NCBI GenBank assembly: GCA_942493105.1
Contig: OW818668.1
Coordinates: 540,001-572,000, forward strand
DNA length: 32,000 nucleotides
From: an uncultured Erysipelotrichaceae bacterium
GTDB taxonomy: Bacteria; Bacillota_I; Bacilli_A; Erysipelotrichales; Erysipelotrichaceae
Direction of reading: 5' to 3'
Positions within the stretch are counted from its first letter, which is position 1; each line of letters starts with the position of its first letter. This document shows positions 1 to 32,000 of the stretch, piece by piece. The notes beneath the pieces are model-generated. The model searched no databases and was not told where the DNA came from. It was given only the letters and a program-made list of their open reading frames with translations. The translations under genes and the position numbers were made by a program.

Positions 1-71
1 TTTCACTAAACTGTTTATAATTGTTCAAATTTAACGAAACATTTTTCAAAAAATTGAGTTATTCAACCATG

Positions 72-935
72 CTACTTTTCTTCTTTTTTATGTAACTTTA
101 TGTTGAGCTTTCCTAACTGCTTTCCTAGTTTTTGGGCTAGATCTTTAGTTGTGTCCATCGTTTCTTTTGAAATGTCCTTGGTAACTTTACCAATCTTGTC
201 CATATTCTGGGCTAAGTTTTTAGTTGTATCTATCGTTGCTGCAGATAAATCTTTTGCGAAGTCTTTGGTAGCTTTTTCAAATTTTTCTTTCGCTTCTTGT
301 TTTTCTTCTTCTTTTTTGATCTGTATAGATTTGCTTTCTAAAATGACTTCATCCGTTACATAATAAAGCCAAACTCGTTCACCATTTTTTAGTTTCGGCC
401 CGATTTTTTGGTTATTTGGATAAGTGACTCTTGTAACCTGACCATCTTCTTTATTCGCAAAACTTAAGTTGGGTGTTTCAATTTTCTCAGAAACCCTTAA
501 GCCCAAACTTTCAAGATCTTCTCGTGCTTCATATCTATTAAGCCCAATGACCATTGGAATACTGAACTCACTTAATGCACTTCCCAATAAGTCTTTACTC
601 TTTTCAATCACTTCTTGAGTGAGATAGTAAACCTTAACTGCTGTTCCTGGACTTACTCTTGATCCAAACTTAGGTTCTGAACTCGTAACTTTGTTTTCAC
701 TCTCATCTGCATACGCAATATTTGGTTTCGCAATGGCAAATGTTGGAAGCAAGTGAAGTTCATTAAGAACTCGAGTTGCTTCTTCAATGTATACATCCTT
801 TAAATCTGGAATTTTAATGAGTGCTTTCTGTTGTTCATAGGCATCAGAACCTATTTTCAAACCTAAATCTATAACTTCCGGTACTTTTTCTGCAAGTGCA
901 TCTACACTTTTTAATGCTGACTTAATCAAACCCAT
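72..935 (-). CDS. Hypothetical protein with two PASTA-like domains and a Lys/Thr/Asp-rich repetitive C-terminal tail
   Basis: 287-aa ORF with SD-like GAGGGA about 7 nt upstream of the ATG at 935. Two ~65-aa segments fit the PASTA pattern (xPDhxG..eA...L...gL ... G.V....P..G..V..G..V.lyy): IPDLKDVYIEEATRVLNELHLLP...VSPGTAVKVYYL and IPMVIGLNRYEAREDLESLGLRV...LKNGERVWLYYV. The tail carries a duplicated (I/M)DTTK(N/D)LAQ motif. No TM helix or signal peptide visible. Confidence 0.6.
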   Translation of the reverse strand: MGLIKSALKSVDALAEKVPEVIDLGLKIGSDAYEQQKALIKIPDLKDVYIEEATRVLNELHLLPTFAIAKPNIAYADESENKVTSSEPKFGSRVSPGTAVKVYYLTQEVIEKSKDLLGSALSEFSIPMVIGLNRYEAREDLESLGLRVSEKIETPNLSFANKEDGQVTRVTYPNNQKIGPKLKNGERVWLYYVTDEVILESKSIQIKKEEEKQEAKEKFEKATKDFAKDLSAATIDTTKNLAQNMDKIGKVTKDISKETMDTTKDLAQKLGKQLGKLNIKLHKKEEK

Positions 936-1151
936 TTTAAAATCCCTCGCTTTCTAAAGTAGTTAAATGGTCATATGTTAAATTAATCATAACACCTCGA
1001 ATGTTAATTTGGACCATATAATAAAAGTTTAGATCTCATTCATATACCAGATTGAGTAAAGAAAAAAACATAATAAGTTCACCTATGCAGTTTAGTAATT
1101 TTAACTACACAATTTCAAATGTAAAATCTATAATTTGGAATGCTAATCTCG

Positions 1152-1271
1152 TTATAATGAATTCCTTCTTCTTGGTTCACCTTGATTGATTGCATTCTTC
1201 ATCAATGCTGCAATGATATAAAGTGGTAACAACACTATAACTATAAACACATTTCTTAGAAAGGTTTTCAT
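1152..1271 (-). CDS. Possible small hydrophobic peptide (39 aa: MKTFLRNVFIVIVLLPLYIIAALMKNAINQGEPRRRNSL)
   Basis: Hand-translated ORF below the ORF-track size cutoff. AAGGAA lies 7 nt upstream of the ATG at 1271. One predicted TM helix followed by a charged tail. No homology recognised, so it may be non-coding. Confidence 0.2.
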   Translation of the reverse strand: MKTFLRNVFIVIVLLPLYIIAALMKNAINQGEPRRRNSL

Positions 1272-1471
1272 TCACGGTTTCCTTTGTGGGTTCATATCAC
1301 TATCTTAGAATGTTTTGGTGTTCGCATTTTGGAATGTCCAAATCAAAGGACATTATTGCTTTGAGAATTAATTCATTCTGGATAAGAACTGCACTCCATA
1401 AATGGGAAGTTAAACATACTTACTTTCAGGAATAATATACTTAGAATCTTTTTCAAATTCAGAAGAGGCTG

Positions 1472-1527
1472 GGAACCAGTTCAATCTATAACATAAAAGG
1501 ACCCATGATAAATCTTGGTTCCTTTTT
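1472..1527 (+). terminator. Plus-strand hairpin plus T5 tract in the leader of the ABC exporter genes (terminator or attenuator candidate)
   Basis: GGAACCAG (1472-1479) pairs with CTTGGTTCC (1514-1522): 7 Watson-Crick pairs plus one G.U, followed by TTTTT (1523-1527). An alternative shorter hairpin, AAAAGGACCC (1495-1504) with GGTTCCTTTT (1517-1526), uses the same 3' arm. The T-run follows the hairpin only on the plus strand, and no plus-strand gene lies upstream. Confidence 0.35.
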
Positions 1528-1630
1528 ACTACAATTTATTATCAATCAAATCAATGATTTATCTATACACTATTTTGGGTAATGGTTATTGATATGCGTT
1601 AAAATATAAGAAAGAAATGAAAGCGTTGGG

Positions 1631-3391
1631 GTGAATGTGAAAAGATTTGGGCCACCTATTGGGAAAGAAACACTGATAAGGTATCTGTGGAAATATAAAT
1701 TCTTGTTTATTGTGTCTTCAATTGCAGGGATAATTTTTAATACAGCTGTAGTTTTGGGACCAATATTCCTGGGAAGACTGATTGATGCTTCTGCAAGTTC
1801 AACAACACAAGTCGTTTACCTTTCAGCCTTGTATTTTGTAGGAGTCACTGCTTTTTTTCAGTTCTCACGTTTTATAAAACGTTGGACCATGAGAGATCAG
1901 TTTAATCGTGTGGCTTGTGACTTAAGACAAACCCTTCTGGATCGAATATTGAGTTATAAACTACCTCAGCTTGATCAAGAAACCGTTGGGGATCTGATGT
2001 CTAGAACGGTTGGTGATATTACTTTAGTTGTGGATACGGTGATGTCTACGATCAATGAAGGATGGGACACTTGGTTATTGATGATTTCTTATTTTGTGGT
2101 CTTGATGGTTATGGATTGGAAGATCACATTATTGGCTTCACTTATGGTTCCAATTACATTAATGCTTGCCCATACGATGCGCAATCCCTTATATCGATGT
2201 TCTTTGGATGCGAGAAAATCAGCTTCTGCAGCCAATACAGGACTTCAACGCTATCTAAGTGCCATCTCTGTCCTTCGCTTATTTGGCAGAGAAGAATCTG
2301 AGACTGAAAGTATCGTTGAGGCTTATCGTCAACAAGCTCACTTTAACATCAAACAGATTTTACTTGAACAATCGCTATTACCGCTCTATGCCCTTTTAGC
2401 GGGTCTAGGGGTCGTTATTGTGATTGGGTTGGGTGGAGCAAATGTACATCAAGGAATATGGACTGTAGGTTCCTTTAATGCCTATATGGTGATGTTTATT
2501 GCTTTCTCAGGAAGAACCAGAGTGGCTGCACAAGTATTTAATCGTTGGCATGGGGCAAGAGCTGCTTGGCAACGTGTCAAAGAGAAAATGATACCTGTGT
2601 CGTACGTTGAAACAGATCATAAATCTGTTGATTCATTAAAGGTAAATCAATTAAAAGTAGCTCATCTTAATGTCTCCTATGGTTCTAAGCAGGTCTTAAA
2701 AGATCTTTCTTTTGAAGTAAAATCAGGTGAGATCATTGGCCTTACCGGGGCTGTAGGCTCTGGTAAATCCTCTTTGATCAATGTGCTGACAGGTCAATAC
2801 CCTTATGATGGGGACATCTTCCTAGACTCTAGATCCTTAAGAGAACTACCTGATGAAAGCAAACAGTCGATGATTGGTTATTCTGGTCATGAACAATTCT
2901 TGTTTTCTATGAGTATTGAAGAAAACATCAAGCTGTCACTGAACCCTCAAGAAGATGAAAATAAGATTACTGATTGTTTGATCACTTCTGCTTTGATCGA
3001 AGATTTGGATCGCTTTGATGAAGGGTTAAAAACTCAAGTCGGTGAAAAAGGGCTTAAGGTATCTGGAGGTCAACGGCAACGTATATCTATGGCTCGCGCC
3101 ATCTATCATAAACCTGCCATTGTCTTGCTGGACGACCCTTTTTCAGCTTTGGATATCGCTACTGAACAACGCATTGTTAAACGCTTAAAAGAAGATTTTA
3201 AGGATCAGATCGTGGTGATCGCAACGCATCGCTTAAGTGCTTTTGAACATGTCGATAAGATACTCGTACTTGATCAAGGGTGTTTGATTGAAAGCGGAAC
3301 CCATCAAGAATTGATGCACCAAAATGAGCTCTATCATGAAATTTATAGTGCTCAGCAATTTATGGAAAGAGGGCAAGCTCATGGGTCGTAA
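1631..3391 (+). CDS. ABC exporter, fused permease/ATPase subunit (heterodimer partner with degenerate catalytic motifs)
   Basis: 586 aa with an N-terminal 6-TM exporter-type domain. Walker A GAVGSGKSS; canonical signature VSGGQRQR; Walker B IVLLDD with Asp in place of the catalytic Glu; Q-loop position reads H (IGYSGHEQFLF); H-loop ATHRLS. GTG start at 1631 (alternative GTG at 1637), with no clear SD. Confidence 0.9.
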   Translation: MNVKRFGPPIGKETLIRYLWKYKFLFIVSSIAGIIFNTAVVLGPIFLGRLIDASASSTTQVVYLSALYFVGVTAFFQFSRFIKRWTMRDQFNRVACDLRQTLLDRILSYKLPQLDQETVGDLMSRTVGDITLVVDTVMSTINEGWDTWLLMISYFVVLMVMDWKITLLASLMVPITLMLAHTMRNPLYRCSLDARKSASAANTGLQRYLSAISVLRLFGREESETESIVEAYRQQAHFNIKQILLEQSLLPLYALLAGLGVVIVIGLGGANVHQGIWTVGSFNAYMVMFIAFSGRTRVAAQVFNRWHGARAAWQRVKEKMIPVSYVETDHKSVDSLKVNQLKVAHLNVSYGSKQVLKDLSFEVKSGEIIGLTGAVGSGKSSLINVLTGQYPYDGDIFLDSRSLRELPDESKQSMIGYSGHEQFLFSMSIEENIKLSLNPQEDENKITDCLITSALIEDLDRFDEGLKTQVGEKGLKVSGGQRQRISMARAIYHKPAIVLLDDPFSALDIATEQRIVKRLKEDFKDQIVVIATHRLSAFEHVDKILVLDQGCLIESGTHQELMHQNELYHEIYSAQQFMERGQAHGS

Positions 3392-5156
3392 GAAACAAAG
3401 CTTTAACTTCTTGAGAATTGCTCTTAAAACTGTTATCAAACGTCATCGTTTAATATTCTTACTTTTGCTTATTACTGTAGGTTTGGGGGCTGTTGTAACG
3501 GTATGGCCTTCTTTGGTCTTAAGACAAATCGTTGATGGTCCTTTAACGTCAGGACAAGGTGTTTTATGGAACTTGGCTTTTACTTATTTGTTGGCTGTAT
3601 TGACGATTGGGATTCTTGATTTTATCAGAGGGATCAGTGCCACTGTGATTGGTCAACGCATGCTTTTAGATTTGAGGCAACAAATGCTTAAGCATCTTCA
3701 AAACTTGCCTATGAAATTCTATCTTAATGTCCCTGTTGGAGTCACACTCTCTAAGTTTACTGCGGATGTAGATGCCGTAAACACCTTGTTTTCAGCAGGA
3801 TTGATTAGTGCAAGTGCGGATCTGCTTAAAATCTTTGGGCTCTTGATCACTTTGTTTTTGCTCTCTAATACACTAGGAATTCTTGCGATGATTTCATTGC
3901 CACTCATATTTTTACTCTCCAATTTCTTTCGAAAGAACATCTATAAAAAACAGAGAATAGTAAGGAAAAAGGTTTCAGACATCAATACCAGTATTCAAGA
4001 AATCTATTCTGGTGTAAAGGTCATCAAAGTATTTGGTAAAGAACCTTTGTTTTCAAAACAGTTTGAAGATAAACTTGAAGCACATCGATTGGCCATGAAT
4101 GGAAGCAGTATTTATGATGCTTGGTTCCCTTGTGTCATGCAAGTCGTAAGAGCCGTTGTGATTGCCTCAGCTTTGGTTATAGGAGCACGAAACAATGGTA
4201 CAAGCCTTGCCTTAGGTTTATCTATTGGTACTTTAGCTGCGACAGCTGATTTATTTATTCGCTTGTTTGAACCCATTGATGCGATTGCCTCTGAATTATT
4301 GACCATTCAACAAGCCATGGCAGGTTTGGATCGTATTGAAAGCTTCTTTAATGAACCTGTTGAAATTAATTTGAATAGTGAGCATGTCAATGCTGGTTCA
4401 ATCCATCAACCAACTCATGGTGACGTTGTGTTAGATCAGGTCGACTTTGAATACGTTGAAGGAATCAAAGTCATTGATCATGCATCTTTGATTATCAAAA
4501 CCGGAACTAAAGTTGCGATTGCCGGAAGAACAGGTTCTGGTAAATCAACCTTGATGTCTCTGATTGCTGGACTTTATCCTGTAAAAAGCGGATCGATCAC
4601 CATTGGTGGCTTAGATCCATTTATGCTTCCCGCAACTGAGCGACGGAAGTTAATCGGTATCGTACCTCAAAACATCCAATTGTTTAATGGATCCATTCTA
4701 GATAACATCACCCTTAGAGATAAAAGCATTTCGGTTGAACAAGCTTGGAATTCTCTAGAAACCGTTGGATTAGATCAAGTCGTCAGAGAACTAGAAATGG
4801 GCATTGATACAAAGATCGGTGAAGGTGAATCAAAACTGTCTTATGGTCAAACTCAACTGCTTTCACTGGCCAGAGCGATCGTCACAAACCCACCTTTGCT
4901 TTTATTAGATGAATTAACATCAGGGCTTGATGCCTTAACTGAAAAAACCATATTAAAAGCCATTAGGCTTGTGAGTACCAATCGTACCATCATTACCATA
5001 AGTCATCGATTATCTGGAGTCATAGATGCTGAAATGGTTCATATCATGGATTCAGGACGAATCATGGAAAGCGGAACTCCTCAAGAGCTTACTGAAAAAG
5101 AAGGATGGTACGCTATTTACAAACGATTAGAAACACTGGGATGGAAGTTGAACTGA
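3381..5156 (+). CDS. ABC exporter, fused permease/ATPase subunit (heterodimer partner with degenerate signature motif)
   Basis: The ORF track starts at 3324. The ATG at 3381 is preferred because GGAAAGAGGG lies upstream and it overlaps the upstream stop by 11 nt, suggesting translational coupling. Walker A GRTGSGKST; Q-loop VPQN; signature LSYGQ (degenerate form of LSGGQ); Walker B LLLLDE; H-loop SHRLS. Confidence 0.9.
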   Translation: MGRKKQSFNFLRIALKTVIKRHRLIFLLLLITVGLGAVVTVWPSLVLRQIVDGPLTSGQGVLWNLAFTYLLAVLTIGILDFIRGISATVIGQRMLLDLRQQMLKHLQNLPMKFYLNVPVGVTLSKFTADVDAVNTLFSAGLISASADLLKIFGLLITLFLLSNTLGILAMISLPLIFLLSNFFRKNIYKKQRIVRKKVSDINTSIQEIYSGVKVIKVFGKEPLFSKQFEDKLEAHRLAMNGSSIYDAWFPCVMQVVRAVVIASALVIGARNNGTSLALGLSIGTLAATADLFIRLFEPIDAIASELLTIQQAMAGLDRIESFFNEPVEINLNSEHVNAGSIHQPTHGDVVLDQVDFEYVEGIKVIDHASLIIKTGTKVAIAGRTGSGKSTLMSLIAGLYPVKSGSITIGGLDPFMLPATERRKLIGIVPQNIQLFNGSILDNITLRDKSISVEQAWNSLETVGLDQVVRELEMGIDTKIGEGESKLSYGQTQLLSLARAIVTNPPLLLLDELTSGLDALTEKTILKAIRLVSTNRTIITISHRLSGVIDAEMVHIMDSGRIMESGTPQELTEKEGWYAIYKRLETLGWKLN

Positions 5157-5255
5157 AACTATAAGAACCCAGTTTATTTCATTGATTATTAGTGTTCTTA
5201 TATGAACATGCCTATAATGTATACACGACATAATGAAAAGTATTTATTCAATATC

Positions 5256-5280
5256 TTGTTTTTGATTTACTCAAAAACAA
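5256..5280. terminator. AT-rich inverted repeat between convergent genes (weak bidirectional terminator candidate)
   Basis: TTGTTTTTGA (5256-5265), loop TTTAC, TCAAAAACAA (5271-5280): a perfect 10-bp stem but almost all A/T. It sits between the ABC gene stop (5156) and the NTase gene stop (5309). Confidence 0.3.
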
Positions 5281-5308
5281 CCTACTATTAATCGTTATAT
5301 CGATCGTG

Positions 5309-6031
5309 TTACTTCTTTTGCTCTCTTTTGTTTTGAATGGATTTCAAAATTTCATCTAAATTTTCTTTAGTGATCTTTTCAGTAGAATTTTTTTCAAAAT
5401 CAATCAAAGCAGCACGATTCTCAATTTCTTCAACTCGAATTTGTGAATACAAAGATTCGAGGTCCCCATTTTCGATGATTTGATTAAATAGATTCCATGT
5501 TGATGATTTAACTCTATCAAGAGTGCCATACAGGATAAGCACAGCAGCTTTAATTTTTTCTAAGGTTAGCGGTTCATTTTGGTTTCTACTTTCATGCAGA
5601 ATTCCAACGATGTCTGAAATGTCGTTCTTATGCATTCTTCCTGCTACCAATTTCATGGCAACTAAAAACTCTGCCCGAATCGTTCTGACCGAAATTATAT
5701 TTAGATAGTCATTATAGTGTACCGAGTTTATTCTCAGTTGATTAGAATAAGATGAAGACTTCACAAAATCAGAGTTGAGCCAGTGAGGACTCAAATTATA
5801 CTTCTCTGCAACTACCTTAATAGCATCCTTTAAAACATCAGGTGCCAAAAACAAACCATCAACATCCGTCGTTGAAATTCTAAAACTATAGTTGAGCAGA
5901 ATGGCTGCCCCACCGATCAAAACAATTTCAAGATTGGATGCATTTTTCTTTGCTATCCGTTTATAAGTTTTGGCCAACTCATAAAAATACTTTTCAAGAT
6001 CTTCTTTGGTTATTTCTTTCTCAAATGACAT
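5309..6031 (-). CDS. Nucleotidyltransferase-fold protein, AbiEii/DUF1814-like (putative toxin of a type IV TA/Abi-like pair)
   Basis: 240 aa. LIGGAAILLNYSFRISTTDVDGLF fits the pol-beta/AbiEii NTase motif I (GG-x-A...R-x-T-x-D-x-D). MKLVAGRMHKNDISDIVGIL fits AbiEii motif III (K..A..R...KD..D). HWLNSDF resembles the conserved WLN segment. The ATG at 6031 overlaps the upstream gene's stop by 11 nt. Confidence 0.6.
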   Translation of the reverse strand: MSFEKEITKEDLEKYFYELAKTYKRIAKKNASNLEIVLIGGAAILLNYSFRISTTDVDGLFLAPDVLKDAIKVVAEKYNLSPHWLNSDFVKSSSYSNQLRINSVHYNDYLNIISVRTIRAEFLVAMKLVAGRMHKNDISDIVGILHESRNQNEPLTLEKIKAAVLILYGTLDRVKSSTWNLFNQIIENGDLESLYSQIRVEEIENRAALIDFEKNSTEKITKENLDEILKSIQNKREQKK

Positions 6032-6602
6032 TGCGAATCTCGTTTTCTACGATGTTGAATCGTTTAAATTCAGGAATCGAAGCTTGGTAATAATCAGCTA
6101 CGAGTTGTTTGTTTTGTTTAAACTCCTTAGCTACGATCAAACTTGCTGGATAAATGATTCTATTCAATTTTGATTTTCTTAAGTTTTCATATTTAGAATA
6201 GAGCGGAATATCATTTAAACGGCTCAGATAGTCCACCATAGCCAATGTGTAAAGTGCCTCTGGATACCATTTTCTTTCCATATAGGTGGATATGAGGTCG
6301 GACTTTAAAGTATTTTCAATAAAGGTCAAATCATCTGTCTCATGTATTCTATGTTTCATATTGCTTTTAAACGTTTCAAGATCTGTTCTGAAGGGTTCAT
6401 CATGCGTATTAGTGAACTCGATCAATGCCTCAACTGTCGTATTTAACGTTTTGGCAATCTTATATACAACTTCAGTCGATGACTTATTTAAACTCGTTTT
6501 CTCATTAAAAAGATCCGAGATTGTAGAATAAGGGATTTGAGTCAAATTTGAAAGTTGATACTTGGTTATATTCTTTTCTTCTAAAAGTGAATTGAGTTTC
6601 AT
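6021..6602 (-). CDS. XRE-family helix-turn-helix protein with an unrecognised ~125-aa C-terminal domain (putative antitoxin/autoregulator)
   Basis: 193 aa. The N-terminus (LLEEKNITKYQLSNLTQIPYSTISDLFNEKTSLNKSSTEVVYKIAKTLNTTVEALIEF) is a typical Cro/C1-type HTH. I do not recognise the C-terminal domain, and it has no HEPN Rx4-6H motif. AAGGAGG lies upstream of the ATG at 6602. Confidence 0.7.
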   Translation of the reverse strand: MKLNSLLEEKNITKYQLSNLTQIPYSTISDLFNEKTSLNKSSTEVVYKIAKTLNTTVEALIEFTNTHDEPFRTDLETFKSNMKHRIHETDDLTFIENTLKSDLISTYMERKWYPEALYTLAMVDYLSRLNDIPLYSKYENLRKSKLNRIIYPASLIVAKEFKQNKQLVADYYQASIPEFKRFNIVENEIRNVI

Positions 6603-6624
6603 TGTCAGTCATCCTCCTTAACAT

Positions 6625-6654
6625 CACTATAACGGTATGCCGTTATAGTGTCAA
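6625..6654 (-). promoter_or_regulatory. Near-consensus sigma-A promoter (TTGACA-17-TATAGT) overlapped by an 11-bp perfect inverted repeat (operator candidate)
   Basis: Minus strand reads TTGACA (6654-6649), a 17-nt spacer, then TATAGT (6631-6626). The inverted repeat CACTATAACGG-N4-CCGTTATAGTG (6625-6650) spans the spacer and both hexamers. The HTH gene's ATG is about 25 nt downstream. Confidence 0.65.
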
Positions 6655-6718
6655 CACAAACGTTTGGTTGTTAATAATTATATCCTACTTACTAGATACG
6701 CAATAAATCACCGATCTC

Positions 6719-6747
6719 ATAAAAACAGACATCGTTGGATGTCTGTT
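6719..6747 (-). terminator. Rho-independent terminator downstream of the AEC permease gene
   Basis: AACAGACATC (6724-6733), loop GTTG, GATGTCTGTT (6738-6747). On the minus strand the stem is followed by TTTTTAT. Confidence 0.7.
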
Positions 6748-6769
6748 AAGTGTCAATTTTTACTAGAGA

Positions 6770-7708
6770 TTAAATCAACTTCGCAAATCTTAAAGCAAAC
6801 AGGAAGATGAAGAAAGAGACACTGGTCAATAAGGTAGAGAATACAAGGAGTTGTGAAGCCAACTCATGATCATTATTGAATTGTCGTGCCATGGCATAAC
6901 TGGTAATCGCGGTTGGTGAACAAAGTAGCGTTACGATAACGATCAATTGTGCTCCTCTTAAACCAATCATAAAACCCAAAACCAAGAAAAGTGCCGGTAA
7001 AACTAAGAATTTCATAAAGATGGTCCAAAAGATATAGACCTTATTTTCAGCGAAATATTCGATCTTGAAACTGCCTCCCAAAACGATCAATGCGAAGGTC
7101 GTGGTCATGGATGAGATATCACTGAGGACTTTAGCGATAGGAAGTGGAAAACCAATCTTGAATACCGCAAAAAAGATCCCGAGCAATGATGCGATGATCA
7201 ATGGATTCTTTAGGATCGAAAGCACGACTTTACCTAGCTTTGGTTTTTCGCCTCCATAGAAAGATAAAATAACAACGGCTAGTAAATTATAAGTAGGAAC
7301 CATGAAGGAAGCCACAAACGCTACGATGGCTGCGCCTTGAGGTCCTACGACACTTACGGTGACAGGTAAACCAAACAACAGGTAATTGGCTCTAAAAGTC
7401 GCTTGGATGATGGCTCCAATTTTCTTCCTGTCTTTCACAAACATCGGGATGAAGATGACATAGGCAATGATGATGATAAATATCATCGATACAACAAATA
7501 GCATGAGCTTCAAATCAAAGAATTCACCTAGATTTGATTTATATACACTGTTGAAAAGTAAAATGGGCAATAAAAACTTTCCCACCATATCATTGGATAC
7601 AGATAAGAAATGTTCATCGACGGACTTTGTTTTCTTTAATAAAAAACCCAGAACCATGAAGATGATCAAAGGCAATACGATATTGATGGAGAAGATTAAA
7701 TCAGCCAT
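6770..7708 (-). CDS. AEC (auxin efflux carrier) family permease
   Basis: 312 aa, roughly 10 TM segments. The N-terminus (MADLIFSINIVLPLIIFMVLGFLLKK) and overall layout are typical of the AEC / malate-permease-like family. It lies 25 nt downstream of the dehydrogenase gene, so they are probably one operon. Confidence 0.8.
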   Translation of the reverse strand: MADLIFSINIVLPLIIFMVLGFLLKKTKSVDEHFLSVSNDMVGKFLLPILLFNSVYKSNLGEFFDLKLMLFVVSMIFIIIIAYVIFIPMFVKDRKKIGAIIQATFRANYLLFGLPVTVSVVGPQGAAIVAFVASFMVPTYNLLAVVILSFYGGEKPKLGKVVLSILKNPLIIASLLGIFFAVFKIGFPLPIAKVLSDISSMTTTFALIVLGGSFKIEYFAENKVYIFWTIFMKFLVLPALFLVLGFMIGLRGAQLIVIVTLLCSPTAITSYAMARQFNNDHELASQLLVFSTLLTSVSFFIFLFALRFAKLI

Positions 7709-7733
7709 AAGGAGTCTCGCTTTCTAAAGTTAC

Positions 7734-8618
7734 TTATTTCTTTGAAGCTTCCAGAGCTTCTTCATAGTGTTTGATCAAAGCTTGGGTCCCTAAGGTTTCA
7801 TAGCCTTCATCTAATAAATCTTGATACATCTTCAATACATTAAACAACATTGGGAATTGGGCACCTTGTCTTAGTATTTCTTCTTTCGCAATACCCATAT
7901 CTTTCACGAAATGTTTGATATAGAAACCTGGACGATAATCTTCTGCTAAGATTTTTGGAGCTGTGCTTTTTAAATGATAACTGGCTCCTGAGCCTAAAGA
8001 GATCGCCTCAACAACTTTAGCAGGATCTAGTCCTACAAGCTTCGCATAGACAATCGCTTCTGTACAAGCTGCCAGTGAGCCTGCTACAGCGATTTGATTG
8101 GCCATCTTTGTGTTTTGGCCACAACCTGCAGATCCCATGTAGAAAATACTTTTTCCCATCAGATCTAAACACGGTTTGATGGCTTCATAGGCACTTTGAT
8201 CTCCACCGACAACGATCAATAAGGTAGCGTTTTTAGCACCTGTTTCTCCACCTGATACTGGGGCATCCAAACATTGGACATTAAACTTCTTGCCTTCTTC
8301 ATAGATTTCTTGAGCCACTTGAGCAGAAGAAGTCGTCATATCGATCGTGATCGTATTGGGTTTAACGTTTTGAAGGATACCTTGAGGCCCTAGATAAATG
8401 TCTTTGACATCTTGCGGACTACCGACCATGGTGAATACCGCATCTGCATCTTTGACAGCTTGAGCTGTAGAATCAGCCCACAAAGCCCCTGCATCGATCA
8501 AAGCTTGTGCTTTTTCTTTGGTTCTGGTCGTAATGGTCAATTCATAGCCGGCACTAAGCAAATGTCCTGCCATTTCTTTACCCATGATACCCGTCCCAAT
8601 CCAAGTTAATTTCTTCAT
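7734..8618 (-). CDS. NAD(P)-dependent beta-hydroxyacid dehydrogenase (3-hydroxyisobutyrate / tartronate-semialdehyde reductase family)
   Basis: The Rossmann motif WIGTGIMGKEMAGHL is at the N-terminus, and DAPVSGG and GxGQxxKxxNQ-like motifs are present. The ORF track extends to 8675, but the ATG at 8618 is preceded by AAAGGAG and gives the family-typical N-terminus. Confidence 0.85.
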   Translation of the reverse strand: MKKLTWIGTGIMGKEMAGHLLSAGYELTITTRTKEKAQALIDAGALWADSTAQAVKDADAVFTMVGSPQDVKDIYLGPQGILQNVKPNTITIDMTTSSAQVAQEIYEEGKKFNVQCLDAPVSGGETGAKNATLLIVVGGDQSAYEAIKPCLDLMGKSIFYMGSAGCGQNTKMANQIAVAGSLAACTEAIVYAKLVGLDPAKVVEAISLGSGASYHLKSTAPKILAEDYRPGFYIKHFVKDMGIAKEEILRQGAQFPMLFNVLKMYQDLLDEGYETLGTQALIKHYEEALEASKK

Positions 8619-8653
8619 TGTGGCTCCTTTATTTAAGTTTTTTTCTATTCTGT

Positions 8654-8667
8654 GATGTATATACATC
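8654..8667. promoter_or_regulatory. Perfect 14-bp palindrome GATGTATATACATC in the divergent promoter region
   Basis: Self-complementary on inspection. Located 36-49 nt upstream of the dehydrogenase start codon and about 200 nt upstream of the PRD regulator gene. Confidence 0.3.
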
Positions 8668-8869
8668 TTAAGCACCCATCATAGTTTATCACTAATTTTA
8701 CGTTAGGTCGATGCTCACTATACAACTTCAACACTCTAGAGTAAAGCCTGATTTTGCACTAGCGATGGTGAACTTAAACACCTTCATAGAATTGATGTTT
8801 TGTTTGAATAAGCATGGGTAGTCAACTACAATAAAGTCGAACGCCATAAAAATCTTGACAGGAGACGCC

Positions 8870-10876
8870 GTGAGTAACTATAAATATCGTCAACATCAGA
8901 TCCTAAACTTCTTGATTAAACAAAATGCACCAGTCAGCAGCGAGTACTTATCTAAAGCCATGGCTATTTCATCTAAGACCATCAAGAAGGATATGAGTGA
9001 GATCTCTGCTGCTTTGAGATCCAACGGAGCTGTGATCCAATCTAAAACTGGTGTGGGTTATTTTTTGACCATCAGTGATCCGGAAGCATTTGGCCGTTTC
9101 ACCAACTTTGCGAAACCAGAACTATCCACTTCAAACAATACCCCATTCTTCTTTCAACGCTGTCAATACATCATTCGACGTTTGATTGCAGAACAACGCT
9201 ACATCAAAATCAATGATTTAGCAGATGAACTTTATACTTCACGTACAACGATCACCAATGATATGAAACATGTGAAGAAGATCTTGGAAGAATTTGACAT
9301 ACGGATTGAACAAAAACCCAATCATGGTTTATTAGCCATCGGTAGTGAACGTCATTTCAGAATGTGTTTGATCGATCAGTTTACTCATTTTGAGAATAAT
9401 GATCTGTTTGTAGAAGAGACCAGCTTTAGTCAGCTCTTTGCGATAAGTCCACAAACCTTTGATCAGATTGAACAAGTCATACTGGATGCCCAAAACTTCT
9501 TTGCCCCAGTTGAGATCCCTTATCAAAACATCAAGAAACTGGTTCGTTTGATCATCTTATGCAGTCGTAGAAATAAACATGACCTTGCCTCTTCTTTTAA
9601 TGAAGATGAGACTGTTTATTTGATGAAGCGCAGTTCTTATCAAGTTGCCAAATACATTTGTAATGAAACGGCACCTTACCTTGATCAAGCACTTACCTTC
9701 CACGATTCACTTTTGATCAGTATCTATGTGGGATGCTATCGTAACTTCAGTTCAGTTGAAAGCATCAAAGATACACGTCGTTTTTTAGAATACCATCATT
9801 TAGCAGAAGACATCATTAAACATCTTAGTGATCTTAATGATTTCCTATATATGAAATATGATGCTTCATTAGCGAATAATTTGGCACTGCATTTCTTTCC
9901 AATGATGCAAAGAGTCAACCATAAAGTAAGATTTGACAATATTCCCATTCAACACATCAAACAAAGCAGTCCAACAGCTGTAGAACTGGCGATACAAACA
10001 GCCACTTATCTTAAGCAAACCAGAAACCTTGATTTAAATGAGAACGAGATTTGTTTCTTATCTTTGGTTTTCTATCCGATTTTTGGTAGATATAGTGCCA
10101 AACTTCATCGTAGAAACATCATCATCGTCTCCAGCATTAACAAATGTACAGGAAATATTATTGGAGAACGTCTAAGAAGAAATTTCTCTGACTACATCGA
10201 TCAAATTACTTTACTAGATGTCTATGAACTCAAGCATTTTGATTTCAGTGCTTATGATTTGATCTTCACAGATCTCTTACCTAAAACATTGATTCCAACA
10301 CCTATTCCCATCATTCATATCAGTCCCTTCTTTAATACTTCATCCAAAGATGATATTAAGAACATCTTGATGTTGAATCATTCTAATTTTGAAAGTATGA
10401 TTCTTAACTTTAAAAAAGAGTACTTCTTCAACAATGTTCATTTTAAGGAAAAAACAGAATTCTTCAGATTCTTTATCGATAAACTCAAAACAAAGCAAAC
10501 CTTACCCGATGGTTTCTTAGAAGATCTGATTCAAAGAGATCAGATGTGTTCTGCAGAAATCGGAAATAATGTTGCTTTGCTTAAGACACTTCATTCGTAT
10601 GATTTAGAGCCCTTTATTTCTGTCACGATTGTTGAGAAGCCTTTTATATGGCTTTATGAGAATGTTCAGATCATTATTGTTTGGCACTTGGGAAACCACA
10701 ATGAATTAAATGCTCGTTTTTTAGAAAGTGGTTTCTTTGGGAATGTTATTAAGTCGATCTTTGGTATACCCGATAAAACAATGGAACTGCTTCAAAATCC
10801 AAATTATGATCAATTGATCGAACTGATTCGCAAACAAGTCGACATCAAGAGTATCCAAGACCAACCACACTTATAA
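8870..10876 (+). CDS. PRD-domain transcriptional regulator of the MtlR/LicR/ManR type (HTH, Mga-like HTH, 2 PRDs, EIIB-like and EIIA-like domains)
   Basis: The ORF track starts at TTG 8855. GTG 8870 is preferred because GGAG lies 5 nt upstream. Two N-terminal HTH regions are present (SSEYLSKAMAISSKTIKKDMSEI and INDLADELYTSRTTITNDMKHV). PRD-like histidine motifs are present (LALHFFPMMQR). The size and C-terminal EIIB/EIIA-like regions fit the family, and there is no sigma-54 AAA+ module. Confidence 0.8.
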   Translation: MSNYKYRQHQILNFLIKQNAPVSSEYLSKAMAISSKTIKKDMSEISAALRSNGAVIQSKTGVGYFLTISDPEAFGRFTNFAKPELSTSNNTPFFFQRCQYIIRRLIAEQRYIKINDLADELYTSRTTITNDMKHVKKILEEFDIRIEQKPNHGLLAIGSERHFRMCLIDQFTHFENNDLFVEETSFSQLFAISPQTFDQIEQVILDAQNFFAPVEIPYQNIKKLVRLIILCSRRNKHDLASSFNEDETVYLMKRSSYQVAKYICNETAPYLDQALTFHDSLLISIYVGCYRNFSSVESIKDTRRFLEYHHLAEDIIKHLSDLNDFLYMKYDASLANNLALHFFPMMQRVNHKVRFDNIPIQHIKQSSPTAVELAIQTATYLKQTRNLDLNENEICFLSLVFYPIFGRYSAKLHRRNIIIVSSINKCTGNIIGERLRRNFSDYIDQITLLDVYELKHFDFSAYDLIFTDLLPKTLIPTPIPIIHISPFFNTSSKDDIKNILMLNHSNFESMILNFKKEYFFNNVHFKEKTEFFRFFIDKLKTKQTLPDGFLEDLIQRDQMCSAEIGNNVALLKTLHSYDLEPFISVTIVEKPFIWLYENVQIIIVWHLGNHNELNARFLESGFFGNVIKSIFGIPDKTMELLQNPNYDQLIELIRKQVDIKSIQDQPHL

Positions 10877-12088
10877 TCAAAGATAAGTAGCAAGCTGATC
10901 AATGACTTTTTCGATGACACCAACAGGCGTCTTTGTCGCATTGGCTTCATGACTTCCGGTTTTAAATTGATCGATTGAAATCAAATATCCTACCATTTCA
11001 TTGGCATAACCAAAGACCATACAACGAGGATTACTGGATTGATCGATGATTTTCTTACCTAAACAAGCGGATAATTCTCCTGGGATGATGACAAACTGAA
11101 CTTCACCTAAGGTATAAACAAAGATCTTGATCAAGAACTCTGTTTTACCTTGATGAAGCTTTCTTTCTAAACCAACTAAACCAGAATCAATCAAACGCAA
11201 ACGATCATTTGAAACAGGATGCTTTTTCTCTTCATTCATTTCAGCAATTCTTTTAGTTAGATCAGCAATATCTGGTTCATAGACAACTGGATATTCCAAT
11301 TTTGAAACTTTAAGTGAATCCAGGTTAAGTTTTACACCATCATTCATCTTTTCGATTTGAGCGAATATACCACTAACGGTTCTGTCTAATTCAACTTTAT
11401 CATTGCTTAAGCGATAGAGACGATTGGACATATCTCCACTAGCCCCTTGCATCATCAAAGGATATACGCCATATTTTTTGTGATAACGATGACGCAGATT
11501 CCCAAATAAGTCTCCACTCAAAGCTTCATTCTCATGATTCAAGATCGTAGAATGACAAGCCATATTGATTAAAGCAGATACTAATTTCTGATCTTTATCT
11601 CTAAACTCAATCACATGAACTCTTTTTTCTGAATAATCATCAAGGCTGTTTCGATTACTATAGAAGCCTTCGATCTGAGTTGTTTTATAAGTTGCTTCAA
11701 CCTCAACCAAATCATCGAAACAAGATAGTGCTGTATCTAAGATTTTTTGAGTCAAATAGATACGATAGGACAAGTCGAACTCAGGAAAGTTCCAGCGATT
11801 ATTGATGACAGGTCCGGAATGGGTATGACCTGAAGTCAAAACGATATTGTCTGGACTGATGGGCTTGATTTTTGAGATGGTGCTTTTGATGACTTCTGTC
11901 AACTCTTCATCGGTTCCAGATAGATCCATATTGATGATGAGCAACTTTTCATGGTTGATTTCAAGTAGAGTTGCCACCAACATCAAATCATCTAAGATCC
12001 CGTTGTTTTTTCGTTGACGTTGAATATAACCCGCCATATAAACTTGGGTTTGAGGATTGATACAGGTTGATTTTGATGAAAGACGCAT
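10877..12088 (-). CDS. Neutral/alkaline-ceramidase-fold Zn hydrolase, paralog B (substrate unknown)
   Basis: 403 aa. MAGY...GILDDL...GHTHSGP and CHSTILNHEN match the N-terminal ceramidase_alk-type pattern (metal-binding HxHxGP). It is a paralog of the upstream gene. No signal peptide. SD-like AAGGTGGA upstream. Confidence 0.7.
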   Translation of the reverse strand: MRLSSKSTCINPQTQVYMAGYIQRQRKNNGILDDLMLVATLLEINHEKLLIINMDLSGTDEELTEVIKSTISKIKPISPDNIVLTSGHTHSGPVINNRWNFPEFDLSYRIYLTQKILDTALSCFDDLVEVEATYKTTQIEGFYSNRNSLDDYSEKRVHVIEFRDKDQKLVSALINMACHSTILNHENEALSGDLFGNLRHRYHKKYGVYPLMMQGASGDMSNRLYRLSNDKVELDRTVSGIFAQIEKMNDGVKLNLDSLKVSKLEYPVVYEPDIADLTKRIAEMNEEKKHPVSNDRLRLIDSGLVGLERKLHQGKTEFLIKIFVYTLGEVQFVIIPGELSACLGKKIIDQSSNPRCMVFGYANEMVGYLISIDQFKTGSHEANATKTPVGVIEKVIDQLATYL

Positions 12089-12090
12089 GA

Positions 12091-13392
12091 TCAGTTTCCA
12101 CCTTGAATGGGCTTGTTGATCAGACTCAATAAATGCTTGGCTGTATCAACGATCTTATCGTGAGCATCTGATTTTAAAATCGTCATATTCAGTTCGTAGC
12201 ATTTGACCTGATATCCTTCTTTAGACACGATATAACCGATGGTATCGTTGGTATAGCCGCTTACGATCGTGTTTTTACATAAGGCCTTAATATCTCTTCC
12301 AATTTCCGCAAACGTATCACCAGGGATCCCAAACCATGTGCAAACCCCTAAATCTAACACTTGCATATGCGTATGAACTTGTTTGAAGTTGATGTTTTTC
12401 TTCATGATGGATTTACGGGTAATGCCTTGAAGCGTGACATAAGCTTTTCGAATATCACTAGCTGAGGCTTGTTTAGTCTTAAGGTCATCTAGGAGCGCTT
12501 GTTGCTGGGCAATACTTTGTTCATATTCTTCATCACTTAAGAAATCGATGACGTTAAAATCAATGTCTGATACTGCCCCATTGACTTTGATGTCAGATGT
12601 TGTTTCAATCGTTGTTAAAACACGAATGGTTTCCGCAACCAGTTTCTGTGCTAAGCGATCAGCTTCTTCATAAGTACTGGCTTTTTTAGTGTAACGGGTA
12701 CTGATGCTTCCTGCACAACCTTGGGCGAAAACGATCTCTACATTTGGATAATAAGCTTCCATATGTTTACGAAATGCCCCTGGATAATCCGCTGTAAACA
12801 AGAAATTTTCATGGTTGAGTACGGTTGGATGGGCTGTGTATTGACTAATTATGCCAACCAAATTGCCATCAAGATCATCAATCCTAATGATGTTGGCACT
12901 GTTGTCTGCATAGGTTGCCGGATCATTACGATTGGTGCTAAGTCCTACAACACTGCCACTTCCAAATCCAATCTTCGCATCTTTTAATTCACGGTTGGCC
13001 CATAAGATCCCACCTGCAATTTTTTGAATCAACATGTGATAATAAGCCTTATTGGTTTCAGGATCAGTTTGAATGGTTGGTAGATACTCAAAGGCATGAA
13101 GACGTGTTGCGTAAGGACCTGAATGCGTATGGGTTGCCTGAATCATGATATGGTCTGCTTTGATGTCAGATTGTGATGATACGATCTGTCTTACAGCATT
13201 GGTTAAATAAGCATCAACATTGATCACATCACAAATGACGATCGCGACTTTATTTTCTCCGTCATCTAACACAAAACACTTCGCACACAAATCATCATGA
13301 ATGCCTTCTGCCCCATGATCTCTTTCTGAATAACCAGCCATCTGCATACCTACGGCAGGCGTAATATCTACTGTTTTAATGGATGCTTTCAT
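12091..13392 (-). CDS. Neutral/alkaline-ceramidase-fold Zn hydrolase, paralog A (substrate unknown)
   Basis: 433 aa. VDITPAVGMQMAGYSERDHGAEGIHDDLCAKCFVLDDGENKVAIVICDV...ATHTHSGP and AHPTVLNHEN are typical of the neutral ceramidase N-terminal domain family. No signal peptide. Its start overlaps the upstream gene by 17 nt. Confidence 0.75.
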   Translation of the reverse strand: MKASIKTVDITPAVGMQMAGYSERDHGAEGIHDDLCAKCFVLDDGENKVAIVICDVINVDAYLTNAVRQIVSSQSDIKADHIMIQATHTHSGPYATRLHAFEYLPTIQTDPETNKAYYHMLIQKIAGGILWANRELKDAKIGFGSGSVVGLSTNRNDPATYADNSANIIRIDDLDGNLVGIISQYTAHPTVLNHENFLFTADYPGAFRKHMEAYYPNVEIVFAQGCAGSISTRYTKKASTYEEADRLAQKLVAETIRVLTTIETTSDIKVNGAVSDIDFNVIDFLSDEEYEQSIAQQQALLDDLKTKQASASDIRKAYVTLQGITRKSIMKKNINFKQVHTHMQVLDLGVCTWFGIPGDTFAEIGRDIKALCKNTIVSGYTNDTIGYIVSKEGYQVKCYELNMTILKSDAHDKIVDTAKHLLSLINKPIQGGN

Positions 13393-14407
13393 AATGTCCT
13401 TTCCGATTAAAATAATCTTGACTTGTTATAAGTATTTTATCATTTATACGCTTGATTTTATCGATCCCAAACGCATTGTCTATACAAGATATGATTTCAA
13501 ATTCAAGAAGATCTTTTCCACTTCCCCATCCCACAAGACATTGATCATTCGTTAAATACTTGACTACTTCTTTTTTCCAAATAGACAGATCTTTTTCGAT
13601 GCCCATTGAGGCTATTTGTATCTTTTCAGCCATTAATCCAATGTTGGTCAATCTCTGTTGAAGTTCAGTTGGATCTTGCGTATGAAGCAATGGTAAAGCT
13701 GTGGATCCGTTTTTAATGCCTGTCAATTTTTGTTGTTCTTTGTTGACCACATAAGGTGTATAGATCAAACCTTGCTGAATCAGATGATCGATGAATGATG
13801 ATCCGTAGATCTTCTCAATATGCTGACTTAACTCAGATAAAGTTACAGAAGTGTAGTGTTGGTATCGAACGTTATAACTAAGTTTACCGATGATCTCAAT
13901 GCTTGAAATACAATTCTCAGTGATGATCTCTCCTAAGTGTTCATAAAACAAAAGAACTACGATTTGATTTCTTTCTTCATCTTTATAAGCTGTTAATTTT
14001 TCACACACGACTTTACATTTGATCTTGTTTGTTTTCTTATCAAAGATTGGAAATATGATGACTTCAGTTCCGTTGATGGTTGTATTTCCAAGATTCAAAA
14101 TACCCGCTTTTGGAGTGCGGGTATAGTTGAATATCCAATGCTTTGTTAAAGAAGAAGGTGCCTTTTGAATAAAGATACGATAGGCAATCCTTAAGAAATC
14201 ATCAAACATCGGAAGTAGTTCCAAGACATATTGATCTTGGGATTTCCGACTGATCTCAAAGGTCACTTCTGGTAAGACTTGAATGAGTTGATTGATCATG
14301 AGCTGATTGACTTCACCATATTGGTTATTATCGATCATCTGTCGAATCATTGAATCATTTTTTTCAAACCATGTCCAGAAAAGGCTTGTTTTAGTATTCA
14401 GTGACAT
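13376..14407 (-). CDS. Hypothetical protein encoded inside the PTS operon (no recognisable family)
   Basis: 343-aa ORF with a strong SD (AAGGAGGTG) upstream of the ATG at 14407. It is tightly packed between the IID gene and the hydrolase gene. No TM helix, signal peptide or motif that I recognise. Confidence 0.7.
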   Translation of the reverse strand: MSLNTKTSLFWTWFEKNDSMIRQMIDNNQYGEVNQLMINQLIQVLPEVTFEISRKSQDQYVLELLPMFDDFLRIAYRIFIQKAPSSLTKHWIFNYTRTPKAGILNLGNTTINGTEVIIFPIFDKKTNKIKCKVVCEKLTAYKDEERNQIVVLLFYEHLGEIITENCISSIEIIGKLSYNVRYQHYTSVTLSELSQHIEKIYGSSFIDHLIQQGLIYTPYVVNKEQQKLTGIKNGSTALPLLHTQDPTELQQRLTNIGLMAEKIQIASMGIEKDLSIWKKEVVKYLTNDQCLVGWGSGKDLLEFEIISCIDNAFGIDKIKRINDKILITSQDYFNRKGHYESIH

Positions 14408-14430
14408 AAGACACCTCCTTGATTAAATCG

Positions 14431-15228
14431 TTAAGCTAAAACTTTGAAATAGGCTGCAATAACAGAAACGATGATGATGACCCAAACCATTTTGGTTGAT
14501 GTCATATTCTTTTTGCCTAAAGCCCAGTATGTTGAAATAACAGCCAACAATGGAAGCATATTAGGCATGATCTTATCGAAGATATCACTTAGTTTAGTTG
14601 TAGATTCCCCAATTTTAAAGACATAAGGAACAACTACTCTGACATTGGAAGCAATGAGTGCCCCAACAACGACCAAACCCATGACAGATGCTGCATCCGT
14701 TAAACTGTTTAATCTGCTTTGACTAGAGGTAATGAATTGTACCCCTTTGACATAAGCAATATCCCACATTTTAATACGGACCAAAAACATAATGGCTCCT
14801 ATAGCACCTGCTAAGAATACACCGGTATAATTGCCTTCAATGGCCATGTATGCAGCTAGTGCACCTAGTACGGTCTTGGGCAATACAAAGAAGATGGAGT
14901 CTCCTAAACCAGCAAATGGACCCATAAGCGAGGTTCTGATGGCTGATCCTGTTTCGATTGCATTTTCTCCGCCTGTTTCTTCAATGGCTAAAGCAGCACT
15001 TAAAATAATGTTACCCATCCAAGGTTGTGTATTAAAGAAACGGAAATGTGCTAATAAAGAAGCTCTTAAATCATCTGGTTTGTTGGCATAGATCTTTTCA
15101 AGGCAAGGACCAACAGCGTAAACAACGCTGGCAGACTGCATGGTTTCATAATTGAAACAGATCTGAGCTGAAGTCAACCAACGGTTTCTAGCATTATTTA
15201 CATCTTTTTTAGTTAGAATGTTACTCAT
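14431..15228 (-). CDS. PTS mannose/fructose/sorbose-family IID component
   Basis: 265 aa. The N-terminus (LTKKDVNNARNRWLTSAQICFNYETMQS) and membrane topology are typical of ManZ-like IID. Its start overlaps the IIC stop by 8 nt. Confidence 0.9.
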   Translation of the reverse strand: MSNILTKKDVNNARNRWLTSAQICFNYETMQSASVVYAVGPCLEKIYANKPDDLRASLLAHFRFFNTQPWMGNIILSAALAIEETGGENAIETGSAIRTSLMGPFAGLGDSIFFVLPKTVLGALAAYMAIEGNYTGVFLAGAIGAIMFLVRIKMWDIAYVKGVQFITSSQSRLNSLTDAASVMGLVVVGALIASNVRVVVPYVFKIGESTTKLSDIFDKIMPNMLPLLAVISTYWALGKKNMTSTKMVWVIIIVSVIAAYFKVLA

Positions 15229-16003
15229 CTTGATTGTCTCCTTTAACTGATGAACCAGAACTCAATTTAGCAAAACGTTCATTTTGACTATAAACAATGG
15301 CTGCTGCGACAAATCCAAGAATCGCAATACTCATAACAGACATCTTTAAGAATGAAACCAAAGTGAATCCGAAAACAGCATAAACATAGTATTTCTTGAT
15401 CGGCAAGAACTTAAGCAAGATTGCAAAACCAACAGCAGGCAGTAATCCACCAGCAACGACCAAACCTGTGCTTAGCCATTTTGGCATCGCAGCCAAGAGT
15501 TGGGTAATCAATTCTGAACCGGCCGTCATTGCGATAAGAACAACAACTGCACCTGCCAATACACGTGGGAAAGTACCAGCAAAAATCCAAGCATACATCC
15601 CCTTTAAGTTCAATTTTTCAGCATTGCCTTGAGCTTTATGCAAGAAGAATGAACCAAACATTTTTCCAAAAACATCCAATTGTACGCCTAAGGCAGCAAC
15701 AGGAATTCCAACTGCTAAACCAGAATCGATCCCACCACCTGAAACAGCTGAGAAAGCTACTCCGATCATGGCTCCTAAAGTATAGTTAGGAACAGAAGAT
15801 CCGCCATAACCCCCTACACCCAGTGACATCAATTCCATGGTTCCCCCAATCAATAAGCCAAGTGGAACGTTACCCATGATCAAACCGGCAACAAAGCCTG
15901 TGATCGTAGTTCTTCCATAAGGCAAGATTTGAGTATGATAGGTATCATATTGCATAACGATTGTAAACAAAGTCATACTGACAATTTCAAAAATTGAAAA
16001 CAT
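15221..16003 (-). CDS. PTS mannose/fructose/sorbose-family IIC component
   Basis: The ORF track extends to 16066, but the ATG at 16003 is preceded by AAGGAGGAG and gives the typical IIC N-terminus (MFSIFEIVSMTL...). Polytopic, glycine-rich membrane protein. Confidence 0.9.
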   Translation of the reverse strand: MFSIFEIVSMTLFTIVMQYDTYHTQILPYGRTTITGFVAGLIMGNVPLGLLIGGTMELMSLGVGGYGGSSVPNYTLGAMIGVAFSAVSGGGIDSGLAVGIPVAALGVQLDVFGKMFGSFFLHKAQGNAEKLNLKGMYAWIFAGTFPRVLAGAVVVLIAMTAGSELITQLLAAMPKWLSTGLVVAGGLLPAVGFAILLKFLPIKKYYVYAVFGFTLVSFLKMSVMSIAILGFVAAAIVYSQNERFAKLSSGSSVKGDNQDE

Positions 16004-16016
16004 AGTCTCTCCTCCT

Positions 16017-16508
16017 TTATTTCTTTTGTGCTTTGTGAAGCATATCCATAAAATCCTGCTGAGCATCTTGAGGAACCAACTGATTGATGATCTTAGTTCC
16101 CTTAGATGATAATTCTTCTAAAGCAGCTGTCTCTGCAGCATTCACAGAAACTGTTTTAGCCACTTTTAATCGATCGGCTGTATAAGTAATGTTACCCATA
16201 TATACCGCATCGACTAAAATCCCATTTCTTTGTAATTCCATAAACACTTCAGGTGTTTTTGCGATGGCGAATACCCTTTGTGTTTCATAATTACCAGCTT
16301 TGATTCCCACAACTGCTTTTTCAAGCGTCAATACTGATAAACTTAGTCCTGCAGGGCAAGCCATTCTCAGTGATGTTCTAACAAGATCACTGGCACTGGC
16401 TCCATCATCTATAACCATGATGCGAGTAGCTTGAAGCGAATTGGCCCAGTATCCCGCGACGATACCGTGGATCAAGCGATCATCTACCCTATAATTAACG
16501 ATTCCCAT
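16017..16508 (-). CDS. PTS mannose-family IIB component
   Basis: 163 aa. The N-terminal YRVDDRLIHGIV contains the phosphorylatable His of the IIB(Man) motif RxDxRLIHGQV. AAGGAGG lies upstream. Confidence 0.9.
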   Translation of the reverse strand: MGIVNYRVDDRLIHGIVAGYWANSLQATRIMVIDDGASASDLVRTSLRMACPAGLSLSVLTLEKAVVGIKAGNYETQRVFAIAKTPEVFMELQRNGILVDAVYMGNITYTADRLKVAKTVSVNAAETAALEELSSKGTKIINQLVPQDAQQDFMDMLHKAQKK

Positions 16509-16554
16509 ATTTATCCTCCTTATACTTCGGTCATGACTTCCGTCGGATAGCTCA

Positions 16555-16583
16555 ATTATAGGAAAAAGCCCTCTTGATGTAAA
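16555..16583 (-). promoter_or_regulatory. Sigma-A promoter TTTACA-17-TATAAT upstream of the IIB gene
   Basis: Minus strand reads TTTACA (16583-16578), a 17-nt spacer, then a perfect TATAAT (16560-16555). It lies about 47 nt upstream of the IIB ATG and downstream of the IIA terminator. Confidence 0.6.
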
Positions 16584-16625
16584 AACAGGAATGTTCTCTA
16601 TTGATAATGTATAGCGCTTTCATTT

Positions 16626-16648
16626 AAAAACAGGCTTATGCCTGTTTA
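16626..16648 (-). terminator. Rho-independent terminator immediately after the IIA gene
   Basis: Minus strand reads AAACAGGC-AUAA-GCCUGUUU followed by UUAAAUG (plus-strand arms at 16628-16635 and 16640-16647). The IIA stop codon (16646-16648) lies in the 5' arm. Confidence 0.55.
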
Positions 16649-17059
16649 TTCATCATCACTGTTTTTCTGTGCTTGATATCGATTGACTAAAACAAGTGAT
16701 TCTTTACTTTTATCGATCAATTCTGCCAATAAGTCTTCGTTTAAGTTCACATCTTGTGGTAAAACTGAAAGCTGTAGAACCATAGGTAAGTTAAATCCAG
16801 CGATCAAGTACGTTTTTGGGCGAGACATATATGGCATCATCTTCTGATTGACACTGCCTCCAAGCAAATCACTTAAGATCACCAACTCATCATCTTCATC
16901 AACTGTGGCCATGAATTGTTCGATCAATGTATCAACGGATACATCACTCATAAAAGCACTGATGGCTTTAAAAGGATTAAGTTCTCCTAAAAATAGATTC
17001 AAGGTATTGACCATGCCTTCAGCCAATCCACCGTGTGAAATAAGCAGATATTTTCTCAT
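16646..17059 (-). CDS. PTS mannose-family IIA component
   Basis: 137 aa. The N-terminal YLLISHGGLAEGM contains the IIA(Man) active-site His context. AAAGGAGAAG lies upstream. Confidence 0.85.
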   Translation of the reverse strand: MRKYLLISHGGLAEGMVNTLNLFLGELNPFKAISAFMSDVSVDTLIEQFMATVDEDDELVILSDLLGGSVNQKMMPYMSRPKTYLIAGFNLPMVLQLSVLPQDVNLNEDLLAELIDKSKESLVLVNRYQAQKNSDDE

Positions 17060-17208
17060 TTTCTTCTCCTTTTAGTGATTTAGATCTTTATAGAACAGAT
17101 TTAGTGAACAAGCATCTTTTTAGTTCCTTGTTATTATGAACGACACTTAAGCAAAACAAAACAGTACCAGTATCATCATTATTAGGGAAATAAAGTTTCT
17201 TCATACCT

Positions 17209-17240
17209 ATAAAAAACAAGACTTTGTTAGAGCCTTGTTT
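17209..17240 (-). terminator. Terminator candidate after the zinc-ribbon gene
   Basis: AACAAG (17215-17220) pairs with CTTGTT (17234-17239), with a 13-nt loop. On the minus strand it is followed by TTTTTT. The stem is short, so support is moderate. Confidence 0.4.
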
Positions 17241-17439
17241 ATTTTGCTTTTTTGGCTGCATCTTCAGCCAGTATCTTTATGATATGCGATCTTCTGTCTG
17301 AATCAGATAAATCATCCCATTTAATGTCCGTCAGTTTCAGTGAGATCATTTTCTCACCACATTCTGGACATAACGGTAAATCTTTAGGTTTTATTGCCCA
17401 TATCGTTTGGCAGTTTTTACAACCATACATGTCTTTCAT
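17239..17439 (-). CDS. Small zinc-ribbon protein (CxxC...CxxC), function unknown
   Basis: 66 aa. CKNCQTIWAIKPKDLPLCPECGEKM gives a four-Cys ribbon, followed by an acidic/basic helical tail. GAGGGA lies 5 nt upstream of the ATG. Confidence 0.6.
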   Translation of the reverse strand: MKDMYGCKNCQTIWAIKPKDLPLCPECGEKMISLKLTDIKWDDLSDSDRRSHIIKILAEDAAKKAK

Positions 17440-17529
17440 TTCTGTCCCTCACAAATCTTAAGTGTCATTATTAATTTAACAACTTTTTATGGGTGTGACA
17501 AGCAGAAATGGTTAAGTTGCATTATTAGT

Positions 17530-17955
17530 TTATCTTTTTATCTCCTCTTGAGCATCTTGAAGCTCTTGGAGACGTTTTTTCTCTGCCAGACGTTCTTGTT
17601 CTTCACGTAACCCAATGGCTCTTAAGCGTTCTAGTCGATAATCTTGTTCCAAAAAATAGAAGGCATAGAAACAAAATCCAGCTGGAACCAGCATGATCAA
17701 CATCGACAAGATGAACTGAAATGCACTGTTCATATAGAAGATACCAGCAAATAAGGCAAAATAACGATTTTCAAAATGATAAGCAAGCGCATTAAAAAGC
17801 AATCCTGGAGCAATCACAACCAAAAATACTGCAAGCGAAATCAGCATGTACAGTAAGGGGGTATCCCCTTGGTCTAGAAATTGGTGGATGATCATATACA
17901 GGTAAAGCATACTGCCAGAAGCCAGTGCGATACCCAGTGATGTTTTCCCTTCCAT
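17530..17955 (-). CDS. Hypothetical membrane protein (about 4 TM) with a charged coiled-coil-like C-terminus
   Basis: 141 aa. GGGAG lies 6 nt upstream. Hydrophobic core followed by RLERLRAIGLREEQERLAEKKRLQELQDAQEEIKR. Confidence 0.6.
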   Translation of the reverse strand: MEGKTSLGIALASGSMLYLYMIIHQFLDQGDTPLLYMLISLAVFLVVIAPGLLFNALAYHFENRYFALFAGIFYMNSAFQFILSMLIMLVPAGFCFYAFYFLEQDYRLERLRAIGLREEQERLAEKKRLQELQDAQEEIKR

Positions 17956-18024
17956 GCTTTTCTCCCTTTGATCGACAATTAAACAACCAAATATACCATC
18001 TTATCTTTATTAGCATCATATCAT

Positions 18025-18050
18025 AAAAGGTCACAAGTACACTTGTGACC
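18025..18050 (-). terminator. Rho-independent terminator after the 103-aa membrane protein gene
   Basis: GGTCACAAG (18029-18037), loop TACA, CTTGTGACC (18042-18050). On the minus strand it is followed by TTTTAT. Confidence 0.65.
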
Positions 18051-18079
18051 GCTTAAGAAAAGATTTATCGATGACTTAC

Positions 18080-18391
18080 CTAATCCATTTTGAGATAGGT
18101 ATACGCTAAGATCGCTAAAGGAGCAACCATGACTAAACTTAATGGGATAAAACTGATGATTGAAAATAAACAGAAGATTGCTGCAACCAAAACGGCTGTT
18201 TTCTTCAATTTAAGATAAGCAATCAAATTAAAGATAAAGGCGCCGACTAATGCTAATGAGTGAGGAATCAAAGGTTTGATGCTTTCTAGTAAATTGGACA
18301 TATCTAAATCATTCAATGCCCCTACTTTTAAATACGCAATATACCCTACCATAACAATCAGAGAAATCAATATTAGTGTTTTGTTTTTCAT
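18080..18391 (-). CDS. Hypothetical small membrane protein, apparent paralog of the core of the 141-aa protein
   Basis: 103 aa, 3-4 TM. It shares an ungapped FNxxAY...L.A.IF...S...FI...L.M..P.....Y pattern with residues ~54-103 of the 17530-17955 product. Confidence 0.55.
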   Translation of the reverse strand: MKNKTLILISLIVMVGYIAYLKVGALNDLDMSNLLESIKPLIPHSLALVGAFIFNLIAYLKLKKTAVLVAAIFCLFSIISFIPLSLVMVAPLAILAYTYLKMD

Positions 18392-18520
18392 GTTTCCTTT
18401 TTTGCCTGTTTATGATCAGGTCTTCTCACTATTTACTATACAACATCTTCCCTTTTTTGGGACAGTTGAATCAAAAACTCATTTAGAGTGATACACTTAT
18501 GTCATAAAGAAGAGGTAATT

Positions 18521-19819
18521 ATGGATCCACTACAAATCTTCATGATCGCTTTATTAATCATCATTCTTATCTTGCTTATTTTATTATTGATCAAAAAACC
18601 AAAAGTAACCATCCAAGATGAACTTAAGACATTCAGGAGCGAAGTCGCAGATGAAAATCAAAGAACCATAAAGACTTTTAATGATGTGTTTGTAAGTACG
18701 AGTCAAAGTACAAATACCATCGTTGATAAGCGTTTGTATGAATTGACCAATCTACTTCACTCCAATCAACAAGCCCTCAATAAGACAGTCTCTGATTCTT
18801 TGCTTCAGATCCAACATTTGCTCAATAACTCAGCCATTCAAAATGAACAGAAATTAAATCAAGTCAGAGAAACCGTTGAGAAACGTCTCCAACTCCTACA
18901 AGAAGAAAACAGTAAAAAACTTGATGAGATGCGTATGACTGTTGATGAGAAGCTCCAAAAAACTTTGGAAGAGCGTATCTCTCAATCCTTTAAACAAGTC
19001 ACAGATCAGCTGGAATCAGTCTATAAGAGCTTGGGTGAAATGAAAAATATTGGGATCGAAGTTGGGGATCTTAAGAAAGTATTATCTAATGTGAAGACCA
19101 AAGGCATCTTGGGTGAGATCCAATTAGGAGCCATCTTAGAACAGATCTTGTCTCCTGAACAATATGTAAAAGATACTGCGACTTATCCTGGATCACGAGA
19201 TCGCGTAGAGTTCGCTGTTAAGTTGCCTGGAGATGAGAATGGTCATGTGTTATTGCCAATCGACTCTAAGTTTCCAACTGAAGATTTCGTAAAACTGATG
19301 GATGCCTATGATGCCGGTGATAAAGTTCTTGTTGAACTTCATCTCAAAGCCCTTGAAGGCAACATTCGTAAATTTGCCAAAGACATCCATGATAAATACA
19401 TCAAAATTCCTTATACCACCGAATTTGGAATCTTGTTTCTACCGACTGAAGGTTTATATGCAGAGGTTGTACGAGGTGGCATGGTTGAAGCATTACAACG
19501 CGACTATCAAATCAACATTGCTGGACCTACCACAATGGCTGCCTTACTTAATAGTCTGCAAATGGGCTTTAAGACCTTGGCCATTCAAAAAAGAAGCGGG
19601 GAAGTTTGGAGTATCTTGTCTTCTGTCAAATCAGAATTCCAACAATTTGGAAGTGTTCTACAAAGTGCACAAGATAAACTTTCTAAAACAGGAGAAGAAT
19701 TGGATAAACTGGTTGGGGTTCGTACCCGTATGATCCAACGCAAATTAAAGGATGTTTCTACCTTAGATGTCGGTAAATCACAACTCTTAGAAACTGAAGA
19801 AGACGAAAAAGAAGCTTAA
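18521..19819 (+). CDS. rmuC: DNA recombination protein RmuC
   Basis: N-terminal TM helix, a long coiled-coil region and a C-terminal RmuC nuclease-like domain (LLPIDSKFP...GILFLPTEGLYAE...). The ORF track starts at GTG 18488, but the ATG at 18521 has AGAGG upstream and starts at the TM helix. Confidence 0.85.
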   Translation: MDPLQIFMIALLIIILILLILLLIKKPKVTIQDELKTFRSEVADENQRTIKTFNDVFVSTSQSTNTIVDKRLYELTNLLHSNQQALNKTVSDSLLQIQHLLNNSAIQNEQKLNQVRETVEKRLQLLQEENSKKLDEMRMTVDEKLQKTLEERISQSFKQVTDQLESVYKSLGEMKNIGIEVGDLKKVLSNVKTKGILGEIQLGAILEQILSPEQYVKDTATYPGSRDRVEFAVKLPGDENGHVLLPIDSKFPTEDFVKLMDAYDAGDKVLVELHLKALEGNIRKFAKDIHDKYIKIPYTTEFGILFLPTEGLYAEVVRGGMVEALQRDYQINIAGPTTMAALLNSLQMGFKTLAIQKRSGEVWSILSSVKSEFQQFGSVLQSAQDKLSKTGEELDKLVGVRTRMIQRKLKDVSTLDVGKSQLLETEEDEKEA

Positions 19820-19841
19820 ACCGGGAAACCGGTTTTTGTTT
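19818..19841 (+). terminator. Rho-independent terminator of rmuC
   Basis: AAACCGG (19818-19824), loop GAAA, CCGGTTT (19829-19835), then TTGTTT. Confidence 0.7.
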
Positions 19842-19895
19842 GAGCCTTCAAAATACTCTATTTAGATTAAATTATGCAATATTTTTAAAATCTTG

Positions 19896-19952
19896 TTGAC
19901 AAACTTAGAAAGTATTGTACTATTGTATTAGGTGCTTAATACAATAGTACAA
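19896..19952 (+). promoter_or_regulatory. Promoter (TTGACA-16-TACTAT) plus a perfect 16-bp inverted repeat, the likely YtrA-type GntR operator
   Basis: TTGACA at 19896-19901 and TACTAT at 19918-19923. The inverted repeat TTGTACTATTGTATTA (19915-19930), N6, TAATACAATAGTACAA (19937-19952) covers the -10 hexamer and ends at the SD of the GntR gene. Confidence 0.6.
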
Positions 19953-19961
19953 AGGAGACAC

Positions 19962-20330
19962 ATGGACTCATTCCAAAACACCCAACCTATTTACCTGCAA
20001 ATTATGATGTTGATGAAACGGCAGATTGCGACATCCGTTTTAAGTCCCGGTCAATTATTGGATACTGTAAGAGATTTGGCACTGACTTATCAAGTCAATC
20101 CAAATACTGTCCAAAGAGCATTAAGCGAATTGGAAAGAGAAGGATTGGTTAAAAGTGACCGTACGATCGGCAGATATGTCACCCACGACCTTACTTTGAT
20201 TCAGAAGTTGCATCAAGATCTATTTGATGAAGCTACAGATGACTTTATCAATACGATCAAAGCATTACACATGTCAAATGAATCTGTCATAAACGCCATC
20301 ACAAACCGTTTGAAAGGGGAAAACACATGA
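19962..20330 (+). CDS. GntR-family transcriptional regulator, YtrA subfamily (short effector domain)
   Basis: About 122 aa from the ATG at 19962, with AAAGGAG upstream (the ORF track starts at 19932). Winged HTH: PGQLLDTVRDLALTYQVNPNTVQRALSELEREGLV. Its small size and adjacency to ABC genes are typical of YtrA-like regulators. Confidence 0.85.
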   Translation: MDSFQNTQPIYLQIMMLMKRQIATSVLSPGQLLDTVRDLALTYQVNPNTVQRALSELEREGLVKSDRTIGRYVTHDLTLIQKLHQDLFDEATDDFINTIKALHMSNESVINAITNRLKGENT

Positions 20331-21016
20331 TTGAGATTAAGAATGTTAGTAAACGATATGGTCAAAAAGTAGCCTTATCGAAAATTGATCTTTCTTTGAA
20401 ACCTGGAAAGATCATTGGTTTATTAGGTCCTAACGGATCTGGTAAAACAACACTGATCAAAATCCTGAATGGATTATTGAGAGATTATGAAGGTGAGGTC
20501 ACCATCGAAGGTCATCCCATCAATGAGATTACCAAAGGCTTGGTTTCCTATTTACCAGATCGCAATTATTTGCCCAATTGGACCAATGCTGAAGGCGCTA
20601 TCAAAATATTCAGAGATCTATATTCAGATTTTGATGAATTAAAAATGAGAAGTCTACTGGATAAACTAAATCTTAATCCCAAAGAACCTTTGAAAACAAT
20701 GTCTAAAGGGATGAAAGAAAAGTTTCAGTTGGCGCTCGTTATGAGTCGTAATGCTAAAATATATATCTTAGATGAGCCAATTGGTGGAGTTGATCCAGCC
20801 GCACGAGAATTGATTCTAAAAACGATTTTGGAGAATTATGCTCAAGATTCCATGGTTTTGATTTCTACCCATCTTATTGCGTACATTGAACAAATCTTTG
20901 ATTCCGTAATCTTCTTAAAAGAAGGAGAAGTTGTTTTGAATGATGATGTTGACACCATACGTCAAACCCATGGCATGTCGATTGAAGCGTACTTCAAGGA
21001 GGTCTTCAGATGCTGA
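20327..21016 (+). CDS. ABC transporter ATP-binding protein (ABC-2/YtrB-like)
   Basis: Walker A GPNGSGKTT; signature variant MSKGMKEKF; Walker B IYILDEP; H-loop STHL. It overlaps the GntR gene by 4 nt. Confidence 0.9.
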   Translation: MIEIKNVSKRYGQKVALSKIDLSLKPGKIIGLLGPNGSGKTTLIKILNGLLRDYEGEVTIEGHPINEITKGLVSYLPDRNYLPNWTNAEGAIKIFRDLYSDFDELKMRSLLDKLNLNPKEPLKTMSKGMKEKFQLALVMSRNAKIYILDEPIGGVDPAARELILKTILENYAQDSMVLISTHLIAYIEQIFDSVIFLKEGEVVLNDDVDTIRQTHGMSIEAYFKEVFRC

Positions 21017-21834
21017 TAAAATTAATCAAACATGATTTAATGGCGACTTACCGTGAGTTTATTGGACTCTACATTGCATTACTCTTGCTTTCCATCATAG
21101 GTCCTTTCGTTGTTAGTACAGAAATAGAATGGGCTATGTTTATCGTAATGTTTGGAATCTTTGGGGTTTCAGTTGCTACACTGGTTGTAACTTTCTTAAC
21201 GATTATTCGTCTCTATAGCCGCAGACTCTTCTCTAATGAAGGCTATTTGACACTGACACTACCTGTCAAAACACGTGATACCATCATCTCTAAGGTCATT
21301 ACGGGATTTTTATGGTCAAGTTTTTCAGCATTGATATTTATCGTTTCTGGAACCATCTTTAGTGTAATCCTATTTAATATTCCTTCAGTCTTTAGTTCTA
21401 GTTTGGTATCTCTGTCTGCTTTGTTCAATGAAATATGGAAGACCAATGCCATTTGGGTCTATATGCAATCCCTTTTGGTTATCCTACCTTCCAGCTTACT
21501 TGAATCCATTTACAGTTTGATATTGTTGGTGTTTGTCATTACTTTGATCAATACTTCCTTCATAAAGAAATACAAAGTTGCGATTGGCATAGTGACCTAC
21601 ATACTCCTAAGTTTAGCTCTTAATTCACTACTAGGAAATCTTCACGGAGAACTCTTAGTCTTCTCCCCCATTACAACTCTTGACAATGAGTTCTCATTTG
21701 AATTATTGAGACAACTCAGTTTTACAGTCAACGGGATCAATTATGCGATCAACTTCATAGGGTATCTGCTTTATATCGCTGGTCTAGGATATGCGACTTG
21801 GTGGTTATTAGAAAACAAATTAGAGATTGAATAA
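21010..21834 (+). CDS. Membrane protein, probable permease partner of the YtrA-type ABC system
   Basis: 274 aa, about 6 TM. It overlaps the ATPase gene by 7 nt. No specific motif recognised. Confidence 0.65.
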   Translation: MLIKLIKHDLMATYREFIGLYIALLLLSIIGPFVVSTEIEWAMFIVMFGIFGVSVATLVVTFLTIIRLYSRRLFSNEGYLTLTLPVKTRDTIISKVITGFLWSSFSALIFIVSGTIFSVILFNIPSVFSSSLVSLSALFNEIWKTNAIWVYMQSLLVILPSSLLESIYSLILLVFVITLINTSFIKKYKVAIGIVTYILLSLALNSLLGNLHGELLVFSPITTLDNEFSFELLRQLSFTVNGINYAINFIGYLLYIAGLGYATWWLLENKLEIE

Positions 21835-21836
21835 AC

Positions 21837-21858
21837 AAAAAGAGCTTGCGCTCTTTTT
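21837..21858. terminator. Bidirectional Rho-independent terminator between the ABC operon and the cyclophilin gene
   Basis: AAAAAGAGC (21837-21845), loop TTGC, GCTCTTTTT (21850-21858). A/T runs flank it on both sides, between convergent genes. Confidence 0.75.
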
Positions 21859-21870
21859 TCTTGAAACAAT

Positions 21871-22386
21871 TTATAACGTTACGACAGTATATGTTTCCCC
21901 AAAGGTTTCAACAGTAACCGTCGCCATAATTTGATTTTCTTTAGGACGATCTTGAGCACCGGTTGAGACAGCAGCGATCCGATCAACTTCTTCGATTCCA
22001 CTGATGACTTTCCCAAAGGCTGCATATTGACCATCCAAATGGGATGAATCTTTATGCATGATGAAGAATTGAGAACCGGCAGAATCAGGATGTCCTGATC
22101 TGGCCATTGAGATGACTCCTCTGGCATGTTTTAAATCATTGTTGAATCTATTGCTTGAGAATTCCCCTTTAATGCTGTAACCTGGACCACCTGTTCCTTT
22201 GCCTAAAGGATCTCCGCCTTGGATCATAAATCCTGGGATAACTCTATGAAAGATAAGTCCATTGTAGAAGCCTTTTTGAGCCAGTGTGATAAAATTGGCG
22301 ACTGTGTTTGGGGCAGTCTTAGGAAATAATTCTAATTTGATGTGTTGACCATTGGCCATTGTAATCGTTACGATTGGGTTTTGCAT
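21871..22386 (-). CDS. ppiB: Peptidyl-prolyl cis-trans isomerase, cyclophilin type
   Basis: 171 aa. [21 protein letters not shown] and other hallmark cyclophilin motifs are present. AAGGAG lies upstream. Confidence 0.9.
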
Positions 22387-22565
22387 GTTTTCTCCTTGTG
22401 TGCATCTTTATGATACTTGAGCATTACATAAGATACAAGTTCATTACACAGTTTAGCCCTATCTTTTTGACACTGAATTTGATCAACAATCTTATCTAGA
22501 TTAGACAAATTCTCTTAAGACAAGAAAAGACCTTTATGTTAAACTTGGTGTGTCGAGGACACATT

Positions 22566-23603
22566 ATGAACCTACCCTATGTACTTAAAAAAGTTAATCA
22601 TACTGTTTTAATTTCAGATCCAAGCATGATCCAATATTGTATTGGAACTCACTTTCATGTTGGAGAACGCTTCTTAGGCTTATTGATTCAAGATCATCAA
22701 GCCACCTTATTTTTAAATCAGTTATTTCCTTATGAAAACAAAGATCTTAAGATCATTCGTACCCGTGATGATGAAGATCCTATTTTAAGACTTGCTGAAT
22801 TGTTAAAAACCAACTCTTTAAGCGTTGATCATTACTTGCCCAGCGGCTTTCTATTACGACTAAGGGACTTAAAACCTGAGGAAACTTTTGAACTTGATGC
22901 TCAATTAGATGCATTGAGATCCATTAAAAATGAACATGAAATCCAATTGATGATAGAAGCCAGCCGACTAAATGATTTGGTTATGGCACAAGTTCCTAGC
23001 TTATTAAAAGTTGGAGTTTTGGAAAACGAAGTCAAGGATAGAATCAAATCGTTATTTAGTGAACTATCTGACGCTGTAAGTTTTGATCCGATCGTTGCCT
23101 TTGGGGATCACGCTTCTGATCCTCACGCTTTTGCGACAGATCGTCCACTCAAAGAAAATGAAGCCATTGTGATCGATATGGGCTGTGTCTATAAAGGATA
23201 CTGTTCAGATATGACACGTACATTCTTTTTAAACAACAATCCCATGAAGACGATCTATGACCTTGTCTTAAAAGCTAATCTAGCAGCCATTTCAAAAGTT
23301 AAGCCTGGTGTATTGTTAAGTGAGATCGATAACGCTGCTCGATCCGTTATTACTGAAGGAGGATATGGTCCTTATTTTATTCATCGTACAGGACATGGAA
23401 TTGGAACCTCAGTTCATGAGCCTTATCCTGTTTCATCAGAATCACACGTTGTTTGTAAAGAAGGGATGATTTTTTCAATAGAACCTGGAATCTATATTGA
23501 GGGCTTAGGTGGCATACGAATTGAAGATCTTGTGTTGGTTACGTCGACCGGTGTCGAAGTTTTAAATCACGCCCCTAAAGATCAGGAAATCATTGTTGCA
23601 TAA
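22566..23603 (+). CDS. M24-family Xaa-Pro aminopeptidase/dipeptidase
   Basis: Pita-bread fold metal ligand contexts are present: DMGCVYKGYCSDMTRT, HRTGHGIG, FSIEPGIY and IRIEDLV. The ATG at 22566 is preceded by GAGGA 6 nt upstream (the ORF track starts at 22536). Confidence 0.85.
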   Translation: MNLPYVLKKVNHTVLISDPSMIQYCIGTHFHVGERFLGLLIQDHQATLFLNQLFPYENKDLKIIRTRDDEDPILRLAELLKTNSLSVDHYLPSGFLLRLRDLKPEETFELDAQLDALRSIKNEHEIQLMIEASRLNDLVMAQVPSLLKVGVLENEVKDRIKSLFSELSDAVSFDPIVAFGDHASDPHAFATDRPLKENEAIVIDMGCVYKGYCSDMTRTFFLNNNPMKTIYDLVLKANLAAISKVKPGVLLSEIDNAARSVITEGGYGPYFIHRTGHGIGTSVHEPYPVSSESHVVCKEGMIFSIEPGIYIEGLGGIRIEDLVLVTSTGVEVLNHAPKDQEIIVA

Positions 23604-23699
23604 AAAAATACCGGCCTAAATTGGGGGAAGAGCCGGTATACCCTCAGTAAGTTAAAAATGGGTGGGGGATATCTTACTGAAGGTGGAACTTACGTTCCT
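23602..23699 (-). ncRNA. Candidate ~100-nt sRNA with three stem-loops, two of them with CCCCC-containing loops, ending in a Rho-independent terminator
   Basis: Minus strand hairpins: GGAAC-GUAA-GUUCC; CCUUCAGUAAG-[AUAUCCCCCACCCAUUUUUAA]-CUUACUGAGGG (11 bp including one G.U, which would be a C.A mismatch on the plus strand); AUACCGGC-[UCUUCCCCCAAUUUAG]-GCCGGUAU followed by U7. A perfect TATAAT (23711-23706) lies just upstream without a convincing -35 hexamer. The 5' end is not defined. Confidence 0.35.
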
Positions 23700-23833
23700 A
23701 TTAATATTATAAATCATTATTTTTAAATGTATACTAAAATGAAACATATAGTGTGCAAAATAAGATGAAACATCGTTCACAATTCCCTTATAAAAGGGCT
23801 AAAGACGAAATTTATACCTTTGATTCACTAAAC

Positions 23834-23868
23834 AAAAACCAATCTGTTAAAGATTGGTTTTTTTACTA
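23834..23868. terminator. Bidirectional Rho-independent terminator (prfB on the minus strand; possibly the long 3' UTR of the peptidase gene on the plus strand)
   Basis: AAAAACCAATCT (23834-23845), loop GTTAA, AGATTGGTTTTT (23851-23862). T-runs follow the hairpin on both strands. It begins 2 nt after the prfB stop codon (TAG, 23870-23872). Confidence 0.75.
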
Positions 23869-23869
23869 C

Positions 23870-24968
23870 CTATATCAATGATTTAAGATAGGCATAAATG
23901 AATTCATCCAGGCTTCCATCCATGACTTTTTGAAGATTTCCTTCTTCATAACCTGTACGATGATCTTTGACTAAAGTATAGGGCATAAATGTATAGGAAC
24001 GGATCTGTGAACCCCATTCAATGGCTTTTTGTTCACCCTTGATGTTTTTAAGTTTAGATTCTTGAGCTTCGATTTCAAGTTGATAAAGCTTAGATTTCAG
24101 CATGTTCATGGCTGTTTCACGGTTATTGAGCTGTGAACGTTCAGTCTGACAGTTGACAACGATTCCTGTAGGGATGTGTTTCAATCTTACCGCAGAAGAA
24201 ACCTTATTGACATTCTGGCCCCCAGCACCCGAGGCATGTCTGACTTCAAGTTCAATGTCTTTAGGATCGATGACAATTTCTATTTCTTCATTGAATTCAG
24301 GCATGACATCCAATGAACAAAATGAGGTATGACGACGGCCGGATGAATCAAAAGGTGATACACGAACTAAACGATGAACTCCTCGTTCAGCTTTTAGGTA
24401 GCCATAAACCATATCGCCTTCAATTAAGAAAGAGACTGACTTTATGCCGGCTTCTTCGCCTTCTTGGTAGTCGAGGACTTTGACTTTCCATCCGCGTTTT
24501 TCCGCAAACCGAGTATACATCCGATACAGCATTTCTGCCCAATCCTGAGATTCTGTTCCGCCTGCTCCAGGATGAAGTTCTAGGATCGCATTATTATGAT
24601 CGTAGGGATGAGATAATAAGAGCTTGATTTCAAACGCATCAAAAGCATTTTGGGCCAAGTTATATTCATCCTCAACCAAAGCTTTCATTTCTTCATCATA
24701 GTTATCTTTTAAAAGTTCAACTGTTTCTTCGAGTTCAGAATAGGACTTGTTGAGCGATGCATAAGTCGACACCAAGTCATTTAATCCATTTCTTTCTTGG
24801 ATGAGGATCTGGGCTCCTTTACGGTCATTGTAGAAGGAATCCGTCATCATCATCTCGTCGATTTCTTTTATTCTGACTTCATAACTAGCGAAGTCAAAGT
24901 GAGTCACCCAACTGCTTGAGTTTGTCCCTAGTACTGAGGACTCCTTGTTTTAATTCATAATATTCCAT
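23870..24968 (-). CDS. prfB: Peptide chain release factor 2, requiring a +1 programmed ribosomal frameshift
   Basis: Frame 0 runs from ATG 24968 as [24 protein letters not shown] to an in-frame TGA (24896-24894). After a +1 slip on CTT-T, reading continues with GAC at 24895 as [11 protein letters not shown]..., joining the 345-aa ORF in the track. The SPF tripeptide (VSPFDS) and GGQ motif ([10 protein letters not shown]) are present. The mature product would be 365 aa. Confidence 0.92.
24894..24899 (-). other. RF2 autoregulatory +1 frameshift site CTT TGA (followed by C)
   Basis: Minus strand reads ...TTG GGT GAC TCA CTT TGA CTT CGC.... The slippery CTT_T, a TGA in a weak C context, and an upstream GGGTGA complementary to the 16S 3' end match the conserved prfB recoding signal. 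Confidence 0.9.
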
Positions 24969-27311
24969 TTATCTATCTTCCTTTATTTCAATTTTCATAC
25001 GCATACAGAAGTTAAGCACTTCAGAAGCGATGGTATTCATCATGTCTTCAAACAGCTGGTAACCTTCTTCTACATAGGCTTGTAGAGGTTTAGCTTGAGC
25101 ATAAGATCTAAGATGGATGCCTTCTCTTAATTTACTCATGGTATCAATATGTTCTTGCCATGAACGATCTACGATGGTCAATACGACATTCTTTTCAAAT
25201 CCAAGACCAAACTGTTTGATGGGCTCAAGTTTAAGTTCATAAGATGCCCATGCTTTGTCTTTACAATATCCATGCACTTTATCAATATCCATCGAATTTA
25301 GTTCAGCTTCGGTAAGATTTAGATCTTTAAAGCCAATCTTCTCTAAAGCCGTAATTAAATCCGCAGCTAAAATCTTTTCTTTTCCGTCATGGGTAATGTG
25401 GACATTAACCAAGTTATCGATGACTCGAGTAAACATTTCTTCGATCAATGAATGAACATCATCATGTTCAAGGATATAGTTTCTTTGTTTATAGATGATT
25501 TCACGTTGTTGTCTTAATACATCATCGTATTCAAGCAAAGTCTTACGGACATCAAAGTTGACGCCTTCAACACGTTTCTGTGCATTGGTGATCGAGTTGG
25601 TGACCAATTTAGATTCAACAGCTTGATCGCCTAATCTTGAGAAAAGTGATTCATAGCGTTCTGAACCAAATCGAACCATCAGTTCATCTTGAACAGAGAC
25701 AAAGAAACGAGAAAATCCAGGATCTCCTTGTCGACCTGAACGACCTCTGAGCTGGTTATCGATACGACGGGATTCATGACGTTCAGAACCGATGACAGCT
25801 AAACCGCCGACTTCACGAACACCTTCCCCAAGCTTAATATCGGTACCACGGCCTGCCATATTTGTCGCAATGGTTATGGATCCTTTTTGACCTGCTTTAG
25901 CGATGATTTCTGCTTCACGAGCATGATTCTTAGCATTTAAAACTTCATGTCTTAAGTGATTTTGAGTTAGGATCTTACTGATGAATTCTGATGTTTCAAC
26001 TGCGATGGTTCCGATCAAGATCGGTTGACCCAAAGTATGTCTTTCTTGGACTTCAGCCAATAACGCTTGGAATTTTGATTTACGACTTCCAAAAACAGCA
26101 TCAGGCATATCGATACGGATCACAGGTTTATTGGTTGGGATCGCAACGACACGCATATTATAGATCGATAAGAATTCTTCTTCTTCGGTTTTGGCAGTCC
26201 CGGTCATCCCGCAAAGTTTCTTATACAATCTGAAGTAATTCTGATAGGTAATCGTCGCCATGGTTGAAGTTTCTTGTTTGATTGGAACTCCTTCTTTGGC
26301 TTCAATGGCTTGATGCAAACCATCCGAAAAGACACGTCCAGTCATCATACGTCCGGTGAACTGATCAACGATGACGATTTGTCTGTCTTGTACGACATAA
26401 TCAACATCCAGACCCATGATATAGTTGGCTCTTAACGCTTGATGTAAATGATGAACTAAATTTGTATGTTGGATATGATATAAGTTTTCGATCCTAAATA
26501 CTTTTTCTGCGTGGGCTACTCCCTTTTCGGTCAATTGTACTGAACGAGCCTTTAAATCGATATCATAACCATCACCTTCTTTTAAGCTTTTTACGAAACG
26601 ATCGGCTAAAAGATAGAGATTGGCTGTTTGTCTTTGTCCACCTGAAATGATCAGTGGTGTTCTTGATTCATCGATCAAGATGGAGTCGACTTCATCTACC
26701 AAAGCCATATTTAAAGGACGCAAAACACGATCCGTTATCTTAGTGACCATATTGTCTCTTAGATAATCAAAACCAGCTTCCGCATTGGTTGTATACGTAA
26801 TGTCACAATTGTATTGGGCACGTTTTTCACTGGGCACCAAACGTCTTAAGTTTAAACCTACAGTTAACCCTAAGAAACGGTGAATGGCTCCCATCCACTT
26901 AGAGTCACGTTCAGCTAAGTATTCATTGACTGTGATGATGTGGACACCTTGTCCACCTAGCGCATTCAAATACACTGGTAAAACAGAAGTTAAAGTTTTA
27001 CCTTCACCTGTTTTCATTTCTGCGATATCCCCTTGATGCAAGACGATACCACCCATGATTTGAACCAGATAAGGATATTCCCCAATCACACGTTTAGCTG
27101 CTTCACGGGCAACCGCAAACGCTTCCACCATTAAATCATCCAAGGTTTCTCCTTGGGTGAGTCGGTTCTTAAATTCTACGGTCTTAGCTTTTAATTCATC
27201 ATCTGATAAAGCTGCGGTTGATTGTGCTAGAGCATCAACCTCTAGCGCTTTCTTTTTTAACGATTCAAGTTGTTTGGCTTCTCCACCAAACAGTTTGTCT
27301 AGTATTCCCAT
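24969..27311 (-). CDS. secA: Preprotein translocase ATPase SecA (no C-terminal zinc-binding tail)
   Basis: 780 aa. Walker A MKTGEGKTL, DEVDS box, and the full NBD/PPXD/HSD/HWD order are present. GGAGG lies 5 nt upstream of the ATG. The stop codon TAA (24971-24969) directly abuts the prfB ATG. Confidence 0.95.
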   Translation of the reverse strand: MGILDKLFGGEAKQLESLKKKALEVDALAQSTAALSDDELKAKTVEFKNRLTQGETLDDLMVEAFAVAREAAKRVIGEYPYLVQIMGGIVLHQGDIAEMKTGEGKTLTSVLPVYLNALGGQGVHIITVNEYLAERDSKWMGAIHRFLGLTVGLNLRRLVPSEKRAQYNCDITYTTNAEAGFDYLRDNMVTKITDRVLRPLNMALVDEVDSILIDESRTPLIISGGQRQTANLYLLADRFVKSLKEGDGYDIDLKARSVQLTEKGVAHAEKVFRIENLYHIQHTNLVHHLHQALRANYIMGLDVDYVVQDRQIVIVDQFTGRMMTGRVFSDGLHQAIEAKEGVPIKQETSTMATITYQNYFRLYKKLCGMTGTAKTEEEEFLSIYNMRVVAIPTNKPVIRIDMPDAVFGSRKSKFQALLAEVQERHTLGQPILIGTIAVETSEFISKILTQNHLRHEVLNAKNHAREAEIIAKAGQKGSITIATNMAGRGTDIKLGEGVREVGGLAVIGSERHESRRIDNQLRGRSGRQGDPGFSRFFVSVQDELMVRFGSERYESLFSRLGDQAVESKLVTNSITNAQKRVEGVNFDVRKTLLEYDDVLRQQREIIYKQRNYILEHDDVHSLIEEMFTRVIDNLVNVHITHDGKEKILAADLITALEKIGFKDLNLTEAELNSMDIDKVHGYCKDKAWASYELKLEPIKQFGLGFEKNVVLTIVDRSWQEHIDTMSKLREGIHLRSYAQAKPLQAYVEEGYQLFEDMMNTIASEVLNFCMRMKIEIKEDR

Positions 27312-27393
27312 GTGATCCTCCGAAATTCCATTGTTATTATAACATTATAATTATGTGAGCATTATGGCAATAAACCAAGTCTATTTCTGCAAC

Positions 27394-27421
27394 AAAAAGG
27401 TTGGACTTTCGTCCAACCTTT
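27394..27421 (-). terminator. Rho-independent terminator after the cold-shock gene
   Basis: AAAGGTTGGAC (27396-27406), loop TTTC, GTCCAACCTTT (27411-27421). On the minus strand it is followed by TTGTTG. Confidence 0.8.
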
Positions 27422-27427
27422 ATGAGC

Positions 27428-27625
27428 TTATATCTTTGTGATATTTTGAGCTTGCAAGCCGCGATCTGTCTCGACTTGCTCGAATTCAACATCAGCGTTT
27501 TCTTCGATTGTTTTGAATCCGTCCATCTTCAATTGTGAATAATGGAAGAATACATCTTTACCGTCATTATTGACGATGAAACCGAAGCCTTTTTCTTTGT
27601 TGAACTTCTTAACTTTTCCTTGCAT
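27428..27625 (-). CDS. Cold-shock protein, CspA family
   Basis: 65 aa with RNP1 KGFGFI and RNP2-like VFFHY. Confidence 0.92.
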   Translation of the reverse strand: MQGKVKKFNKEKGFGFIVNNDGKDVFFHYSQLKMDGFKTIEENADVEFEQVETDRGLQAQNITKI

Positions 27626-27671
27626 CTAATCCTATACCTTTCCCATGTAGATAATACTACACTACGTGTTC

Positions 27672-27699
27672 ATAATAACACAGTTCTAAATAATTGCAA
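27672..27699 (-). promoter_or_regulatory. Sigma-A promoter of the cold-shock gene (TTGCAA-16-TGtTATTAT, extended -10)
   Basis: Minus strand reads TTGCAA (27699-27694), a 16-nt spacer ending in TGT, then TATTAT (27677-27672). It lies about 45 nt upstream of the ATG. Confidence 0.55.
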
Positions 27700-27709
27700 G
27701 AATATTCGC

Positions 27710-28378
27710 TCACAACTTTATATGATCTGGATGCATGGCCAAAACGATGACGATTATCGAATTGGCCAAGGGTTTAAGCAGATCTATGCAAGCTTTAATT
27801 GAATACCCTGTCGTACATACATCATCTATTAGAACGATATCCTGTCCAACAACCAGCTGTGGATGGACCAATCGTATGTGGTTTTTAATCTTAGATCTTT
27901 GTGATACATTACGTTGACTTTGTTTGATGTCGTCCTTTTCAAAGGGACAGGTCAACTCTAACTCAACTTCTTGAAACATACATCTTAAGGCATCAAAACC
28001 TCTCGAATCTGTTTTCTTACGTGAAGACGGCACCAATACTAAAGTTTTATTTAGACAGCGTTTTTTTAAATCACGGACATAAGGATGAAGAAAGATTGGA
28101 GCGAGTGTTTCATCTTTGTTTTCTTTAACCTGATAGATCAACTTTTCAAAGAACGCATCATAGACATAATACGCATATACAGACTCACCTAAGACTTGAA
28201 ACGATTTTCTGATCGGATTGAATTGTTGTCGACAATACCCACATAAGATGTCTTCTTTTCTAAACAGATCCAGTATGCCTAGCCCATCTGTTAAGTCACA
28301 GAAACAATTTAAGCAGACAGGTTGGCTCTTCGTAAATCGCTCAAACATTTCCTTAAAGCGTTTGACATGCGAAAGCAC
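27710..28378 (-). CDS. comFC: Competence protein ComFC (phosphoribosyltransferase-like)
   Basis: 222 aa. N-terminal Cys clusters CLNCFC...CGYCRQQF and the PRTase motif IVLIDDVCTTGYS are present. The GTG start at 28378 is preceded by GGGGAGGTGA. It overlaps comFA by 70 nt. Confidence 0.85.
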   Translation of the reverse strand: MLSHVKRFKEMFERFTKSQPVCLNCFCDLTDGLGILDLFRKEDILCGYCRQQFNPIRKSFQVLGESVYAYYVYDAFFEKLIYQVKENKDETLAPIFLHPYVRDLKKRCLNKTLVLVPSSRKKTDSRGFDALRCMFQEVELELTCPFEKDDIKQSQRNVSQRSKIKNHIRLVHPQLVVGQDIVLIDDVCTTGYSIKACIDLLKPLANSIIVIVLAMHPDHIKL

Positions 28379-29415
28379 AGGAACTTCACCTCCCCACTTG
28401 GATAAGCAGGATCTCTACCCACTCTACCTGCAATCTGCGTTAAGACCGCAGTATCAAAAACCTTATGATCAGCTTGAAGGACCGCAACTTGAATATCACT
28501 AAAGGTCACACCTCTTTCTAGTACCGTTGTACTTACCAATCGTTTGATCGACTTTGATTTAAAGCCTTGAATCAGTTCATCAAGATTTTCTTTAGAAGCA
28601 TGTACAAACGGAAGCCGAAGCACTTTTGAAAGATGTTTCCCAACTTTTAAACTTGGGACAAAAATCAACCATGCCTTTTGAGAGCGTTTTAAAATGATCA
28701 TCAGAATGATCACCTGAACCCAGAAAGGAGAGAAAATGAGTTCAGGGACCGGAAGCGGCATGAGATGGGGACGTTGATTGAGAGTCAGCATTTTTAGTTT
28801 GCCCTGTTTGACTTGCCTCATCATTTTTTTATCGGGTGTCGCAGTTAGATAAATGATGTGGCCTTTTACTGCTTGTCGCATAAAGCCTTCTAAAACCGGA
28901 TTGTTTCGATAAGGAAAGGCATCTGGTTCATCTAGAATCAAACAATCAAACATCTTTTTGAATCGATAAAGCTGATGCGTCGTCGTGATGATCAATTGAC
29001 CTTTAAGATCTTGTGTATGACCTTCACACACCACAATAACTTTAATCGAAGGAAATGCATCTTTGAATCGCTGAAACAATTGAAGAGCGACTTGTTTTCT
29101 AGCTACCGCGACACCTACACTAAGTGATCGATTAAGATGATCCTGAATGGTTTCCATGACCAATTCTGTTTTGCCAGCACCACAAACCGCCCAAATTAAG
29201 ACATCACTGGTCTTCACCAAAGTTTTTGTTTGATTTGAGATATCCATTTGAGCTTGAGTCAGTTTAAACGCTAGTTTGTAGTCAATAATGTCTTCATTAA
29301 AAATCGTTTGAGCATCATCGCCTTGATATCCAATACAACGTCGACAAATCCATTGACCACGAATGTTGACGAAAGTTCTAAGATCTGTGTTTAAACAACG
29401 TTCACATGTGGGCAT
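28309..29415 (-). CDS. comFA: Competence helicase ComFA (DEAD/DEAH-box, N-terminal zinc finger)
   Basis: 368 aa. CERC...CRRC zinc finger, Walker A AVCGAGKTE, DExD box LILDEPDAF, and motif VI QIAGRVGR are present. No recognisable SD upstream of the ATG at 29415. Confidence 0.85.
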   Translation of the reverse strand: MPTCERCLNTDLRTFVNIRGQWICRRCIGYQGDDAQTIFNEDIIDYKLAFKLTQAQMDISNQTKTLVKTSDVLIWAVCGAGKTELVMETIQDHLNRSLSVGVAVARKQVALQLFQRFKDAFPSIKVIVVCEGHTQDLKGQLIITTTHQLYRFKKMFDCLILDEPDAFPYRNNPVLEGFMRQAVKGHIIYLTATPDKKMMRQVKQGKLKMLTLNQRPHLMPLPVPELIFSPFWVQVIILMIILKRSQKAWLIFVPSLKVGKHLSKVLRLPFVHASKENLDELIQGFKSKSIKRLVSTTVLERGVTFSDIQVAVLQADHKVFDTAVLTQIAGRVGRDPAYPSGEVKFLCFRMSNALRKCLSDLRRANLSA

Positions 29416-29460
29416 ATTTCTTTATAAGCTCATCAAATAACTTTTCCTAAAAAAAAGACC

Positions 29461-30024
29461 TTAACGGTCTGTAAATGGCCAAGGCACGATTTGCGTACTG
29501 TTAACCAGATATGCTTTTTTTGAATATCTTGCCAGAGGTGTATCAGATAATGAATCTGAATAAAATTCGTCAATCTTACTTAAATCATAACTTTCTGAAA
29601 ATCTCTTAACCTTTTCAGGTCCCCAGCAATTTTCGCCTGACTTTCCTGTTTTTTGATCAACAATGCTCGCAATCAGTACACAGCCCCATTCATCAATCAA
29701 AGGTTGAAGTAAAAACGTAGGTGATGCTGAAATAATCACATCATCTGTTTTCTTTTGTCTAAGATAAAAGTCGCGCAGATATTTTCGATGCGTGATCCAA
29801 AAACCATGAACGCGATCATCCATATCCTTAATGGTTTTCATATAGACATAAAAAACTTGTTTCATTTGGGTCTTAGGAATGAGTTTTAATTTATATTTCA
29901 TCAACGCAACAATTTGTTTAGGAAAAAACCGCAATAAGGTCCAATCTTTCTTTAAATTATAAACATAGAAGTCAATCGAGGAATCTCTTGCGTAGATTGT
30001 TTTATCAAAATCATAAACATTCAT
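29461..30024 (-). CDS. HAD-superfamily hydrolase (subfamily IB-like)
   Basis: 187 aa. N-terminal HAD motif I VYDFDKTIY (DxDxT) and a later SASP motif II-like segment are present. It is followed on the minus strand by a weak hairpin AGACC-GTTAA-GGTCT plus T8 (29446-29467). Confidence 0.75.
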   Translation of the reverse strand: MNVYDFDKTIYARDSSIDFYVYNLKKDWTLLRFFPKQIVALMKYKLKLIPKTQMKQVFYVYMKTIKDMDDRVHGFWITHRKYLRDFYLRQKKTDDVIISASPTFLLQPLIDEWGCVLIASIVDQKTGKSGENCWGPEKVKRFSESYDLSKIDEFYSDSLSDTPLARYSKKAYLVNSTQIVPWPFTDR

Positions 30025-30026
30025 AA

Positions 30027-30494
30027 TTAGAGTGCCTTAGGTTCGTTGTCTGTAAAGTCTGTATTTTTAGGTGTTTTGTATAGATTCACGATTGCAAAGG
30101 TCATGCTGGCGATGACCCACACATGGAATATCGCATCGATGATCCACTCCAAACCACCAAATGAAGTATAGACATATATCATGGCAATCGTATCTAGAAT
30201 ATAGATAACTAAACCTAGAATCATCATTTTTGGTTTCTTTGCTAACGCAAGATAAGAACCCAAGAATCCTCCAAAAATTAACACAAGGATCGATATGTAT
30301 ATAATCGCCTCTAACATATAACCTAATTGAATACTACTGGTTGCCCACGCTCCCAACAACAAGGGTGTAAACATTGAAAAAGGAAATGAAATACTCATTT
30401 TTAATAAGAATAAGACATAATTGACAAGTGTGAAAATCATAACCAAAGCCATATTGGCTTTAGCTGACTGCAATGCGGATTGTTTCTTAAACAT
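30027..30494 (-). CDS. Hypothetical membrane protein (about 4 TM)
   Basis: 155 aa. AAAGGGGA lies 6 nt upstream of the ATG. It is separated from the HAD gene by 2 nt. Confidence 0.6.
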   Translation of the reverse strand: MFKKQSALQSAKANMALVMIFTLVNYVLFLLKMSISFPFSMFTPLLLGAWATSSIQLGYMLEAIIYISILVLIFGGFLGSYLALAKKPKMMILGLVIYILDTIAMIYVYTSFGGLEWIIDAIFHVWVIASMTFAIVNLYKTPKNTDFTDNEPKAL

Positions 30495-30604
30495 ATTGGG
30501 TCCCCTTTAGTGATTTAATCCCTCTAAGTATATTGTATAAGATATAGATATGGTAAGTCATTTTAGTCAAAAAGGAAAGTGCAAACCTTAAATTTAAAAT
30601 CAAG

Positions 30605-30640
30605 ATAAAAAAACTTCCTCTTAAATCAAGTGAGGAAGTT
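30605..30640 (-). terminator. Rho-independent terminator of the two-component operon
   Basis: AACTTCCTC (30612-30620) pairs with GAGGAAGTT (30632-30640). The histidine kinase stop codon sits in the 11-nt loop. On the minus strand the hairpin is followed by T7. Confidence 0.7.
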
Positions 30641-31745
30641 CTACTTCGAAGATGGTTCCTTCATTTGGCTTACTGATCGTATTGATCAAGCCAGAATGAC
30701 GTTGAATGATATTAAGGACCAAGGAGAGTCCTAAACCTAATCCTTCCTTATCTGATCCTTCGACCCGATAGAAAGGCTCAAAGATATGGTGCAAATCTTC
30801 TTCTGAGATGCCTTTACCTGTATCAGCGATCGTTACTTTAGTTCCATGTTTCAAACATTCAAGTTTAATGTTGACACGGCCTTCTGGATGATTGTATTTT
30901 ATACCGTTTTCGATCAAGTTATAGAATGCTCGATAAAGTAAAACTTGATTGCCTTTACTGGATGGGCATTCTGATAATTGTTGCTCAATATGAACTTGAT
31001 GTTGCTTGGCATAAGGTTGGATATCGGTGATCACATCCATTAAGATTTCATCCATCATGATGTTGTCATCGATGGACGCTGTGGTCAATACACTGCTATC
31101 CAATAAGGTTTCTATGACCGCATTCATCTTTTGAAGGCTTTGATGGATGATGGCGATGGTTTCTTGATAGTCTTTGATATCTCTGCCTTCTAGATGATTT
31201 AAGACATCGATATGAGCTTTCATGATGGCCAAAGGGGTTTTTAGTTCGTGGGCAACAGATACATTAAAATGCTTCTGGGCACTTAATGCCCCATCTAACT
31301 TACTGAGCATTTCATTATAGGTTTGAGATAAAGTCTGAACTTCATCGCTGCTGGCATTAAGTTCAGCTTGTTTACCAGCTTTGACTTGTTTGGTGAGATC
31401 TTTGATGGGTCGATTGAAATGCGCAACGATCAAATATGCGATCCCAATTAAAACCAACATAGAAACACCAGTAATGATGGCTGTGTTGATGACTAGGTTT
31501 GTTTTAAAAGAATCCACATCAACTGTGATGATGATTCCGCTTTTATTCGTTGTGTTATCTTGGATCACTGAATAATCAAAGTCGTTTTGAATGGCTTCCT
31601 GTTGGCTCTTACGCGTCATTTCATCATGATAAAGACCAACTAAGGTCTTGGTTGCGAAATCAACGCTCATCAAGTAGAAAACGCCACAGGTGAATATGGC
31701 GAAAGCTAAAGCGATAAAGGTTTTGGTTTGTATTGATTTTTTCAT
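30621..31745 (-). CDS. Sensor histidine kinase (2 TM, ~60-aa external loop, HisKA plus HATPase_c)
   Basis: 374 aa. H-box SVAHELKTPL, N-box NLIENGIKYN, G1 DTGKGI and G2 GLGLGLS are present. Confidence 0.9.
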   Translation of the reverse strand: MKKSIQTKTFIALAFAIFTCGVFYLMSVDFATKTLVGLYHDEMTRKSQQEAIQNDFDYSVIQDNTTNKSGIIITVDVDSFKTNLVINTAIITGVSMLVLIGIAYLIVAHFNRPIKDLTKQVKAGKQAELNASSDEVQTLSQTYNEMLSKLDGALSAQKHFNVSVAHELKTPLAIMKAHIDVLNHLEGRDIKDYQETIAIIHQSLQKMNAVIETLLDSSVLTTASIDDNIMMDEILMDVITDIQPYAKQHQVHIEQQLSECPSSKGNQVLLYRAFYNLIENGIKYNHPEGRVNIKLECLKHGTKVTIADTGKGISEEDLHHIFEPFYRVEGSDKEGLGLGLSLVLNIIQRHSGLINTISKPNEGTIFEVELPHLI

Positions 31746-31757
31746 GGGTGAGGGGTG

Positions 31758-32000
31758 TTAGGAGTTGAATCGATAACCTACGCCTTTAACCGTTTGTATG
31801 ACATCATCACGCTGTGTCGTTTCCTGTATCTTCTTACGCAACGCATAAATATGAACGCGCATTGCTTCACTGAAGGGATCTGCTTCATCATTCCAGCATT
31901 TCTCTAAGAGTTCTTCTGAACTGATGATACGATCCCTATTTTGAACCAAATAAGTAAATATCGTATATTCCTTAAGTGTTAAAATCATTAATTTATCTTT
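31758..32000 (-). CDS. OmpR-family response regulator, C-terminal winged-helix part only (truncated by the window edge)
   Basis: The reading frame is open to position 32000 (KDKLMILTLKEYTIFTYL...VKGVGYRFNS). This matches the OmpR/PhoB trans_reg_C pattern (LTxKEyxll..L ... vrGvGYrf). The receiver domain lies outside the window. Confidence 0.85.
   Translation of the reverse strand, partial: KDKLMILTLKEYTIFTYLVQNRDRIISSEELLEKCWNDEADPFSEAMRVHIYALRKKIQETTQRDDVIQTVKGVGYRFNS

Follow-up and report, generated by a model that had tools for sequence, protein, structure and literature searches.

Which substrate does a mannose-family PTS (Man-PTS) deliver when its operon continues into a protein of an undescribed family and two ceramidase-fold hydrolases, and what would these proteins do with it? 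An operon of this kind lies in the window, i.e., the whole stretch of 32,000 nucleotides that was analysed. With moderate confidence, we favour the view that the locus encodes an inducible and self-contained module for the catabolism of an amide-bearing carbohydrate delivered by the PTS, and that the two hydrolases (cerA and cerB) cut its amide bond. The features of the locus, in positions of the window, are:

8855..10876, plus strand: PRD activator of the MtlR/LicR/ManR type, with HTH_11, Mga HTH, PRD and PTS_EIIA_2 (Pfam)
10877..12088, minus strand: cerB, 403 aa, ceramidase-fold hydrolase, divergent paralog, predicted to be cytoplasmic
12091..13392, minus strand: cerA, 433 aa, ceramidase-fold hydrolase, predicted to be cytoplasmic
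13376..14407, minus strand: unk343, 343 aa, undescribed family
14431..15228, minus strand: IID (PTS EIID, mannose family), PF03613 at 1.6e-76
15221..16003, minus strand: IIC (PTS EIIC, mannose family), PF03609 at 1.2e-57; the longest open reading frame is 15221-16066
16017..16508, minus strand: IIB (PTS EIIB, sorbose/mannose type), PF03830 at 4e-38, with an RLIHG phospho-histidine motif
16555..16583, minus strand: promoter-like site upstream of IIB, TTTACA-17-TATAAT, 11/12
16626..16645, minus strand: terminator-like hairpin directly after the IIA stop, ACAGGC-ATAA-GCCTGT and a T-run
16646..17059, minus strand: IIA (PTS EIIA, mannose family), PF03610 at 2.6e-16, with the phosphorylatable His9 in LLISHGG

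Along the minus strand, the order is IIA, hairpin and promoter, IIB-IIC-IID, unk343, cerA and cerB, and all seven open reading frames (10877-17059) lie where the initial annotation had placed them, in the order it had described. The tight packing that it reported was re-measured: there are gaps of 13 nt between IIB and IIC (counted from the IIC start at 16003), 23 nt between IID and unk343 and 2 nt between cerA and cerB, and overlaps of 8 nt between IIC and IID and 17 nt between unk343 and cerA. On re-reading, the Shine-Dalgarno sequences were likewise strong (AAGGAGG for IIB and unk343, AAAGGAG for IID, AAGGTGG for cerB, and AAGGAGGAG preceding the ATG at 16003 for IIC), except for that of cerA (GGAAAGGA), which is weaker than those of the neighbouring genes. 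Since these genes are so tightly packed (overlaps, or gaps of at most 23 nt) and a consensus scan of the operon strand found no terminator-like site between IIB and cerB, IIB to cerB are likely to form a single transcript; unk343 and cerA are translationally coupled via their 17-nt overlap. The site upstream of IIB is the top promoter-like site within 10600-17700, and −35/−10-like boxes are found at the corresponding position in three related loci (L001, L002 and L007). The hairpin was read directly from the sequence and is absent from the output of the consensus scanner; a similar hairpin with a T-run lies 3′ of IIA in L001, L004 and L007. IIA, upstream of IIB, is predicted to be a separate transcription unit.

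The convergent PRD/Mga regulator belongs to the module. Its gene, with GTG 8870 as the probable true start among the candidates, meets cerB tail-to-tail with 0 nt between the stop codons, and orthologous regulators adjoin the module in eight related loci (L001, L002, L004, L006, L007, L054, L060 and L109). The four PTS subunits are assigned to EIIA-man, PTSIIB_sorb, EII-Sor and EIID-AGA (E-values of 3e-16 to 2e-76). The start of IIC is the ATG at 16003 with Shine-Dalgarno support, and the PF03609 match begins at residue 26 of the longer open reading frame. As all subunits and phospho-histidine motifs are present, the Man-PTS is complete and looks functional. The nearest NCBIfam models of IIA, IIC and IID are those for galactosamine/N-acetylgalactosamine, all below cut-off (AgaF for IIA; the galactosamine IID model, well under its cut-off, for IID). 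Profile searches in and beside the operon found no isomerase, SIS protein, deacetylase, kinase or aldolase, in agreement with the initial annotation.

Both hydrolases had been ascribed to the neutral-ceramidase family, and profile searches agree, with no match to any characterised sugar-phosphate enzyme family: cerA matches PF04734 at 7e-26 (91 bits) and cerB at 6e-11 (42 bits; cut-off 32). Searched as a single sequence, cerA matches 4wgk at 4e-15, and a clade profile covering both halves of the catalytic domain reaches 5e-26; cerB matches 4wgk weakly. Judged by sequence comparison, the homology of cerA and cerB to the neutral ceramidases of human and Pseudomonas extends over both of these halves. 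The metal-site contexts noted earlier were found in each (ATHTHSGP and AHPTVLNHEN in cerA, SGHTHSGP and CHSTILNHEN in cerB), and the zinc ligands are presumably those assigned in the 4WGK structure paper. By alignment, H88, H90, R155, H188, S231, D359, Y387 and Y399 of cerA correspond to H194, H196, R257, H303, S354, E540, Y579 and Y591 of the human enzyme, for which the roles of the catalytic residues have been described [see PMC6952831]. Both cerA and cerB keep the residues aligned with the first seven of these. At the position of the second catalytic Tyr (Y591), cerB has His, and in cerB-type proteins either His or Phe replaces this Tyr, so that their activity may be altered or absent. Relatives of cerB are few: 19 in a word-indexed (k-mer) search of 5.8 billion proteins. 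As for the view of cerA and cerB as tandem paralogs, the genes are indeed adjacent and of one family, but a recent tandem duplication was rejected, as 27% identity indicates ancient paralogs.

Could these simply be genuine ceramidases or lipid-amide hydrolases, with the adjacent PTS incidental or regulatory? Characterised homologues are all ceramidases, with identical catalytic residues. However, neutral ceramidase is secreted and has a C-terminal domain, whereas cerA and cerB have neither a signal peptide nor this domain, have about 66 fewer residues between the conserved halves than the human enzyme, and reach 55 bits where the equivalog model for neutral ceramidase requires 1200. The lack of a signal peptide or transmembrane helix in unk343, cerA and cerB, as annotated initially, held up in a crude check by 19-residue hydropathy in place of a formal predictor, which gave no hydrophobic N-terminus or transmembrane signal (maxima of 1.24-1.67, versus 2.2-2.4 in IIC and IID). 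Moreover, a lipid could not be delivered by a PTS, and the genes sit, translationally coupled, inside a PTS operon. Together with the persistence of the PTS linkage described below, this makes a true ceramidase very improbable.

The gene neighbourhoods of relatives carry most of the argument. Among loci with enough flanking sequence (the window, L001, L002, L003, L006, L007, L008, L059 and L061), 9/9 that have cerA-type genes with at least 36% identity also carry Man-PTS genes on the same strand, and none of about 85 environmental relatives with 30% identity or less lies in a Man-PTS operon. All cerB-type relatives examined are PTS-linked (L001, L004, L054/55 and L056/57). The linkage is thus kept across ceramidase-like proteins that are only 26-55% identical, and ceramidase-fold genes, unk343 relatives, Man-PTS and PRD regulator co-occur repeatedly, as a check proposed with the initial annotation was to establish. 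Chance does not explain the combination, for loci that are independent and strongly diverged repeat it. Alongside the window-type PTS and regulator (IID at E ≤ 1e-73), the set of unk, cerA, cerB and HAD genes differs from locus to locus, some loci having a single accessory: cerA alone (L002, L006, L007), a cerB-type gene alone (L054) or unk alone (L060). One orthologous transporter with variable accessories implies that each accessory behaves as an independent processing enzyme of the PTS product. The number of ceramidase-like paralogs per operon also varies (two in the window; three in L004 and L061). The wider family of short ceramidase-like proteins has heterogeneous gene neighbours, so the fold alone is no pointer to sugars.

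The pointer to sugars comes from a second type of operon, in which a ceramidase-like gene lies among genes for NagA, MurQ, NanE, a GlmU/NeuD-like acetyltransferase and SIS_2 proteins. Here, NagA scores 309 and 300 bits (NCBIfam equivalog cut-off 225.65) and MurQ 372 bits (cut-off 302), and in five cases the ceramidase-like gene and one for a Cof-type sugar phosphatase overlap. These enzymes narrow the substrate class to N-acyl amino or muramyl-type sugars, and lend support to the earlier proposal of an amide-bearing substrate that would be phosphorylated. Most likely, the substrate would be an N-acylated or amide-conjugated amino sugar, of N-acyl-hexosamine or muramyl type. This class is an extrapolation from more distant operons, as the window operon has no amino-sugar enzyme and the PTS of the second operon type is related to that of the window only at about 1e-30.

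Which amide bond would be cut is ambiguous, since a second deacetylase is redundant where NagA is present. Possibly, though doubtfully, cerA and cerB act as N-deacylases that, as non-orthologous counterparts of NagA/AgaA, strip the 2-N-acyl group from a hexosamine-6-phosphate and leave the product to NagB; the acyl group might be unusual, or the sugar an unusual epimer. The residues for N-acyl amidase catalysis are retained, window-type operons have no NagA-like enzyme, making the ceramidase-like proteins the sole amide hydrolases there, and the PTS subunits are nearest to galactosamine/N-acetylgalactosamine models. In L003 and L061, ceramidase-like genes are paired with a GlmU/NeuD-like N-acetyltransferase and NanE, which fits an acyl swap (an odd acyl group removed, followed by re-acetylation). 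The hexosamine 2-acylamino group, between hydroxyl-bearing C1 and C3, may also mimic the 2-acylamino-1,3-diol head group of ceramide. However, a simple deacetylase would be redundant in L008 and L056, where one or two NagA genes adjoin the ceramidase-like gene. It is unlikely, more so than deacylation, that the pair instead removes an amide-linked amino acid, peptide or aglycone from the sugar before MurQ, NagA and NagB take over, as for the lactyl-L-alanine amide of imported MurNAc-peptides or for glycosyl-asparagine. Such a bond would suit L056/L057, where a NagA-like gene on one side of the ceramidase-like gene and, on the other, a MurQ above its equivalog cut-off (372 bits) are joined by a Cof phosphatase; NagA in L008 and L056 implies a different amide for the ceramidase-like enzyme, and several paralogs per operon suit substrates with multiple or variable amide bonds. 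Yet window-type operons have no peptidase, amino-acid enzyme or MurQ, and the ceramidase active site is made for an N-acyl amine, not a peptide. To our knowledge, muropeptide transport by a Man-PTS is not documented.

The 343-aa protein, left without a family by the initial annotation, has no match in Pfam, NCBIfam, PADLOC or PDB sequences, and a Foldseek search of PDB and BFVD with its confident AlphaFold model (pLDDT 90.2, pTM 0.87) gave nothing at E ≤ 1e-3. Its relatives number 49 (E ≤ 1e-3) among 1.84 billion representatives. In some Man-PTS operons, a small ManO gene follows IID, and unk343 resembles ManO in this position: the family lies directly 3′ of IID in 6/8 loci with context (the window, L001, L004, L059, L060 and L109), including L060, where it accompanies PTS and regulator without a hydrolase; the relative in L110 is not PTS-linked. 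Perhaps, then, unk343 is a non-enzymatic accessory or regulatory partner of the transporter, and cerB, whose counterpart of Y591 is no longer a Tyr, is a subunit that partners cerA without catalysis of its own. The N-terminal domain of unk343 recurs in distant proteins, fused to TPR repeats, a behaviour common among binding modules. Nevertheless, several polar residues are invariant or nearly so across the family (E160, R228, D230, Y302 and D304) and have the look of an active site or a ligand site, cerB retains all metal and general-base residues, and a cerB-type gene alone with a PTS in L054 argues against a mere partner of cerA. Non-enzymatic partners are therefore considered improbable.

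In the favoured catabolic module, the Man-PTS (IIA, IIB, IIC and IID) would import and phosphorylate the substrate, and the PRD/Mga activator would sense flux via its cognate EII and turn on the IIB-IIC-IID-unk343-cerA-cerB transcript. As cytoplasmic zinc amidohydrolases, cerA and cerB would hydrolyse the amide bond(s). The products would be either a carboxylic or an amino acid, together with an amino-sugar phosphate that housekeeping enzymes encoded elsewhere (NagA, NagB, MurQ) could finish. Tied to the transporter, unk343 would contribute further catalysis or substrate handling, although no catalytic signature was detected in it. A literature search found no report of ceramidase-like proteins linked to a PTS, in keeping with the initial view that no characterised pathway has this composition. 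The recurrence of the combination in distant relatives suggests a pathway, not described so far, for an amino sugar that bears an amide.

The seven genes on the minus strand from 10877 to 17059 form a module that, as judged from its sequence, behaves as a catabolic phosphotransferase system (PTS) operon, the cytoplasmic processing enzymes of which would be zinc amidohydrolases of the ceramidase fold. The initial annotation described mannose-family PTS subunits (IIA, IIB, IIC and IID) followed by a 343-amino acid protein (unk343) and two ceramidase-fold hydrolases (cerA and cerB). The ORF coordinates and the Pfam matches, which for the four PTS subunits have E-values of 3e-16 to 2e-76, agree with that gene order. 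The genes, together with the adjacent regulator, are:

16646-17059, minus strand: IIA, Pfam EIIA-man
16017-16508, minus strand: IIB, Pfam PTSIIB_sorb
15221-16066 as the longest ORF, with an SD-supported ATG at 16003, minus strand: IIC, Pfam EII-Sor
14431-15228, minus strand: IID, Pfam EIID-AGA
13376-14407, minus strand: unk343, no Pfam match
12091-13392, minus strand: cerA, 433 amino acids, PF04734
10877-12088, minus strand: cerB, 403 amino acids, PF04734
8855-10876, plus strand: PRD regulator, 673 amino acids, with HTH_11, Mga, PRD and EIIA_2 domains

The junctions between the genes and their ribosome-binding sites are also as first described, provided that IIC begins at the SD-supported ATG at 16003. 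Immediately 3′ of the IIA stop codon is a hairpin (ACAGGC-ATAA-GCCTGT), omitted by the consensus scanner, which is followed by a T-run. Beyond this hairpin lies the highest-scoring promoter-like site of the region, TTTACA-17-TATAAT (11/12, 16583-16555), and the IIA–IIB spacers of related loci have the same succession of hairpin, T-run and -35/-10 boxes. The region as a whole has no excess of promoter-like sites (12 observed, 23 expected). Since a scan of the minus strand from the promoter at 16583-16555 to the end of cerB found no terminator-like site, IIB through cerB would most likely be one transcript. A further promoter-like site, TAGACA-16-TAAAAT (10/12, 13455-13482, minus strand), lies within unk343 at its 3′ end, some 60 nt before the start of cerA, and could be an internal promoter for cerA and cerB.

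The IIA–IIB spacers of the window and of two related loci (L001 and L007) have in common the motif GAAAGCGCT (in the window, ATGAAAGCGCTATAC; 16609-16622, minus strand), upstream of the -35 box, which resembles half of a CcpA cre box. Because of its presence in all three spacers a cre box was considered, and was rejected: the cre consensus is not matched there with one mismatch or fewer, and matches in the window are not enriched (3 observed, 3.2 expected). An operator common to the two promoter regions was likewise rejected, as no convincing repeat was found between them. The stop codons of the regulator (plus strand) and cerB (minus strand) abut at 10874-10879 (TAA|TCA) with no intergenic bases. 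There is therefore no room for a terminator, and the two transcripts must either overlap or end within the opposite coding sequence. Of the related loci, L001 and L002 have a spacer where the regulator converges on the operon, and in L004, L007, L060 and L109 the regulator is read in the same direction as the operon.

Just upstream of IIA is an ORF of 66 amino acids (17239-17439, minus strand) that resembles a zinc ribbon in having two CxxC pairs (CKNC...CPEC); a separate hairpin with a T-run (inverted repeat 17211-17243) comes after it. The initial annotation held that the locus lacks the usual sugar-phosphate enzymes, and searches with Pfam and NCBIfam bear this out: no sugar-phosphate enzyme was found among the flanking genes, all of which are of other kinds, i.e., an ABC exporter pair, a DUF6036 protein with an HTH protein, the pair of an AEC-family permease and a HIBADH-type dehydrogenase, small membrane proteins and RmuC. 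The AEC-family (Mem_trans) permease and the HIBADH/tartronate-semialdehyde-reductase-like dehydrogenase (6770-8675, minus strand; 250 bits against TIGR01505, cut-off 341) are divergent from the PRD regulator. They were rejected as members of the pathway, because they are not conserved beside the module in other loci. A different, NAD-dependent dehydrogenase lies downstream of the ceramidase-like gene in L054/L055. The overlapping ORFs for a DUF6036 nucleotidyltransferase-like protein (240 amino acids) and a Cro/C1-type HTH protein (193 amino acids) at 5309-6602 (minus strand) are unrelated to the PTS locus and may be a toxin–antitoxin-like or other small accessory module. The possibility that the module itself is a defence system was rejected, PADLOC having given zero matches.

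The transporter belongs to the Man/Sor/Aga family of PTS, with PF03610, PF03830, PF03609 and PF03613 all far over their cut-offs. IIA and IIB carry phosphorylatable histidines in the motifs LLISH9GG and DDRLIH14G, respectively, at the positions known for the family. Of the NCBIfam models, those for Aga/galactosamine score highest, all under their cut-offs (IID 155.9 against 400, IIC 135 against 300); none of the equivalog cut-offs for AgaF, AgaW, AgaE or galactosamine IIB, IIC or IID was passed. The regulator is of the MtlR/LicR/ManR-type PRD activator class, with HTH_11, Mga, PRD and PTS_EIIA_2 each over cut-off.

The assignment of both hydrolases to the ceramidase N-terminal domain family stands. 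Against the neutral/alkaline ceramidase N-terminal domain (PF04734, gathering cut-off 32.1), cerA gives 91.3 bits (7e-26) and cerB 42.1 bits (6e-11), in partial matches that cover positions 8-232 and 13-98, respectively, of the 509 in the profile, and the only solved or characterised homologues found are true ceramidases. Searched by itself, the cerA sequence has E-values of 4e-15 with human neutral ceramidase (4WGK) and 5e-12 with the Pseudomonas enzyme (2ZWS). With a profile of the cerA clade these become 5e-26 and 1e-25, and both the N- and C-terminal catalytic segments are aligned. The following positions correspond (human residue numbers are the 4WGK chain index plus 98):

cerA H88, human H194
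cerA H90, human H196
cerA R155, human R257
cerA H188, human H303
cerA S231, human S354
cerA D359, human E540
cerA Y387, human Y579
cerA Y399, human Y591

Human H194, H303, E540 and Y579 are reported to be the zinc ligands in the 4WGK structure. In human ceramidase, H196, R257, Y579 and Y591 are catalytic, and S354 positions R257 (review, PMC6952831). All eight aligned catalytic and zinc-site positions are kept throughout the cerA clade. The cerB-type proteins keep them too, apart from the Y591 position, where some have His (cerB among them) or Phe. As cerA and cerB are 27% identical, they are old paralogs.

Despite this homology, cerA and cerB are, by the features that define the family, not ceramidases. 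Neutral ceramidases (human ASAH2, 4WGK; P. aeruginosa CDase, 2ZWS/2ZXC) have a homologous catalytic domain with the same HxH, Arg, His, Ser, acidic and Tyr residues, but comprise 650-780 amino acids with a signal peptide and a C-terminal Ig-like domain, and are secreted or ecto lipid hydrolases, whereas cerA and cerB have neither of these additions, have a shortened middle region and are encoded within a cytoplasmic sugar-PTS operon. At 400-430 amino acids, they are approximately 250-350 residues shorter, and between the two conserved halves they have about 66 residues fewer than the human enzyme. Neither protein matches the C-terminal ceramidase domain (PF17048), the chains ending at 433 and 403 amino acids. 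Where ceramidases have Ser-Pro-Asn, cerA and cerB have Ser-x-Arg. The neutral-ceramidase equivalog NF041649 gives 54.9 bits for cerA, against a cut-off of 1200, and no match for cerB. The N-termini are hydrophilic, and in a crude test (maximum 19-residue hydropathy 1.6-1.7) neither a signal peptide nor a membrane anchor was found, in keeping with the earlier statement that the hydrolases have no signal peptide or transmembrane helix.

The main check proposed in the initial annotation was whether ceramidase-fold genes and relatives of unk343 recur with Man-type PTS genes and a PRD regulator in other genomes, and they do. The cerA relatives at 36-55% identity, the nearest of which are from Erysipelotrichaceae metagenome-assembled genomes (MAGs), are all within Man-family PTS operons, as follows (numbers after unk and cer are lengths in amino acids):

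L001: IIA, IIB-IIC-IID, unk334, cerB-type 405, cerA-type 432, PRD regulator
L002 (the same as L005), Erysipelotrichaceae MAG: PTS, single cerA-type gene, PRD regulator
L006 and L007: as L002
L059: IIB-IIC-IID, unk341, cer436, IIA
L003, L008 and L061: type II operon, with a more distant PTS and amino-sugar enzymes

The cerB-type relatives are rare (19 matches in a k-mer search of a collection of 5.8 billion clusters), and those examined are all PTS-linked (L054/L055, L056/L057 and three copies in L004). Around the approximately 85 environmental cerA relatives at 30% identity or less, whose sources include Bryobacterales, Chloroflexi, Verrucomicrobia, Planctomycetes and Clostridia, no PTS genes were found. 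A family-wide theme among the neighbours of the pooled environmental ceramidase-like genes was rejected, as these are heterogeneous (Transglut_core 6/44, DegT 3, GFO_IDH 3). The homology search also turned up more than 2000 bacterial and archaeal "ceramidase N-terminal domain" proteins of about 430 amino acids, the nearest of which are, to our knowledge, uncharacterised. The module is rare. Five window proteins, including unk343, cerA and cerB, each form a 90%-identity cluster of one in a collection of 15 billion proteins, and IID clusters with one further sequence; the GTDB species representatives scanned do not include the genome. Thus, the source lineage, with a low-GC genome of approximately 2.03 Mb, is sparsely sampled.

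The operons are of two types. Type I operons resemble that of the window, with an orthologous PTS (IID E-value of 1e-73 or less) and an orthologous PRD/Mga regulator. Their accessory genes vary, with unk, cerA, cerB and a Cof-type HAD phosphatase as the repertoire; the sole accessory can be cerA (L002, L006, L007), a cerB-type gene (L054) or unk (L060). In type II operons the PTS is more distant (IID about 1e-30), and amino-sugar enzymes are present. L008 has NagA (309 and 300 bits, over the equivalog cut-off of 225.65); L056 has MurQ (372 bits, over the cut-off of 302) and a NagA-like protein just under the equivalog cut-off, and in L056/L057 the ceramidase-like gene lies beside this bona fide MurQ and the NagA-like gene. 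L003 and L061 have a GntR/UTRA regulator, NanE and a GlmU/NeuD-like hexapeptide acetyltransferase, L003 in addition PIG-L and DUF6282, and PRK02947-type SIS proteins also occur in this type. The gene for a Cof-type sugar phosphatase overlaps the ceramidase-like gene in L003, L008 and L061, and does so twice in the type I locus L004.

Some loci have further peculiarities. L004 (5175-12539) has three cerB-type copies, two with the overlapping Cof-type HAD phosphatase gene before each, and L061 (7013-10948) has three cerA-type copies in tandem. A second uncharacterised family, of about 200-210 amino acids with a hydrophobic N-terminal segment, is found inside the type II operons L008 (6745-7347) and L056 (3769-4401). 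The two copies are 31% identical (E-value 8e-35), and the family has no match in Pfam.

The protein unk343 was initially described as unknown, and comparison of its family with Pfam, NCBIfam, PADLOC and PDB sequences gave no match. A word-indexed (k-mer) search gave the self match alone, and a scan of genome and metagenome collections with the family alignment gave zero matches; HMMER, run exhaustively on 1.84 billion representatives, gave 49 relatives at E-values of 1e-3 or less, of which four are close (29-38% identity). The AlphaFold model from a 27-sequence alignment is a two-lobed alpha/beta protein (pLDDT 90.2, pTM 0.87); a single-sequence model (pLDDT 35) was discarded. Foldseek comparison of the two-lobed model with PDB and BFVD folds gave no match at E-values of 1e-3 or less, and what ranked highest was noise from ribosomal or viral proteins (TM below 0.2). 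Profile–profile comparison found no relation of the family to the cerA clade or to the 210-amino acid family of L056. The N-terminal lobe (approximately residues 1-175) is found again in longer proteins as a fusion with TPR repeats and, once, with DUF4261.

Relatives of unk343 lie directly downstream of IID in L001, L004, L059, L060 and L109. In L110, a contig of 4 kb, a relative lies between folate genes. In L058 (8770-10934 of a 66-kb contig), a decayed copy of the module, 68 codons of IID remain, followed by unk335, which is intact, and by a cerA-type gene truncated to 298 amino acids; there are no further PTS genes within 9 kb. The fixed position after IID, the occurrence as sole accessory in L060 and the conserved polar residues (conserved positions include F10, F14, W91, G159-E160, R228, D230, G234, Y302 and D304) suggest that unk343 has a catalytic or substrate-handling role; conceivably, it is instead a partner of the transporter.

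Since the catalytic residues are conserved, amidohydrolase chemistry can be expected of cerA and cerB, and since there is a PTS and there are no export signals, the substrate would be cytoplasmic and phosphorylated. Amide-bearing amino sugars are the likely substrate class, to judge from the type II operons, the coupling of HAD phosphatase and ceramidase-like genes and the PTS subunits, which have a weak affinity for the GalN/GalNAc models. In type I operons, the hydrolases could be N-deacylases that stand in for NagA/AgaA. By our own analogy, the 2-acylamino group of a hexosamine, flanked by hydroxylated C1 and C3, would resemble the head group of ceramide. Type II operons already have NagA, so that a second amide is the more likely target there, e.g., the lactyl–alanine bond of a muramyl-peptide, or else an unusual N-acyl group that the acetyltransferase would go on to replace.

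A catabolic PTS operon under PRD control is a familiar framework, but not with these enzymes. The aga/nag operons (AgaVWEF/AgaBCD, AgaA/NagA, AgaS/NagB) likewise combine a Man-family PTS with an amide hydrolase (here predicted) acting on the imported sugar phosphate. The window PTS subunits are nearest to the Aga models, and related operons hold real NagA, NanE and SIS proteins. However, the aga/nag hydrolase is an amidohydrolase TIM barrel rather than a ceramidase fold, the window operon has no deaminase/isomerase, kinase or aldolase, and its regulator is a PRD/Mga activator rather than a DeoR/GntR repressor. The minimal forms (L002, L006, L007 and L054) follow the same logic as operons of the bgl/lic/cel type, which comprise an EII, a 6-phospho-beta-glucosidase and a PRD regulator: phosphorylating import, then cleavage of the conjugate in the cytoplasm, under PRD control. 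There, a glycoside is cut, the transporter is of the Glc/Lac family and the regulator is an antiterminator, whereas the window has a predicted amide, a Man-family transporter and a DNA-binding activator.

The gfr operon of Enterococcus faecium has a Man-family PTS for fructoselysine and glucoselysine, a sigma-54/LevR regulator and SIS deglycases for Amadori (amine) linkages. Thus, it too serves a nitrogen-conjugated sugar with dedicated cytoplasmic deconjugating enzymes, whereas the window operon has no SIS proteins and has predicted zinc amidases. L056/L057 recall the MurP–MurQ/MupG recycling of Firmicutes, in which a PTS-imported muramyl sugar is handled as the 6-phosphate, but MurP is a Glc-family PTS, and the window operon has neither MurQ nor MupG. 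We know of no peptidoglycan-sugar recycling route that includes a ceramidase-fold amidase, and in the literature library searched no link between any ceramidase-like protein and a PTS was found.

Conservation of the module is strongly supported, and the system, a small one, lends itself to direct tests. It is quite possible, if somewhat short of probable, that the short cytoplasmic ceramidase-fold proteins are a new family of enzymes acting on amide-conjugated amino-sugar phosphates, that unk343 founds a family of new fold, either enzyme or transporter partner, and that together with the PTS and the PRD activator they form an unrecognised catabolic pathway in Erysipelotrichaceae-like Bacillota, with a substrate such as an unusual N-acyl hexosamine or a muramyl-amino acid. 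If so, a fold that is known from secreted lipid amidases alone, that of neutral ceramidase, would extend to cytoplasmic carbohydrate metabolism. The large "ceramidase N-terminal domain" family of bacteria and archaea would gain a first clue to its function, Man-family PTS would gain a new specificity, and the unk343 family, which has no known fold relative, would have a compact, testable system. Should the substrate be an amide-conjugated amino sugar from the host, the diet or cell walls, the module would mark a nutrient niche of Erysipelotrichaceae-like bacteria.
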